A DNA stretch of 64,000 nt from Myxococcota bacterium (GTDB lineage Bacteria > Myxococcota_A > Polyangia > Nannocystales > Nannocystaceae). Location: positions 32,001-96,000 of the forward strand of contig JBCCHT010000043.1 of the NCBI GenBank assembly GCA_039028615.1, in the 5' to 3' direction. The position numbers were made by a program, and so were the translations under genes. The notes under the pieces are model-generated. The model was not told where the DNA came from, did no database searches, and saw nothing but the letters and a program-made list of their open reading frames with translations. Shown here piece by piece: positions 1 through 64,000 of the stretch (within the stretch, counting starts at the first letter, position 1; each line of letters starts with the position of its first letter).

Positions 1-20
1 GGAGGCAGGATCCGCCGTTC

Positions 21-1115
21 ATGGAGCTGTCGACCGCCCACGGGCCCCTGCCCGCCCCTTGCTACATCCCCGACGCGACCCGCGGGTTCGTGCGCTCCGT
101 CGACGCCAGCGACCTCGAGGCGGTGGGCATCCCCGCGTTGATGATCAACGCGTACCACCTCATGACGCGGCCCGGCATTCGGGTAGTGCAACGGCTGGGT
201 GGGCTGCATCGCTTCGCGGGATGGTCGGGGCCGATCGTCACCGACTCGGGCGGCTTTCAGGTGTTCTCGCTGATCCGGCAGAACCCCAAGCACGGACAGA
301 TTCGCGACAACGAGATCGTCTTCCGCCCTCCCGACGGCAAGGACAAGCTCATCCTCACCCCCGAGAAGGTCGTGCAGACCCAGTTCCGGCTGGGCGCCGA
401 CGTGATGGTCGCCCTCGACGACTGCACCGGACCCGAAGCGCCTGCCGACGAGCAGCGCCGGGCCGTCGATCGCACCGTGGCCTGGGCCCGACGCGCGCTC
501 GTGGAGTTCAATCGTCAGCTTGCCCAGCGTCGCAGCAAAGACATTCCCCCGACCCTGGTCGCCCCGATTCAAGGCGGCAACGATCCCGCGCTACGACGAG
601 ACTGCGCCAACGCCCTGCTCGATGCCGGCCTCACCACCTTTGGCTTCGGCGGCTGGCCCCTCGACGAGCACGGTGCGCTGCAGCTCGACATGTTCCAGGT
701 GCTGCACGAGCTGCTGCCCATGACCACGCCTCTGTTCGCGCTGGGCGTGGGCAAGCCCGAGCACCTCACCGCCATCACGGCGCTGGGTCGACCCGCCGTG
801 TTCGACAGCAGCCTGCCCACCCGCGATGCTCGACACCATCGCCTCTACCGCTTCCGCGACGCGCTGCCCGAGGGGCCGCTGACCTCGGGCCGAGACTTCT
901 TCGAACGGCTGTACATCCTCGACAAGAAGCACGCGACCGCCGACGAGCCGATCTCGCCGCATTGCGATGCGTTGTGTTGTCGCCGCTATAGCCGGGGTTA
1001 TCTGCACCACCTGTTCAAGTGCGAAGACCCTCTGGCCAAGCGCCTGGCGACGCTGCACAACCTGCGCTTTTACACGCAGCTGGCGGCCCATCTGCAAGAG
1101 CACGGCGCTCGCTGA
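21..1115 (+). CDS. tgt: tRNA-guanine transglycosylase (queuine tRNA-ribosyltransferase) family protein, divergent
   Basis: Motifs NAYHL..RPG, TDSGGFQVFSL, LDDCT, PIQGG, FDSSLPTR, and a C-terminal Zn region C..CC.RYSRGYLHHL...TLHNL. Confidence 0.9.
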   Translation: MELSTAHGPLPAPCYIPDATRGFVRSVDASDLEAVGIPALMINAYHLMTRPGIRVVQRLGGLHRFAGWSGPIVTDSGGFQVFSLIRQNPKHGQIRDNEIVFRPPDGKDKLILTPEKVVQTQFRLGADVMVALDDCTGPEAPADEQRRAVDRTVAWARRALVEFNRQLAQRRSKDIPPTLVAPIQGGNDPALRRDCANALLDAGLTTFGFGGWPLDEHGALQLDMFQVLHELLPMTTPLFALGVGKPEHLTAITALGRPAVFDSSLPTRDARHHRLYRFRDALPEGPLTSGRDFFERLYILDKKHATADEPISPHCDALCCRRYSRGYLHHLFKCEDPLAKRLATLHNLRFYTQLAAHLQEHGAR

Positions 1116-1390
1116 AGCCCGGTCGTCGCCGCGCCTACGACTCGCCCCCGGAGTCACCGGCCGCGAGTCGGTTGAAGCCGTGGCCCTTCACAATGGGGAC
1201 GACGCGGGTCACCGCGAGCCCATCGGTCGCACCAATTGCGAACCGACGCGGCCAACTCGTCCACCGTGTTCGACTGCACTGTACCACTGACTGTCAGAAC
1301 CGCAACGAGGAAGTCTATGCCGCCAGATAGCCCTTGCGCCACGAATTCGGCCGGTCATACTCGCCAACCGTGGTTGAGGTGGAACACCCA

Positions 1391-1897
1391 ATGGAGGTGC
1401 CGGACTCCGTGTCTCGGCAATTGTCGGACGACGAGCAAGCCCGGCTGATGACCTGGTGGATGACCCTGGACGCCGACGAGCGACGTGCACTCGTCGGGTC
1501 GTGGGCCGCCGACGCTCCGTCGCGACCCGAGCTCGACGACGAGCTGATGCTCTTGCTGGAGCCGCGCTTCATCGACCCGAGCAACCGCGAGCACCAGCGG
1601 AACCTCGAGGAGAACTACGAAGCCTACGTGCAGCGACTCGAGTACATCCGCTCGCATCCCGAGTACAAATGGTCGCTCGAGGTTCGCAATTTTCACATCT
1701 GTCGAGCCCACCGCCGAGCCCGAGCGGCGGTCGAGACGGGCCGGCTGCGCGCCGACTTCGAGTGTCCTCTCGCTCGCGATTCGTGTCCCATGCGGAGGCT
1801 GCTCGACCTGCGACCGGGTCATGATGTCGAGCTCGCGATCGTGGGCCTGCGGTCTGGCCGAGCGCTCCCTTCGAGCCATGACCGACCTTCGATGTGA
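1391..1897 (+). CDS. hypothetical protein with a C-terminal His/Cys cluster (HICRAH...ECP...CPM)
   Basis: Open frame with GC-biased third positions; ATG at 1391 preceded by GAGGTGG; no family recognised. Confidence 0.55.
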   Translation: MEVPDSVSRQLSDDEQARLMTWWMTLDADERRALVGSWAADAPSRPELDDELMLLLEPRFIDPSNREHQRNLEENYEAYVQRLEYIRSHPEYKWSLEVRNFHICRAHRRARAAVETGRLRADFECPLARDSCPMRRLLDLRPGHDVELAIVGLRSGRALPSSHDRPSM

Positions 1898-2119
1898 AGG
1901 CGGTTGCCTACGTGGTGCGGTGCGTTTCGCAGTCACGCTGCCCAGCAAGTGGTGTGCCCACTGCCGCCGCCACCTCTGCCGAAAGGTCCACGGTGCGGCG
2001 TACGTCACAGGGCTCGGCAAGGGCGAGGACTGCTTCGAGTTCACGAAGGGTGAAGACGGTCGTCCGCGTTCACCTCCTCCGCGCAGGCGTAGCGCGGTTG
2101 ATGTCGGCATTGCGGCAGT
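1878..2119 (+). pseudogene. degraded GFA family (glutathione-dependent formaldehyde-activating, CENP-V/GFA) gene
   Basis: One frame reads MTDLRCEGGCLRGAVRF...WCAHCRRHLCRKVHGAAYVT; after a frameshift near 2060 another frame reads FTSSAQA*RG*CRHCGS, matching the GFA SS...RGFC..CGS motif with two stops. Confidence 0.75.
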
Positions 2120-2303
2120 AGGAGGCATGGCGCGTCGGCGGAAGGAATCGTTCGGTTTCCCCAGTTCGGAGGAACTCCCGGTACCGAGCCGTTGAAGTAA
2201 GCGGCCTCGTTGATCCGCATCACACCGCGAGTCCATCACGAGCGCTCGAGCGAGTTCCCGACGGCGAGGCGTGGGTGTTTGTCGTTAGGCTTCGCGTGGG
2301 CGC

Positions 2304-3797
2304 ATGACTACGCATCACCCGAATAACCCCCCCACCCCGCGACCCGGTGTCAGCGGACTCTCCTTGTATGTACCTCGACCTCGCGTCTCGCTCGATCAGT
2401 GGTGCGAGTGGACCGGAGCACCCGCCGACAAAGTGCAGGCCGTCGTCGGCCGCAGCTTTCGCATGTGCTCGCCAGCCGAGAACGTCTACACCATGGCCGC
2501 CTCGGCGGCTCTTCGTCTGATCGACGCCTACGACATCGATCCACGACGCATCGGCATGCTGGCTCTCGGTACCGAGTCGAGCACCGACAACGCGGCCGGA
2601 GCCGTCATCGTCAAAGGCATGCTGGACCGAGCCCTGCGCGAGCAAGGTCGACCCGCCATCTCGCGCACCTGCGAAGTACCCGAGGTCAAGCACGCCTGCC
2701 TCGGCGGCATGTATGCCCTCAAGAGCGCGCTGCGTTATGCCAGCTGCGACGCCGACGATCGCGTCGCCCTCGTGCTCGCAGCCGACGTCGCCGAGTATGC
2801 GCGCGGGAGCACGGGCGAGCAGACCCAAGGCGCGGGCGCGGTGGCCATGCTCGTCGAGCGCGAGGCCAAGCTCTTCACCGTCGACCTCAGCCGCACGGGC
2901 AGCGCTGCCGCCTACCGGGGGGCGGACTTCCGCAAGCCGATGGCGCGCCACTTCATGGCCGAGTACGAAGCCGGCACCCGACGCCTGCACGACTTCCCCG
3001 TCTTCAACGGCAAGTACTCCACCCTGTGCTACCTCGACGAAGTCATCGCCGCGCTCGAGGACATGTTCAGCCGCGGTGACCAAGATCCCGAGGAGTTCTA
3101 CGGCCAGCTCGCCGCCGTCTTCCTGCATCGGCCCTATCACTACTTGCCCATTCAGGCGATGGCGCATGCCCTGGTCTGGAGCCTCGGAAAATCCGACGCG
3201 CAGGCCGCACGCTTCGACGCCCTCTGTTCGGAGGCCGGCGTGGACGCGTCGATCGCCCGGACCCAGATCCGCGCCGAGGTCGACCTCGTCCAGGAAGCCG
3301 AGGCCCACGGCCCCGACGCCGACCCCTTCGCCGCCGCCCAGCAGGTCGCCAAGCACTACGGCCGCAGCAAGGACTTCAAGCGCTTCGTCTCCGAGCACAT
3401 GAACCTCGGCACCGAGCGGGTCAAGTCGCTCGGCAACCTCTACACCGGCTCGTTGCCGGCTTGGCTCGCGGGCGCATTCGCGGACGCCCACGCCTCCGAC
3501 CTCTCGCTCGCCGGACGCCGCATGCTCGCGGTCGGCTACGGCAGTGGTGACGCAGCCGAAGCCTGGCCCATCGAAGTCTGCCCCGACTGGAAGGATGCCG
3601 CCGCCCGGATCGGCTTCGACGAGGCCCTCGCCGAAGCCATCGACCTCGACCGCGCCAGCTATGAGGCCCTCCACGACGGCCAAGAGCTCCCCACCCCGCT
3701 CGAGCGACCGTGGGGCTTTTCCATCGCCGACGTCGGCCGCCAGTGCGAGCCGCAGTGGCAAGACATCGGTATCGAGTACTACCGCTGGGCCGGCTGA
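2304..3797 (+). CDS. mvaS: hydroxymethylglutaryl-CoA synthase family protein
   Basis: GTESS, KHACLGG (catalytic Cys), GEQTQGAGAVAML, FNGKYS, HRPY, GNLYTGSL, GYGSG motifs. Confidence 0.88.
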   Translation: MTTHHPNNPPTPRPGVSGLSLYVPRPRVSLDQWCEWTGAPADKVQAVVGRSFRMCSPAENVYTMAASAALRLIDAYDIDPRRIGMLALGTESSTDNAAGAVIVKGMLDRALREQGRPAISRTCEVPEVKHACLGGMYALKSALRYASCDADDRVALVLAADVAEYARGSTGEQTQGAGAVAMLVEREAKLFTVDLSRTGSAAAYRGADFRKPMARHFMAEYEAGTRRLHDFPVFNGKYSTLCYLDEVIAALEDMFSRGDQDPEEFYGQLAAVFLHRPYHYLPIQAMAHALVWSLGKSDAQAARFDALCSEAGVDASIARTQIRAEVDLVQEAEAHGPDADPFAAAQQVAKHYGRSKDFKRFVSEHMNLGTERVKSLGNLYTGSLPAWLAGAFADAHASDLSLAGRRMLAVGYGSGDAAEAWPIEVCPDWKDAAARIGFDEALAEAIDLDRASYEALHDGQELPTPLERPWGFSIADVGRQCEPQWQDIGIEYYRWAG

Positions 3798-3817
3798 CCT
3801 TCACGGTCGCTCCAACC

Positions 3818-3856
3818 AAAAGAGGCGGCCAGGGCTCGTAGGGAACCCTGGCCGCC
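3818..3856 (-). terminator. intrinsic terminator between convergent genes
   Basis: 11-bp stem GGCGGCCAGGG/CCCTGGCCGCC followed by TCTTTT on the minus strand. Confidence 0.7.
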
Positions 3857-3962
3857 CGGTCGACCGCTCACCCTGCCACGCCGAGTTGTGGACAGCGACG
3901 AGGTCGTGCGGCACGGGGGTTGTGCCGCACGGGGGCGAGTCGGTGGACGCAAAAACCCTGCG

Positions 3963-5420
3963 CTAGGGGACTTCGTCGATGCCGGGGTAGCCGGGGGCCT
4001 CCTGCGGGCGGGGATCGCCGTCGACGTCGAAGAGCGGATCGCCCTCGTCCCAGTCGGCGATGTCGGCGAAGACGCTCTGGCCCTCCGCGCTGAGGTGGAA
4101 GTCGCCCGCGGGGGCGTCGACGAACCAATCCGAGTCGAAGATGCCGACGGACTGACCTGCGCCCAGGCCCCCGTCGACGGCGTTGTCGGCGAAGGTGAGC
4201 GAGCACCAGGAGCTGAACGAACCCGGGTAGGCGCCGACGATGATGCTGTTGCGGATCTCTCCGCCCCCGCTGCTGCCGTCACAGCTCACGGTGTTGTGAT
4301 TGCCCGCGATGGTGGAGTGGTACAGCCGCAGCTCACCGCTCTCGATGGAGACGGCGGTGTCGGAGCCAGGGCCGATGCTGCTGTTGGTGGCCTGGAACAT
4401 ACCGTCACCGATGATGCGGATGGCGACGCTCTCCGGCTCGGCGGCGGTGAAGCGGCTACGCCGGGCGTAGGTGTCGCAATCGGTGTCGATCGAGGTGGAG
4501 TAGCCGTTGATGGTGATGTCGTCCATCCACAGCAGGTTTCCGTGGCGACACTGGATGGCGCGGAAGGGGCCGTCGTCGAGGGCGACCTCGGACAGGTAGA
4601 GAATGCGCTGGGTGTCCTCGCTGGTGAGGACGAACAGATTGGTGGCGCCGCCCGTGATGACGGTGCCCGGCTGCCCGATCACCGCGACTTCACCCGCGAC
4701 CTGCAGCGTTCCGTTGATTTCGTAGACCCCCGACGCGAGGCGGATGACCCGCTGCGAGCCGATGCCCAGCTCGCTCAGCGCGGTCTCGAGCTCGTCGGCG
4801 GTGGAGGCATCGACGACGTCGCCGGGGTCGAAGCAGGAGCCCTGCTCGGGGCCCAGCAAGTGGCAGGCGGAGTCGGGACAGTCGGAATGCTCGGTGCACG
4901 CGGCACAGCCGAGACCGGGATCGCAGACCGGAGTGTCGCCCGAGCAGCTGTCGGCCACACAGGCGACACACTGACCTTCGGCACCGCACAGGGGCGCGAG
5001 CGGGTCGTCGTCGGCACACAGCTGGTCGGGCGCGTCGGCGTCGGAGCAAGGACCGCAGGCACCCTCGATGCAGAAGGCTCCGGCGTCGCAGTCGGCGTGG
5101 CCCTCACACTCGGGGGCGGGACCATCGTCGGTGTCGCCGGGCTCGGGGCCATCGGTGTTCCCGTCGGCCCCATCGGCGGAAGGTTGGTCGGTGTCGACCC
5201 CCGGTTCGGGGGTGCCGTCGGTGTCGATGGCGCTCGTGTCGGGGCTGGCGGCCGAGGTGGATCCCTCACCGTCGTCGCTGTCGAGCGGCGACATCTCGGG
5301 GTTGAAGCACGCGGTGGCACCGAGCAAGGCGAGCAACCCGACCGCGGACGACACGGCACCCCGCGAGCGACGAACGGGGAAACAAACAGTGTTATCGGGC
5401 GAACTATTGATGTCGAACAT
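3963..5420 (-). CDS. secreted lipoprotein: acidic linker, Cys-rich repeats, C-terminal parallel beta-helix-like domain
   Basis: Lipobox-like LLGATAC, D/G/P/T-rich linker, Cys-rich block, beta-helix features (STIAGN, GDFHL, D.DG.PR...PGIDE); AGGA ribosome-binding site before ATG 5420. Confidence 0.75.
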   Translation of the reverse strand: MFDINSSPDNTVCFPVRRSRGAVSSAVGLLALLGATACFNPEMSPLDSDDGEGSTSAASPDTSAIDTDGTPEPGVDTDQPSADGADGNTDGPEPGDTDDGPAPECEGHADCDAGAFCIEGACGPCSDADAPDQLCADDDPLAPLCGAEGQCVACVADSCSGDTPVCDPGLGCAACTEHSDCPDSACHLLGPEQGSCFDPGDVVDASTADELETALSELGIGSQRVIRLASGVYEINGTLQVAGEVAVIGQPGTVITGGATNLFVLTSEDTQRILYLSEVALDDGPFRAIQCRHGNLLWMDDITINGYSTSIDTDCDTYARRSRFTAAEPESVAIRIIGDGMFQATNSSIGPGSDTAVSIESGELRLYHSTIAGNHNTVSCDGSSGGGEIRNSIIVGAYPGSFSSWCSLTFADNAVDGGLGAGQSVGIFDSDWFVDAPAGDFHLSAEGQSVFADIADWDEGDPLFDVDGDPRPQEAPGYPGIDEVP

Positions 5421-5443
5421 TCGAAGGGTCCTGAGCGAGAAAG

Positions 5444-5520
5444 TGGTACCTGGGGAGGGATTCGAACCCCCAACCTCCCGGGTCTGAGCCGGTCGCCTCT
5501 ACCAATTGGGCTACCCAGGC
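5444..5520 (-). tRNA. tRNA-Leu(CAG), 77 nt, short variable loop, CCA encoded
   Basis: Minus strand folds as acceptor GCCTGGG/CCCAGGT, Leu-type 3-bp D stem GCC-CAATTGGTAGA-GGC, anticodon loop CT-CAG-AC, 5-nt variable loop AGGTT, T arm GGGGG-TTCGAAT-CCCTC, discriminator A plus CCA. Confidence 0.85.
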
Positions 5521-5565
5521 ATAGGCGTTCCCATCGGGGAACGTGGACGACTTTTTTTCTGCCAG

Positions 5566-5639
5566 CGCGGCGTCGAGGATTCGAACCTCGGGCCTCCCGA
5601 TTCGTAGTCGGGTGCTCTATCCAGCTGAGCTAACGCCGC
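5566..5639 (-). tRNA. tRNA-Arg(ACG), CCA not encoded
   Basis: Cloverleaf GCGGCGT/ACGCCGC, D arm GCTC-AGCTGGATA-GAGC, anticodon arm CCCGA-CTACGAA-TCGGG, T arm CGAGG-TTCGAAT-CCTCG. Confidence 0.95.
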
Positions 5640-5771
5640 ATGTCGTCACGGCGTGCGCACGCACGAACCGCGACCACGCGTCATCACCCGGCGAGCCTCG
5701 CAGGACCTACGAGACCACCGTTGGCAGAGCAACGTCGTCTTGGTTTTGGACTGACTCGCCCAACTGGCGAG

Positions 5772-5885
5772 TTACGCGACGCGAAGAAGGCGTCGACCAC
5801 CCACGCGCAGGCGCAAGCGCAGCCGACCGCCCAGCGTACGCTGGCTGTCTCGCCGCAAGCTCCGTGCCTGAACCTTCGTGGTCAT
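5772..5885 (-). CDS. putative Arg/Leu-rich leader peptide (37 aa: MTTKVQARSLRRDSQRTLGGRLRLRLRVGGRRLLRVA)
   Basis: Hand-translated ATG 5885 to TAA 5772; 11 Arg and 7 Leu codons; lies between a promoter-like element and the Arg and Leu tRNA genes. Confidence 0.55.
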   Translation of the reverse strand: MTTKVQARSLRRDSQRTLGGRLRLRLRVGGRRLLRVA

Positions 5886-5930
5886 GGTCTGCTTGCTATG
5901 CGGCATGGATCCCATACCGTCAAGAAAAAA
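5886..5930 (-). promoter_or_regulatory. putative sigma70-type promoter for the leader/tRNA operon
   Basis: Minus strand TTTTTTC-TTGACG-17 nt-CATAGCAA, 7-9 nt before ATG 5885; the -10 match is weak. Confidence 0.5.
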
Positions 5931-5952
5931 TCTTCGACTGGTTTCGCCGTCT

Positions 5953-6717
5953 CTAGGACTGCGCCGCTTTGCGGTCGCGCTTGCGGAGCTTCCGTCGCGG
6001 CTTGTCGCGCTCGGTCTCGCTGCCCTCGGTGGGGGCGGGTGGCCCCGCGCCTTCGGGTGCCCCCTCGATCACCAGCACGTACTCACCCCGCAGCTTCGTG
6101 TCGCCCAGCCCCTCGAGCAAACTCGACAAGGTGCCACGCTGGACCTGCTCGAACTTCTTGGTGAGGTCGTTGGCCAGCGCGGCCGGGCGATCGCCATAGA
6201 CCTCGAGCGCGTCGCGAAGCAACGCCTCCACCCGGTAAGGGCTCTCGTAGAAGAGCAAGGTGTGCGGCGAGTACTGGTCGACCTCCAAGAAGCGCTTGCG
6301 CTTGCCCGACTTGCGCGGCGCAAACCCGCGGAAGGTGAACGAGTGTAGCGGCAGGCCGCTGAGCACCAGCGCCATGACGAACGCCGAAGGCCCCGGGATC
6401 ATCGTGACCTCGAGCCCCTCTTCGTGACACAGGCGCACGAGTGAGAAGCCGGGGTCGGCGATGCCGGGCGTGCCCGCGTCGGAGACCAGCGCGACGTCTC
6501 GACCTTCGTGGAGCAGCCGAATGATCTTCCCGCCTACCCGAGACTCGTTGTGCTCGTGGAAGGGCATCTGCCGCGCCTTGATCTCGTGCCGCGTCAGGAG
6601 CTTGGCCGTGTGCCGCGTGTCCTCGCTCGCCACGATGTCGACGCTTCGAAGCACCTCGATCGCGCGGAGCGAGATGTCCTCGAGATGACCGATGGGCGTG
6701 GCGACGACGTAGAGCAT
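5953..6717 (-). CDS. rsmI: 16S rRNA (cytidine(1402)-2'-O)-methyltransferase
   Basis: [56 protein letters not shown]; start moved to ATG 6717. Confidence 0.95.
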
Positions 6718-6976
6718 CGACCTGGCGAGCATTGGCCAGCCGGGCCGCGTTGGCAACTGCTCGGACGAACCGGGTCCCCACTCGCGCTCGGCATCGTGCA
6801 GCACGCAATCTCGCCCCCGGCGAGGCGCTCGCGGGTCGCAAAGCCATGGCAACGACTGTCGCCACGCAAACTTTCTCGACATTTCGAGTGAGAGGACGAG
6901 GGCAGCGTGGGAACTACAAGGTCGGTCGCGAGCAATGAGGCGACCACACAACGACCGTATTCGATCGGACCCCCAA

Positions 6977-8212
6977 ATGCTCATGCTCCCCTCCAATCAG
7001 CTCCTTCGCCCCCTCTTTGCCTGCCTGATGGTCAGCACCTGCGTATCCGCGTGCGACGAAGGCGGCGACTTCAACGATGACGAGACCGCACTCGACGACG
7101 TGACGTTGCGCTCGGCCCAGGCTTGCGGAAGCGACATCCCCGTGACCTCGAGCCAGTGGCGTATTCGCAACGCGAGCGTCCAGACCCACTCCGGACAGTG
7201 GGTCATCCGCGAGATGGACTTCTGCGCGGACGCGGCCTGCACCGAGACCCTGACCGGCACCGCGTTCGATAGCGGGGCCTCCGAGAGCTGGAGCGTGGCG
7301 GCCAACGCCTTCGACGGCGATGCCGGCACCATGTGGAAGACCTTCGACACCAACGTCGTGGGACAGTCGTGGATCGGCCTGGAGCTGGACAGCCCCGCCG
7401 CGGTGGCGGGCCTCCGCATTCAGACCGACAACGTCGTCTACTCGGTCGACTCGATCGACGTGGAGTACCTCGACGAGGGCAGCGGCGAGTGGATCACCGC
7501 CGACACCCTCACCGACGTCCCGGCCGGCACCGAGCTCACCTACGAGATCGACGGCCCCGTGATGGACATTCCCTGCGACGTCGAGGTCGACGATCAGGCC
7601 ACGGTCATCATGCCCGGAACCGAGCTGACCGGGCTGTCCGCGGACACGGGCGAGGTGCTCTACTACGCGGTGGTGAACCCGGGACCGGACTTCCTCGTCG
7701 AGATCACCGGGGGCCCCGGCGACGCAGATCTGTACCTGCGATACGGCGAGCTACCCACGGCGTCGGAATACGATTGCCGGCCCTACAAGTGGGGCAACGG
7801 AGAGTCCTGCGAGGTCGCGCAGCCGTCCGGCGGCGTCTACTACATCATGCTGCGCGCCTACGCGAGCTTCAGCGACTTGTCGCTGATCGTCAGCGACGCC
7901 GGGCCCGTCGCGCCCACGCCGGTGGTCGAGGCCGATCTGTCCGCCGCCACGGGCGAGTGGCTCCGCTACGAGTTCGCCGTGCCGATCGGAGCCAGCAATG
8001 CGACCTTTGAGATCGACGGAGGCAGCGGGGACGGAGACATGTACATCCGCTACGGCGAGCAACCCACGGCCACCGAATACGACCACCGCCCCTACAAGTG
8101 GGGCAATGGCGAGACCGTCTCCATCGCGGACCCGCAGGCGGGCGTCTACTACGTCGGCATTCGTTCCTACGCGGCGTTCGCCGGCATGACCCTGACGATG
8201 AGCTACGAGTAG
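6977..8212 (+). CDS. lipoprotein with a discoidin/F5-8-like domain and two PPC (pre-peptidase C-terminal) domains
   Basis: VSAC lipobox; [11 protein letters not shown]...WIGLEL; two [24 protein letters not shown] repeats. Confidence 0.8.
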
Positions 8213-8219
8213 GACCGAC

Positions 8220-9035
8220 TCACGGGGGCGCGGTGTCGATGCAGAACACGATCTCGTGGGCGAAGAGCAGCTCGTGAATCGTGAAGCCGCGCCCCTCGGT
8301 GAACCGACCCATCATCGCACGGTAGGGCTCGACGAGACGTCGGCCCCCGTGCGCACTCACGGCCGGCAAGGACACCACCACGTGCCGAGCCGGGATCGCG
8401 GCCAGCCAGTCGCCGTCGATCTGCGTGGGGTAGTTGCGAGCGAGCCGATGCAGCTCCTTGAGCAAGAGGGCTACGTCGGCGCGCTGCGTCGGGGGGTCGA
8501 GCACGATGTCTCGCACCTCGGCGCCGCCGGGCTGGCCTCGTGCCCGCAGGTACCGGTCGAGGAACTGCACGCGCGCCTCGTGGATGTCGTAGGCGAAGTA
8601 CTGCGTGGTCGCGGGCAAGCCCATCCACGGCATCGCCACCGGGCCCAGCGCGCACGCCAAGTCGAGCACGGTGCCCGGCATGCCCGTCTGCTCGAAGATC
8701 GCGGCGTAGAACTCCCGCACGTAGGGCCAGCGCTCGCGGGTGCTCAGGTGCAACCCGAGCGCCTCCTCGCATAGCGCCTGCTCTCGCGCGGCGTCGCCGG
8801 CCTCGAGCGCCTCGACCACGGCGGGGCCCAGCGTCTCGTAGTCGGGATCGCCCAGGTGATCGGCGACGATGCCATGCAGGCGCTTGCGAACCGCCTTGTC
8901 GAGCGCCTTGCGCTTGCGGTGCTGCGGGAAGGCCTGCTCCACTAGCGCCCGCACCGTGGCCTCCGCGACCGTCCGGTACTTTCGCGAGCTTCGGATCGCC
9001 GCCACCACGGCCTCGATCTGTTCGGCGTCGCTCAC
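8220..9035 (-). CDS. 16S rRNA (guanine(1405)-N7)-methyltransferase family protein (ArmA/Rmt/Sgm/FmrO-like)
   Basis: SRKYR N-terminus, RKRLH, HLSTRER, VLDLACALGP, YFAYDI, DVALLLK.L, VVSLP, terminal E-I-V-F; start moved to GTG 9035. Confidence 0.8.
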   Translation of the reverse strand: MSDAEQIEAVVAAIRSSRKYRTVAEATVRALVEQAFPQHRKRKALDKAVRKRLHGIVADHLGDPDYETLGPAVVEALEAGDAAREQALCEEALGLHLSTRERWPYVREFYAAIFEQTGMPGTVLDLACALGPVAMPWMGLPATTQYFAYDIHEARVQFLDRYLRARGQPGGAEVRDIVLDPPTQRADVALLLKELHRLARNYPTQIDGDWLAAIPARHVVVSLPAVSAHGGRRLVEPYRAMMGRFTEGRGFTIHELLFAHEIVFCIDTAPP

Positions 9036-9133
9036 CGCCCGGAGGGTAGCGCGCCACTCCAACGAAAACGACGCCCCCACAGTGCAGGGACGTCGTCTCG
9101 AAGTCAGGGCTGCCGTAGCCCCGGCGGGACCCT

Positions 9134-10522
9134 CTAGGCGAGGATCTCGGTGAGCGGCGTGGTCGACATCGGAGCGCCGCCACCGACGGACGGAGCATCC
9201 GGGTCGAAGGCCCGCAGGCACGACAGGAGCACGTCGCTCATGTTGCCCTCGGACGGCGTGTTGTTGGCGTCCGGGTCGGCCGCGGCGACCGCCTGGTAGT
9301 GGATGCCCGGGTGGACGAGATGGCCACGCCCGGTGCCCGCCAGGATGATGGGCTGACGACGCACGCTGTGCGACCAACCGATGGAGCAGTCGCTGCTGCC
9401 GTAGATGATGGTCGAGTCGAGCAGGTTGGTGCCGTCGAGGTCCTCGGTCTGTCCGAGGATCTGAATCATCTCGGCGAAGCGCTCCATGATGTAGACGATG
9501 CCCAGGTGATAGGCCTCGTTGCCCTCGTGGCTGAGCACGTGCTGGGTGCTGCCGCTGCCGCTGGAGGACTCGGCGAACGCCGCCTCGCCCGCGAGGGGCA
9601 AGAACAGGTTCGAGGCCACCCGCGTGATGTCGCAGGTGAACGCGTACGCGATGAGCTCGGTCATCAGCTGGTTGGTCAGCGTCAGCTGCTCGGCGTTGAC
9701 CGGCTCGTTGTTCTCGTGGTCGGGCTGGGCCGGAAGATCGCAGGTCGGCGGCGTGGCGGTGATCTTCTGCTCGAGTTCGGCCAGGGCCTCGAAGTGAGCA
9801 TCGAGGCGCTGGTTGTCGAGCATGCCCAGCCGCGGACGCAGCTGGTCGGCATCTTCACGCACGGCATCGAGGATGCTCAGGCGCAGCGCGCTGTCGTCGG
9901 GGGCGGGCACGAACTCGCCGAAGATCGACTGCCACACCTGGGCGGGGCTGGACTGACCGTAGAGCGGGGTGAGGCTGCCCGGCTCGCCGCGCACCGAGAT
10001 GGTGGTGGCCGTGGTGCCGTTATCCGCAGGCGAGAAGCCCTTGGAGCACTGCACCTGCATGGAGCGAATGGGCGTGGTGACCCGCTCGGCGATCGCGTCC
10101 GCGATGACCTGGTCGATGGTGGGGCCGCCGTAGTTCGAGGCGAACCCGGGACCGCCCGTCTGCTGGAAGGTATAGCCGCTGAACGCGGTCATGCCCTCGT
10201 GGTGCGTGATGGCATCGGCACACCGGTTTTGCATGCCGCTGACGATCGACACGTAGTCCTGAACCGGAGCGAAGGGAGCGAGCTCCTCGGAGAGCTCGTA
10301 GCCCGGACCGAGGGTGAGCGGCTCCCAACGGCTGTTGATGATGCCGTTGCCCCAGAAGAAGGAGATGAACCGAGTCGGCAGGTCCTGACCGTTGGCCAGG
10401 GCGGTGCCGTTGCTGTTGAGCATGGCCTCGAGGGGCGGCAGGCCCACCGAGACGGCGGCGCCTCCGAGCAGGCCTCGAAGCATGGTGCGGCGGTTGAGCT
10501 GGAACTTGCGCAAGGGATGCAT
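9134..10522 (-). CDS. DUF1552 domain protein (Tat-like RR leader)
   Basis: LNRRTMLRG...LPPLEAM, TIDQVIA, SILDAV...D..RLDAH, CDITRVAS. Confidence 0.85.
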   Translation of the reverse strand: MHPLRKFQLNRRTMLRGLLGGAAVSVGLPPLEAMLNSNGTALANGQDLPTRFISFFWGNGIINSRWEPLTLGPGYELSEELAPFAPVQDYVSIVSGMQNRCADAITHHEGMTAFSGYTFQQTGGPGFASNYGGPTIDQVIADAIAERVTTPIRSMQVQCSKGFSPADNGTTATTISVRGEPGSLTPLYGQSSPAQVWQSIFGEFVPAPDDSALRLSILDAVREDADQLRPRLGMLDNQRLDAHFEALAELEQKITATPPTCDLPAQPDHENNEPVNAEQLTLTNQLMTELIAYAFTCDITRVASNLFLPLAGEAAFAESSSGSGSTQHVLSHEGNEAYHLGIVYIMERFAEMIQILGQTEDLDGTNLLDSTIIYGSSDCSIGWSHSVRRQPIILAGTGRGHLVHPGIHYQAVAAADPDANNTPSEGNMSDVLLSCLRAFDPDAPSVGGGAPMSTTPLTEILA

Positions 10523-10559
10523 GGCGAAGTGACTCCGTTTTCCGAAAATGCCTTTGTGC

Positions 10560-12290
10560 CTACTTGGGGGCGTCCACCAAGCGGAACAGCGGGTTGACGG
10601 TCAGTTCGACCATGAGTGCTTTGTAGTTGTAGTCGGTCTCGGAGAAGCTCTCGTCCAGGGTGGCGATGCCGGCGGCCTGGTCGAGGCCGGGGTCGTGGCC
10701 CAGCGTGCTGCGGTAGAGATTCCGAACGACGCAGTTCGGAACCCGCGGGTCGTTGCGGATGAGCCCGGCGAGGTCGGCCGCGCCGCCGAAGCTACCCACG
10801 CCGCCCACCTCACCCGAGGAGTCGATGGGAAGCCCGTTGTCGAGCTGTCGGAAGGCACCGATCGCACTGTAGCGCTCGAACGCGAAGCCGATGGGATCCA
10901 TGAGCGCATGGCAGGCCGCACAGCTGTCGTCCTGGTTGTGCTCGTTCTCCAGCCACTCGCGCAGGGTCTGGCCCTCCATCGGTGCCGGCGGCATGACCTC
11001 CACATCGGGCGGCGGCGGCAGGATGTCGGTGCACAGCAGCGTCTCCTGCACGAAGAGCCCGCGTCGCGTGGGCGAGTTGATGTCGGGGTGAGAGAAGACG
11101 CTGAGGAACGCGGGGTGCGTCAGGAAGCCCGCGCGCTGCTGGCCTTCGGGGAAGGACACGAGCTGCCACGGGAACTCGGGTGGATCCATCCCGTACAGCT
11201 GAGCGAGGTCGTCGTTCACGAACGTGTAGTTCGCGTCGAAGATGCCCAGGAAGTTGCTCTCCTCTTCGAAGACCACGTTCTGGATGAGCAAGAGCGTCTC
11301 TTGCCGCATCGCCGCCGCGAGGTCGGGGTTGAAGGTGGGGAACAGCTCGGCGTCCTTGCCCTTGTTCTCCAGCTCGCGGAGCTTGTAAAGCTCGTCGTAG
11401 AACTCGGCGAGACGGGTGCGGGCTTCCGGCCGCGTGAGCATGTCTTCGGCGACCGCCCGAATTTGGCCGTCCTCCGACAGCTGCCCCGACTCGGCCGTGT
11501 CCAGCGTCCCCCCGTCGGGCGTATGACCCAGCAGGAAGAACGACAGGCGCGACGCCATCTCGTAGTCGGTGAGAACGCGGTGCTCTCCGTCTTCGGTCTC
11601 CTCGCCAACCTCCACCACATACAGGAAGTTGGGCGACTGGAAGATGGTGCCCACGAGGTACTTGATACCGGTGAGGAAGTCGTTGCCTCCCCATTCGTAG
11701 GCGGCGTTGGCGATCTCGACGACGTCGGCGATCTCCTCGTCGGTCAGCGGTCGACGCCACGCCATGCGCCCCAGCTCGGCGGCGACCGTGTCGTAGCAGG
11801 AGGGGTCCTGACCATCTGCCACGCAAGGCACGAGGGCGTTGAGCGAGGCCGGCTCGTTCATCACCGCGGTACCCATCGCCAGCGCCGAACTCTCGTACAG
11901 CTCGATGTCGATGGGCGTCAGCGGCTCCTCGTTGACGGTCTGCGAGTCGAAAGTGCCCAGCTCGGGCAGCGGAGGCGGGTTGGCGGCTTCGGCAACCTCG
12001 GCTCCGAGGATGACCTCTACGCTCGCGACGTACTGATCGGGTGTCAGGCGACGAATGCCGCCCGGTGGCGGGAGCACATTCGCGTCGCCCCCCGTGTTGG
12101 TACCGTCGGTTCCGGTCTCGTCTGCCGTGCCATCGACACCGTCGGTCCCCCCCGCGGTGCCGGTCCCGCTTTCGGTGCCACCTGCTCCTCCCCCGCCGTC
12201 ATCACCACAACCAGTGGCAGGTACGGCTAGCGCGAGGAGACATAACGGCAGAGTCAGTATGTGACTGGAACGGAGCGGAAGCGTTTTCAT
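10560..12290 (-). CDS. DUF1592/DUF1588/DUF1595/DUF1585 lipoprotein
   Basis: RRLT..QY, AWRRPL, FQSPNFLY, YEMASRLSFFL, SPTRRG, SCAACH..MDPIGFAFE; start moved to ATG 12290. Confidence 0.88.
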   Translation of the reverse strand: MKTLPLRSSHILTLPLCLLALAVPATGCGDDGGGGAGGTESGTGTAGGTDGVDGTADETGTDGTNTGGDANVLPPPGGIRRLTPDQYVASVEVILGAEVAEAANPPPLPELGTFDSQTVNEEPLTPIDIELYESSALAMGTAVMNEPASLNALVPCVADGQDPSCYDTVAAELGRMAWRRPLTDEEIADVVEIANAAYEWGGNDFLTGIKYLVGTIFQSPNFLYVVEVGEETEDGEHRVLTDYEMASRLSFFLLGHTPDGGTLDTAESGQLSEDGQIRAVAEDMLTRPEARTRLAEFYDELYKLRELENKGKDAELFPTFNPDLAAAMRQETLLLIQNVVFEEESNFLGIFDANYTFVNDDLAQLYGMDPPEFPWQLVSFPEGQQRAGFLTHPAFLSVFSHPDINSPTRRGLFVQETLLCTDILPPPPDVEVMPPAPMEGQTLREWLENEHNQDDSCAACHALMDPIGFAFERYSAIGAFRQLDNGLPIDSSGEVGGVGSFGGAADLAGLIRNDPRVPNCVVRNLYRSTLGHDPGLDQAAGIATLDESFSETDYNYKALMVELTVNPLFRLVDAPK

Positions 12291-13481
12291 CGTGGACCTA
12301 GCGATGAAGATGAGAGACCCGCTGGAGGTGCAGACCAGCGAACCCGAAAACAGAAAATTGAACCCCGGAAACACCGCGCCCGTGTCGCGGTGGGTGGACC
12401 GTGCCCTGACCTACATGGCCGAGGACAACAAGATCCTTTGGCAACGGACGTGGTTATCGCGTGACCTTCGAAAATTTGCCAGAGATATCCTCTCCGACGC
12501 CGAATTCGCGATTTTAGGCGACATCCACCTTCATCGAAGGAAAGGTGAGACATGGCGCTCGGGCTAGTGTCAGTGAAACGCCCAGCCCATCCGTCGATTG
12601 CCAATGAAGTGCCGCGCAGCGGCGATTGGCGGCCACAGGAGACAGCGAACGATCGATCGCAGGTCTTCGTCTGGTGGCAGCGTGAAGGCGTCATCGAACG
12701 CATTGAACTCGGCCGAGTGTTTTTCGAAATGCAGCTCGCGTTTTCGGCGAGCCCTCGCGAGTGCGAGCGCCGAGCTCGATCGTTCAATATGTCGTCGGAC
12801 GTCTTCGGTTTCGCGAAATGATCGACGCATTCGACCGCTGCAGATCTGGCCAGCATGCGTGGCTTCGATCCGATGCATGGCAATAACTGCAAAGTCGATC
12901 TCCGCGTCTGTAGCCGGCGGCCTCGCCGACGCGGGCACGATGCAAACGCTCGCGCGGCGATGGACTCCACCATCACCTCGGTGCTCGCGTTGAAAACTCG
13001 ACCGACCATTCGACGCCGAGTGGACTTACCCCGAGCCACTCGATGCTGACACTTTCGATCGACGTCTTTATCCGCCGCGACGCGCGACCCATTGATGCCG
13101 CATTGAAGGGGCGTGCTTCCTCTTATGAACGCTCGAAATCGCGGTCGACAGTGACCCCTTCGATCCCATTTGGGGCCGTGAATTAGGGATCTCCCCGACG
13201 AAGTTACCGTCCGTTTTCGGGCCATTTCGAAATGTGAACGCCCGGAATTTCGACCGTCGTGGAGCAGGTCTCTGAACAATGAAGGCTGCCAATCCGAGTC
13301 CCCGAACAGCGGTTAGACCGTCCGGCCAGTTGATCGCGTATGCCCCTTTAAACCGCCGATAACTACGTTTTAACGGCGCGCGATCATGACCATGCGAGTC
13401 ATCGATCCACGTTGATCGGGGGGGTGAGTCATGCAATCCCTGATACTGGATTTTCCCACCCCCTGATTGGCAGATCGCTTC

Positions 13482-14579
13482 ATGTCGACCCCCCCGACCG
13501 AGCCCCTCGCCCTTCGCGTTCGAGTCCTCGATGGTCCGCTCCGCGGCGCCTCCCATCCCGTGTCTGGTCGGCTGGCGATCGGGCGGTCCAATGGCTCCCA
13601 TATTCAGCTCGTGCACGACGGTGTCTCCCGCCAGCACGCTCAAATCACCACCGACGATCAGGGGCGCCACATCCTGGTCGACCTCGACAGCAGCAACGGC
13701 ACGTTCATCGGGGGCCGGCGTATCCGGCGTCAGATTCTGAGCCCGGGCACGGTCTTCAAGATCATGCGGGTGAAGCTGGTGTACGAGCCAGCCGTCGAAC
13801 AGCCAGTGGAGTGCGACGACTCGGGCACCTTCGCGGTTCAGCCCACCGACCATCGCACGTTGCGGCAGACCACCGACTACGTCGCGGCGGATCTGCCGTG
13901 CCCGGTCAGCCCCAGCTCGAGTGACGGCGAGGACGCCGACATCCCGATCCCTCAGACCCGAGCCCAGTCTTCCACGGGCCCTGCCGCGCAGGCGCTCGGC
14001 GAGGACCGCCATCGGGTCATCGCCACTCGCCCCGACGGCACGGTGTACGAGGGCAGCCTCGTCGACGACCTCATCGAGTACCGAGCCCTTCGAGCTCGCG
14101 AGCTCCGTGGCGAGACGCCGACCGAAGAGGAGTTCGACCGCACCGCCATCCTCCATGGGCGACTGCGGGCGCCACCGTCTCGCTTTCCCAGCAAGCGCAT
14201 CTTCGAACGATTCAGCTGCCACTTCCCCGCAAAACTTCGATTCGCGGGCGAAGAAGAGATGTCCATCGCCGTGCTCGACCTCGGAGCCGACGGCGCCAAG
14301 ATCCGTGCATACGACCACAACCTACCCCACGGCAAGATCGTGTGGTTGGCGATTCACTTGGTCTCGAGAGGCCGAGCGCAGACGGTTGTGTTCACGGGTC
14401 GGGTGACGTGGACATGTCGCGACCATGTGGGTCTGAGTCTGGGTGGCATGCCGGGCTGGGAAGGCGGTCGAGATCGGAAGATCGAGACGCGAACCCGCAT
14501 GGATCTACGTTCCTCGCTGGAATCACATGGCTCGGTCGGAAGCACGATGAACTCCGCATCGGCTCACGCTCCAACCTGA
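13482..14579 (+). CDS. FHA domain + PilZ domain protein
   Basis: FHA motifs IGR..S..VSRQHA..DLDSSNGTF; PilZ motifs RIFER and DLGADG, with GRVTW. Confidence 0.8.
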   Translation: MSTPPTEPLALRVRVLDGPLRGASHPVSGRLAIGRSNGSHIQLVHDGVSRQHAQITTDDQGRHILVDLDSSNGTFIGGRRIRRQILSPGTVFKIMRVKLVYEPAVEQPVECDDSGTFAVQPTDHRTLRQTTDYVAADLPCPVSPSSSDGEDADIPIPQTRAQSSTGPAAQALGEDRHRVIATRPDGTVYEGSLVDDLIEYRALRARELRGETPTEEEFDRTAILHGRLRAPPSRFPSKRIFERFSCHFPAKLRFAGEEEMSIAVLDLGADGAKIRAYDHNLPHGKIVWLAIHLVSRGRAQTVVFTGRVTWTCRDHVGLSLGGMPGWEGGRDRKIETRTRMDLRSSLESHGSVGSTMNSASAHAPT

Positions 14580-14618
14580 TCGCCCACGACCCGCAGCGCC
14601 TGCGGTATCCTGAGCACC

Positions 14619-16553
14619 TTGTCGAAGCTCGGTCAGCTCCTGTCGTACTTGGAGCGCCCCGACGTCACGGAATTGATCTTCCGATCGGGGTCTCCTGCCG
14701 TGATGCAAGTGGGCAATCGCCAACACCCGCTCACCATCACGCCACTCAAGGTCGCACAGATTCGTCGGTTCTTCGCCGGCACCGAAGTCGTCGATCATCT
14801 ACCGACTTCGAACAACGGCCTCGAGACGCACTCGATGGCGCTGATGGGCACGCCCTACTTGGTGACCATCGGAGGCGATGCACACTCGCTCGAGATCCGG
14901 GTGGGCAATACCGCCAACGAGCCCGAGGCGGCACCGGTGCAAGTCACCGATCAACCCTCGAGCACTCGCGAGCCGCCCACCGAGCAGGGCCAGCACTACC
15001 TGCCTCACCAAGCGCCCACCGACGATCGGCCGGCCCCGCCCAGCGCCGACAGGCCCACGCCCGCCGAGCCCGTGGACTCCGGGCTGGTCATCGAGCGCAA
15101 CGACGACTTCAACGCATCGTTCCACGGCGGCGCCCAGAGCCTGAGCAGCCCCGTGCCCGACGAGCAGCTGCCCCAGATGCCGCCCATCGAGCGCGGCGGC
15201 ATGGTGGTCGACGAGGGCATGCCCGCGGTCGAGATCCCGCGGACGCCTCGGCCCGGGCTGACGCCGGTCGAGTTCCAGGAACAAACGCAGGGTCGGGCCA
15301 GCGCGCTGTCGACCGCCGACCTGCCGCGTCAGACCGCCGAGACGACGCCTGCCCCCCGGCCTCCGCCACCACGCCCCCCCGCCTCGGGCACGCGCACCGA
15401 CACCAGCGCGATGGACGAGCCGCTGCGTCCGAGGTCGGTGCATCCCGGCCTGCGCGAGATCCTGACCGCGGCCAGACAGCACGGGGCCAGCGACGTGCAC
15501 ATCATGTCCGACGCTCCGGTGCGGGTACGCCGAGTCGGTGCGCTCGAGCCCGCGGGCACTCCCGTGCCCGCCGGAGACGTCGCCGACATGGTCGACTCGC
15601 TGCTCGAGCCCCGGCACCGCGCCCAGCTCGAGTCCCTGGGCTACGCCGACCTCGGCTCCGAGCTGGAGGGCGCGGGCCGACTTCGCATCAACATCAACCG
15701 CCAGCGCACCGGGCTGAAGATCTGCGTTCGCCTGGTCGTCACCGTGCCCCCGTCGCTCGAGGCGCTGGGCCTGCCGCCCGAGGTCCGCAAGCTGACCACC
15801 CATCACCAGGGGCTGGCGATCATCTCGGGGCCCAACGGGCACGGCAAGACGACCACCATGTCGGCGCTGGTCGACATGTTCAATGCCCACAAGGCGCAGC
15901 ACATCATCACGGTGGAAGACCCGGTCGAGGTCATCCACCCGCGCAAGCAGGCGCTCGTCACTCAGCGCGAGGTGGGCACGCACACCAGGAGCTTCGAAGC
16001 CGCCCTGGCCGCTTCCCTCCGCGAAGACCCCGACATCATCGCCATCGGTGAGCTCCGGGACCGCGAGACGGTGGAGATGGCCTTGTCCGCCTCGGAGACG
16101 GGACACCTGGTGCTCGCCACCATGAGCACGCCTTCGGGGGCCAAGACCATCGACCGGGTCATCGACATGTTCCCGCCCGACGATCAGTCGCAGGTTCGAG
16201 CCACGCTGGCGGGCGCCCTCAAGCTGGTGATCAGCCAACGCCTGCTGCGTCGCGCCGACGGCCGCGGGCTGGTGGCCGCCTACGAGATGATCACGGGCAA
16301 CGTCCCGCTGTGGACGCTCATCCGCGACAGCAAGCTCTTCCAGCTGCCCAGCTTGCTGCAGCGCGGCCGCAACTTCGGCATGATCCGCCTCGAGGACTCC
16401 TTGCGGGAGCTGCTCGACAAGGGCGTCATCGACCGCGCGGAAGCGGAGCTATACGCCGAAGATCCTCGCGCCCTCTCGCCTACGCCTTCCGCCCAGCCTC
16501 CACCGCCTCCGCCGCCCAAGAAAGAGGGCTGGCGTTTCGGTCGCGGCCGCTGA
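14619..16553 (+). CDS. PilT/PilU-family type IV pilus ATPase with an extra N-terminal domain and Pro-rich linker
   Basis: ASDVHI, Walker A GPNGHGKTTT, TVEDPVE, Walker B DPDIIAIGELRD, GHLVLAT. Confidence 0.9.
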   Translation: MSKLGQLLSYLERPDVTELIFRSGSPAVMQVGNRQHPLTITPLKVAQIRRFFAGTEVVDHLPTSNNGLETHSMALMGTPYLVTIGGDAHSLEIRVGNTANEPEAAPVQVTDQPSSTREPPTEQGQHYLPHQAPTDDRPAPPSADRPTPAEPVDSGLVIERNDDFNASFHGGAQSLSSPVPDEQLPQMPPIERGGMVVDEGMPAVEIPRTPRPGLTPVEFQEQTQGRASALSTADLPRQTAETTPAPRPPPPRPPASGTRTDTSAMDEPLRPRSVHPGLREILTAARQHGASDVHIMSDAPVRVRRVGALEPAGTPVPAGDVADMVDSLLEPRHRAQLESLGYADLGSELEGAGRLRININRQRTGLKICVRLVVTVPPSLEALGLPPEVRKLTTHHQGLAIISGPNGHGKTTTMSALVDMFNAHKAQHIITVEDPVEVIHPRKQALVTQREVGTHTRSFEAALAASLREDPDIIAIGELRDRETVEMALSASETGHLVLATMSTPSGAKTIDRVIDMFPPDDQSQVRATLAGALKLVISQRLLRRADGRGLVAAYEMITGNVPLWTLIRDSKLFQLPSLLQRGRNFGMIRLEDSLRELLDKGVIDRAEAELYAEDPRALSPTPSAQPPPPPPPKKEGWRFGRGR

Positions 16554-16568
16554 GAGTTCAGGCTCGCC

Positions 16569-17648
16569 ATGGCAAGCATCGACGCACTCTTCGACCAGCT
16601 GATGTCTCAGGGAGGCTCGGACCTCCACCTGTCGGTCGGCTACCCGCCCACGATTCGCCTGCGCGGCCTCTTGCATCCGCTGCGCGACGAACCGCTCGAC
16701 CACGCCGAGATGAACCAGCTGCTGTACGGGATCTTGGACGACCGTCGGCGGGCCGAGTTCGAGGAGCGCCACGACCTCGACTTTGCCTACGCCTACGGCG
16801 ACAAGGCCCGCTTCCGGGCGAACTACCTGATGAAGACGACCGGGCCCGGGGCGGTGTTTCGGACCATTCCGAGCAAGGTGCCCACCACCGAACAGCTCGG
16901 CGTGCCCGAGGCCATCGTCCGGCTCGCGGAGCGCCGCGCCGGCCTGGTGCTCGTCACCGGCCCCACGGGCAGCGGCAAGAGCACGACGCTGGCCTCACTC
17001 ATCTCGCACATCAACCACTCGCGACCGGGGCATATCCTCACCATCGAGGATCCCGTCGAGTTCGTGCATCAGCCCGTGCGCTGCCAGATCACGCACCGCG
17101 AAGTCGGCCTCGACACCCCGAGCTTCGCCGATGCGATTCGCTCGGCCGGTCGTGAGAACGCAGATGTCATCTTGGTCGGCGAGCTTCGAGGCCAAGAGAC
17201 CATGCGCATGGCACTGCAGCTGGCGAGCTACGGCGTGCTGGTGTTCGCCACCGTGCACACCAACTCCGCCGCGGCGACCATCGATCGCTTCGTCAACGCG
17301 TTCCCGGCCGGCCAGCAGCCGGCCATTCGCGGCATGCTCTCCGACGCGCTCGCGGGCATCGTGGCCCAGCAGCTGCTACGCACCGCCGACGGCAGCAAGC
17401 GCGTGGCCGTGCACGAGATCTTGGTGGGCACCACGGGCGTCGCCTCGGCGATTCGCGAGTCGAAGACTTCGATGATCTCGAGCTTGATCCAAGGGGGTGG
17501 TCGCGAGGGCATGCAGAGCATGGACAAGGCCCTGCAAGCACTCCTCGACGAGGGCACCATCAGCCCACTCGATGCCCTCGACAAGGCCCTCGACAAGGAA
17601 GCGTTTCAGCGCTTGCCGAAGGTTCGCCACGCCTTGGACAACGCTTGA
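16569..17648 (+). CDS. pilT: PilT-family twitching-motility ATPase
   Basis: GSDLHL, GPTGSGKSTT, TIEDPVE, ILVGELR, ATVHT, GMQSMD. Confidence 0.9.
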   Translation: MASIDALFDQLMSQGGSDLHLSVGYPPTIRLRGLLHPLRDEPLDHAEMNQLLYGILDDRRRAEFEERHDLDFAYAYGDKARFRANYLMKTTGPGAVFRTIPSKVPTTEQLGVPEAIVRLAERRAGLVLVTGPTGSGKSTTLASLISHINHSRPGHILTIEDPVEFVHQPVRCQITHREVGLDTPSFADAIRSAGRENADVILVGELRGQETMRMALQLASYGVLVFATVHTNSAAATIDRFVNAFPAGQQPAIRGMLSDALAGIVAQQLLRTADGSKRVAVHEILVGTTGVASAIRESKTSMISSLIQGGGREGMQSMDKALQALLDEGTISPLDALDKALDKEAFQRLPKVRHALDNA

Positions 17649-17994
17649 ATGCACCAGTGTTGACCGCCGGATAAAGAGGCGGATCGACGACCGATCGGAT
17701 CGCTCGTTTTGCTCCTCATGATGCGATCTCGATGAGGGTGCAGGTATGCCGAAAGCGACCTCGGGTCCGGTGTCCTGCGGTGTGACCAACGGGGGAACAG
17801 ATGTACGCAAGACGGACGGTTTGGACGGGTCAGATCGTCGGGTATCCCCTGGAATTGTGGAAAATAGCAACGATTTCGAGCGACATTACAACTGACAGTG
17901 CTACTTGTTCTGGTCGTAGGCTCCGCGATTCCTCGGCTCTCAGTTTCGGTGGTCCCCGTCCACGCCGAACCAGCCGAAGGGGCCACCCGTCCCC

Positions 17995-19050
17995 ATGATG
18001 CAAACGAGAGAACTCGAGGTCACGCGGTGGCAACTCCGCGTCCTGACCGGACCCTTGCGCGGCATGGTTCACGTCGTCGGCGAGCGCACTGGTCTCGGCC
18101 GATCCGTGAGCTCCGATCTTCAGCTCATCGACACCGGCGTCTCCCGTCAACACGCCATGATCGTCGAGAGTGACAACGGTGATCACGTGCTCATCGATCT
18201 GGCGAGCGCAAACGGGACCTATGTCGATGGGCAGCGGGTCGAGCGGGTCGAGCTGCGCCCCGGCATGGTCATCAAGATCGTCGACACCGAGCTCACCTAC
18301 GAGGCCGCGCGTCCCGGGCTCGCCAACCGCCCCACCGCTCCGGTGTTCGCGGTGCCGCAGTCCGACTCGCGAACGCTTCGCGGCACGACCGAGGTGCCGG
18401 CCAACAACTCGAAAGGCGCGAGCGCCGAGTCGGCGACCGGTCCCGACGGTCAGGTCCTCGCGGGGGCGGAGCGCTGCCCGGTGATCTTCGAGAACCCCGA
18501 CGGCACCGAGCAAGGCGGCCAGATCATCGCCGACATCATCGAGTACCGGACGCTTCGCTCGCAGTGCCTCAAGGGTGGCCTGGCCGACCCGGCCCAGCGC
18601 CAGCACTTCAACGATCTCCAGCGCAAGTTGCAGCAACCCCCCGCGCCGCCCCCCGCGTCGCAGCGAGCCTTCTGCCGTTTCGGCTGCTGGTTCCCCGCTG
18701 CGATCCGTTTTGCATCCGGGAGTGAAATTGCTTGCTGGGTGCGAGACTTCGGCGTCGACGGTGCGCAGATCAAAGTCGGCGAGCACGAGATTGTCCGCGA
18801 CTCGATCGTTTGGCTCGCGATGAGCCTCGAATTCGACGGCCGGCCACGCTCCGAGGTCCTAACGGGACGCGTCGCATGGGTCGATGGCGAGTTCCTCGGT
18901 CTGGCATTTACCGGGGCACCACGGTCCGAATACGGGCGCTACACGGCGAACCCCCAGATTCGCGAAGAGCTCGACGACACCCGGACTTTCCCCGATCGGA
19001 CGACGGCACCGCACCGAGGACTGCGGTTGGCTACCGACGGAAAGAACTGA
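17995..19050 (+). CDS. FHA domain + PilZ domain protein (paralog of 13482..14579)
   Basis: FHA GR..S..VSRQHA..DLASANGTY; PilZ RAFCR and DFGVDG, GRVAW; shared PDGT...D.IEYR.LR segment. Confidence 0.8.
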   Translation: MMQTRELEVTRWQLRVLTGPLRGMVHVVGERTGLGRSVSSDLQLIDTGVSRQHAMIVESDNGDHVLIDLASANGTYVDGQRVERVELRPGMVIKIVDTELTYEAARPGLANRPTAPVFAVPQSDSRTLRGTTEVPANNSKGASAESATGPDGQVLAGAERCPVIFENPDGTEQGGQIIADIIEYRTLRSQCLKGGLADPAQRQHFNDLQRKLQQPPAPPPASQRAFCRFGCWFPAAIRFASGSEIACWVRDFGVDGAQIKVGEHEIVRDSIVWLAMSLEFDGRPRSEVLTGRVAWVDGEFLGLAFTGAPRSEYGRYTANPQIREELDDTRTFPDRTTAPHRGLRLATDGKN

Positions 19051-19212
19051 ACCGGTTCCGAAACGATCGACCCGGCCACGAGTCGATCCGGTGTGAACGG
19101 TTTTACCGTACCAGCGGACACGATCGTTTCATCGCCGTAGGAACGACCGGTAAAACGACAAATGTGACTCCTGTGCCTTGGCACTGTCACACGAGATTGC
19201 GACCATTTGCTC

Positions 19213-19572
19213 GTGAATCGGGACTCTCAAACTCAGGAGCAGCAAGCAGACGAGTGCTACCCGCTCTCGTTTCCCGTACAGATCAATGGTGGGCAGCTGG
19301 GCACCGCGGTCGGTCGCTCTCGTGACGCGTCGGCCAAAGGACTTTGTGCCGACGTCAATGCCGAGATGTCGGTCGGTGCTCCGGTCCGAGTTCGCTTTCG
19401 AGTTTCGCCTCGCGAGCGCGCTCAAGATTTCGATGGCACCGTCACTCGGATCGAACGCAACGGACACGGACAGTGGCCGTACCAGCTCGCCGTACAATTC
19501 GATCAACCGAACGCTGCACTGGCCGCTCGGCTCCAAGCCGAGTTCGCCCATCTTCAGCCCGCCGCGCTATAG
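19213..19572 (+). CDS. stand-alone PilZ-like domain protein lacking RxxxR
   Basis: YPLSFPVQI, DASAKG, VGAPVRVRF, GTVTR, LAVQF fit the PilZ barrel; start could be TTG 19207. Confidence 0.65.
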   Translation: MNRDSQTQEQQADECYPLSFPVQINGGQLGTAVGRSRDASAKGLCADVNAEMSVGAPVRVRFRVSPRERAQDFDGTVTRIERNGHGQWPYQLAVQFDQPNAALAARLQAEFAHLQPAAL

Positions 19573-19886
19573 CGCGCGGGTCCGCCCCAACGACGCCCGT
19601 CGTCGGACACGAGCTCGTGTCGACGCCGGGCGTCGCTGCGTCTGGGCCCGGGCTCCCGTGGTGCCCGCACCGGCCTTCAGCTCCTGAGAACACGATTCAC
19701 TCCGGCATCGATCCGACCCATCGTTCCTGGGTTCAACCGAGAGGGTCTGCGACACAAAGCCCGGTTCGGAATGCGGCCACCGTCTCGCAACTGCGTGCTG
19801 CAGGGCGATAAACGCCGATGCTCGGACATTCGGCCGTGCTCATTGGGGCCGTGGAATCCAACCGGTGGGCGCTCTAGAATCAGCGA

Positions 19887-20654
19887 GTGCTGGCGCTGCT
19901 GTTCCCGCCGTCTCTCGGCCACGTCGCGGCGTCAGCGCGAGCCAGTCTGCTCAGTCAGTGGTTTGCCCGGCAGCTCGGGGTCGAAGTCGACATCCGCGTA
20001 GCCGACAGCTACGAGGCCTTGCGCGGTGCCATCGAGCAGGGCGAGGTCGACCTGGCGTGGGCCCCTCCCTTCGTGTGTGCCGCCGTGCAGGAACACGCGC
20101 ACACGATCCTCAAGGCGAGCCGAGGGGGGCAGTCGATGTACCGCTCCGCGATCATCGCCCGCCGCGGGGAGCTGTCGACGGTGGAGGAACTTCCGGGTCG
20201 TCACGCAGCCTGGGTCGACCGACTCTCGACCGCGGGCTACCTGCTGCCCATGGCCCGACTCCGCGGCCTGGGCTACGAGCCCGACGACACCTTCGCCTCG
20301 CAGAGCTTCATGGGTTCCTACGGCCGCGCGGTGCGGGCCGTGCTCGACCGAGACGCAGACCTGTGTGCGGTCTACGTCCGCGACGCGACCACCGAGTCCG
20401 TCGACGAGACTCTGGTCGACCTCGTCGGCGAGACCGACCAGATCCACGCCGTGGACTTCACCGCCGAAGTGCCCAGCGACGGGTTGGTCGTCGTGCAGAA
20501 GAAGGGGCATACCGAGCTCGAGCACGTCGTGGAGCGCCTACGATCGCTGAGCGATGGCCGTACCCACACGATGCTGCTGACGATCTTCGACGCCGAAGCG
20601 CTCGAGCCCGCCAAGCCCAGCGACTACGACGAGCTCCGGCTGGCCCTGCGCTAG
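19887..20654 (+). CDS. PhnD-like phosphate/phosphonate-binding domain protein with no signal peptide
   Basis: SYEAL..AI..GEVDLAW.PP, YRSAII, D.LSTAGYLLP, F.GSY..AV.AVL...AD, VPSD; in-frame TAG at 19875 prevents N-terminal extension. Confidence 0.8.
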   Translation: MLALLFPPSLGHVAASARASLLSQWFARQLGVEVDIRVADSYEALRGAIEQGEVDLAWAPPFVCAAVQEHAHTILKASRGGQSMYRSAIIARRGELSTVEELPGRHAAWVDRLSTAGYLLPMARLRGLGYEPDDTFASQSFMGSYGRAVRAVLDRDADLCAVYVRDATTESVDETLVDLVGETDQIHAVDFTAEVPSDGLVVVQKKGHTELEHVVERLRSLSDGRTHTMLLTIFDAEALEPAKPSDYDELRLALR

Positions 20655-22651
20655 ATCAGCTGCACATCGGCCATGATCTCGACCAATGCGGGGCCCTCGT
20701 AGGCCAGCGCCGCGGCCAGGGCTTCGTCGAGCTGGTCGGCGCGCTCGACCCGGGCCCCGTGGGCACCGCAGATCTTCGCGTACTCGGCAAAGTTGGGGTT
20801 GTGCAGCGAGGTCTGCCACACGTGCCAGTTGCCGGCCCGCTGCTCCTTGCTGATCTTGCCCAGCTCGGCGTTGTTGACCAACACGTGGGTGATGTTCATG
20901 CCGTACTTCACCGCGGTGAGCAGCTCGCCCATGTACTGGCCAAAGCCGCCGTCGCCGGTCACGACGACCACCGGGCGCCCCGCGAAGGACGAACCCTTTT
21001 CTTGGGTCGCCGCCCAGGCCCCCATGCCCGCGGGAAAGCCAAAGCCGATGGAGCCGAGGTACCCGGACATGAGCACGGCGTGGCGCTTGCACTCGAAGTA
21101 GCGGCCGAACGAGTAGGTGTTGTTGCCGACGTCGACCGCAATGATCGCGTCCTCGGACAGGCCGCGGGTCAGCGAGTCGAAGATCGACGCCGAGCTCACG
21201 CCTTGGCCGCGGTCGTCCTGGCGACGCCGGGCCTTCTCGTCGCGCCAGATGGCCCAGCGCTCGGCGATCTGCGGCCGTTGGTCTTCGGTGTGGCTCACCT
21301 CGCCCAGGCGCTCACTCAACGCGGCCACCGTCACCGAAATCTCACCCCACACGGGGATGTCGACGGGGTGGAACTTGCCCAGCATCATCGGATCGAAGTC
21401 GACCTGGATGATGGGCAGCTTGGGGGTGATGCCCGTGTGATTGCTGAAGCTCGCCCCGAGCACGAGCAGGCAATCGGACTCGTTCATGAAGTAGCTGGCG
21501 ATGGGCGTGCCGCTGCGCCCCAGCACGCCGCAGCCCAGGGGGTGGTCATCGGCGATCTGGCCCTTGGCCTTGAAGGTGGTGATGACCGGGCACTGCAGCT
21601 GCTCGGCCAGCGCGGTGACGGCCTCCATGTCGAAGCGCGCACCGTGGCCCACGATGATGACCGGGCGCTTGCTGTGAGAGAGCTTGTCGACCGCGGCGTC
21701 GAGGGCCTCGGGCGGCGGCGCGATGGTGCGAGGCGTCAGCCGCCCCTGGGGCCCCCCCGGCTTGGCGCCCTCGGCCGCAGGCAGGGTCTGGACCTCGTCG
21801 GGGAAGATGAGGTGCGAGACACCACGGTTGAGGATGGCGCTCTTGCTCGCGAGGTTCATCAGCTCGGCGTGCTTGCTGCCGTGCATCACCGACTGTGACC
21901 ACTGGGCGACCTTGCCGAAGGCGGCGACGAGGTCGACCTCTTGGAACGCACCCGGGCCGAGCACCTGCGTGTCGACCTGACCGGTCAGCGCGAGCACGGG
22001 CGAGCGGTCGACGTTGGCGTCCCAGAGCCCGGTGAGCAGGTTGGTCGCGCCCGGGCCCGCGATGGCCAGGCACGCCGCCGGCCGCCCGGTGAGCTTGCCG
22101 TAGGCGGAAGCGGCAAAGGAGGCCGCGCCCTCGTGGCGAATGCCGAAATAGCGCAGGTTGCCCTCTTCCTCTTGGACGCGCAGCGCGTCGGCGAGGCCGA
22201 GGTTGGAGTGGCCCACCATGCCGAAGACGGTGGTCACCCCCCAGGCGACCATGGTCTCCGCCATCACGTCGCTCACCGTGCGGACGTGGGGGAGCTCCTC
22301 TTCGATGGCCACGTAGACGCCATCGTCACGGACCTCGACTTGGAAGGTGTCGACGCCGTCGTCGAAGTCACCGGGAGAGCGACCGGTGGTGGGGTCGTAG
22401 TCCCAGCCATGCCAGGGGCAGCGCAGCAGGCCGTTTTCGATCGACCCCTCGCCGAGCGGGCCGCCCTGGTGTGGACAGCGGTTGTCGAGCGCCGCGAACT
22501 CGCCCTTGAAGTGCGTCATGCACAGGGTCTCGAGCCCGCAGGTCACCGTCTTGACGCGGCCCTCGGGGAGCTCGCTGACGTCGAGCGCCTTGTGCCACAC
22601 GAGGTGGACCTTGCCGTCGCGCTTGTCCGTGTCCTTGCTGCCTTCACTCAT
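20651..22651 (-). CDS. Rieske [2Fe-2S] domain fused to a ThDP-dependent pyruvate oxidase/acetolactate synthase-like enzyme
   Basis: CPHQGGPL...CPWHGW; IRHEGAASF, GPGATNLLTG, TGDGGFGQ...NN. Confidence 0.9.
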   Translation of the reverse strand: MSEGSKDTDKRDGKVHLVWHKALDVSELPEGRVKTVTCGLETLCMTHFKGEFAALDNRCPHQGGPLGEGSIENGLLRCPWHGWDYDPTTGRSPGDFDDGVDTFQVEVRDDGVYVAIEEELPHVRTVSDVMAETMVAWGVTTVFGMVGHSNLGLADALRVQEEEGNLRYFGIRHEGAASFAASAYGKLTGRPAACLAIAGPGATNLLTGLWDANVDRSPVLALTGQVDTQVLGPGAFQEVDLVAAFGKVAQWSQSVMHGSKHAELMNLASKSAILNRGVSHLIFPDEVQTLPAAEGAKPGGPQGRLTPRTIAPPPEALDAAVDKLSHSKRPVIIVGHGARFDMEAVTALAEQLQCPVITTFKAKGQIADDHPLGCGVLGRSGTPIASYFMNESDCLLVLGASFSNHTGITPKLPIIQVDFDPMMLGKFHPVDIPVWGEISVTVAALSERLGEVSHTEDQRPQIAERWAIWRDEKARRRQDDRGQGVSSASIFDSLTRGLSEDAIIAVDVGNNTYSFGRYFECKRHAVLMSGYLGSIGFGFPAGMGAWAATQEKGSSFAGRPVVVVTGDGGFGQYMGELLTAVKYGMNITHVLVNNAELGKISKEQRAGNWHVWQTSLHNPNFAEYAKICGAHGARVERADQLDEALAAALAYEGPALVEIMADVQLI

Positions 22652-22654
22652 GCC

Positions 22655-23539
22655 TCACCCCTTGCCTTGGTTGGAGAGCTCCACGCCGGCCGCGTGGGCC
22701 GTGGAGATGAAGCGAAGCAGGCCCTCCGCCCTCGCCTCGCCGCCGTCGATCTCGAGCAGTCGATCGCCACGGAGCACCGCGCCAGTCCAGCCCTCGGTAT
22801 GCCACTGCCCCCCGGCGGGCAACTCCGGCAGCTCGGCCCCCTGCGGTGCCGGCCAGGGATTGACGTAGACGTAGGGCTGGGCGTAGCTGCCGTCGCCCAG
22901 GCTCACGCCGGCCCCCACCGAGCGCATCGACTCGCCCTCGCCTTCGAGCACGTGCAGCGAGGCCATGTCGAAGTGGTGCGGCCACAGCAAGATCGCCCCC
23001 GCCTCGGGGTGCGTGCCACGGAACCATTGCAGGGTCGCATCGGCCAGCTCGAGCCACGCCGCCAGTTCTTTGCCGTGCGCGACGGCGGGCTCCTCGAAGC
23101 TCGCCCCGTCGGCCACCGGGTGGGCGGGCACATCCCCGAGGTGTCCGGGCCTGACGACCGAGCCACTCAGCTCGATGCCCGCCTCCTGGATCGCCGTCTC
23201 CAGCCAGCCGAAGGCCTCGTCGAGGGTCCGCCCCCGCAGGGGAAAGTGCGCGAGCCGGTCATCGTCGCGCCACAGCCCCAGGGCAAAGCCGGTCACGTCG
23301 AGCGCGGCGTAGATGCCCGTTTCCGGCTCTTTGTCGGTGGCCAGGGTGCCGTGGGCCGCGACCCAGTGCAGCGCGGTATGGCTGTAGTCGTCACGGGCAG
23401 GCAGTACGGAGAACCCGAACGATGCCACCGGTTGAGACGCCCAGTGCAGCGTCAGTCGAGACCCGGCCAGCTCGGTCGCAGGCACCGACCCCAGGGTGGC
23501 GAGCAGGGAGGAGGACGGGGGAACGGCGGTCGTCGTCAT
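22655..23539 (-). CDS. DUF5996-like protein
   Basis: DYSHTAL.W, LWPHHFDMA, G.S.GD....PY.YV.PWP, W..EGW.GAVL. Confidence 0.65.
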   Translation of the reverse strand: MTTTAVPPSSSLLATLGSVPATELAGSRLTLHWASQPVASFGFSVLPARDDYSHTALHWVAAHGTLATDKEPETGIYAALDVTGFALGLWRDDDRLAHFPLRGRTLDEAFGWLETAIQEAGIELSGSVVRPGHLGDVPAHPVADGASFEEPAVAHGKELAAWLELADATLQWFRGTHPEAGAILLWPHHFDMASLHVLEGEGESMRSVGAGVSLGDGSYAQPYVYVNPWPAPQGAELPELPAGGQWHTEGWTGAVLRGDRLLEIDGGEARAEGLLRFISTAHAAGVELSNQGKG

Positions 23540-23606
23540 CGGCTCTCCGCGGCAATACGCTGCGACCCTCGCAACAGTTACCGCATCCTAACGCCCACAC
23601 GGCGGC

Positions 23607-25997
23607 TCACGTCCGCTTGCTGGCCCGCATCACCCGGACCAAATCGGCCTCGTCTTCGGCGAAGGCCACCAGGCGATCGCCGGGCTCGATCTCCAAGTCG
23701 AGCCCGGGATTGACCAGCAGTCGCTTCTGCAGCTCGCCCTGCGGCGACGAGCCCTCGAGCGCCTCCGCGTCGTAGGCGTGCACCGCATTGGTCGCCCGAT
23801 AGAGGCCCAGCGGGATGATGCCCGCGCGTGACTCGAGCCCGTACACGGTTCTTCGGACCGTTCGCCAGGTCTCGCCGTGGAACCACTCGGGCAGGGGCAC
23901 GGTGTAGACCTCGGAGTTGTCATCCCGAAACGAGACGGCGCCGTTGAAGATCTCGGCGAACCCCGGGTCCACGCTGGCGGTCGCCATCCAGCTGTCGGCC
24001 AGCTCGCGCCCCTGCACGGGGATGAGCCAGCGGCGGAAGGGGTCGAAGATCTCCTCGGGGTCTTCGTCGGTGGCCTCGGCGAGGGTGACGGGCAGCGAGT
24101 GCTCCTTGCCCACGTCGTCGCCCGCCAGCGCCGGGTGCTGGAGCGGAGGGGCGACCGAAAAGCCGGTCTTGCCCAGCTCGGGACCCAGCTGCGAGCCGTG
24201 GTGCTCGAACTTGCTGCACGCCTGGTGCACCGCCCGAGCGATGCGCAGCGGGTGATAGCGCGGCCCCTGTTCTTCGTGGTCGGGGCTCTTGAGCACGATG
24301 ACCCGCGCCGCCCGGGGGATCCGCAGGCCCGCCAGGTCCTCGGGCACCTCGGGGTTCTGGTGATAGATGGTCAGCCCCTTCACCCGCGCCAGCTGCAGGC
24401 GAACCCGCCGGGGCAGGGTGTCGGAGACGACCACGTGGATCGGCCGCGAGCGCGTCGGCCCCGGGCTCCGCAGCATGCGGATGAGCTGCAGCATGTCCTC
24501 GCGGAAGTTGAGGATCACGATGTGGTTGCGCAGCCGACGGAAGATCCGGGTCTGGTCGCGCGAGAAGATGTTGGTCAGCGCCGCGGTGAACCAGGCGAGT
24601 GACCCGAGGCCGGCGATGGTCGCCATGGCCCCGATGAAGCGCGCCGTCGAGGACTTGAGCGCCTCCGTATCGAAGTTGCCCGTGGCGAACATGTTCATCT
24701 CCCAGAACGAGTCGTTCAGGGTGCGCACGCGGGCGTTGGAGTCGTGCTCGATGGTCCACACCAAGAAGGTGGCGAGCATGACGATGGTGACGAAGCCGGC
24801 GAAGGGGATCAGCGGGTTGGACAGCTGCCCCTCGAGGTTGGCCTCGAGCGGATCCTTGAGCAGACCGCGGCGCTTGAGCAGCCGCCGCACGAAGAACACC
24901 AGCAGGCCGAGGCCGATGGCCATGGCCAGGTTGCGGAGCCAGCGGGACCGGATCTCGTCGCGCTCGCGCTGCTCGGACACCCGATGCAAGGGGATCGGCT
25001 CCTGCTCGGCAAAGTCGCGCCAGCGGTGCTGGATGCCCAGCGCGTTGTGATCGGGGTGCTGCTCGACCCAGTGCACCGCATCGAGCAGCGCATTGACGGC
25101 GAAGTCGATTTCCTCGGCCCGATCGTCGGGCGGCAACGAGGTCAGCAGCACCGTGGTCACGCACACGGTGGGCACCGCGTAGTCGAGGCCGGGATAGGTG
25201 TCGGCCTCGATCTGGCACACGCGGTAATAGGGGTAGCCGTCGATGAGGCGATCGAGCACCTCGTCGGGCAGCGGGTTGACCGTGGCCACGCCGCTGCCGA
25301 CCACCTGGGCGATGATTTCGTGGCCGGGCTCGGTGGTGCGCAGCATGACCCGCAGGTCGCCGCTGCGCAGGGCCTTGAACGCGGCCGAGCTGCCGCTCTG
25401 CTGGAGCTGGAGTTCCTCGGGCGTCAGCCCGGCCGCCCCCACCAGCACCTTGGCCGTCTCGAAGCTGCCCGAGCCGTCCTTGCCCATGAACAGGCGATGC
25501 TTGGAGAGATCGGTGAACGAGTCCAGTCGCAGCGGGCGACGCACGAGCACGTGCACCGCCCCGTCGGTCATGGCGGAGATGAGGCGCAGGTGCGAGCCGT
25601 GGGCATCCTCGGCGGAGACCTTGCACATGAAGCCGCCGGCCTTCTCGAGCGCCACTTCGTCGGACTCGCCTTCGTCGAGCGCATGGTGGGCGGCCTCGCT
25701 GGCCTTGAACGCCTCGGCGGCCACGTCGTACTGCACCAAGGCAAAGTCGAGCTGGCCCTGCAGCAGCCGATGGATGTTGTCGCAGGACCCCTTGGTGTTG
25801 TGGATGTCGATGCTGATCTTCTCGCCGGTATGCTCGAGGCCTTCGGCCACCGCCTTGGAGATCCGGGTGAACCCGCCCGTCTTGCTGCCCGCGCCCCAGC
25901 GATAAGTGGGCGTGTCCGCGAAGGCCCGCTGCGGGATCGAGCCCAGCAGCAGCACCCACGGGAGCATCAGCACCAGGCGTCGGATCGAGTCCCTCAT
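23607..25997 (-). CDS. TAXI-family solute-binding domain + anchor helix + 2TM K+-channel-type pore + RCK domain fusion
   Basis: Signal peptide; TAXI motifs G..TGGF, TKGS.DNI..L..G..DFALVQ.DVA, VHVLVR, G..GSGS, PLH; M1/pore helix DSFW/M2; RCK NHIVILN, A.RVIVL, LVNPG.D.EIEPGDRLV; start moved to ATG 25997. Confidence 0.8.
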   Translation of the reverse strand: MRDSIRRLVLMLPWVLLLGSIPQRAFADTPTYRWGAGSKTGGFTRISKAVAEGLEHTGEKISIDIHNTKGSCDNIHRLLQGQLDFALVQYDVAAEAFKASEAAHHALDEGESDEVALEKAGGFMCKVSAEDAHGSHLRLISAMTDGAVHVLVRRPLRLDSFTDLSKHRLFMGKDGSGSFETAKVLVGAAGLTPEELQLQQSGSSAAFKALRSGDLRVMLRTTEPGHEIIAQVVGSGVATVNPLPDEVLDRLIDGYPYYRVCQIEADTYPGLDYAVPTVCVTTVLLTSLPPDDRAEEIDFAVNALLDAVHWVEQHPDHNALGIQHRWRDFAEQEPIPLHRVSEQRERDEIRSRWLRNLAMAIGLGLLVFFVRRLLKRRGLLKDPLEANLEGQLSNPLIPFAGFVTIVMLATFLVWTIEHDSNARVRTLNDSFWEMNMFATGNFDTEALKSSTARFIGAMATIAGLGSLAWFTAALTNIFSRDQTRIFRRLRNHIVILNFREDMLQLIRMLRSPGPTRSRPIHVVVSDTLPRRVRLQLARVKGLTIYHQNPEVPEDLAGLRIPRAARVIVLKSPDHEEQGPRYHPLRIARAVHQACSKFEHHGSQLGPELGKTGFSVAPPLQHPALAGDDVGKEHSLPVTLAEATDEDPEEIFDPFRRWLIPVQGRELADSWMATASVDPGFAEIFNGAVSFRDDNSEVYTVPLPEWFHGETWRTVRRTVYGLESRAGIIPLGLYRATNAVHAYDAEALEGSSPQGELQKRLLVNPGLDLEIEPGDRLVAFAEDEADLVRVMRASKRT

Positions 25998-26755
25998 GCG
26001 TCCACCAGCACCAGCAGGCCCGCCGCGTCGCGCACGGGGTGACGGGGACCGGGGTTGATCACCAGCGCGGGGTCGTCCCCCGGCTCGCTCGGGGGCAGCT
26101 GCAGGCCGATGGGCGTCACCGGGCGCCCCTGCTCGTCGCTCTCCACATCGCGAGCCACATCGAAGAAGCTGCCCTCGCGCCACTGCGGCTGGACCTCCCA
26201 CAGCCGCACGCGATAGCGACCACGCAGCAGCCCGTAGACGAACTGGAACACGCCCAGATCGACGCACGCGTGGGCCAGCAGAGCCGCCCGCAGATAGCCG
26301 GGATAGAACACGGTGGCGACGCCGAGCCCCGCGAACTCGTAGGCGGCTTCGGGGTCCTCGACCTCGACGAGGATGTTGGGCACCGCACCGGAGCTGCAGG
26401 CCCGTGCCACCGCCACGCAGGTGAGGCGGGACGCGGCATCGGGCTCTTCGGCGAAGCGATCGGGCAGCACGATCACCGAGCGTGCCGACGCGATGTCGAC
26501 CTGCTTGCGGAGCGTCCGCGCCAGCGGATCGAGGCCTTCGGCCAACCCGGGCGCCTGGACGTACCGCAGCAGCGATCGCGCCGAGCTGTCGGACAAGGCC
26601 TGCTCGACGTCGGCGGCGGCCTCGGTCCCCACACACACCACGGGCGGCAGCTCACCGGGCGAAGGGGGCGCCACTTGGGCCAGGGCTCGGACCAGTCCCT
26701 GTGCTTCGGGTGACCAGTTGATGATCACCATGGGAGCGTAGGGCTTGTCCGTCAC
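25994..26755 (-). CDS. stand-alone RCK (TrkA-N/C-like) gating-ring protein
   Basis: MVIINWS, ARSVIVLPD...DA...L, NILVEVEDPE, LLAHA...G, PIGL...VINPG; stop overlaps the next start (ATGA). Confidence 0.75.
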   Translation of the reverse strand: MTDKPYAPMVIINWSPEAQGLVRALAQVAPPSPGELPPVVCVGTEAAADVEQALSDSSARSLLRYVQAPGLAEGLDPLARTLRKQVDIASARSVIVLPDRFAEEPDAASRLTCVAVARACSSGAVPNILVEVEDPEAAYEFAGLGVATVFYPGYLRAALLAHACVDLGVFQFVYGLLRGRYRVRLWEVQPQWREGSFFDVARDVESDEQGRPVTPIGLQLPPSEPGDDPALVINPGPRHPVRDAAGLLVLVDA

Positions 26756-26854
26756 CGTACCTTCGTCGATCGGGAACGCACGATGCCCCCAATCCCTTCA
26801 TGGGTCAAGACACGCCCATGCTAGGCTTTCCCTTCGTCGCCCGGGCGCCGCCGC

Positions 26855-27679
26855 ATGCCCCCCACCGAGTTCCTGGTCTTGGGCCTGGTGGCCCTGCTCT
26901 CGTTTGGGCTGAGTTACCTCGGCGCATCGGTGGGCTTGGTGTTCGGGCAGCTGCGCCTGCCGATCCTCGTGTACTGGCTGGGCTCGCCCGTCGTGGGGGC
27001 CGCCACCAGTCTGTGCATCTCGGCCGTGGCTGCGCTGGTGGGCGCGGCTCGACACGCCCGCGCGGGACGGGTCGACCCGCGGCTGTTGGTGACGATCGCC
27101 GTTCCGTCGGCCATCGCCGCGTGGCTGTCCGCTCAGATCGCCCCGCGCCTCGACCCCGGCCTCGTCAAGCTCTTCATCGGCCTGACCTTGGTCATCACCG
27201 GCTTGGTGATGCTGTGGTCGATGGCCCGGAGCCGACGCGAGGCGCTCGAGCGCAAGGGGCACGACGGCGCCGACGAGGTTGTCGACGACGATCCCCCCGA
27301 GGACGACGCGGCCCCACGGCCGCAGCTGGTGGCCGAGGTAGGTGTAGGCGCGAGCTTGGGCGCCATCGCGGGTGTTGTGGGGCTCCTGCTCGGCACCCTG
27401 CGATTGCCCGCCATGATGAAGCTCGGGGTCCAGGCCGACCGCGCCGTCGGCACCAACATGGCGATCGGCAGCATCACCGGGCTGGTTGCCGGAACGGCGG
27501 CCATGACCGAGGGGAACGTCGACCTGTGGGCATTCGGGGTGATCACCCCCGCCACCATGATCGGGGCCTATCTCGGCGCCAGCACCACGGGCAAGCTCGA
27601 CAAGGCGACCCTCCGCAAGCTCATCGCCTGGTCGCTGCTCGGGCTGGGAAGTTGGATGGCCGCCGAGCCTTGGTGGTGA
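26855..27679 (+). CDS. sulfite exporter TauE/SafE family membrane protein
   Basis: Duplicated hydrophobic halves with G.....R.P...AATSL and AVGTNM; GAYLGA. Confidence 0.8.
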   Translation: MPPTEFLVLGLVALLSFGLSYLGASVGLVFGQLRLPILVYWLGSPVVGAATSLCISAVAALVGAARHARAGRVDPRLLVTIAVPSAIAAWLSAQIAPRLDPGLVKLFIGLTLVITGLVMLWSMARSRREALERKGHDGADEVVDDDPPEDDAAPRPQLVAEVGVGASLGAIAGVVGLLLGTLRLPAMMKLGVQADRAVGTNMAIGSITGLVAGTAAMTEGNVDLWAFGVITPATMIGAYLGASTTGKLDKATLRKLIAWSLLGLGSWMAAEPWW

Positions 27680-27812
27680 GCCGAACGACGTTGAGGGAAG
27701 ATGCGCGTGATCGAGCGCCACCGATCCCAATTCAAGCCTCTTGCACGTCCATTGACTTGTCTGGGACCATTTGTGGGTATTTCAGCCGATTTCGGCCAGC
27801 CCGCTCACGCAC

Positions 27813-29822
<2,010 letters not shown>

Positions 29823-29825
29823 GGC

Positions 29826-30743
29826 TCAGGCCCCGTGCACGGCGAGGTTCGACACGCCGATGCGCAACTGCAACGTGCCCGAGCGACGCTCGACGATGTT
29901 GCCCGCGTCGCGGATCCCCGCTTTGACCAGCTGCTGGCGCGCTCGGTAGACCCACAGGTTGAGTAGCTGCAGGTCGATGCCCAGGTCCCGCACGAGATCC
30001 TCGCGATGGATCCAGCCGTGCTCGGAGTCCTTGAGGTGCTCACGCTCGCGGTCGGCCAGGCGAATGCGGGCCAGCGCCAGCAACAGCTGCGCGTGGGCAC
30101 GCGGCTCGATCTCCACCTTGCCGTGCTCGTGCGAGAGCCGAACCGCCACGTACTCGCCGTCGCGGCTGACGAAGAAGTCGAGCGAGATCGCATCGAGCGG
30201 CAGCGGCCGGCTCTCTGCGTCGCGGGTCTGGTCGGACACGGTCGGCAGGTAGATCGTCCACGACACGTCGCCGACCACCACGATCTCTCGATCGCTGATG
30301 ACCTTGGTCGCGTCGCCGCTCTCCATGACCCACTGCCCGGTCGCGTCTTCGAACACGGTGACCTCGGGGTTTTCACCCGAAGGCAGGCAGAGCAGGTTGG
30401 AATCGGCCAACACCGCCGGACCGTCGTTGCCCATCGCCATGAGGCGAGGCGGCTCGATCTCGGCCAGCGTGTAGCGGTCTTCGACGTCGCCGAACGCCAG
30501 CAATGAACCACGACCGATCGGCTTGCGCTCGCCCGCAGCGAGTCGCGTGCCGTCGACGAAGGTGCCATTGCGACTGCCGAGGTCTTGGACCATCCAACGA
30601 TCGCCATCCCAAGTGACTTCGGCGTGAAGCCCGGAGACTTGTGGCTGCGCCAAACGGAGCTGACACGCCGAGCCGCGACCCACTACGTGGTGTGCAGCAA
30701 GCACGTGCCCAACCCCCGAACTGAGGTGCTTGAGGAGTGCCAC
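29826..30743 (-). CDS. FHA domain protein with a C-terminal winged-helix-like region
   Basis: VGR...C.L.L..P.VSG.HA, DLGSRNGTFV; C-terminal N.WVYRARQQL...VERR...LRIG; start moved to GTG 30743. Confidence 0.8.
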   Translation of the reverse strand: MALLKHLSSGVGHVLAAHHVVGRGSACQLRLAQPQVSGLHAEVTWDGDRWMVQDLGSRNGTFVDGTRLAAGERKPIGRGSLLAFGDVEDRYTLAEIEPPRLMAMGNDGPAVLADSNLLCLPSGENPEVTVFEDATGQWVMESGDATKVISDREIVVVGDVSWTIYLPTVSDQTRDAESRPLPLDAISLDFFVSRDGEYVAVRLSHEHGKVEIEPRAHAQLLLALARIRLADREREHLKDSEHGWIHREDLVRDLGIDLQLLNLWVYRARQQLVKAGIRDAGNIVERRSGTLQLRIGVSNLAVHGA

Positions 30744-30980
30744 TCGGAACACCGTATCATCTCGCGGCGAGCCCGCTGGTTGTCCGGCGCACACTTCGTG
30801 TCTGCGCCCCGTGGGTGCCCTGCTCACGAATTCACGCCTCCGGGTGTGAATTTGGGTCTAGGCCCCACGATGGGTTTCGAATATCAGGGTTCGCCGTACA
30901 CGAGATTCTTCACGCCGCGGGGACGAGTTCATCGCCTTTTTTCGTGGCCCGCGAAGCCGGACTGAGACAATGGAATTCCC

Positions 30981-32348
30981 ATGACCTGGCTCCCGCTTGC
31001 CGGCCTCGTATTCGCCGCCACCACGGCGACCGCAGCGCCCGAGATCCACGAGACCGAAGCGGAACGACTCCACCGTAAAGGGGTCCACTGCATGGAGGTC
31101 ATCGAGCGCTCGGAATGCGCCATCGAGCACTTCGAAGCGCTGCTCGACTTGGACACGCGCCACCGCGAGCTGCTCACCGACGGCCTGCTCCGGCTCATCC
31201 GTCTGTATCGCAAAGAAGGTCGGGAGGAAGAGATCGGCCCGCTGCTGCGCCAGTTCTGGGACGCGGGCGGGGACCGGCGGTCCCGCGGGCACGTGCCCTA
31301 CTCGGCCCGCTTCCTGCCCGTCGAGATCAACATGATGCTGAACATCGACCCGCCGCGGGTGTTGAGCTCGGCGCTGATCGAGCGGGGCGACAACGTCGGC
31401 GAGTACCTGTTCACCTGCGACGACGTCCGCCGCAACGACATCGAGATCGAGCACCGCTGGCATCGCGCCGCCAAGCGAGCCGCCGTCGAGGGCCGCGAGA
31501 CCTGGGAGCTGTTCTACGAGGGTCTCGAAAAAGAGTGGGAGCGCGACCGCAAGCGGGCCGAGATGAAAGAAAAGCGAGAGAAGAAGCAGGAAGAAGGCCG
31601 GGACGCGCCGCCTTCGCTGCTCTTCGCCGTCTCGTGTCCGCTGGTCACCGCGCTGGGGCAGACGGACAACCGCGCCTGGCGGCGCATGACCGGGGCCTCG
31701 CATCACCGCGAGCGGGACAAGGTCGCGGCCATCTTCCAGATCGACGATCTGGATCGGCACCTCGCGTCCGCGGTGGAGGCGGGGCGCCTCGTGCCCGACG
31801 GCCCCGGCCGCTGGAGCCTGCCCGACTTCGAGTTCGGCGAGCAGACCGTGCGCATCGCCTCGCTCGATCACGACGAGCTGGTCGTCGCCCCCGTCCCCAT
31901 CCTCGACCAGATGCAGGCCGCCCGGCGCAAGCGCAAGCGCAACATGAACCGCGAGCTCGACAAGCTCATCGGCAAGGTCCCCAAGGACACCGGAATGTTC
32001 GTCGTGTTCAACCAGGCTGCGCTGCGCGAGCTGGGCTTCGGCGACATCGAGAAGCGCTCGCTGCGGAGCACGCTCGAGACCCTGCTGCCGCGCCCCAAGG
32101 GCTTGCAGGTCGCCGCCGTGTTCGGCGACTCGGTCGGCATGTTCACCCGGGTGCCCACCAACTCGGCCGTCCGCGGCAAGATGCTGGTGTCGCTCGCCAA
32201 CGCCCTGCTCTCCCGGAGCGCCGAGGAGGACGAAGAGTCCGCCAAGTGGATCGAGGGCCTCGACGTCGCCGAAGCCTCCGATCGCAAGGCCCTGCTGGCG
32301 AGCTACGTGCTGAGCCAAGCCCGGCTCGAAGAGATTCTCTTCGACTGA
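30981..32348 (+). CDS. hypothetical secreted protein
   Basis: Signal peptide (LAGLVFAATTATAA), strong GC3 bias, helical and charged; no family recognised. Confidence 0.7.
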   Translation: MTWLPLAGLVFAATTATAAPEIHETEAERLHRKGVHCMEVIERSECAIEHFEALLDLDTRHRELLTDGLLRLIRLYRKEGREEEIGPLLRQFWDAGGDRRSRGHVPYSARFLPVEINMMLNIDPPRVLSSALIERGDNVGEYLFTCDDVRRNDIEIEHRWHRAAKRAAVEGRETWELFYEGLEKEWERDRKRAEMKEKREKKQEEGRDAPPSLLFAVSCPLVTALGQTDNRAWRRMTGASHHRERDKVAAIFQIDDLDRHLASAVEAGRLVPDGPGRWSLPDFEFGEQTVRIASLDHDELVVAPVPILDQMQAARRKRKRNMNRELDKLIGKVPKDTGMFVVFNQAALRELGFGDIEKRSLRSTLETLLPRPKGLQVAAVFGDSVGMFTRVPTNSAVRGKMLVSLANALLSRSAEEDEESAKWIEGLDVAEASDRKALLASYVLSQARLEEILFD

Positions 32349-32440
32349 CGCGAGCGCCCCTAGACGCCCTGACACCGCGTTTTGCTCCGCCGGCGTCCTG
32401 GCGCCTGACAGGACGCTCCGCGGTGCTCTACGATGGGTGA

Positions 32441-34102
32441 ATGCGTCGTATTGCCCTGCTTAGTTGCCTTGGCCTCCCCCTCGCTGCCGGATGTGCGGGA
32501 GACGACAGCCCCCCCGCCGAAGCCGGCACGACGACCGGCGATACGACCTTCGGCGAGGAGGGCAGCACCACCATGGAGCAGGGCGACAGCATGGTCGCGG
32601 ACACCACCGCGGGTGAGGGCAGCAGCAGCAGCGGCGACGAGGGCCCCGAGCCTCCGCCCCCCCTGCCCCCGCTCGACGACGCGCCCACCACCGAGGACGA
32701 GCGCATCGTCCCCACCCACGTGATCGAGGCCCGGCCCACGCTCGACCCGCGCATTCCCGAGCAGCGCAACCAGCTGCTCGACGAGGGCTACGGCGAGTAC
32801 GACCTCGACCCGGGCGAAGCGGTCATGCCGATCACCCCCGCGGGGCGCCCCGTGCCCGAGCCGGGCCCCGGTGCCGAGCTCGTCTCTCGCTTCGTGCACC
32901 TGGCCGACACCCAGATCGCCGACGACGAGTCGCCCCTGCGGCTGATCGGGGTCGACAGCCTGTTCATCGCGGGTGGCTTCCGGCCCCAGGAGTCCTACGG
33001 CTGCATGACCACCAACGCGGCCGTGCGCACGATCAACGCCGTGAACGCCGAGACCCCGCTCGACTTCGTGGTGCTCGGGGGCGACAACGCAGACTCGGGC
33101 CAGCAAAACGAGGTGCAGTGGTTCCTCGACATCCTCGACGGCGCCCCGGTGGTGCACTGCGACTCGGGCGACGACAACGATCCCGAGCCCGGCGAGGCCA
33201 ACGACCCCAAGGACCCCATCGCCCCGGTCGGGCTCGACGTGCCGTGGATCTGGGTCACGGGCAACCACGACGTGCTCAACCAGGGCTCGCTGCCCATCGA
33301 GCCCATGCTCGAGGACGCGGTGGGCTCGAGTGTCCCCGCGGGCAACTCGAGCCGGGACTGGTCGCAGCCGGGCGGCCCCGTCTTCGACGGACCGGTGGTC
33401 CCCGACCCCGCACGGGCTCTCGTCGCGGGCACCGAGCTGCTCACCCAGGTCTCGCTCAGCGGAGACGGGCACGGCATCACCAAGGAGATCGCGGACACGG
33501 GCGTGGCCACCTACGCCTGGGACGTCGAGGGCACCGACCTGCGCATGGTGGTGGTCGACAGCACCGCGGGCTCGGGCGGCGCCCTGGGCCTGGTCACCGA
33601 GACCGAGGTCGAAGAACGCATCCGGCCGCTGCTCGACCAGGCCGAGACCGACGGCGCGCTGGTGTTCATCTCCACCCACCACTGCTCCAACTCGCTGTCC
33701 GACGGCTCGGGTCTCGGGGTCGAACCTGCGCCCGATCCGATCGAGCCCGCCGACTGGCAGGCGTTCCTCGGCGAGTACCCCAACGTGCTCGCGCACCTGT
33801 GCGGCCACTCGCACGTGCACCAAGCCGAGTACATCCAACCCGTCGGCACCCGCGGTTACTGGGAGATCATCACCGCCGCGATCGCCGACTGGCCGCACCA
33901 GATGCGCCTGGTCGAGGTCCACGATCAGGACAACGGTTGGTACACGCTCACGGGCATCGCCTTCGACCTGTCGACCGAGGGTGATCCCCTCGCCGAGCAG
34001 GGTCGCGCGCTCGGCATCTTGGACTTCACCTCCGGCTGGCAGCTCGACGGGTCGGGGACTCCCTCGGATCGCAACGTCCAGCTTTGGATCGAAGCCCCGT
34101 AG
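32441..34102 (+). CDS. calcineurin-like metallophosphoesterase lipoprotein
   Basis: LAAGC lipobox; HLADTQ..D.ESP.R, GGDNAD, GNHD, THH, CGHSH. Confidence 0.85.
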   Translation: MRRIALLSCLGLPLAAGCAGDDSPPAEAGTTTGDTTFGEEGSTTMEQGDSMVADTTAGEGSSSSGDEGPEPPPPLPPLDDAPTTEDERIVPTHVIEARPTLDPRIPEQRNQLLDEGYGEYDLDPGEAVMPITPAGRPVPEPGPGAELVSRFVHLADTQIADDESPLRLIGVDSLFIAGGFRPQESYGCMTTNAAVRTINAVNAETPLDFVVLGGDNADSGQQNEVQWFLDILDGAPVVHCDSGDDNDPEPGEANDPKDPIAPVGLDVPWIWVTGNHDVLNQGSLPIEPMLEDAVGSSVPAGNSSRDWSQPGGPVFDGPVVPDPARALVAGTELLTQVSLSGDGHGITKEIADTGVATYAWDVEGTDLRMVVVDSTAGSGGALGLVTETEVEERIRPLLDQAETDGALVFISTHHCSNSLSDGSGLGVEPAPDPIEPADWQAFLGEYPNVLAHLCGHSHVHQAEYIQPVGTRGYWEIITAAIADWPHQMRLVEVHDQDNGWYTLTGIAFDLSTEGDPLAEQGRALGILDFTSGWQLDGSGTPSDRNVQLWIEAP

Positions 34103-34129
34103 CGGGCGCGGGTGCTACCATCGTCCGGC

Positions 34130-34753
34130 GTGCCCACGGATTTCGAGCTCCTCGAGGCATGGCGTGCGGGTGACCGCATGGCCGGCAACTCGCTCTTCGA
34201 TCGCTACTTCGACAGCCTGTTTCGGTTCTTCCGCAACAAGGCCAACGAGAACGCGGACGACTTGGTGCAGCAGACCTTCTTGGCCTGTGTGAAGAGCCGT
34301 GAGCACTTCCGTGGAGACGCCAGCTTTCGTACCTACCTGTTCACCGCCGCGCGCAGCAAGCTCTACGACCACCTCAACAAGCGCCGCCGCGAAGAGGGCA
34401 TCGACTACGGCGTGACCTCCTGCGCCGACCTCGGCATCTCGCCCACGGGCATCATCGCCAACGACGAGCAGCAGCGCGTGCTCCTGGCCGCCCTACGGCA
34501 GCTGCCCGTCGATCTCCAGGTCGCCCTCGAGCTGTACTACTTCGAACAGATTCGGGGACCCGAGCTCGCCATCGTCCTCGACGTCCCCGAGGGCACCGTG
34601 CGCAGCCGCCTGCGTCGTGGCCGCGACATCCTGCGCCAGCGCCTCGAAGAGCTGATGGCCAACCCCAAGGTCGTCGAGAGCACCATGACCGACCTCGACT
34701 CGTGGGCCAAGGCGCTGCGCGACAACGTGCTCGGCCCGGGCGGCGACAATTAG
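34130..34753 (+). CDS. ECF RNA polymerase sigma factor
   Basis: DFELLEAWRAGD, DDLVQQTF, FRTYLF..AR, LELYYFE, ELA..L.VPEGTVRSRLRR. Confidence 0.9.
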   Translation: MPTDFELLEAWRAGDRMAGNSLFDRYFDSLFRFFRNKANENADDLVQQTFLACVKSREHFRGDASFRTYLFTAARSKLYDHLNKRRREEGIDYGVTSCADLGISPTGIIANDEQQRVLLAALRQLPVDLQVALELYYFEQIRGPELAIVLDVPEGTVRSRLRRGRDILRQRLEELMANPKVVESTMTDLDSWAKALRDNVLGPGGDN

Positions 34754-34818
34754 CGTCGGGTCCTATTTTTTTTCGCGGGCGCCGTCATCGGGCCCGATCG
34801 CCGCGGCAATGAGGGGCC

Positions 34819-35517
34819 ATGCGCTTCCCGATGCTCCTCGCCGCCCTCTCTCTGACCGGTTCGTTCGCGTCCGGCTGCTCCGTCGAGACCGTGGACGACC
34901 CCACGCCCACGATGGCGGAGGAGACCCTGCACCCGCGCGCCGCCGGCAGTGAGCAGCTGCAGCAGGCCATGGCTCAGGTGGACCTCGCGGTCGAGATGCT
35001 GACCACCACTCCCGAGCCCGATATCCCTTGGGTCCTCGACGAGGTGCAGGAAATCGCCGCGGAAATCGACTTCGTGACGCTGAGCGAGTCGGAGCAGAAG
35101 CTGCTCGACGAGTACGTCAAATCCAAGAAGGACGAAGTCCTGCCCGTGCTCTCGCTCATCAACGGACACGGCGTGCCCTTCGATGACGACCCGTTCACCC
35201 CGTCCCCGCAGGACGGGCTGTGCTCCGCCTATTGCCTGCTCTTCTTCCAGTTCGCGTGCGAGGACGGCACCTTCATGGGTCTGTGTCTCGGGGCGTGGGA
35301 CTGCGGCGACCAGATGGGCCTCCACGAGTGCGGCAACGCGGTGCCCGAGGTTCCGGGCGACTGCGGCGGAGACGTCTGCGACGCCGACGAGCGCTGTGCC
35401 CGCTGGGTCTTCAAGCCGCACGAGTGCGTCGAGACCTGCGACGACGACAGCGACTGCTCGAACCCGGCGCATCAGTGCAAGCAGCCGATCGGCACGTCGT
35501 TCAAGCGCTGCAAGTAA
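34819..35517 (+). CDS. lipoprotein with a Cys-rich C-terminal domain
   Basis: ASGC lipobox; many Cys in the C-terminal half; GAGGGG ribosome-binding site. Confidence 0.7.
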   Translation: MRFPMLLAALSLTGSFASGCSVETVDDPTPTMAEETLHPRAAGSEQLQQAMAQVDLAVEMLTTTPEPDIPWVLDEVQEIAAEIDFVTLSESEQKLLDEYVKSKKDEVLPVLSLINGHGVPFDDDPFTPSPQDGLCSAYCLLFFQFACEDGTFMGLCLGAWDCGDQMGLHECGNAVPEVPGDCGGDVCDADERCARWVFKPHECVETCDDDSDCSNPAHQCKQPIGTSFKRCK

Positions 35518-35662
35518 CCCGATCGGATTCATCGGGGGATTCGACCAGGAAACGTGGCGCGGCGGGGGATGGGCCCGTCGCGCCCGTTTCCTGAGCTCGA
35601 TGGGGGCGCTACGAGACCGTGCGCCGCATGATCAGCTTCGCCTTCCGAGATGTCCGCAGCGG

Positions 35663-38221
35663 CTAGCCGACCACCTGGACCGTCACGTCGTTGTGGATGA
35701 GCACGAACAGGTCGGTCCCGGGGATGGTGTAGCGCTGGAAGTCGCCGTGGAGTACGGGGCCGAACCAGTCGCCGCCGTCCAGCCAGACCACGTCATCGGC
35801 ATCGCCGTAGATGTGGATGTCGTTGGTCGTCTCCGAGAGGTTCAGCAGGTCGAGGGCCGAGGTGATGAGCGAGGTCGGGCCGTCGGGGCTGAGCTGGATC
35901 GCTTCGATGCTCGACAGCGGGATGGTGTCGAAGGCCGTGAGGTCGAGATCCACGCCCGCGCTCAGGGCCAGGGTGTCCGTGCCCAAGCCGCCGTCGAAGT
36001 GGTGGAGGTTGAGATCGGCGAGGACCAGCGTGTCGTCGCCTTGGCCCGCGAAGATCACGTCGGGGCCGCCGTCGCTGTAGATGATGTCGTCGCCGCGGCC
36101 CGCCACGAGGGTGTCCGCCGCGAGCCCGCGGGGGGCGTGCAGGGTGTCGTCGAGGTCTGTGCCCTGGCGGGTGGTGGTGCCCGTGATGTCGTCGCCGAAG
36201 ATCAGGTAGGTCTCGCCCGAAGACGACAGGGAATTGGGATCCGCTCCGTAGGCGCCGATCAGGATGTCTCCGTAGCCATCGCCATCGACGTCTCCAGCCG
36301 CACTCACGGAGCGCCCTGCGAAGTCATCGGGGCTGATGCCCTCGAAGCGAAGATCGGCTTCGGTGACGCTCAGAAGTGGTGGCAGCACCGGTCCGCCGAG
36401 GATCAAGTACACCTCCCCACGTTCTTCGTCTCCATCGATATCGGTCTCCGCCGCGCCGATGAGCAAGTCGGCAAAGCCATCGCCGTTGAAATCCCCGGCA
36501 CCACTGAGCGCTGCTCCACTGCGGGCGAGGTACTGCACCCCCGGGACTCTGACGTCGGCCATCGCCAGGTCGATCACGGGAGGAACCGCGGGCCCGCCGT
36601 AGACGACAAAGCTCTGCCCGGCTTGGGCGAAGGTATCGACCTCGGTGCGGGGTGCTGCGACCACGACATCGTCGTACCCATCGCCATTGACGTCGCCCAC
36701 GCCACTGACCACCTCGCCCGCGTCCGCGCTCGCATCGAAGCCATCGAGGCGAACATCGGCGTCGGCCAGGGAGAGCACGGCCGGCAAGTCCGGGGCGCCG
36801 TAGATGATGTAGGTCTCTCCGGTGTTCGCGACCGTGGGTAGGTCGGCATCAGGCGCTCCGATCAGGAGGTCGGCGTAGCCGTCACCGTTGAAGTCTCCGG
36901 CCGAGCTGACGGAGGTGCCCGAGATGTCCGAGCTGTCGATTCCGTCGAAGCGGACGTCGGCCCCCGTCAGCCAGAGTTGTGAGGCCATGTTCTCTCCTCC
37001 GAAGAGCAGATACGACGCTCCCGTGAAGCTCTGCCCTGCCTCATCAGCCCCGTACGCACCGATGATGATGTCGTCCCACCCATCGCCGTTCACGTCCCCC
37101 GCCCCGGCCAGGTCCCATCCCGAGAAATCACTCGAGTCGACCCCTCTCGCCACCATGTCGGCGTTGCCGAGAGACCACGGGGATACCAGCGCTGCGCCGC
37201 CAGTCACCAGGTAGCTCTCCCCGCCGTTGCTCCCCGTCAGCTCTGCATTGGGTGCACCGATGAGGAAATCGGCGAGCGTATCCCCGTCCACATCGCCAGC
37301 GAACGCCACCACATGCCCGGAGTAGTCGTTTTGATTGACACCCTCGAACACGAACACGGCTGTGCCCAGCGGGACGACGGGCGGCAGCGCGGGTCCACCA
37401 TGCACGAGATAGGTCCGCCCGGCATTGGTCCCCGTGTCCGGATCGGAGTACCGCGCTCCGACCACGATGTCGTGGTAGCCGTCGCCGTTGAAGTCCCCTC
37501 CGCCAGCCACCGACCAACCCGACTGCTCACCCGACTCATCCCCTTGGAGCCGCACCCCCTTTCGCCCCAGCTCCCCCAGCCCCACGACCCCATCCTCGGC
37601 CTGGAGCACGATGCGAACCTCCGCCGTATCCGTCTGCCCCGCCTCGTCGGCCACCGTGTAGGAAAACGAGTCCGAGCCATACGGAAGGTCCCCGGGCGGC
37701 AGATACGAAAACCCGCCCGTCGCCGGATCGAGCACCACCATCCCACCCTCGACCGTCATCGGATCCCACGCCACCACCGAGAGCATCGAGCCCTCCGGAT
37801 CGACATCGTTGGCCAAGATCCCATCGACCTGCTCGACCTCGAGCACCTGCCCAGCGATGCCGACGTGCGGCCCATCGTCGACCGCGACCGGAGGCTCGTC
37901 GACGGGTGCTGCCCCCGTGCTCCCCGTCTCCTCCCCCGTATCGCCATCCGTGCCCGTATCCGGGTCGATTCCGCCAGAGCTCGTGCTCTCGGCCTCGTCC
38001 GCGGTGGTCCCCTCGTCCGTCTCGTCGCCGCCTCCCGTGGTGTCCACCGCGTCGTCGGCTCCGCTCGGCACCGCGCCCGTCGACGCCAGGTCGGCCCCGG
38101 AAGGCTCCCCCTGCGTCGCCCCCTGCGACGATCCTCCGCCGTCGGCGACGACGTCGTCACCCGGATCGAAGCACGCCCCGGTCAGGAGGTTCATCGCGGC
38201 CAGGCTCGCCACGATCGACAT
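35663..38221 (-). CDS. surface lipoprotein adhesin: cadherin/Ig-like domain, FG-GAP (integrin-alpha-like) repeats, RTX-like Gly/Asp repeats
   Basis: LTGAC lipobox; PVAVDD..G.LAND.DPEG..DSFSYTV; about seven GD.NGDGY.D...GAP repeats; AG.GDD.I motifs; start may be 38248. Confidence 0.85.
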   Translation of the reverse strand: MSIVASLAAMNLLTGACFDPGDDVVADGGGSSQGATQGEPSGADLASTGAVPSGADDAVDTTGGGDETDEGTTADEAESTSSGGIDPDTGTDGDTGEETGSTGAAPVDEPPVAVDDGPHVGIAGQVLEVEQVDGILANDVDPEGSMLSVVAWDPMTVEGGMVVLDPATGGFSYLPPGDLPYGSDSFSYTVADEAGQTDTAEVRIVLQAEDGVVGLGELGRKGVRLQGDESGEQSGWSVAGGGDFNGDGYHDIVVGARYSDPDTGTNAGRTYLVHGGPALPPVVPLGTAVFVFEGVNQNDYSGHVVAFAGDVDGDTLADFLIGAPNAELTGSNGGESYLVTGGAALVSPWSLGNADMVARGVDSSDFSGWDLAGAGDVNGDGWDDIIIGAYGADEAGQSFTGASYLLFGGENMASQLWLTGADVRFDGIDSSDISGTSVSSAGDFNGDGYADLLIGAPDADLPTVANTGETYIIYGAPDLPAVLSLADADVRLDGFDASADAGEVVSGVGDVNGDGYDDVVVAAPRTEVDTFAQAGQSFVVYGGPAVPPVIDLAMADVRVPGVQYLARSGAALSGAGDFNGDGFADLLIGAAETDIDGDEERGEVYLILGGPVLPPLLSVTEADLRFEGISPDDFAGRSVSAAGDVDGDGYGDILIGAYGADPNSLSSSGETYLIFGDDITGTTTRQGTDLDDTLHAPRGLAADTLVAGRGDDIIYSDGGPDVIFAGQGDDTLVLADLNLHHFDGGLGTDTLALSAGVDLDLTAFDTIPLSSIEAIQLSPDGPTSLITSALDLLNLSETTNDIHIYGDADDVVWLDGGDWFGPVLHGDFQRYTIPGTDLFVLIHNDVTVQVVG

Positions 38222-38326
38222 TCGCTCGACTCCACGGAACTGGTTCACGCGGACTGATATCGAGACCGTGAGCCACTCCTGACGCCCCCCTCGTTTTTCG
38301 AATGATGTGAGGGCTCGGCGCCCGTC

Positions 38327-38851
38327 TCACCGGGCCGAACGCAGCGGCCCGCCCTTGGGCCCACGTGTGACGTCGGCATCCACGTAGTCGGGCCAGGTCG
38401 GTCGATGCTGATGGTCGAACACCAGCGAGGTCTCCACATGACCGATCGCCTCGTGCCCCGAGATGCGCTCCGCCACCAGCCGCCGCAAGTGCTCGACGTC
38501 CTGAACCGCCACGTGCACGAGAAAGTCGTGGGAGCCGGCGACATAGAACACGTCGATCACCTCGGGGATGTCTTGGACGTGGGCCCCGAAGTCGTCGAGC
38601 AGGGTGGTCGCGTGCCGAGCCATGCGGACGAACACGATCGCCCGCAGCCCGATCCCGAACGCGGCCGGGCGCACGTCGGCATGGAAGCCTCGGACCCATC
38701 CCTCGTCGACCAGTCTCTTCACCCGCACGTGGCAGGTGGACGGCGCGAGACCGACCTCCGCCGCGAGCTCCTTGTTGGACATCCGAGCATCCTTCGAAAG
38801 CAGGCCGAGCAACTGACGATCGATTCGGTCGAGGGGCGCGTTTTCGGACAT
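38327..38851 (-). CDS. Lrp/AsnC family transcriptional regulator
   Basis: LDRIDRQLL..L.KDAR.SNKELA..VGL.PSTC..RV.RL; V.G..DF. Confidence 0.95.
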   Translation of the reverse strand: MSENAPLDRIDRQLLGLLSKDARMSNKELAAEVGLAPSTCHVRVKRLVDEGWVRGFHADVRPAAFGIGLRAIVFVRMARHATTLLDDFGAHVQDIPEVIDVFYVAGSHDFLVHVAVQDVEHLRRLVAERISGHEAIGHVETSLVFDHQHRPTWPDYVDADVTRGPKGGPLRSAR

Positions 38852-38906
38852 CGAACGAAGATTATTCGATGGAACAAAGCTCAGGGCAGACTATTTTCGA
38901 CAACAA

Positions 38907-40130
38907 GTGCAGAACCACGAACAAAGGGCCAATAGCGCCCGTTTCGTGCTGGCCCTGGCCGAGCAGCTCCACGAGCACGGGACGCCCGCCCACCAGCTCG
39001 AGCAGAGCCTGGCCGCGGTGGCGAGCGCGCTGGGCCTGCGCTCGTGCCAGTTCCTGTCCACCCCGACCGCCATGCACATGGCGATCGGTGACGGGGCGGC
39101 GCAGCAGGTGTTCCTGCGGCGGGCCCAGGGCGCACGCTTCGACCTCGAGACCCTCGCCGGACTCGATGCGATCGTCGACGAGGTCGTCGCCGGTCGGCTG
39201 ACGGCAGCAGAGGCCGAGCGTCGCCTGGCCGCGCTGCACAACCGAAGCCCGCGCTACGGCGCCCGAGCCATGCGCTGGGCGTCGGCGGGCGCCTCGGGTA
39301 CGGCCGCCATTTTTCTCGGCGGCGGCATCATCGAGATGCTCGCCGCCAGCCTGCTCGGCTACGGCGTGGGCACGCTCGCCCAGTGGACCGCCCTGCGCCC
39401 GCGGGCCCGCACCGTGCACGAACCGCTGACCGCGTTCGCGGCCTCGGCCTTCGTGACCGTGGCCGGCGTGCTGCTCCCCGGCCTCAACGATGGCGTGGTG
39501 TTGGTCTCCGCGTTGATCATGCTCGTGCCCGGCTTGTCGCTGACCATCGCCATGACCGAGCTGGCGGGTGGGCATCTCGTGTCGGGTACCGCTCGCCTCG
39601 CGGGCGCCATGACCCTGATGCTCACCATGCTCTTCGGCGCCGCGTTGGGGCGTCAGCTGGCCAACGCCATCGCGCTGCCCGCCCTGATGCCGCTGCCGCT
39701 GATCGAGCTCCCGCCCGGCACCTGGCTGGCAGCGATGGCCGCCGCCACCACGGCGTTCACCGTGCTGCTCGGCGCCCGCCCCCGCGACTGCGGCTGGATC
39801 GCGATCGCATGCGGCCTGGGCTTCGTCGCGGCATCGATGGGCGGCGACGCGCTCGGACCGGAGCTCGGAGCCTTCGCCGGCTCGATGGCGGTGGGCCTGG
39901 TCAGCAACGTCTTCGCCCGCCACCGCCGACGGCCCGCCACGTTGCTGCGCCTGCCCGGCTTGCTGCTGCTCGTCCCCGGCAGCCTCGGCTTTCGCAGCCT
40001 CAGCTCACTGCTGGAAGCGGACACCATCGCGGGCACGGACGGCCTGTTCCGCGCGGCCCTGGTCACCGTGGCCCTGGCCATCGGCATGTTCGCCGCCGAC
40101 CTGCTCGTCTCCCCGCGACGCACCCTGTGA
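38907..40130 (+). CDS. threonine/serine exporter ThrE family protein
   Basis: L...G.PAH.LE, LVPGLSLT.AM.EL..GHLVSG.ARL, PGLLLLVPGS.GF; about 10 TM helices. Confidence 0.88.
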   Translation: MQNHEQRANSARFVLALAEQLHEHGTPAHQLEQSLAAVASALGLRSCQFLSTPTAMHMAIGDGAAQQVFLRRAQGARFDLETLAGLDAIVDEVVAGRLTAAEAERRLAALHNRSPRYGARAMRWASAGASGTAAIFLGGGIIEMLAASLLGYGVGTLAQWTALRPRARTVHEPLTAFAASAFVTVAGVLLPGLNDGVVLVSALIMLVPGLSLTIAMTELAGGHLVSGTARLAGAMTLMLTMLFGAALGRQLANAIALPALMPLPLIELPPGTWLAAMAAATTAFTVLLGARPRDCGWIAIACGLGFVAASMGGDALGPELGAFAGSMAVGLVSNVFARHRRRPATLLRLPGLLLLVPGSLGFRSLSSLLEADTIAGTDGLFRAALVTVALAIGMFAADLLVSPRRTL

Positions 40131-40144
40131 CCGGAGCGACCGCG

Positions 40145-40693
40145 CTACCCGAGCAGCCACTCGACCAAGTTGCCCCCGAACCAGGTCTCGAGCGCAACCC
40201 AAGGCACCAGGCCGATGATGCTCGCCAGCACGAAGGGCACGAAGCGAACCCGCGACACGCCGAACAGCAGCTGCATGGGGCCGAAGGTGAACAGCCCCAG
40301 GCGCATGAAGAGCACGGTGCGGAAGCCTCGCTTGGCCAGGCGCTCGTCGTAGCCCTCGAGCTTCGCGGGCAAGCGCTCTTGGACCCACTCGCGACCCACG
40401 TAGCGGGCGAAGGCGAACGCCACACACCCGGCTGCGACCGCGCCGATCCACGACAAAGAGAACGCGAACCAGGGGTTCCAGATGAGCGCGGCCGCGATGA
40501 TGAACGCGTGCGAGGCGACCCCCAGCGGCTGCAGGGCGGCGAACGCGGCGACGAACAGGATGGGGCCCCACGCGCCGGACGAGCGCAGCTGCTCGCGGAC
40601 CTCTTCCGGATCGAGATCCATCGAGAACACGGCGACGATCAGCGCCACGTAAACGAGGACCAGCAATAGCCGGGCACGGGGGGGCTTGCTCAC
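40145..40693 (-). CDS. TVP38/TMEM64 (VTT/DedA-like) membrane protein
   Basis: GAWGPILFV, AFAFARYVGR, FMRL...P....G.SRVRF..F; start moved to GTG 40693. Confidence 0.8.
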   Translation of the reverse strand: MSKPPRARLLLVLVYVALIVAVFSMDLDPEEVREQLRSSGAWGPILFVAAFAALQPLGVASHAFIIAAALIWNPWFAFSLSWIGAVAAGCVAFAFARYVGREWVQERLPAKLEGYDERLAKRGFRTVLFMRLGLFTFGPMQLLFGVSRVRFVPFVLASIIGLVPWVALETWFGGNLVEWLLG

Positions 40694-40903
40694 GGCGGGG
40701 GTCAACGTAGCAGCCCCGCCCAGGCAGTCCAGCGTCGCAATGGGACCGAGGGGGTGGACCCAGGAACAAAGGCTCGGCAGCCGCCGCCAAACCGCCTCCA
40801 GATGCCACGGAGCGCCGTATTCGACCATTCACCCCGAACACTCCAGGCGAGCCCGACACCCCGCAGCCGGGGGCGCTACAGTGGCCGCGAACGGCCCCTG
40901 CCC

Positions 40904-41692
40904 ATGCCTCCCGCTCGCAGCTCCCGTGGCAAATCGTCCTCCGACGGCGTCCCCAAGTTCTCGGGAAGCCTCCCGCCCGACGCCCAGACCCGGGCGGACG
41001 AGATCCATCGGCGCCTGCGGAAGGCCCAGCCCAAGCCCCAGGTCGAGCTCGATCACGAAGACGCTTGGCAGCTGCTCATCGCCACGATCCTGGCGGCGCG
41101 CTCCAACGACCGCATCATCAACTCGATCACGCCCGACCTCTTTGCCCGCTGGCCCACGCCGGCCGCCCTCGCCGCGGCGCCCCAAGACGAGGTCGAGGTG
41201 GTGGTGAAGCGCTCGGGCTTCTTCCGCAACAAGGCCAAGGCGATCCGCAAGACCGCCCAGGCCGTCGTCACCGAGTTCGACGGCGAGGTGCCCCAGACGA
41301 TGGCCGAGCTGTGCACGCTGCCCGGCGTCGCCCGCAAGACGGCCAACGTCGTGCTCAGCTCCGTGCACGGCATGAACAGCGGCATCGTCGTCGACCTGCA
41401 CGTCACGCGTCTGGTCGAGCGCTTCGGCTTCACCAACGACAAGGACGCCAAGCGCATCGAGGCCATGCTGTGCGTGCTCTTCCCGAAGCGCTCGTGGGCC
41501 GACGTGGGGCACCGCCTCGTCCTGCACGGTCGTCACGTCTGCACCGCACGCAAGCCCAAGTGCCTCCACTGCCCCATCAACGAGGTCTGCCCCAGCGCCT
41601 CCGAGGAGCCGGCCGGAGGCTGGACCGCCCGGGCCCGCTGGGAACAGACGCTCACCGAGTCCCGCGGCACCGTCGATCCGCTGAAGGAATGA
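40904..41692 (+). CDS. nth: endonuclease III
   Basis: QLLIATILAA, GFFRNKAK, HhH LPGVARKTANVV, VD.HV.R, [4Fe-4S] C.ARKPKC..CP....CPS. Confidence 0.93.
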   Translation: MPPARSSRGKSSSDGVPKFSGSLPPDAQTRADEIHRRLRKAQPKPQVELDHEDAWQLLIATILAARSNDRIINSITPDLFARWPTPAALAAAPQDEVEVVVKRSGFFRNKAKAIRKTAQAVVTEFDGEVPQTMAELCTLPGVARKTANVVLSSVHGMNSGIVVDLHVTRLVERFGFTNDKDAKRIEAMLCVLFPKRSWADVGHRLVLHGRHVCTARKPKCLHCPINEVCPSASEEPAGGWTARARWEQTLTESRGTVDPLKE

Positions 41693-43146
41693 GCCCGGCC
41701 ATGCCCATGCGGTGCGTCGCCCTCGGGCTGCTGTTGCTCTCCGCGCTCGCCTGCCCCATGTCGACCCCGCCTCACACGCCCCGGACCTTCCACGTCGCGC
41801 CCCACGGTGACGACGGTGGCCCCGGCTCCCGCCAAGAGCCCTGGGCCACGCTCCACCACGCCGCCTGGACCCTGCGGGCGGGGGACCGCGTGCTCGTGCA
41901 CGGCGGCACCTATGCGATCGCCGACGAGATTCGCCCCCGCCACTCCGGCACCGAAGACGCCTGGATCGTCTACGCCGCCGCGCCCGGTGAAGAGGTGATC
42001 ATCGACGCCTCCGCCGTGCCCGTGCCCCTGCCGAAACGGCCACCCTTCGCCCACGATCGCGGTGCCTTTCAGATCGAGGGCGTCGCCTATCTCCGGGTGC
42101 AGGGTCTCACCATTCGCGACTCGCATCGGGCCGGCATCACCATTCGCGACAGCCACCACGTCGCGGTGCTCGACAACACCATCCAGTCGACCTTCACCTC
42201 GGGCATCGCCGCCTGGGATTCCCAGCACGACGGCACGGGCACCGATCACATCGAGATCCGGGGCAACACCGTCACCCACACCAACACCTGGGACATGCTC
42301 CCGCCGGGCTGGGTCCGCGGTCGCGAGCCTCCCCACGAGGCCATCAGCCTGGGCGGCGTGCAGCACTTCGAGGTCAGCCACAACCACGTCCACCACTGCG
42401 ACAAGGAAGGCATCGACATCAAGGAGAACAGCGGCCACGGCCGGGTGCACCACAACCACGTGCACCACGTCGCCCGCCAGGGCCTGTATGTCGATGGATG
42501 GTTCGACACCCTGCAGAACGTCGAGCTATTCGAAAACGTCGTGCACGACAACGGCGGCGCCGGGCTGGCAATCTCGGTGGAGAACGGCCCCGCCGTGCAG
42601 AACGTGCGGGTGCACCACAACCTCATCTACGACAACCAAGGCTCGGGCGTGTACTTCTCGCGCTGGGGCGATGGGCCGCGGCGCGACATCGTCCTCGAGC
42701 ACAACACCCTCCACCACAACGGTCACGGCCCGACCAAGGAAGGCCAGGCGCACTTTTGGATGACCGGGGGGATCTACTTGTTGTCGGGCAACGTGAAGGG
42801 CATCGAGATCCGCGACAACGTGCTCAGTGACAACCGGGCCTTTCAGATCGGCGTGAGCCACTACCTGCGGGAGGACGCCACGGACAACGCCGATGCGCTC
42901 GCCCGGCACGACATCGTCATCGAGCGCAACGTGATCGATGCGAAAGCTGATCTCGAGCCCCCGATCGCCGTCGCCAAGGGGCCGCCCGAACAAGCCCTGG
43001 TGTGGCCGACGCAAGGCGACGCGCCCATCGTGGGCACGCCCGACTTCGTCGACGCGCCGAACGGCGACTTCCGCCTGCGCCCCGGATCGCCGGGCACCGA
43101 ATCGAGCACGACCCCCGGCGCACGGCCGGTCGTCGAAGACCAATAG
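41689..43146 (+). CDS. lipoprotein with right-handed parallel beta-helix (pectin lyase-like, DUF1565-type) repeats
   Basis: ALAC lipobox; FHVAP.GDD...GS..EPW.T, GD.V.V.GGTY, repeated N.VH.N, GDFRL.PGSP; ATGA overlap with the nth stop. Confidence 0.8.
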   Translation: MSPAMPMRCVALGLLLLSALACPMSTPPHTPRTFHVAPHGDDGGPGSRQEPWATLHHAAWTLRAGDRVLVHGGTYAIADEIRPRHSGTEDAWIVYAAAPGEEVIIDASAVPVPLPKRPPFAHDRGAFQIEGVAYLRVQGLTIRDSHRAGITIRDSHHVAVLDNTIQSTFTSGIAAWDSQHDGTGTDHIEIRGNTVTHTNTWDMLPPGWVRGREPPHEAISLGGVQHFEVSHNHVHHCDKEGIDIKENSGHGRVHHNHVHHVARQGLYVDGWFDTLQNVELFENVVHDNGGAGLAISVENGPAVQNVRVHHNLIYDNQGSGVYFSRWGDGPRRDIVLEHNTLHHNGHGPTKEGQAHFWMTGGIYLLSGNVKGIEIRDNVLSDNRAFQIGVSHYLREDATDNADALARHDIVIERNVIDAKADLEPPIAVAKGPPEQALVWPTQGDAPIVGTPDFVDAPNGDFRLRPGSPGTESSTTPGARPVVEDQ

Positions 43147-43151
43147 CGCCG

Positions 43152-44132
43152 TCAGGCGGGGGGAACGGTGGGATAGGGCTGCGTGGTCTCGCGCGGCGTG
43201 GGACTCGGCGCGGGGTTTTCTTCGAGCAGGCGGTAGCGCAGGTGCACGCCCGCCACGACGACGGCCGGGCGCAGGGCGAGGTTGAGGCCGGGGATGGCGA
43301 GCATGATGGCGATGCCCAGGCCGAACCCCAGGGAAATCCAGGGCTCGTCTTCGGTGAGGTCGACTTCGGCGCGCCACGGACGGGCGAGGCTGGTGACGAC
43401 CTCGGAGAGCATGACCAACGGCCCGAGCAACTTCCATGGGCCCGAGCGCTGACCGACGTTGGCAGCCCAGCGGTGAAACCAGGGGATGCCCGGCCGCCCC
43501 TGACCGAGGGCTTCGATCTCCTCGACGGTTTGCCCGGGCGGCAGCGTCCGCGAGTTGTCGTAGCCCTCGACGACGATCCAGTGCAGGGCCCAGGCGCCTT
43601 GGATGCACAGCGCATAGAAGGCGCCGACCCAGGGCACGATGCCGAGCAGCACGGTCAACGGCAGCACACCGAGGGCGAGGATCAGCAGCTGCGCGAGCCA
43701 CTCGCCGCCGAGCTGAACCCACCCGCGTACATATGGTTCGGCGGGACTGAGGCCGAGCACGGGGCGAGCCTTGGCGGCCAGGCTGGCGTAGACCCGGGCC
43801 AAGATGAGCGGAGGCACGGGCGCGAGCGCGGCGATGGTCACGAAGTAGCTCGCCACACCAGCCCAAAACCCGCGCTCTTGCCCCGCGAAGTAGGCCGCGA
43901 CCAGAGCGATCGCCATGACGAGGAACATCGGCGCGAGCGCCATGCCGAGCAGCTCGGGGGAGCGCAGCAGGGTGCGCAAGCCCAAGAAGGGCTGGGCGAG
44001 ACCGTAGTGGATGAGGTTGACGCGGCTGCGATCGGCGGGAATCGGCGTGGGCTGCTCCGTATGCTCGCGCAACGTCTCCCATTGCCTGCGCGACGACGCG
44101 GGCGGATCGGACGGCGGCGGCACGGTGCTCAC
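43152..44132 (-). CDS. EI24/CysZ-like membrane protein
   Basis: GL.QPF.G.R.L, hydrophobic helices, LGFG......IPGLNL..RP..VVAG; start moved to GTG 44132. Confidence 0.6.
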   Translation of the reverse strand: MSTVPPPSDPPASSRRQWETLREHTEQPTPIPADRSRVNLIHYGLAQPFLGLRTLLRSPELLGMALAPMFLVMAIALVAAYFAGQERGFWAGVASYFVTIAALAPVPPLILARVYASLAAKARPVLGLSPAEPYVRGWVQLGGEWLAQLLILALGVLPLTVLLGIVPWVGAFYALCIQGAWALHWIVVEGYDNSRTLPPGQTVEEIEALGQGRPGIPWFHRWAANVGQRSGPWKLLGPLVMLSEVVTSLARPWRAEVDLTEDEPWISLGFGLGIAIMLAIPGLNLALRPAVVVAGVHLRYRLLEENPAPSPTPRETTQPYPTVPPA

Positions 44133-44245
44133 GATGCGCACCCTAACCACGGTCCGGCCGGAGATCATCCCGCGGGGATCACATCGCGGAGAGCGTCACG
44201 ACGGGGCCGTGGTACGCCCCGAAGGCCGCGGGCCGCCCGCGGGCC

Positions 44246-45124
44246 CTACTCACGTTGCCGATCGAGGACGGTGCGCGCCAGCACGATCGCCTCGGGACAC
44301 AGCGCGAGCGTGGGGTTGGCGGCGATGATCCGCTCGATCAGCGGCCGGAAGGGCGGGGCCTTCTTCATATAGGCAGCGATCTGGGCGGCCCCGGTGGGCG
44401 CATCCCCGAGCCGCTCGTGAGCGTTGGCTCGCAGCACGCTGGCCATGAGCGTATCGCCGCCCGAAAGCGGCACGTCGATGAGCTCCTCGCCGAGCGCATC
44501 GAGCACGCCCGGGTAATCAGCCCGCACGGTGTCGACATAGGCGCGCGTGAGGCGATGCGCACTGAAGGCGGGGAGCAGCGTGGACTGCGGGTCCATCTGC
44601 GAGAGCCAGTGCTCGGCCGCCGCCAGCTCGCCCGTCCGCGCGGCATTGCGGGCGAGCATGCCCAGCAAGACCTGGCGCCGAGACGAGGTCGCGAGGGTCT
44701 CGGTGGCGGTCTCGAGCAGGGCCCGCTGACGCCGAGCGTTCTCGGGGCCAGCGTAGGCGTTGTACAGCGCGACCGTGAGCCAGTGCACCGTGCCGTCCCG
44801 CGTGTCGGAGCCGGCCTGGGCTCGCGCGGACCGGAGCATGACCTCCGCCTGCTCGCGACGCTGCGCATCCATGGGCCCGGACAAGAACGGCTTCATGTCG
44901 TCGGGGATCGGCTCTTCGCGACCGACCTGGGCGCGCAGACGCTCGAGCCGCTCGGACTCGGGCACCATGGATTGCACTACGGCCGGAGCACCCGGGCGCG
45001 TGGAGTACACCGCCGCGACTCCACAGTAGCCACACTGCACCTTGCCTCCATCGAGCGCGACGTCGACGGGCGCCCCGCATCCGGGACACGCGAGGACTCG
45101 GATGGAAGTGTCGTAGGTGCCCAT
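44246..45124 (-). CDS. hypothetical protein: N-terminal zinc ribbon plus helical (TPR-like) domain
   Basis: CPGCGAP...VQCGYCG followed by Ala/Leu-rich helical repeats. Confidence 0.65.
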   Translation of the reverse strand: MGTYDTSIRVLACPGCGAPVDVALDGGKVQCGYCGVAAVYSTRPGAPAVVQSMVPESERLERLRAQVGREEPIPDDMKPFLSGPMDAQRREQAEVMLRSARAQAGSDTRDGTVHWLTVALYNAYAGPENARRQRALLETATETLATSSRRQVLLGMLARNAARTGELAAAEHWLSQMDPQSTLLPAFSAHRLTRAYVDTVRADYPGVLDALGEELIDVPLSGGDTLMASVLRANAHERLGDAPTGAAQIAAYMKKAPPFRPLIERIIAANPTLALCPEAIVLARTVLDRQRE

Positions 45125-45300
45125 GGTCGAGACGATGGTATCGAAAACACGCGAACCGATGGGCAATCGTCGCCCCGGTTTAAGGCCACCTTAAGTCGCC
45201 GCCCTCGACCCTGCTGCCTACCTTGGAGCCTGTGCCCCCTCGGGTTGCCTCCCCCGGCCCGTGGGTCCTCCTGGCTCGGGGACGACGAAAGCATCGGAAC

Positions 45301-47757
45301 ATGAAAACGCCATACGGCAGCGCGCTTGTATTGATGGCATCCATATTGGCTATGGGTTGCCCTTCCGACGACGACCCCCCGGACGCGGGCGAAACCGAAG
45401 ATCCCACGGGTGGTCAGCAAGACACGGGAACGACGGCCGGGAACGACACCGAGGTCGTCGACGATTCGACCGGCGATACGACCGAGGGCGAAGACACCAC
45501 GGGTGGCGAAGAGGCGGGGCTGCTGCCCGGACCCACCAAGGGCGGGCCGATCCTGGCCAATGCCGCGGGCGATACGCTCGCGGTGGCCAACAAGGCGACG
45601 GGCGACGTCACCCTGTTCTCGCTGCCCGATCTGACGGAACGAGCCCGCATCGGCGTGGGCGCAGAGCCCGTCTCGGTGAGCTGGTCCCCCGACGATTCCA
45701 CGCTGTACGTGGTCAATCGAGCGGACGGCACGGTCAGCCAGATCCTCGATGCCAACACCGACAGCCCCTCGGAGGGCAGCACCGTGCCGGTCGGCTCCGA
45801 GCCGATCCAGGGCGCGCTGTCGCCCCGCGGCACGAACCTGTACGTGAGTTCGTGGGTCGACGGCACGCTCAACGTGATCGACACGGCCACCATGGAGGTC
45901 ACCGAGCAGATCAGCTTGGGCGGCGCTCCCTATGCGGTGTGCGTGACCAACGACGGTGACGAGGACGAGGACGACGAGTCCGTCTATGTCACCGACTTTT
46001 ACGGTCGAGCGCTGGCGGGCGCCCAAGAGGCCGAGGACACCACCCGCGAGGGCCGGGTGTTCCAGCTCCGCACCAACAGCCTCGAGTTCGACGAGCACAC
46101 GCTCGCGCCCTTCGACGACTCGGGGATCCCCGGCTTCGAGGACACGGGCTTTTATCCCAACCAGCTGTACTCGTGCGTGGTCAATACCGACTACCTGTAC
46201 GTGACGGCCATCGGGGCGAGCCCAGCCGCCTTCAACGGCACCACCGACTTCCACCAGAACGTACAGGGCATGGTGGGGGCACTGGCCCTGGACTCGGGCG
46301 ACGAGGCCCGCGAGCGCTCGGTGAACCTCAATACGCTGGTCGATGCCCTACCCGCGCCCAAGCGCTTCGTGGCCGTCCCGTCGGACATCGCCTTCGCGCC
46401 CAACAGCGACTTCGGCTACATCGCCTCGACCGCGAGCAACTCGCTGTTCCGCGTCGACTGGACCCAGTCTCCGCCCGAGGGTGGCTCGCCGTCGGGCGCG
46501 ACCTTCCTGGGCACCGACTTCTCGCCCACCGGGGTCACCATCGTGGGGACCACGGCCTACGTCTACAACGAGGTCGGGCGCTCGATCTCCGAGATCGACC
46601 TGGCCAACCAGGAGACGCTGCAGGCCTCCATCGAGTCGGCGCCGCAACCCGACACCGCGGCCGAGATCAGCGAGCTTCGAGGGCAGCGCTTCTTCAACAC
46701 CGGCCTGGCGCGCTGGTCGGCCAACGGCTGGGTCTCGTGCCTGGCCTGCCACCCGGCGGGGCTCACCGACAACGTCACCTGGCGCTTCCCCGCGGGGCCA
46801 CGACAGACGGTCGACCTGTCCGGCTCCTTCAACGAGGGCGGCGCGGTGCAGCGGATCTTCAACTGGACCGCGATCTTCGACGAGGTCCACGACTTCGAGC
46901 TCAACACGCGCGGGGTCGCGGGCGGCACGGGAGCCATCGTCAACGACGCGGGCCTCAACGACGACGGCTCGCCCAACGCCGCCGCCCGCATCGACTTCAT
47001 CGGCGAGGGCGGCGTGCCCAACCCGGAGAACGGCTTCAACGTGGGCTCGACCCGCGCGGTGGCCTTGTCGGGGGCGACGCCCGAAGACTGGGACGACATC
47101 ATGAACTACGTCGCCACCCTGCGGGCGCCAAATGCCGCGACGGTGGCCGATGGTGATGCCACCGCCGGCCGGGCGGTGTTCGAGGAGGGCGGCTGTCACA
47201 ACTGCCACGCCGGCCCGCTGTGGACGCTCTCGGAGCGCTACTACACGCCCGCGCTCGACCAGGACGCCCGTCCGCTGACCTTGTTGTCGCAGGGTATCGA
47301 CAGCATCGAGGTCCGGGCCGACCAAGTCGCCTCGACCAACCCCGAGGAGATGTTCGTGCTGCAGAACGACGCCAACGGGGCACCCCAGCGTCACTCGTGC
47401 GTGGTGCGAATCGTGGGCTCCTTCGGCGAGACGGGTCCCGAGGGCCGCGGCGCCACGGAGATTCGACAAAACGGTGGCCCCGCGCAGGGGGTCGACGGGT
47501 TCAACGTTCCTTCGTTGTTCGGGGTCTCGGTAGGCGGGCCCTTCTTGCACAACGGCGCGGCGGAAACCCTCGAGGAACTGCTCGATCCGTCGGGCAACTT
47601 CGTCGACCACCTGCGCGCGGGCAACCAGGTGTTCGCGCCCTCCGAAGACGAGTTGGCCGACCTCATCGCGTTCCTGCGCTCCATCGACGACTCGACCGAG
47701 GCCATCGACATACCCGCGGAGCAGAACTTCTGCCCCGACGGCCTGACCTTCGACTGA
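45301..47757 (+). CDS. lipoprotein: YncE/YVTN beta-propeller plus diheme cytochrome c peroxidase/MauG-like domain
   Basis: AMGC lipobox; LYVVN..DGTVS repeats; CLACH and CHNCH heme motifs; VPSL.GV....PFLHNG.A.TLEE. Confidence 0.85.
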   Translation: MKTPYGSALVLMASILAMGCPSDDDPPDAGETEDPTGGQQDTGTTAGNDTEVVDDSTGDTTEGEDTTGGEEAGLLPGPTKGGPILANAAGDTLAVANKATGDVTLFSLPDLTERARIGVGAEPVSVSWSPDDSTLYVVNRADGTVSQILDANTDSPSEGSTVPVGSEPIQGALSPRGTNLYVSSWVDGTLNVIDTATMEVTEQISLGGAPYAVCVTNDGDEDEDDESVYVTDFYGRALAGAQEAEDTTREGRVFQLRTNSLEFDEHTLAPFDDSGIPGFEDTGFYPNQLYSCVVNTDYLYVTAIGASPAAFNGTTDFHQNVQGMVGALALDSGDEARERSVNLNTLVDALPAPKRFVAVPSDIAFAPNSDFGYIASTASNSLFRVDWTQSPPEGGSPSGATFLGTDFSPTGVTIVGTTAYVYNEVGRSISEIDLANQETLQASIESAPQPDTAAEISELRGQRFFNTGLARWSANGWVSCLACHPAGLTDNVTWRFPAGPRQTVDLSGSFNEGGAVQRIFNWTAIFDEVHDFELNTRGVAGGTGAIVNDAGLNDDGSPNAAARIDFIGEGGVPNPENGFNVGSTRAVALSGATPEDWDDIMNYVATLRAPNAATVADGDATAGRAVFEEGGCHNCHAGPLWTLSERYYTPALDQDARPLTLLSQGIDSIEVRADQVASTNPEEMFVLQNDANGAPQRHSCVVRIVGSFGETGPEGRGATEIRQNGGPAQGVDGFNVPSLFGVSVGGPFLHNGAAETLEELLDPSGNFVDHLRAGNQVFAPSEDELADLIAFLRSIDDSTEAIDIPAEQNFCPDGLTFD

Positions 47758-47801
47758 AGCAAAACGACGAAGACGACGTTCTTCGCCCTACCCTGGCAAC
47801 T

Positions 47802-47840
47802 CGACGGAGGCGTCCAACCGGCGCCTCCGTCGTCTTCTTT
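47802..47840 (+). terminator. intrinsic terminator
   Basis: 11-bp stem CGACGGAGGCG/CGCCTCCGTCG followed by TCTTCTTT. Confidence 0.75.
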
Positions 47841-47889
47841 CGAAATGGCATCGTCCCGAGCCCCGGGCCGCTGCGCTATCATGCTCCAT

Positions 47890-48723
47890 ATGCATAGATT
47901 GGCTTGGCTGTTCATGATGGTGGGTGCGCTGTCCTGCACGCGCGTCAACGGGGCCTACAACGGCGATCCCGATGCGAGCAGCACGTCGTCGATGGCGGGC
48001 AGCACGGGGCCCCGAACCCCGAACGCCTCTTCGGGGCCCGTGGGCAGCGGCGGCCAGACCTCGGGCGTCGACGGCACGGACACGAACCCACCTCCGGACA
48101 CCACCACCGGTCCGCCGCCGATGACCACCGGGCAGACCACGGACGCCGCGACCACGACCACGGGAATCGCGGAGACGGGCGGGGTCGGTACCGGTCCCGT
48201 CGGCGATCCTTCGCCCTGCTGTGTCACCTTCGGCGGCCAGGGCTGCACGGCCGACCCCGTGGTCGAAGCCTGTGTCTGCGCCATGGACCCGTTCTGCTGC
48301 AAGGGCACGTGGGACGGGCTGTGCGTCGAACACATCCAAAACGGCAAGTGTGGGCACTGCGAGGACATCGAACCCTGCTGCCTCCCACAAGAAACTCCCG
48401 GGTGCGGCATCGATGCGATCGATCAAGGCTGTGTCTGCAGCGCCCTCGAGTCCGCCGGATTCGAAGAGCCCGACTGTTGCGGCACGGCATGGACTCCCGC
48501 GTGCGCCGTCCTGGCGGGAGCCTTGTGCGACATCGATTGCCCGTCACCGCTGGGGAGCTGCTGCGAAGCAACCGGGCTGCTCGGCTGCGAAGATCCCGAC
48601 GCGATGTTCTGCGTATGCGAAGCCAACCCTCAATGTTGCCTGGAGGGCTGGGGTGACGACTGCGTCGCTCTGGCGATCGAGTGCAACAACACGCTGTGCC
48701 CGGGCGTGGGCGGCGTGGAGTAG
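47890..48723 (+). CDS. lipoprotein with three Cys-rich tandem repeats
   Basis: ALSC lipobox, Thr/Gly linker, three CC-x6/7-GC...CVC...CC...W...C...C..C repeats. Confidence 0.75.
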   Translation: MHRLAWLFMMVGALSCTRVNGAYNGDPDASSTSSMAGSTGPRTPNASSGPVGSGGQTSGVDGTDTNPPPDTTTGPPPMTTGQTTDAATTTTGIAETGGVGTGPVGDPSPCCVTFGGQGCTADPVVEACVCAMDPFCCKGTWDGLCVEHIQNGKCGHCEDIEPCCLPQETPGCGIDAIDQGCVCSALESAGFEEPDCCGTAWTPACAVLAGALCDIDCPSPLGSCCEATGLLGCEDPDAMFCVCEANPQCCLEGWGDDCVALAIECNNTLCPGVGGVE

Positions 48724-48731
48724 CACCCGAA

Positions 48732-49784
<1,053 letters not shown>

Positions 49785-49928
49785 GGCTCGGCAGTGTACG
49801 CGCCCGGCCGCGGGCGGTGAAGGCTCCAAGAACGCGAAACGGGCGGGCGACTGTCCGTAGACACTCGCACCGCCCGTCCAGGCTCGCGGGGCGCTCTCGG
49901 GCGCCCGTTCCCTCGGTCGACCGCTGGC

Positions 49929-51494
49929 TCAGAACGCAGCTTGGAGCTGAAGCCGAATGCGATCGGTGCCCTCGGAGATGTCCTCATCCCAGAGGCGGAA
50001 GTAGTCGAGCTGAAGCTTGAGCGGGTGCCGACCGAAGTACCAGCTCACGCCACCGCCGACCTCGTCGCGATCGGTCAGGCTGCTGGTCGCCTCGTCGGAG
50101 CGACGAATCTGGCTGTAGCGACCCGCGATCTGGAAGGGAATGCGCGGGATGAGGTAGCCGGCCTGCGCGTACCAGCCGAGACCGTTGCGCGGCAGCTCCT
50201 GCTCGGCCGCGACCTCGTTGCCCGCATCGTCGACCACGGTGAGATCGCCGAAGGTTCGTCGACCCTGTCGCCAGTACGCCTCACCCGACAGGGAGACGCC
50301 CGCGATCTTGAACATGAAGTCACCGGTCACGTTGTGGGTGTCGGTGGTGCCGCCATCGGTGGGCACGCTGCCGAGGATGCCCCGGTTGCGCTTGCCCGCA
50401 TCGACGAAGGCATAGGCCGCGCCCAAGCTCAGGCGAGGCTTGGTGGTGCGCTCGAAGTCCGCTTCCTTGTAGTCGGTGAACATGCCGAAGGGCAGCACCT
50501 CGACACGACCGATGTACATGAACTCGAAGGTGTCCATGTCCCGGTAGTCCCGGCCCTCGCCCATCCAGACACCGGCGTAGTAGCGGAGCTTGCCCCAGCC
50601 CAAGAAGTCCTTGGAGCGGATGTCGAAACCGATGTCACGGTCGACGTTGAACTCGCCCTGCGCGAGCGCCCGGTCGACCAGCTCGAGGTCGCCCGAGGAG
50701 ATCACACGCTGACGGCTGAAGGGGACCTTGTACTGACCGACGCGGAGCGTGAGGCTCTTGAGGTAGTCGAAGTCGAAGTACCAGTCGAGGATCGGCGTGC
50801 GGCGAGGCGTGCCGTTGAAGCTCTGGTCGCGCGGCGAGAACGCGAACTCGGTCTTGAACTTGTTGTGCTCGTTGAAGAAGTGGCCCTTGAACTGGAGACG
50901 AGCGCGGCGGAACTGCAGGCCCTGCGTCACCGGATCGGACTCGGCCGCGTTGTCGTTCTCCACCGTATAAAGGAGCTGCGCTCGCAGGCGCGGCGCCATG
51001 GAGAAGCGGCCGTCCTTGCTCTTGATGACCAGGCCGGTGCCCGGCTTGTAGGTCATGCGCTCATAGTCGACGGGGTGCTTGCACACCAGGTCGAGCTCGT
51101 TCTTCGGCAGCCACTTGGAGCCGCCCTCGCGGCAGTCCTTTTTCTTCTTCTCGGGCTCGGCGACGGGGGGCGCCTCGACGCCCACCTCAGCCTCCGCGCT
51201 CAGCTCGGCCGTCGCGGCGGCCTCGGTCGCGGGCTCCTCGGCAGCCTCGGTCGGCTCGGGCTCCGGCTCCGGCTCGGGAGCGGGCTCGGGGGCGGGCTCA
51301 GTCGTGCCGTCCACGGCACCTGCCTCGGGCGTCCCCTCACTGGGCTCGGACTGCGCACCATCCGCAGGGGCTGCAGGCTCGGCCGAGGCCTCCACGGCCG
51401 GCTGGTCTTCTGCGGCTTCCGGGGCTGCGTGGGCGACTGAAGACAGTCCCAGGCCGAGCAGCGAGGTCAGCACAAGAATCGTTTGCGAGGTCAT
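49929..51494 (-). CDS. phosphate-selective porin OprO/OprP family protein
   Basis: Signal peptide, Pro/Glu linker, FRRARL..KG, GQYKVPFS, RDIG, C-terminal F; divergent from pstS. Confidence 0.85.
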   Translation of the reverse strand: MTSQTILVLTSLLGLGLSSVAHAAPEAAEDQPAVEASAEPAAPADGAQSEPSEGTPEAGAVDGTTEPAPEPAPEPEPEPEPTEAAEEPATEAAATAELSAEAEVGVEAPPVAEPEKKKKDCREGGSKWLPKNELDLVCKHPVDYERMTYKPGTGLVIKSKDGRFSMAPRLRAQLLYTVENDNAAESDPVTQGLQFRRARLQFKGHFFNEHNKFKTEFAFSPRDQSFNGTPRRTPILDWYFDFDYLKSLTLRVGQYKVPFSRQRVISSGDLELVDRALAQGEFNVDRDIGFDIRSKDFLGWGKLRYYAGVWMGEGRDYRDMDTFEFMYIGRVEVLPFGMFTDYKEADFERTTKPRLSLGAAYAFVDAGKRNRGILGSVPTDGGTTDTHNVTGDFMFKIAGVSLSGEAYWRQGRRTFGDLTVVDDAGNEVAAEQELPRNGLGWYAQAGYLIPRIPFQIAGRYSQIRRSDEATSSLTDRDEVGGGVSWYFGRHPLKLQLDYFRLWDEDISEGTDRIRLQLQAAF

Positions 51495-51503
51495 GCTGCG
51501 CGG

Positions 51504-51579
51504 AACCTATCAGCGGGTCGTGACGCAGATGTGACATCCTGGGGCTCGCCGTGACGCCCAAGTGACGATGCTGTGACCG
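51504..51579 (-). promoter_or_regulatory. Pho-box array and -10 element for the porin gene
   Basis: GTCAC (plus-strand GTGAC) at 51520, 51531, 51551, 51562, 51573, in 11-bp steps; proximal box is 10 nt from -10 TAGGTT. Confidence 0.8.
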
Positions 51580-51706
51580 GTTGGTCTCCATCATGGAAAG
51601 CCTCAGAGATCGGCCTTTACAGAGAGTTGTGAGACACCCCGCGGATCCCTCCATTCGGGTTTTTCGCCCCGAATGAGGCGCGGGGAGTCTTCATAAGCTT
51701 TCGTCG

Positions 51707-51724
51707 TTGTCACACGGCTGTCAC
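51707..51724 (+). promoter_or_regulatory. Pho box upstream of pstS
   Basis: TTGTCAC-acgg-CTGTCAC, an 11-bp direct repeat matching the PhoB consensus CTGTCAT-N4-CTGTCAY. Confidence 0.85.
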
Positions 51725-51753
51725 GAAGCAATGCCAGAACCGGGGCCGACATC

Positions 51754-52764
51754 ATGCGTCGTGTTTCCTCGACTACGTTCTCGCTCGGCCTCGTGCTCGG
51801 GCTCCTGGTCACGGGCTGCGGTTCTGGTGGAAAGGCCTCTGGTGATGCCGTCGCCGTCGACGGATCCAGCACGGTCTTCCCCATCACCGAGGCGGTGGCT
51901 GAAGAGTTTCAGAAGACCGGCAAGGGCCGCGTCACGATCGGTGTCTCGGGCACCGGCGGCGGCTTCAAGAAGCTGTGTAAAGGAGAGATCGCGGTGAGCG
52001 GCGCCTCGCGTCCCATCAAGCCCTCCGAGGTCGAGCTGTGTGGCAAGGGCAACATCGAGTACATCGAGCTGCCCGTGGCCTACGACGGCATCGCCGTCAC
52101 CGTGCACCCGGACAACGACTGGGCCGCCAGCATGACGGTGGAGGAGCTCAAGAAGCTCTGGGAGCCGGAGGCGCAGGACAAGGTCATGAAGTGGAGCGAC
52201 GTCCGAGAGGGCTGGCCCGACGACGAGATCCACCTCTTTGGCCCCGGCGTGGACTCGGGCACCTACGACTACTTCACCAAGGCCATCGTCGGCAAAGAGC
52301 ACTCCAGCCGCGGTGACTTCACCTCCAGCGAAGACGACAACGTCCTCGTGCAGGGTGTCTCCACCGACAAGGGCGCGCTCGGGTTCTTCGGCTTCGCCTA
52401 CTACAAAGAGAACTCCTCCAAGCTCAAGCTCGTCCCCATCGACGACGGCAAGGCGGACAACGGCGACGGACCGATCGCTCCCTCGCTGGAGACGGTCGCC
52501 AACAGCACCTACCAGCCGCTGTCGCGCCCCATCTTCGTCTACGTGTCCCGCAAGGATGCCGACCGCGCCCCCGTGGCCGCGTTCATCGACTTCTACCTCA
52601 AGGACGGCACCAAGCTCGTCGAAGAGGTCGGCTACATCACCCTCCCCGACAGCGCCTACGCCCTGGTTCGCGAGCGCTTCTCCTCGAAAACGACCGGCTC
52701 GCTCTTCGGCGGCGAAGGATCTCGCGTGGGCGCCTCGGTCGAGCAAGTCCTCGCCAAAGGCTAG
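51754..52764 (+). CDS. pstS: phosphate ABC transporter substrate-binding protein
   Basis: Lipobox [39 protein letters not shown]. Confidence 0.95.
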
Positions 52765-52773
52765 CGACTCACC

Positions 52774-53688
52774 ATGGCCACGGACCCTCCCTCCATTCTC
52801 CGGACCCGGTCCGCGGTCTCCGGCGAGCGAATCGTAGAGCGAGTCCTGCTCGCCTGCGGTCTGCTGTCGATCCTGACCACGGCCGCCATCGTGGCCGTGC
52901 TCTTCTTCGAGACCTTCGAATTCTTCTCGGAGGTCTCGATCTTCGAATTCTTCGGCGACACCCAGTGGACGCCGCTGTTCGTAGACAAGCACTTCGGCAT
53001 CTGGCCTCTCGTCTCCGGCACCCTGCTGACGTCGGCCATCGCGATCGGGGTCGCGCTTCCCTTCGGGCTGCTCGCGGCCGTCTACCTCGCCGAGTTCGCC
53101 CGCCCCAACGTGCGGCGGGTGCTCAAGCCGACGCTCGAGCTGCTGGCGGGCGTGCCGACCATCGTCTACGGCTACTTCGCCCTGGTCGCCCTGACCCCCG
53201 TGCTCCAGAAGCTCGTCCCCGACCTCGCGGGCTTCAACGCCCTGAGCCCGGGCATCGCGATGGGCATCATGATCATCCCGATGATCTCCTCGCTGAGCGA
53301 GGATGCCATTCACGCGGTGCCCCAGAGCATGCGCGAGGGCGCCTATGCCCTCGGGGCGGGACGCATCCAGACCATCTTCCGGGTCGTGCTCCCCACCGCC
53401 ATGTCGGGCATCGCCGCCTCGGTGGTGCTGGCCATCTCTCGCGCGGTGGGCGAGACGATGATCGTGGCCATCGCGGCGGGTCAGCAGCCTCGCCTCACCG
53501 CCGACCCGCGGGTCCCGGTGGAGACGATGACCGCCTACATCGTGCAGGTCGGCCTGGGTGACACCCCGACCGGAACAATCGAGTACCGCACCATCTTTGC
53601 CGTCGGCGCGACCTTGTTCCTCATGACCTTCGTCATCAACATCGCCAGCCAGCGACTGTCGCGTCGCTACCGGGAGAGCTACGGATGA
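52774..53688 (+). CDS. pstC: phosphate ABC transporter permease
   Basis: [29 protein letters not shown]. Confidence 0.95.
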
Positions 53689-54545
53689 GCAACGACTCCC
53701 GCCCCCCCAGCCGCTTCGCCGAGGTGCTGCTGCGCGTCCTGTGCCTGGGCGCCGCGGTGCTGCCGGTCCTGCTCCTGCTCGCCCTCATCGTCGACGTGGC
53801 CCAGCAGGCCAGCGGACGCTTGAGCTGGGAGTTCGTCACCAGCTACCCGTCGCGACACGCCGAGAAGGCCGGCATCCTCCCCGGTATCGCGGGGAGCCTG
53901 TGGCTCATCACCATCACCGCCGGGGCCGCGTTGCCCCTCGGGGTCGGTGCGGCGCTCTACCTCGAGGAGTACGCCAAGCGCGGTCGCCTGGCGAACCTGA
54001 TCGAGGTCAACCTGGCCAACCTGGCCGGCGTGCCCTCCATCATCTACGGCCTGCTCGGCCTCGAGCTGTTCGTGCGCTTCATGGGCATGGGCCGCAGCCT
54101 GCTCGCGGGCGGCCTCGCCATGGCGCTGCTCGTGCTGCCCGTGGTGATCATGTCCTCGCGCGAGGCGCTGCGCACCGTCCCCACGCAACTTCGTGAGGCC
54201 GGCATGGCGCTGGGCTCCACCCGCTGGCAAGTGACGCGGCAGATCGTCCTGCCCATGGCGATGCCCGGCATCCTGACCGGTGCCATCCTCGCCATCGCCC
54301 GCGCCATCGGCGAGGCGGCGCCGCTCATCCTGCTCGGTGCCCTCACCTACGTCGATTTCCTGCCCGACGGCGTCAACTCGCCGTTCACCGTGCTGCCGAT
54401 CCAGATCTTCAACTGGGTTTCTCGTCCCCAGCCCGGCTTCGTCATCGCTGCGGCCGCCGGCATCATCGTTCTCCTCGTCACCCTGCTCTTCCTGAGCGGA
54501 ATCGCGATCTACCTGCGAAATCGCTTCGAGCAGCAGCGGGGTTAG
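53685..54545 (+). CDS. pstA: phosphate ABC transporter permease
   Basis: [27 protein letters not shown]. Confidence 0.95.
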
Positions 54546-54548
54546 ACG

Positions 54549-55382
54549 ATGATGCAGCAGCCGACCACGCACGCCCGGCCCTACCGAACGGCGGAACCAG
54601 ACCGAGACATGGCGACCGAAACGAACGGAATCAAGTTCCGCACCAAGGATGTCAAAGCCTGGTACGGCGACAACCAAGTCCTCCACGACGTCTGCATGGG
54701 CATCGAGGAGAAGGAAGTCACCGCGATCATCGGTCCCTCGGGCTGCGGCAAGTCCACCTTCATTCGGTGCCTCAACCGCATGCACGAGATGATCACGAAC
54801 GCGCGCGTGACGGGTGCAATCGAGCTCGAGGGCCAGGACATCTACGATCCCGCGATCGATCCCGTGCTCCTTCGGCGCCGCGTGGGGATGGTCTTTCAAA
54901 AGCCCAACCCCTTTCCCACCATGTCGATCCGCGACAACGTGCTCGCGGGTTTGACCTTGACCCGTAGCAAAAAGCGCGACCAAGGGGACGCAATCGTTGA
55001 AAAGGCCCTCAAACAGGCCGCTCTTTGGGACGAAGTCCGCGACAAACTGGATGCGCGGGGTCTGAGCCTATCCGGCGGTCAACAACAGCGTTTGTGCATC
55101 GCGAGAGCGCTCGCCGTCGAGCCCGAGGTGTTGCTGATGGACGAGCCGTGCTCGGCGCTCGACCCGATCGCAACCGCGCGGATCGAAGACCTGCTCCACG
55201 ATCTCCGCGATCGGTATACGATCGTCATTGTCACGCACAACATGCAGCAGGCCGCCCGCGTCTCTCAGAAGACGGCCTTCTTCCTGCAGGGCGAGCTGGT
55301 CGAGGTGGATGAAACGAACACTCTGTTCACTTCACCCCAAGACAAGCGCACGGAAGACTACATCACCGGAAAGTTTGGCTGA
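54549..55382 (+). CDS. pstB: phosphate ABC transporter ATP-binding protein
   Basis: [49 protein letters not shown]. Confidence 0.97.
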
Positions 55383-55389
55383 GGCCGAT

Positions 55390-56082
55390 ATGAACCAACA
55401 CACCGCACGAGACTACGAGCAAGAGCTCCAGAATATCCGGGGCGCGTTGCTCGAGATGGCGGGGCGGGTGGAGGAGATGATCGCCGATTCCGGTCGCGCC
55501 CTCCTGGAGCGAGACGTCAACCTCGCCAAGCAGACCATCGCGACCGATCAGCAGGTCAACCGAGCCGAAGTCGAGATCGACGAGGCCTGCCTGCTGATCC
55601 TGGCCAAGCGCCAGCCCATGGCCTCCGACCTCCGCTTCGTCACCCTGGTGATGAAGATGGTCACCGACCTCGAGCGAATTGCCGACCTCGCCGTCAACAT
55701 CTGCGAGCGCACGCTCGATCTGGCCAACGCCAAGGTCATCGTCCACGCCAGCATTCCCACCATGAGCGACCGGACCCAGAACATGGTCCACCTCGCCATC
55801 GAGGCCTTCGTCGAGCAAGACGAGGCCAAGGCCAAGGAGGTCATCGCCCTCGACGACAAGGTCGACGAACTCTACCACCAGGTCTTCGAGGATCTGCTGG
55901 TGCAGATGCACAAGGAGCCCGAGCTGCTGCACGACTGGATTCACGTGCAGTCGGTGGCCAAGTGGCTCGAGCGCATGGCCGACCACACGACCAACCTCGC
56001 CGAGATGGTCATCTTCATGGTTGCCGGTCACGACATCCGGCACCCGCACGTGCAAAAGGCCCGAGCTGCAGAAAGCGGCTGA
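55390..56082 (+). CDS. phoU: phosphate signalling regulator PhoU
   Basis: QPMASDLR, TDLERIAD..VNI, LERMADH.TN.AE; start moved to ATG 55390. Confidence 0.95.
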   Translation: MNQHTARDYEQELQNIRGALLEMAGRVEEMIADSGRALLERDVNLAKQTIATDQQVNRAEVEIDEACLLILAKRQPMASDLRFVTLVMKMVTDLERIADLAVNICERTLDLANAKVIVHASIPTMSDRTQNMVHLAIEAFVEQDEAKAKEVIALDDKVDELYHQVFEDLLVQMHKEPELLHDWIHVQSVAKWLERMADHTTNLAEMVIFMVAGHDIRHPHVQKARAAESG

Positions 56083-56100
56083 GCCCCCGACCCGCGCGGG

Positions 56101-57642
<1,542 letters not shown>

Positions 57643-57706
57643 CGTCGTCCCGCGATCCTATCACGGGGCCCCAGTCCTCCTCTGATACCCTCGCCCGTCC
57701 CCGCCG

Positions 57707-58588
57707 ATGACGCGCCCCTTCAAGATTCTCTCCGATTTCGATGGCGTCTGGACCCACGTGGGACTCGAAGCGCAGGTGCTCTACGAGCAGCTCGCCGACG
57801 ACCTCACCGCGCTGACCGGTCGCTCGCGAAGCGTGGTCCAGGCGGACGTCACCGCGCTGCGCCAGCGCGTGCTCGACGAGCCGCATCGCTACGGCTGGGC
57901 ACCCGATGGGCGGATCTCCGCCTACGCCGACGAAGATCCGCTGTGCGAGACCGGAGGCCTGAGCGCGCTGATCTCCACCGCCGACGACGACCTCGCCACG
58001 CTCTACCGCGACAGCATCCTGAAGCGCTGGCCTTCCCTCCCCGCCTTCGCCGAGAACGGCTTCGTCACCGCGATGGGTCGGTTTCGGGCCACCCACCCGC
58101 CCTCGATCGCCGAGGATGCCAAGCAGCAGCTCGAGGCGGTCAAGCAGCGGGGGGCCGAGGTCGTGGTCGTGTCCAACTCCGAGCCGGGCAAGCTCATCGC
58201 GTGGTTCCAGGCCGCGGGCATCGACGCGAGCGAGTCTCCGGGGCACGAGCTGCGGATCCGCGGCTCGGCCGGCAAGCAGGTCTTGGGCGGCGAGCGCTCG
58301 ATCGAGGTCCACGGCCGTCGCATCTACGTCGACCGCCCGCGCTATCACGAGGCGATCGAGCAGGAGCGGCCTCACCTCGTCATCGGCGACATCTTCTCAC
58401 TCGACCTCGCGCTCCCCCATGTCATGCGCGAGGATGGGCACCCCGCCGCTCCCCGCATGCTCGCCCTGCGCCGTCACTCGCACACGCCCGCGTGGATCCT
58501 CGACGACCGGGCGGCGGGAGCCATCGACCACGTCGTCGACCACTTCGGCGACCTGGCCCCCTTGATCGACTCGACCCCGGAGACCTGA
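57707..58588 (+). CDS. HAD-superfamily hydrolase
   Basis: Motif I DFDGV, motif II VVSNS, motif IV IGD...D. Confidence 0.8.
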   Translation: MTRPFKILSDFDGVWTHVGLEAQVLYEQLADDLTALTGRSRSVVQADVTALRQRVLDEPHRYGWAPDGRISAYADEDPLCETGGLSALISTADDDLATLYRDSILKRWPSLPAFAENGFVTAMGRFRATHPPSIAEDAKQQLEAVKQRGAEVVVVSNSEPGKLIAWFQAAGIDASESPGHELRIRGSAGKQVLGGERSIEVHGRRIYVDRPRYHEAIEQERPHLVIGDIFSLDLALPHVMREDGHPAAPRMLALRRHSHTPAWILDDRAAGAIDHVVDHFGDLAPLIDSTPET

Positions 58589-58592
58589 TCCC

Positions 58593-60005
58593 GTGCCGCA
58601 GTGGCTCGAAGACTTCGCCCCGATCTTGCTGCTCCTGGTGGTGATCGCGATCGTGATCAGTCGCCTGCCCCGCGTGGAGCTGGGCCACAGCGCGCAGTAC
58701 CGCCGCCGTCGCGTCCGCAACTGGCTGCCGGTCGGGCTGCTCTACTCGTTCCTCTACATGGGGCGCTACAACCTCACCGTGGCCAAGGGCGTGTTCGGGG
58801 ACATGCTCGACGCCTCGGGCACGCCGCTGATGACCAATGCCGACTTCGGCATGATCTTCGGCATCGGCACCGCGGTGTACGGGTTCGCGTTCCTCATCAA
58901 CGGGCCCATCACCGATCGCATCGGCGGCAAGAAGGCCCTGCTCATCGGCGGCTTCGGAGCGGCGGCGGCCAACCTGGCCATGGGCTGGGTCACCGTCAAC
59001 GAGTACACGGGCAACCTCCCGGTCGTGTTCTCGGTGCTCTACGGCGTCAACATGTACTTCCAGAGCTACGGCGCGGTGGCGATCGTCAAGATCAACGCCC
59101 CGTGGTTCGACGTCCGCGAGCGCGGGGTGTTCGGGGCGATCTTCGGCATCCTGATCTCGCTGGGCGTGTACTTCGCCTTCGACGTCGGCAAGATGATCGT
59201 CGACAACTTCCCGCTCGAGTGGGTGTTCTTCGTGCCCACCATCGTGCTGACCATCGCCTGGCTCGCGGTGATGTTCCTGGCCGTGAACACCCCCGGGCAG
59301 GCCGGCTTCGACGACTTCGACACGGGCGACGCGTCCTCGGGCGAGGAGCACCTGCCGCCCGACCCCGCTCGCGTGGTCTTCGGCCGGATGTTCCGCAGCC
59401 CGATCGTCATGACCATCGCGATGATCGAGTTCTGCAGCGGCTTCCTCCGCCAGGCGATCATGCAGTGGTACCGCACCTACGCCAAAGCGGTGGGTGAGAC
59501 GGGGGCCTTCGTCTACGAGAACTGGGGCATGCTGCTGTGCTGCGCGGGCATCATGGGCGGCGTGTTCGCGGGCGTCATCTCCGACCGCGTGTTCCAGTCT
59601 CGCCGCGGCCCGGTCGCCGCGGTCCTGTACGCGGTGCTGCTCGTCGGCGCCATCGTGCTGTCCGTGCTGCTGGGCTCTCCCTTGCTCGGCCCGCTCATCA
59701 TCTTCATGTCCATGGCCGTCATCGGCGTGCACGGCATGCTGTCCGGCACCGCCAGCATGGACTTCGGCGGCCGCCGCAACGCGGGCGTCGCGGTGGGCAT
59801 CATCGACGGCTTCGTCTACATGGGCACCGCGGTCATGTCCTTCACCTACGGCGCCATCCTGCCGGATGCCGAGGCCGGCGCCTCCCAGCCCGACGAGTGG
59901 CTGTGGTGGCCGATCGCGATGATCCCCATCGCCGCCCTCGGCCTCGTGCTCGCCCGGCGAGTCTGGAACGCCAAGCCCGAGCGCAAGACGCCGGCCAAGG
60001 CCTAG
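58593..60005 (+). CDS. MFS transporter, organophosphate:Pi antiporter (GlpT/UhpC-like) family
   Basis: Y...Y.GR.N, GP.TDR.G, W.D..ERG.F, G.ISDR.F.SRRGP, G.IDG..Y.G. Confidence 0.85.
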   Translation: MPQWLEDFAPILLLLVVIAIVISRLPRVELGHSAQYRRRRVRNWLPVGLLYSFLYMGRYNLTVAKGVFGDMLDASGTPLMTNADFGMIFGIGTAVYGFAFLINGPITDRIGGKKALLIGGFGAAAANLAMGWVTVNEYTGNLPVVFSVLYGVNMYFQSYGAVAIVKINAPWFDVRERGVFGAIFGILISLGVYFAFDVGKMIVDNFPLEWVFFVPTIVLTIAWLAVMFLAVNTPGQAGFDDFDTGDASSGEEHLPPDPARVVFGRMFRSPIVMTIAMIEFCSGFLRQAIMQWYRTYAKAVGETGAFVYENWGMLLCCAGIMGGVFAGVISDRVFQSRRGPVAAVLYAVLLVGAIVLSVLLGSPLLGPLIIFMSMAVIGVHGMLSGTASMDFGGRRNAGVAVGIIDGFVYMGTAVMSFTYGAILPDAEAGASQPDEWLWWPIAMIPIAALGLVLARRVWNAKPERKTPAKA

Positions 60006-60009
60006 GCAG

Positions 60010-61602
60010 GTGGCCGAGCAACGAGACCGCGTCGTCGTCTTGGTGCTCGTGCTCGGCGTCATCGCCATGCTCGGCATCCGCCTGCATGTGCTCGACGACG
60101 AGTTTCCCAACCCCGACATCGCGGGCATCGCCTACAACGCCGAGCTCATCCTCGACGGCGGTCGCCCCTACCTCGAGACGGTGGAGATCAAGCCGCCGGG
60201 GGCGTTCCTACTGACGGCGGCTTCGTTTTCGGTCCTCGGCCGTACGCTCGAAGCACTCCAGCTGTTTCACTTCCTGTGGCTCTGTGTGGGTGCGGTGGGG
60301 GTCTGGTGGGCCGCGATGGCCATTCACCACGACGACGAGCAGCCGCAGCTCGGGCCTCGGTGTGCGGCCATCGGGGTCGCCGTGTACCTCGTGGGCGCGG
60401 CGATGTTCTCCTACAACTACTCGTCGTGGATGACCCCGGCCTATGCCCTGGCGGTGGGGGCCACACTGCGGGGGATGAAGCGCGACAGTCGCTGGCACCA
60501 CGTGCTGGCGGGGGCGGCCGCTCTGGCCGCGGTGCTCATCATCCAGCGGGCGGCCGTGCTCGCGCTGGTCATGCCCGGGCTGTGGCTGTGGGCGCGCCGC
60601 CAACAGTGGCCGGGCGTGCACCCCAAGCTCTGGGCGCAGTGGCTCGGCGGCGCGTTGCTGGTCGGGGTGCCGCTGGTGCTCTGGTTCGGCGTGGGCGAGG
60701 CGAGGGTCTTGTTCGACGCAGTGGTCCCGATCGGGGTCGGGGCCGACTACGCCGCGTCCGCAGACGGCAGCGCGCTCGGCTCCTTGGCGGCCGCGATCCC
60801 GCAGCTCGGCCGAGAGTTCTGGTGGCCCGCCGCCCTCGTGGGTGTCGCGGCCGTCGCCACGTTCATGGAGCGCGAGCGCGATCTCGGGGCGTGGTTCCCC
60901 GGGCTGTTATGGCTCGCCGCATCGATCGTGGGCGCCGGGCTCGGCGGGGGGCGCTACTACCTGCACTACCTCGTGCAGTACGCCCCCGCGCTGGCCTTGC
61001 TGGCGGCCTCGCCCGCGCTGGTGCGCGCTGGTCAGGCCGCAGCGCGCGACTCCGACGAACCCGGCCGCGTACGCGCCCGCATCCTGGTCGCCGTGGCCGC
61101 GCTGCTGTCTGTCGCCCAGCTCGGTGAGATCGGCCTCGGCCAGGGCCATCGCTACGAATCCATGGCCCGACGCCTGAAGGACGGCAAGACGGCGGCCCAG
61201 GCCGCGGGCGCCCACATTCGAGCGCAAACCACCGAAGACGACACCATCCTCGCGTGGGGATGGACCGCCTGGCGGGTCTACTACTGGGCCCAGCGCCGCA
61301 GCGCCACCCGGGTCTATAAGCCGCTCGGGAGTCTCACCACCTTCAACACGAACACCGCGTTCGACCCGGGGGAAGGGATCGTGTTTCGTGACGGCCCCCT
61401 GGCGGCGCAGGTGCTCGCCGAGTTCGATCGCCATCCGCCCGCGTACATCGTGTACAGCCCGTCGATGGTCCAGGCCTTCGGGGCCAAGCGCGAGCCGCTC
61501 GAAGACTTCGCCGGGCTGCGCGATCGCATCGCGCTCGGCTACGTGCCCGAGGCCCAATTCGGCGACTTGAGGCTGCTTCGGCGCCGCCCCGTGCCGCGCT
61601 GA
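60010..61602 (+). CDS. GT-C fold (ArnT/PMT-like) membrane glycosyltransferase-like protein
   Basis: Periplasmic loop PD...Y.A..IL.G..PY....E.KPPG, many TM helices, YYLHY, C-terminal domain AWG...VYY. Confidence 0.65.
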   Translation: MAEQRDRVVVLVLVLGVIAMLGIRLHVLDDEFPNPDIAGIAYNAELILDGGRPYLETVEIKPPGAFLLTAASFSVLGRTLEALQLFHFLWLCVGAVGVWWAAMAIHHDDEQPQLGPRCAAIGVAVYLVGAAMFSYNYSSWMTPAYALAVGATLRGMKRDSRWHHVLAGAAALAAVLIIQRAAVLALVMPGLWLWARRQQWPGVHPKLWAQWLGGALLVGVPLVLWFGVGEARVLFDAVVPIGVGADYAASADGSALGSLAAAIPQLGREFWWPAALVGVAAVATFMERERDLGAWFPGLLWLAASIVGAGLGGGRYYLHYLVQYAPALALLAASPALVRAGQAAARDSDEPGRVRARILVAVAALLSVAQLGEIGLGQGHRYESMARRLKDGKTAAQAAGAHIRAQTTEDDTILAWGWTAWRVYYWAQRRSATRVYKPLGSLTTFNTNTAFDPGEGIVFRDGPLAAQVLAEFDRHPPAYIVYSPSMVQAFGAKREPLEDFAGLRDRIALGYVPEAQFGDLRLLRRRPVPR

Positions 61603-61618
61603 ACTACGCCCCGAGGGC

Positions 61619-62092
61619 TCACTCCTTGTTCTTATCCTCGCGCCCGCGGTTGCGCGCCCCGAGATAGCCCGCCGCCGCCCCGAAGCTGGTGGTGAACACC
61701 ATCTGAGCCGCATCGGCCCCCGGCATGACGATCCACGCCAGGCCCGAGGTCACCACCAACAGCAGCACCGACCCGATGATGCGCGCCTCTTGTCGGCGAC
61801 GCTGCAGCCGCTGCTCGTGGCGGTGTCGCTGATCGGCGCGCTCGATGTTGTGACGATGTCGCTGCTCGCGGCGAGCGATGGACATGCGTCGCGACGCGAG
61901 CTCCCGCTCGAGCTGGCGGTCGTGCTCGACATTGGCCGAGCTACGCTCCTCGAGCGGAGGCGGCAGCGAGATCGTCTGCGTCCGCGGGGGCCGAGGCACG
62001 GGCTCCGAGCCCGTGCTCTGCAGCGGCGCCAGGTCGTCCAGCGGCTCCGGCGGCAGCTCCTGGGTCCGTTCTGGATCGAAGGGCTTGGTCAT
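61619..62092 (-). CDS. small membrane protein (Arg/His-rich coiled segment plus two C-terminal TM helices)
   Basis: IIGSVLLLVVTSGLAWIVM and MVFTTSFGAAAGYLG helices; start uncertain (62092 or 62101). Confidence 0.55.
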   Translation of the reverse strand: MTKPFDPERTQELPPEPLDDLAPLQSTGSEPVPRPPRTQTISLPPPLEERSSANVEHDRQLERELASRRMSIARREQRHRHNIERADQRHRHEQRLQRRRQEARIIGSVLLLVVTSGLAWIVMPGADAAQMVFTTSFGAAAGYLGARNRGREDKNKE

Positions 62093-62170
62093 CGGCGCCA
62101 CCGGGAGCGGCGGCCGAACCTAGGCAACGAGGGCCCAGCGTCCGCGCGTTTTTGCCGACGACGACCCCAT

Positions 62171-62446
62171 TCACCATAAAAGTTCGACTGCTCGTTCCTC
62201 GTCTCCTTTCACCAATCGTACTTCGTAACCCTCTTCGCGCTGACGCAGGAACCAGTCGTAGAGGCGCAAGGCATTGCGTACCGCCTCGGCGTTGGACTGG
62301 GCTTCGCTTCGCTCGCGGATGCCCTCGAGCCGGGCGAACGCCGTGGAAGAGAAATCGATCTGGACCCTACGCCGTGCACGTTCGGAGCCCGTCGTCTCGC
62401 TACCCGACTCCACTTTCAACGTTGCCGCCTTCGACCTGGTTCCCAT
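62171..62446 (-). CDS. ribbon-helix-helix (CopG-like) DNA-binding protein
   Basis: RVQIDF (beta ribbon), AFARLEGIRE (helix A), SNAEAVRNALRLY (helix B); start moved to ATG 62446. Confidence 0.7.
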   Translation of the reverse strand: MGTRSKAATLKVESGSETTGSERARRRVQIDFSSTAFARLEGIRERSEAQSNAEAVRNALRLYDWFLRQREEGYEVRLVKGDEERAVELLW

Positions 62447-63195
62447 TTGTGCTTTCGTCCTCTCTTCGTCGCGTTCGCTGTCACGGGCAGCAGCCGGGAA
62501 ACGCCGCTCCCACTCCCGGAGCGACCCACCGACTGCGCCAAAGTCATTTCGCACTCAGCGGATGGGTCGTTCCTCGTGCCGGAGCGGTTCGAGGTCCTCG
62601 ACGATCCATGTTTCCTCTGGACCCTCGTCCTCGTCCCACGACCGACGCGACTTGGGCCGCGCCGGCAACGTGGGGCCAGGCAGCGCTCGCTTCATGCGAT
62701 CGCAATCCCGACCCGCCGAAGCCGACACTCCGCGTAGCCATCGCCCATCCGTCCTCGAACCACGTGCCACCACCACCTCCTAGACCAGACCGCTCACCTA
62801 AACGCTTCACGGCCGCCGATCCTTTCGCGGAGGTAATGATAATCCTGATTTTATCCGAGGCCACTCCTGGTGCTCTCCGAATGAACCCCAAACATCATAA
62901 AGTTTGGAGTGATTTCGATTCCATTATTGATGATAACCGGAGTGGAGTTCAAGTCGCCCGCCCTCGAGCGCTCTGGGGTTAGCTTTTCAACTACATGAAA
63001 TCACATTACTAATATAGCAGCGCGGTTTCGCACGGCCCGTGGGCCACCTCGGGGTGCGAATCGACAGCGCGTACGACGTCACATCGTTGCGAACAAAAGC
63101 GCGTAGTGGGGCGAACGGGCCATGCATTCCCCGACGGCGGCGGACTCGCCTTCCGCCATTGAAACGACGCCGCGGTCACATGCAGCGACACGCAC

Positions 63196-64000
63196 CTACT
63201 GCGCGTCGAGCCCCGCGATCCACTCGACGACCTCGGCGAGATCGCGTCGGGTGTCGACCCCACGCACGACGAATCCGGCGCGCGCCTGCTCGGCGAGCTC
63301 GCGCGCTCTCGGGCGCTGCGTGGGATCGGGCCACAGGCATCGCGCGAGCACGAAGCGGCCGGCCGCGAGTTCATGGGGCCGAACGTCGACCATCGCCGCG
63401 TCCTGGAGCGCGACCGCCTCTTTGGCGTGCGCGAGCGCGACGTCGATCTGTCCCTGGGCCAATGCGACTTCCGCCAGGCCGATGATGGAGACCGCGCGCC
63501 CCGGATCCTCGGGCCCCAGCTTCGCGTTGCGGATGGCCAGGGCCCGCTCGTGGTGGCGCCGGGCGTCCTCGAACATGCCCTGGCGCAGGAGCATGTCACC
63601 CAGCAAGCTCAGGCTGTGGGCCACCCCGAGATGGTCGGCCCCCAGCGTCTTTTCCCGGATCTCCAGGGCCGACTCGAATGCTCTCGTCGCCGCGCCGTCC
63701 TTGCCGCGCTGATCGAGCACGATGCCCAGGTTCTCGAAGCTGCGTGCGACCTGCGGGTGCTCGTACCCCAGGGTCTCCTTGCGGATCTGAAGCGCGCGAT
63801 GGTGCACGCGCTCGGCCAGCTGGTACCGGCCCAGGTACTCGAACGCGATGCCGAGGTTGGTCGCGCTGGAGGCCACCAGCGGATGCTCGGGCCCCAGCAC
63901 GCGTTGGCGGATCGTCAGCGCGCGCTGGTGACTGTCCCGCGCCTGCTCGTACTCCCCCAGCTCCATCTGCGCCAGGGCCAGGTTGTTGAGCATGCCCGCC
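63196..64000 (-). CDS. tetratricopeptide-repeat protein (C-terminal part; 5' end lies outside the window)
   Basis: Repeated 42-aa units RAL.IR...LG..HP.VA.S..NLG. Confidence 0.9.
   Translation of the reverse strand, partial: AGMLNNLALAQMELGEYEQARDSHQRALTIRQRVLGPEHPLVASSATNLGIAFEYLGRYQLAERVHHRALQIRKETLGYEHPQVARSFENLGIVLDQRGKDGAATRAFESALEIREKTLGADHLGVAHSLSLLGDMLLRQGMFEDARRHHERALAIRNAKLGPEDPGRAVSIIGLAEVALAQGQIDVALAHAKEAVALQDAAMVDVRPHELAAGRFVLARCLWPDPTQRPRARELAEQARAGFVVRGVDTRRDLAEVVEWIAGLDAQ

Follow-up and report, generated by a model that had tools for sequence, protein, structure and literature searches.

The closest described relatives of the locus analysed here are the leader-peptide transcription attenuators (trpL, hisL, pheL and pheM-pheST) a class that has Rho-dependent counterparts of the tnaC/mgtL type. 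For tRNA genes in bacteria, control in bulk is the usual view, through growth rate or stress regulators; T-boxes may occur upstream of clostridial tRNA genes, for which a literature look-up gave no confirmation. Several published systems nevertheless share features with our locus. His leaders precede hisS (PMC2965389); the cyanobacterial L-array, or trn operon, is a silent spare tRNA set that is induced by translational stress under direct-repeat promoter control (PMC8421152); the mycobacterial polycysteine attenuators, leaderless sORFs described as a "ribulon", exert ribosome-pausing control at several loci (10.1101/834739); and in the WblC/WhiB7 regulon translation stress induces six tRNA genes together with alternative elongation factors, wblC itself being uORF-attenuated (PMC7157823).

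In the window, by which we mean the whole stretch of 64,000 nucleotides analysed, the minus strand carries a nearly leaderless ORF of 37 codons (P0001, 5772..5885), and 132 nt separate its stop codon from the first of two tRNA genes, a tRNA-Arg. Re-translation and measurement bore out what a first-pass annotation, made from the letters alone, had listed here, namely the ORF on the minus strand (5885-5772), its 11 Arg and 7 Leu codons among the 37, and a tRNA pair about 130 nt beyond it. As in leader-peptide attenuators, a short ORF rich in cognate codons stands ahead of the genes that it would control. Unlike in those systems, the genes that would be controlled encode the tRNAs by which the sensed codons are read, the leaders are multivalent and between them partition a whole tRNA set, and the window locus has no U-tract terminator and lies in a genome in which no rho was found. 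With the L-array (PMC8421152) it shares the spare tRNA set, and an HNH gene adjoins several leader-bearing arrays (L327 and L338), but instead of one long cluster we find many small modules, each with a codon-matched leader: two tRNAs at the window locus, and the spare set divided among 8 loci that lie on 6 contigs. Among the flanking genes of the 36 ORFs scanned, no shared stress module was seen beyond two HNH genes and one ThiF. The polycysteine sORFs (10.1101/834739) resemble our leaders in being leaderless-type sensor ORFs at multiple loci that need no terminator, yet they sense one amino acid, and what they regulate is the start of translation of a protein gene downstream, a mode of control not open to tRNA genes. 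The tRNA genes of the WblC regulon (PMC7157823), in turn, are switched by a transcription factor rather than by codon-matched leaders of their own. No publication on leader-ORF control of tRNA genes was found by full-text search of a literature that takes in few subscription journals, in keeping with the earlier remark that no such case had been described. This would be a leader-attenuator-like device with tRNA genes as a new target class, and we put at roughly four in five the probability that, as sequence comparison suggests, a ribosome that stalls on the cognate codons turns on tRNAs that are spare and variant.

The ORF follows a promoter-like element, TTGACG-17-CATAGC (5895..5923, minus strand), in which TTGACG occupies 5923-5918 and, after a 17-nt spacer, CATAGC occupies 5900-5895, with the ATG (5885) 9 nt further on. 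Although a strict sigma-70 scan of the window locus called no promoter site, the layout is as the annotation had it, with the ORF within 7-9 nt of the element, and it is kept in 6/6 aligned homologues. A 9-nt ATG-N3-CAT palindrome (5899-5907) overlaps the -10 side and is present in 9/10 homologous leaders; it is possibly an operator or a sigma-specific element. A longer inverted repeat in the promoter spacer was rejected as a part of the device, its exact copy being confined to the window locus and not conserved. The genome to which the window belongs (G000), probably that of a myxobacterium, measures 12.3 Mb, has 68% GC and is 96.7% complete, and the caution that Arg codons are common by chance is a fair one, since the Arg level of the leader alone is matched by 2.7% of its ATG ORFs of 25-50 codons. 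The composition as a whole is far rarer: among 49,445 such ORFs only 69 (0.14%) consist of Arg and Leu to at least 50%, and only two match both levels. P0001 matched no NCBIfam family, and neither a T-box nor any other cis-regulatory Rfam family was detected on the leader at E <= 5.

The candidate sensor segment comprises codons 21-35 (5781..5825, minus strand), with Arg or Leu at 12 of the 15 positions. The match between leader and tRNAs holds for amino acids, not for anticodons. Only 11 of the 18 Arg and Leu codons can be read by the two local tRNAs, so that the match proposed in the annotation stands for the amino acids and not for all of the codons; the other seven (CGG, UUG and CUU) match tRNAs of the six-gene version of the operon in a related genome, G002. 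More generally, codon enrichment in leaders does not follow the downstream anticodons any better than genome codon usage would predict (228/317 against 231.7 expected). Within 40 leaders, U-ending codons make up 50/81 among cognate and 36/122 among non-cognate codons (p 6e-6), a bias that would fit selection for slow, wobble-read codons.

The Arg-Leu pair is one of 8 extra tRNA clusters on 6 contigs of G000, the others being Pro2, Ser4-Tyr, Cys-Gln, Thr-Phe-Asn-Lys2, Asp-His, Met-Phe and a 7-gene cluster; together they span 18 amino acids, and a promoter-like element with a short ORF precedes every one of them. Housekeeping clusters typically have their promoter 40-80 nt upstream, too close for a leader. 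When all 47 tRNA clusters of the genome were compared blind by their best-scoring upstream ORF, a score of at least 4 was reached by 5/8 auxiliary and 0/39 other clusters, and p <= 0.05 by 6/8 and 2/39, respectively. With leaders picked by hand, the true pairing of leaders and operons ranks first of 40,320 in G000, where the own operon is the best fit for 7/8 leaders; it also ranks first in G002 (of 362,880), G005 (of 720), G016 (of 24) and G023 (of 24), again with hand-picked leaders, in tests that cover selected clusters of related genomes, which are not independent samples. Leaders of the His/Asp, Cys/Gln, Met/Phe, Ser/Tyr, Glu and Gly/Ala operons each match their own operon. In G000 the Pro leader is not enriched in Pro (Z 0.2) and that of the 7-tRNA operon is weak (Z 1.5).

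The Arg/Leu operon is present in 7 of 73 genomes of the family, with further copies in metagenome contigs. The conservation in relatives that had been proposed as a check is there: start and open frame are kept in 7 orthologues, and all indels within the ORF are in-frame. Changes show no excess at the third codon position (20/28/28 and 18/24/22), which argues that composition, rather than the peptide, is conserved. Six orthologues whose operons include Arg tRNAs have 7-11 Arg codons in the leader, whereas L335, with four Leu tRNAs and no Arg tRNA, has 3 and lacks the Arg run in the sensor segment. The operon itself varies from 2 tRNAs in G000 to 6 in G002, a genome whose nine modules cover all 20 amino acids and in which a paralogue of the window scaffold places a Pro-rich leader before four Pro tRNAs. 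A further paralogous promoter, leader and hairpin precede a second, divergent EF-Tu (G000:C40:88088-89763, L256), which is 53% identical to the main copy of the genome and whose leader uses 18 amino acids; the same EF-Tu module occurs at G004:C11 (L031). When the leader-family motif was run over 401 genomes of the phylum, four of them family members, only G000 and three loci without a nearby tRNA were recovered. At L215 and L266 (G472-type), other sequence replaces the promoter and the first third of the Arg/Leu leader, and this type of module is probably a damaged copy.

RNAalifold and covariation identify a 7-bp hairpin with an AGUU(C)G loop (5754..5772, minus strand), which starts on the final base of the stop and is our candidate switch element. 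All 7 pairs are kept in 8/8 sequences, 4 of them with compensatory change, and 0/500 shuffles reach its covariation score, in a control that ignores relatedness. Of the structures listed in the first-pass annotation, this hairpin overlapping the stop is real and conserved, while the sequence of the one at about 5712-5740 is not conserved among aligned homologues, nor are the GGCGAG/CTCGCC repeats that were to provide alternative pairings; the spacer 3' of the stop-codon hairpin diverges freely. RNAalifold also predicts a long-range helix (5799..5883, minus strand) between codons 1-3 (5883-5877) and codons 27-29 (5805-5799), enclosing inner hairpins, with 89% of cells paired and 2/7 pairs changed on both sides. 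The fold of the whole leader at the window locus is unremarkable (z -1.49), and freeing the 3' arm of the hairpin produced no alternative fold consistent across 10 homologues; the hairpin is ribosome-sensitive by its position, and no conserved alternative fold was found for it at the window locus. The paralogues before EF-Tu and Pro tRNAs have an ORF that extends through the hairpin, so that a finishing ribosome would disrupt it in every case. A second leader family (14 loci) has a long hairpin of -34 to -50 kcal/mol that starts in the last codons and is lost with a ribosome at the stop codon; this family, too, lacks a U-tract.

U-tailed hairpins end most housekeeping tRNA genes of G000. Downstream of the stop-codon hairpin, on the other hand, there are at most 4 T per 8 nt over the next 120 nt in 10/10 homologues, and no intrinsic terminator lies between leader and tRNAs at the window locus, where a strict terminator scan had no hit, or at its 9 homologues, which confirms the caveat already raised. 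The remedy suggested at the time, Rho-dependent control, fails because no rho was found: G000, at 96.7% completeness, gave no match with TIGR00767, PF07497 or tblastn, and neither did any of 4/4 further family members (G002, G005, G014 and G453) above cut-off. A Myxococcus genome (G485) does have rho, unlike these five family genomes (90-97% complete). With neither U-tract nor rho, no known switch is recognised at the window locus. The locus has the codon-enriched ORF of a classical attenuator and its conservation of frame rather than peptide, but not its intrinsic terminator, and since it fails the terminator and the Rho test alike we do not class it as a member.

The terminator does appear in other lineages. 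A scan of metagenomes for the short-arm tRNA-Leu(CAG) found 77 loci, two of them Myxococcus-like, and of the 64 whose upstream DNA was long enough, 16 conformed to a fixed rule (short ORF followed by a U-tailed hairpin); some of the 48 that failed show leaders by eye. The genome-wide scan for short-arm Leu tRNAs gave, among the matches listed (at least 119), mostly actinobacterial housekeeping Leu tRNAs without leaders, and the 80 of those listed that had full flanks served as control loci, of which 1/79, an Actinokineospora tRNA array, obeyed the rule. No instance of the short-arm Leu(CAG) pattern turned up in 151 genomes of a planctomycete's phylum. Sixteen terminator leaders picked by hand have their stop 23-40 nt ahead of the terminator arm, and in most of these the arm is predicted to be paired upstream until a ribosome nears the last codons or the stop; taken one by one, three of these 16 antiterminator duplexes did better than shuffles (Fisher p 6e-4, over loci that are not independent). 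The terminator motif alone, run over 91 Myxococcaceae genomes, gave 24 hits in 13 genomes. Nineteen precede tRNAs, with the leader ending 37-44 nt before the hairpin in 19/19, and the other five resemble ordinary gene-end terminators. Across 17 short operons, which are related loci, leader content tracks the tRNAs so closely that 0/100,000 permutations were as good. All 20 amino acids occur in the leader of a 16-tRNA array, one scaffold switches from Gly/Leu/Pro to Asp/Arg within a single genome (L361 and L357), and Myxococcus sp. Y35 has two leader and terminator operons (L337 and L338); several arrays are without a leader. As judged from sequence, a matched leader followed by an intrinsic terminator is the classical attenuator layout, down to a terminator 23-44 nt past the stop whose 5' arm is able to pair with the end of the ORF. 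The Myxococcaceae leaders (L337, L338 and L339-L362) have a TGTCA-N-CGTC promoter-like motif, which we take to be ECF-sigma-like, and a strong ribosome-binding site, as against the TTGAC type of the window. Long tRNA arrays after a mixed-codon leader and a U-tailed hairpin were also seen at L128 (Actinokineospora soli) and L281.

Translation of the leader, stalling, the direction of the switch and its trigger are what we infer from the ORF, its matching composition, the change of that composition with tRNA content, the hairpin and the terminators elsewhere, as these emerge from sequence comparison. The promoter would transcribe the nearly leaderless mini-gene and then the two spare tRNA genes. 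Under normal decoding of Arg and Leu, the ribosome would reach the stop codon and melt the hairpin, and the tRNAs would not be made or not be kept; should working tRNA for Arg or Leu run low, the ribosome would stall in codons 21-35, letting the hairpin form and the spare tRNAs be produced. The second tRNA set would be split into 8 such modules, plus the EF-Tu module with its mixed-codon leader. The proposal of the annotation that a translated leader senses cognate codons and controls auxiliary tRNAs is thereby strongly supported in its core, given the eight operons, the content that tracks the tRNAs and the terminator layout elsewhere, whereas Rho, the alternative pairings and the anticodon match have dropped out of it. 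As for the effector at the window locus, the chances are about even that the hairpin makes the polymerase terminate or pause although no U-tract follows; that the precursor is instead protected or processed is a possibility that we regard as somewhat doubtful.

One may also consider that the leader is a general sensor of translation stress or of antibiotics, its match to the tRNAs being incidental or historical. Arg-Leu-Arg arrest motifs occur in macrolide-inducible leaders, and P0001 contains several such triplets; moreover, the same scaffold with a mixed leader precedes EF-Tu, the match at the anticodon level is absent, and translational stress of a general kind is what the spare tRNAs of cyanobacteria respond to (PMC8421152). 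Against this, the leaders of the His/Asp and five other operons listed above match their own operons although they have no Arg-Leu-Arg runs, L335 lost its Arg run together with the Arg tRNAs, and the Myxococcaceae scaffold at L361 and L357 changes its content within one genome, so that we regard a general sensor as improbable.

The tRNA genes themselves bear on what a stalling leader would respond to. Housekeeping genes for Arg(ACG) and Leu(CAG) exist elsewhere in G000, and the window pair duplicates their anticodons, as expected of the auxiliary copies that the annotation had taken them for. The spare tRNA-Arg(ACG) (5565..5639, minus strand) has A37 where the housekeeping copy has G37; the spare tRNA-Leu(CAG) (5444..5520, minus strand) has A37 in place of G37 as well, and a variable arm of 5 nt instead of 14 nt. 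Its A73, A15:U48 and D-loop look Leu-like by the identity rules. Throughout G000 the anticodon loop differs between spare and housekeeping tRNAs in 17 of the 23 shared anticodons, and G37 is replaced by A37 in the spare Arg, Leu, His and Gln tRNAs, but not in Pro. At the 3' ends of the auxiliary operons (on C1, C9, C23, C27 and C43) there are in several cases strong hairpins that lack a U-tract; no strong hairpin ends the Arg-Leu pair, after which an ORF follows closely at 5420. Altered as they are in loops and arms, the spare tRNAs point to a trigger that consists in damaged or unmodified tRNA rather than in a shortage of amino acids, and loss of working tRNA (by cleavage, lost modification or blocked charging) is the likelier one because extra tRNA would not cure such a shortage. 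Tentatively, and with some doubt, one could go further and see in the modules a reserve translation kit of damage-resistant tRNAs for all 20 amino acids and a second EF-Tu, switched by ribosomes one codon family at a time upon cleavage of tRNAs or lack of their modification, through an undescribed hairpin switch that needs neither Rho nor a U-tract.

Classical sensing of amino-acid starvation, in which the extra tRNAs or the transcript serve recovery, would draw on the same codon logic as amino-acid attenuators (PMC2965389) and would suit a match at the amino-acid level only; since starvation would trigger the same switch, this alternative concerns purpose and not wiring. It appears very unlikely, as extra tRNA would supply no amino acid, and the short arm, the change from G37 to A37 and the altered loops fit evasion of damage better than dosage. 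That the window device is a decayed relic of a terminator-based attenuator, or a chance ORF in GC-rich DNA, with tRNAs expressed regardless, would agree with its patchy presence (7/73 family genomes), with two tRNAs where G002 has six, with the loss of promoter and 5' part in G472 and with the lack of terminator and Rho, but is scarcely credible when only 2/49,445 ORFs match as well and frame, start and hairpin are conserved, the last with compensatory changes, while the spacer diverges.

Stalling on cognate codons, if it does control these tRNAs, would mean that a leader reading the codons its tRNAs decode gives direct feedback on the supply of single tRNA families, and it would suggest, in a form that can be tested, what the numerous redundant and odd-looking tRNA genes of genomes are for. 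It would also predict a defence against tRNA-cutting toxins or loss of modification, and offer ready-made codon-specific stress sensors; the terminator version is present in named, culturable Myxococcus strains, while the window version would show a leader gating transcription or RNA fate with neither Rho nor a U-tract.

The upstream neighbour of the leader differs among orthologous loci. In the window it is an RsmI-family 16S methyltransferase (5953-6816, minus strand), and two other neighbours likewise act on translation, a Tgt-like tRNA-guanine transglycosylase (21-1115, plus strand) and a distant, Rmt-like 16S G1405 methyltransferase (8220-9050, minus strand) that scores below the family cut-off. 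The ARAGORN call of a tRNA-Ala(AGC) at 10671-10756 of the window is probably false, as it falls within a coding region and lacks an Rfam tRNA match. The housekeeping reader of CUU and CUC is a tRNA-Leu(AAG), not GAG, in 5/5 family genomes (G000:C9:93585-93671). Together with tRNA-Arg(ACG), this would make Arg and Leu the two families dependent on A34 editing; G34 versions (Leu GAG and Arg GCG) are supplied by the Arg/Leu modules of relatives. Finally, the 7-gene auxiliary cluster is flanked by two tRNA-like genes (G000:C27:171191-171263 and 172144-172216) whose anticodons are those of Ser, whose variable arms are short and whose stems are irregular.

Follow-up and report, generated by a model that had tools for sequence, protein, structure and literature searches.

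A candidate TAXI-domain receptor-channel with a separately encoded RCK partner in a myxobacterial genome

Known examples of prokaryotic channels opened by an outside ligand are few, and in those of the GluR0 type the pore is inverted. In GluR0 itself, the S1 and S2 segments flank the pore (PMC2950845). The channel MthK (1lnq, 6oly) features the same M1-P-M2 arrangement with one RCK per subunit as the protein described here and needs four extra soluble RCKs, its internal start being Met107 (PMC2154359). An octameric RCK ring built from two different RCK chains is described for TM1088A/B of Thermotoga maritima (3l4b) in the abstract of PMC4380455. Among plant channels, CASTOR relies on D265 as an essential filter Asp, and the K+ versus Ca2+ selectivity of CASTOR/DMI1 is presented as disputed, with the intact pore unsolved as of 2019 (excerpts of PMC6697748). 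For the TAXI protein VcGluP, the excerpted account gives a glutamate-binding pattern of Y45, S75, Q93, E125, Y200 and M201, with Q93 as key ligand residue (PMC11574862).

The gene pair considered here lies in the window, i.e., the whole analysed stretch of 64,000 nucleotides from a bacterium of the Nannocystaceae (Table 1). The preliminary description had assigned to the 796-aa protein a signal peptide, a TAXI domain, an anchor helix, M1-pore-M2 and an RCK, and this architecture was borne out by profiles and by an AlphaFold2 model (pLDDT 87.2; pTM 0.67, which leaves the placement of TAXI relative to the pore uncertain). Besides M1, pore helix and M2, the modelled segments comprise a helix (339-376), the loop 439-449 and the RCK (493-795). 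Full-length MthK is matched by the model across pore and RCK (Foldseek E 1.2e-10), and the MthK chain 6oly_D aligns with model residues 400-795 at Z 15.5 and rmsd 8.8 (302 aligned). Predicted fold, Foldseek and structure matches back a channel of the pore-loop kind to which a periplasmic TAXI domain is fused. The N-terminus would be cleaved, as suggested by a hydrophobic stretch with an A-x-A motif; homologue N-termini are variable yet end in A-x-A. A 1009-aa ORF from 26636 was discarded as an open frame extending beneath the RCK gene, with homologues beginning at the equivalent of 25997.

Table 1. Features of the candidate receptor-channel locus (positions in the window).
Feature	Position	Strand	Basis
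Channel gene, 796 aa (signal peptide, TAXI domain, TM0, M1-pore helix-filter-M2, RCK)	23607..25997	(-)	translation, profiles, model, 120 homologues
Probable Sec signal peptide, aa 1-27, ends A-F-A	25917..25997	(-)	sequence, hydropathy
TAXI (NMT1_3) binding domain, aa 28-345, four conserved Cys	24963..25916	(-)	profile and structure match
TM0, membrane part (aa 352-375) of helix continuing from TAXI C-terminus	24873..24944	(-)	model, hydropathy
M1 outer helix, aa 396-417	24747..24812	(-)	model
Pore helix aa 427-438 and filter T439-G-N-F-D443	24669..24719	(-)	model, alignment
M2 inner helix, aa 450-479, invariant G463 and G465	24561..24650	(-)	model, homologues
Attached CASTOR-type RCK, aa 490-795	23613..24530	(-)	profile, structure, alignment
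Soluble RCK gene, 253 aa, GTG start	25994..26755	(-)	translation, model, structure search
ATGA stop/start overlap, RCK stop and channel start	25994..25997	(-)	sequence
TauE/SafE (TSUP) permease gene, 274 aa, head-to-head with pair	26855..27679	(+)	PF01925 129.4 bits
99-bp divergent gap, RCK-channel pair to TauE gene	26756..26854	(.)	ORF coordinates

The membrane module had been termed a K+-channel-type pore, of which the fold stands (M1, re-entrant pore helix and loop, M2) and the filter does not: it reads TGNF(D/S), with ATGNF in 120/120 homologues and TVGYG in 0/120. By sequence alone, the pore segment stays below significance against solved channels (KCNQ, E 0.24), and no Pfam pore family matches the 796-aa protein; the relative P0259 passes the Ion_trans_2 cut-off. 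E417 of M1 is invariant in 133/133 rows of the wider family. The regions predicted to lie inside contain six K/R (aa 371-394) and five K/R (480-491), the segment 418-449 three K/R and five D/E, a charge distribution in line with the predicted topology. As the filter is never TVGYG and the RCKs are nearest to those of plant CASTOR/DMI1, K+ selectivity is unlikely, judging from the sequence. In a motif-matched register, the position of the CASTOR Asp is occupied by Ala, and Ca2+ selectivity is not transferable from CASTOR to a filter lacking this essential residue. A filter unlike any characterised, a selectivity not readable from sequence and the fact that TAXI domains are known from uptake systems only could also fit a binding-protein-fed conduit for an organic solute or anion instead of a gated cation channel. 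This is very unlikely, given that in the wider family the pore segment, between the pore-helix Trp and the post-filter P-x-T, lines up collinearly with the pores of K+ channels, that its filter carries an acidic residue (SG[FL]E) and that the RCKs are nearest to cation channels.

The TAXI assignment is supported by TIGR02122 (108.9 bits, cut-off 84.35), PF16868 (96.6 bits) and the VcGluP structure (Z 30.5, rmsd 2.7 A, 289 residues). The additional cysteines pointed out earlier, C72, C125, C261 and C279, are conserved in 115-119/120 homologues, the remainder being gaps. According to the alignment, the predicted pocket comprises F43, S71, Q89, D145, G146 and R220, with F43, G146 and R220 in place of VcGluP Y45, E125 and Y200. 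Glutamate is a doubtful ligand, since the pocket is short of two amino-group ligands and has gained one Arg; it departs from the glutamate-binding TAXI pattern.

The same changes bear on the possibility that the pair forms a two-gene RCK cation channel with cytoplasmic gating only, its TAXI domain having turned from ligand gating to a structural role, as a cap stabilised by disulfides or as an assembly domain. Tyr is replaced by Phe in 95/120 homologues, the amino-binding Glu is lost (E125 to G/S/A), four Cys were gained, the clade sits on a long branch (1.35), and pore-RCK relatives without TAXI exist, from which it follows that the core is able to function without the sensor. Nevertheless, a mere cap is rather unlikely: S71 and Q89 are conserved in 115/120 homologues, D145 and E180 hardly vary and 95/120 have R220, which resembles a retuned pocket, Q89 is invariant in 133/133 rows of the wider family, and 6/120 members carry two TAXI domains.

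The protein encoded upstream had been described as a soluble RCK, which agrees with its model (RCK fold, pLDDT 89.2), with the top rows of a wide structure search (MthK Z 13.0, GsuK 12.7, Kch RCK 12.4) and with its homology to the attached RCK (hhalign 96.4%; identity just 23%). The reported overlap of its stop with the channel start is present in the sequence, and translation of both genes is probably coupled. Conservation of the pair was likewise confirmed: each gene occurs in the same 37/73 genomes of the family, they are adjacent in 30/30 loci, and the in-frame (A/G)TGA overlap recurs in 29/30, counts that overstate independence as the surveyed genomes are related. Modelled together (1+1), attached and soluble RCK form a flexible-interface heterodimer with a score of 0.81 against 0.00 for the best control, a level reached by 116/157 solved and 2/215 mismatched pairs, which are only roughly applicable to an RCK pair. 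At least 90% of contacts are shared between runs and the partner pLDDT is 86; the pass may reflect likeness to the solved MthK and CASTOR dimers. Exact co-occurrence, gene overlap, predicted dimer and natural tandem-RCK relatives all speak for the proposed two-gene RCK pair.

Among relatives, the four additional RCKs seem to come from one of three sources: an internal start, tandem RCKs (21 proteins) or a second gene. A linker Met is found in 71/78 single-RCK proteins against a background of 12-13%, and a linker ATG with a ribosome-site match in 24/27 loci of relatives compared with 32/248 other ATGs. In the clade of the 796-aa channel this holds for only 1/12 loci, and the 796-aa channel gene itself contains no linker start codon with a ribosome site. 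The soluble RCK might instead be an accessory or inhibitory subunit, with the ring formed by attached RCKs alone or together with proteolytic fragments, as the modelled pair is a heterodimer only and the identity of the two RCKs is low. Set against the near absence of internal starts in the clade, the strict co-occurrence and coupling of both genes and the inverse pattern of internal start and second gene among relatives, this is the least probable of the readings considered, and a ring from two genes is preferred. The soluble RCK may have arisen by fission of a tandem protein or by duplication: FastTree set the clade beside the tandem-RCK clade (97), which suggests fission, IQ-TREE with 40 rows gave an open fork without support for it, and soluble and attached RCKs join (85) between long branches, neither being placed when each was dropped in turn. 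A search of longer proteins, with 8000 candidates scored, revealed no fusion of the soluble RCK, a result of little weight.

The RCKs had been compared with MthK; the nearest solved RCK by profile is that of CASTOR/DMI1 (CASTOR E 6e-38, BK 6e-19, MthK 4e-16). PF06241 exceeds its cut-off in relatives and has no match in the 796-aa protein. In the alignment, CASTOR ion ligands map onto conserved acids of the RCKs. The attached RCK keeps E696 and E781-D782-E783 as well as D644 (98/120) and D646 (112/120), the soluble RCK D106, E131, D134 and E136. A clean split of ion sites between both was upheld only in part, the differences being confined to cluster II, kept by the attached RCK alone, and D106, kept by the soluble RCK alone. 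A nucleotide-binding GxGxxG of the KTN/TrkA type after the first strand occurs in 0/133 attached and 0/32 soluble RCKs.

A divergent TauE/TSUP permease gene is co-inherited with the pair, an observation absent from the preliminary description. It is found in 34/37 channel genomes and 0/36 family genomes without the channel, and stands head-to-head in 27/30 loci. The downstream genes for DUF5996 and a Rieske-TPP enzyme were rejected as system parts, recurring in at most two other loci. The earlier statement that no TRAP membrane subunit is nearby holds beyond the locus: a TAXI-type TRAP permease (TIGR02123) is not detected over cut-off in the 96.7% complete genome, and its two DctM genes over cut-off both lie on other contigs. 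The channel occurs in 3/401 genomes of a phylum scan, a lower bound, as this first look was stricter and included only four other genomes from the source organism's family.

The linkage to TauE, together with the report that non-TRAP carriers can be served by TAXI proteins (excerpts of PMC12344293), is in line with a tethered TAXI protein feeding the permease, as TAXI serves GltS, with the channel as a separately regulated partner. It is quite improbable, however, because the TAXI-pore fusion is kept across many phyla, where 46 channel loci yield two weak TauE-like matches (E about 1e-4), and because three of the 37 channel genomes of the family and one locus of another family (G122) hold the channel without TauE.

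Building on the domain order, folds, gene coupling, co-occurrence and predicted RCK heterodimer, all established by computation, we lean with some reserve towards a two-sided receptor-channel with a two-gene RCK ring. In the inner membrane, four copies of the 796-aa protein would assemble into a pore-loop cation channel that stands upright (filter outside) and is probably non-selective or permeable to Na+/Ca2+ and not K+-selective. Each attached RCK would pair with one soluble RCK via the flexible interface, so that two genes rebuild the RCK1-RCK2 unit of CASTOR, and four of these pairs would yield an eight-RCK gating ring, most likely responsive to cytoplasmic Ca2+ or Mg2+. On the other side, the TAXI clamshell may take up a small periplasmic solute, and its closure may tug the continuous helix TM0, whose short cytoplasmic linker is predicted at the position of the S4-S5 linker of voltage-gated channels, beside the M2 gate. 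Within the clade, an organic anion appears likelier than glutamate as ligand, perhaps a substrate of the co-inherited TSUP permease.

A wider proposal, doubtful as a whole, would see here the myxobacterial branch of an undescribed family of prokaryotic receptor-channels that joined binding domain and pore independently of iGluRs. It would feature an upright, Ca2+-permeable CASTOR-like pore, gated outside by TAXI via an S4-like helix and inside by a two-gene RCK ring with diverged ion sites; with TSUP it would form a release-and-sense loop for an organic anion, sulfur-containing or otherwise, by which a social bacterium converts a chemical cue into signals of membrane potential or Ca2+. This is probably a chemically gated ion channel of a kind not yet described: searches of a literature collection with few subscription papers gave no description of the architecture, which domain tables supplementing channel surveys could list. 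If the reading is true, gating would act on both faces of this channel, whose filter is of an unstudied type. The channel also provides a bacterial relative, amenable to expression, of CASTOR/DMI1 from plant symbiosis. Moreover, RCK rings can be compared across the family as a natural experiment (internal start, tandem fusion or second gene as source of the four extra RCKs), in which the two-gene form allows either half of the ring to be mutated or removed separately, and the linked permease provides a concrete lead to the TAXI ligand.

Compared with known systems, the TAXI domain shares its fold (Z about 30) and a TIGR02122 match over cut-off with VcGluP/TtGluBP (8s4j, 9ibo, 1us4), TAXI-TRAP and TAXI-GltS proteins, and keeps the equivalents of VcGluP S75 and Q93. 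It differs in being fused to a channel, in its four Cys and at three pocket positions (Y45 to F, E125 to G/S/A, Y200 to R), and, unlike TAXI-TRAP systems, its source genome is without a TAXI-TRAP permease over cut-off. As in GluR0 and prokaryotic iGluR-like channels, a clamshell binding domain is fused to a pore-loop module, but here an undivided domain from another family forms the N-terminal part, the pore is predicted to be upright and an RCK is present. The MthK-like internal start is apparently used by most single-RCK relatives; in contrast to MthK, the clade has no TVGYG and no internal start, TM0 and TAXI are added, and the homo-octamer would be replaced by a hetero-octamer. The two-gene pair can be likened to TM1088A/B, GsuK and BK, whose octameric rings consist of two different RCK chains or domains. 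Nevertheless, both TM1088 RCKs are soluble and serve a Trk transporter, whereas one half is channel-attached here, and in GsuK and BK a single chain contains both RCKs, which are on two genes here. CASTOR/POLLUX/DMI1 (6o6j, 6o7c, 7vm8) is the tied best structure match of the attached RCK (Z 15.8, rmsd 3.0, 232 aligned). CASTOR likewise has a membrane helix ahead of the pore and a non-GYG filter with the (S/T)GN triplet common to both, and its ion-site acids D442/D444, E493 and E552-D554 have counterparts here. In contrast to this plant nuclear channel with two tandem RCKs per chain and the filter ADSGNHA (D265), the present one is bacterial, adds a periplasmic TAXI domain, carries one RCK per chain with the second on its own gene, and features ATGNF(D/S) without the essential Asp.

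The architecture recognized in the preliminary description proved to be real, with a TAXI domain exceeding the curated cut-off, a pore-RCK fold and a coupled RCK gene. No other TAXI domain and no TAXI-TRAP permease above cut-off occurs in the genome, whose 2 DctM genes both lie on other contigs. In an AlphaFold2 model of the channel (133-row alignment; pLDDT 87.2, pTM 0.67), the predicted TAXI clamshell is followed by a single long membrane-crossing helix (TM0, 339-376), a short cytoplasmic linker, M1 (396-417), the pore helix (427-438), a loop, M2 (450-479) and a two-lobed RCK. This model matched TAXI proteins with Z ~30 and full-length MthK over both pore and RCK; by sequence alone, the pore segment did not match solved channels significantly (E 0.24). 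We regard the protein as very probably an ion channel. The charge distribution fits TAXI and filter outside and the RCK inside, so that the pore would be upright, like those of K+ channels. The turret carries a motif E-x-x-x-N, with E417 conserved in 133/133 family rows, as a putative site of docking or cation binding between the TAXI domain and the pore. Besides, tandem versions with two TAXI domains make up 6/120 homologues (proteins P0043, P0053, P0058, P0059, P0062 and P0072), with loci L009/L015 in genome G004 and L134 in genome G462.

The soluble RCK and the pore-RCK part were found in an identical 37 of 73 family genomes, and in all 30 loci recovered from these 37 channel genomes the channel directly follows the soluble RCK, 29 of them showing an in-frame overlap at (A/G)TGA. 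The same gene order is also seen in one locus of another family. Named close homologues belong to Paraliomyxa, Enhygromyxa, Pseudenhygromyxa, Plesiocystis and Nannocystis, suggesting that the family surveyed is Nannocystaceae. The TauE/TSUP permease gene stands head-to-head with the pair in 27/30 loci and occurs in 34/37 channel genomes vs 0/36 others (E 1e-20, single query); it is absent from the three loci examined for exceptions and from the other-family locus, and only 2 weak matches appeared among 46 loci of the wider family. Block inheritance could account for part of this link, yet downstream neighbours are not retained. TSUP proteins are poorly characterised, predicted movers of sulfur compounds (excerpt of PMC5840216).

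Features of the window and of related loci (window positions unless a locus is named)
Feature	Location	Strand	Basis or remark
Soluble RCK gene, 253 aa	26755-25994	-	ORF translation; stop overlaps channel start
Channel gene, 796 aa	25997-23607	-	ORF translation; start shares ATGA with RCK stop
Turret motif, E417 + N421	24735-24749	-	Kept in 120/120 homologues
TauE/TSUP permease gene	26855-27679	+	Head-to-head with the pair, 99 bp apart
DUF5996 protein	22655-23539	-	Directly 3' of channel; retained in 2 other close-relative loci
Rieske [2Fe-2S] domain + thiamine-pyrophosphate enzyme fusion, 666 aa	20651-22651	-	
Phosphonate-binding (PhnD-like) protein	19887-20654	+	No obvious adjoining ABC transporter in ORF list
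Ser/Thr kinase-receiver-nucleotide cyclase fusion, presumed	27771-29822	-	Next to TauE gene; by eye from motifs
FHA-type protein, presumed	29826-30827	-	Next to TauE gene; by eye from motifs
Vulcanimicrobiota pore-RCK gene, then duplicated stand-alone RCK gene	L026:4986-7089; L029:1-1918; L054:4938-7047		
Other pore-RCK genes, related genomes	L013:1123-2544; L014:874-2382		One unusual MSGEPIG filter, one canonical TTGYGD
Family gene split over four frames	L033:4806-7091		May be pseudogene or assembly error

The complex model of attached and soluble RCK scored 0.81 (best control 0.00; at least 90% contact agreement between runs; partner pLDDT 86), a value which covers only the heterodimer and may reflect likeness to solved dimers. 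This mark was attained by 116/157 solved and 2/215 mismatched pairs, rates that are only approximate for these alignments. Predicted contacts fall in 663-688 and 712-733 of chain 1 and in 152-185 and 197-219 of chain 2, which we take to be the helix-swap and C-lobe surfaces of the flexible interface. A heteromeric RCK ring is judged probable, and a two-gene ring has a precedent in TM1088A/B of a Trk transporter (excerpt of PMC4380455).

Searches with the family RCK profile retrieved CASTOR (E 6e-38), DMI1 (4e-35), BK (6e-19) and MthK (4e-16). After mapping through the profile alignment, with the offset checked on H463, F489, N491 and E493 (excerpt of PMC6697748), CASTOR D442/D444 fall on D134/E136 of the soluble RCK, acidic in 120/120, and E493 and E552-D554 on E696 and E781-E783 of the attached RCK, conserved in 108-116 of 120 and missing from the soluble RCK. 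D106 of the soluble RCK, present in 120/120, is an Asp conserved across the wider family and absent from the attached RCK. D106, E131 and E133 presumably equal MthK D184, E210 and E212, a correspondence based on motif positions. These MthK residues are taken from an excerpt of PMC9440719. Since these ion-site acids are conserved and neither the attached nor the soluble RCKs of the family contain a GxGxxG motif, the ligand of the RCKs is more likely a divalent cation than a nucleotide.

The wider family was sampled from the best 150 of 5030 profile-search matches, of which 78 single-RCK proteins (~700-840 aa) and 21 two-RCK proteins (~1000 aa) were aligned, fragments and TAXI-only proteins being excluded. 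Relatives exceeded the Pfam cut-offs for Castor_Poll_mid, Slo-like_RCK and TrkA_N, and for Ion_trans_2 in 1/20 scanned. Genome loci derive from Planctomycetota, Cloacimonadota, Verrucomicrobia and others, and the few Atlas-cluster members whose phylum is known are mostly Acidobacteriota and Bacteroidota; the window's clade forms one branch within the tree (support 100/100). Two members lie on contigs labelled archaeal (L020, L043; Pacearchaeota MAG, uncultured archaeon). The Planctomycetota loci L027, L030-L032, L034-L036, L038-L040, L044, L045 and L049 have several conserved channel neighbours in common, in clusters spanning 9-13 loci.

In MthK, the four extra RCKs arise from an internal start at Met107 (excerpt of PMC2154359). 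Within a stretch picked once the alignment had been viewed, a Met immediately preceding the first strand of the RCK occurs in 71/78 single-RCK relatives vs 6/21 tandem proteins, and in 11/34 of the window's clade (background 12-13%). From 80 loci, 38 TAXI-only ones were dropped and the 42 matching beyond TAXI were scanned, comprising 27 in which a single frame spans TAXI and pore, 1 broken and 14 TAXI-less or cut. A linker ATG with a ribosome-site match of at least 4 bases was found in 24/27 loci vs 32/248 other in-frame ATGs (at least 5 bases: 18/27 vs 2/248), and a second RCK gene in 0/27, 9 of them with <700 bases on one side. Three of the 14 TAXI-less or cut loci, all Vulcanimicrobiota, have a second RCK gene without ribosome-site match; the other 11 show the match in 10 cases and a second gene in none. 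The window's clade features a weak linker match in only 1/12 loci and always the second gene. The sequences suggest three ways to fill the ring, namely internal start, tandem RCKs and second gene, as patterns rather than statistics because many loci are close kin. In Vulcanimicrobiota, TAXI is absent from both complete pore-RCK genes and the attached and stand-alone RCKs are sisters (support 100); these loci appear to be a second, independent two-gene ring.

With regard to the TAXI ligand, the VcGluP pocket pattern (excerpt of PMC11574862) is kept in the wider family (Y45 99/99, Q93 99/99, E125 89/99), which points to an amino acid. Sequence alignment shows that the window's clade retains S71 and Q89 but has F43 and G/S/A146, that D145 is conserved there, and that R220 replaces Y200. 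The loss of two amino-group ligands and the gain of an Arg suggest an organic anion here.

The filter reads ATGNF in 120/120 close homologues and TVGYG in 0/120. In the wider family, the pore segment is collinear with the K+ pore and the filter mostly SG[FL]E (complete column counts). We infer a cation pore without K+ selectivity, whose filter does not by itself point to Ca2+ selectivity. In TAXI-less pore-RCK channels (L028, L037, L046-L048, L050, L051, L053, L059), the filters include SGLED, SGFEE, LGEYG and TGFAD; most of these channels have the internal-start signature.

No description of this architecture was found in the open literature, and the word "channel" does not occur in the available main text of the TAXI papers PMC12344293 and PMC11574862. 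On their defining tests, K+ channels, CASTOR, MthK, iGluR and TRAP each failed to accommodate the protein. The GluR0 pore is inverted, whereas the pore here would be upright. In GluR0, S1 and S2 flank the pore (excerpt of PMC2950845). Gating from both membrane sides, as initially proposed, is still the best available mechanism and, taken as a whole, slightly favoured; K+ and glutamate are both doubtful, and the nearest model is CASTOR, not MthK. The CASTOR filter, ADSGNHA with a required D265 (excerpt of PMC6697748), has the (S/T)GN triplet in common with this channel, which carries Ala where CASTOR has Asp, and the channel is predicted to work like an RCK-gated pore-loop channel.
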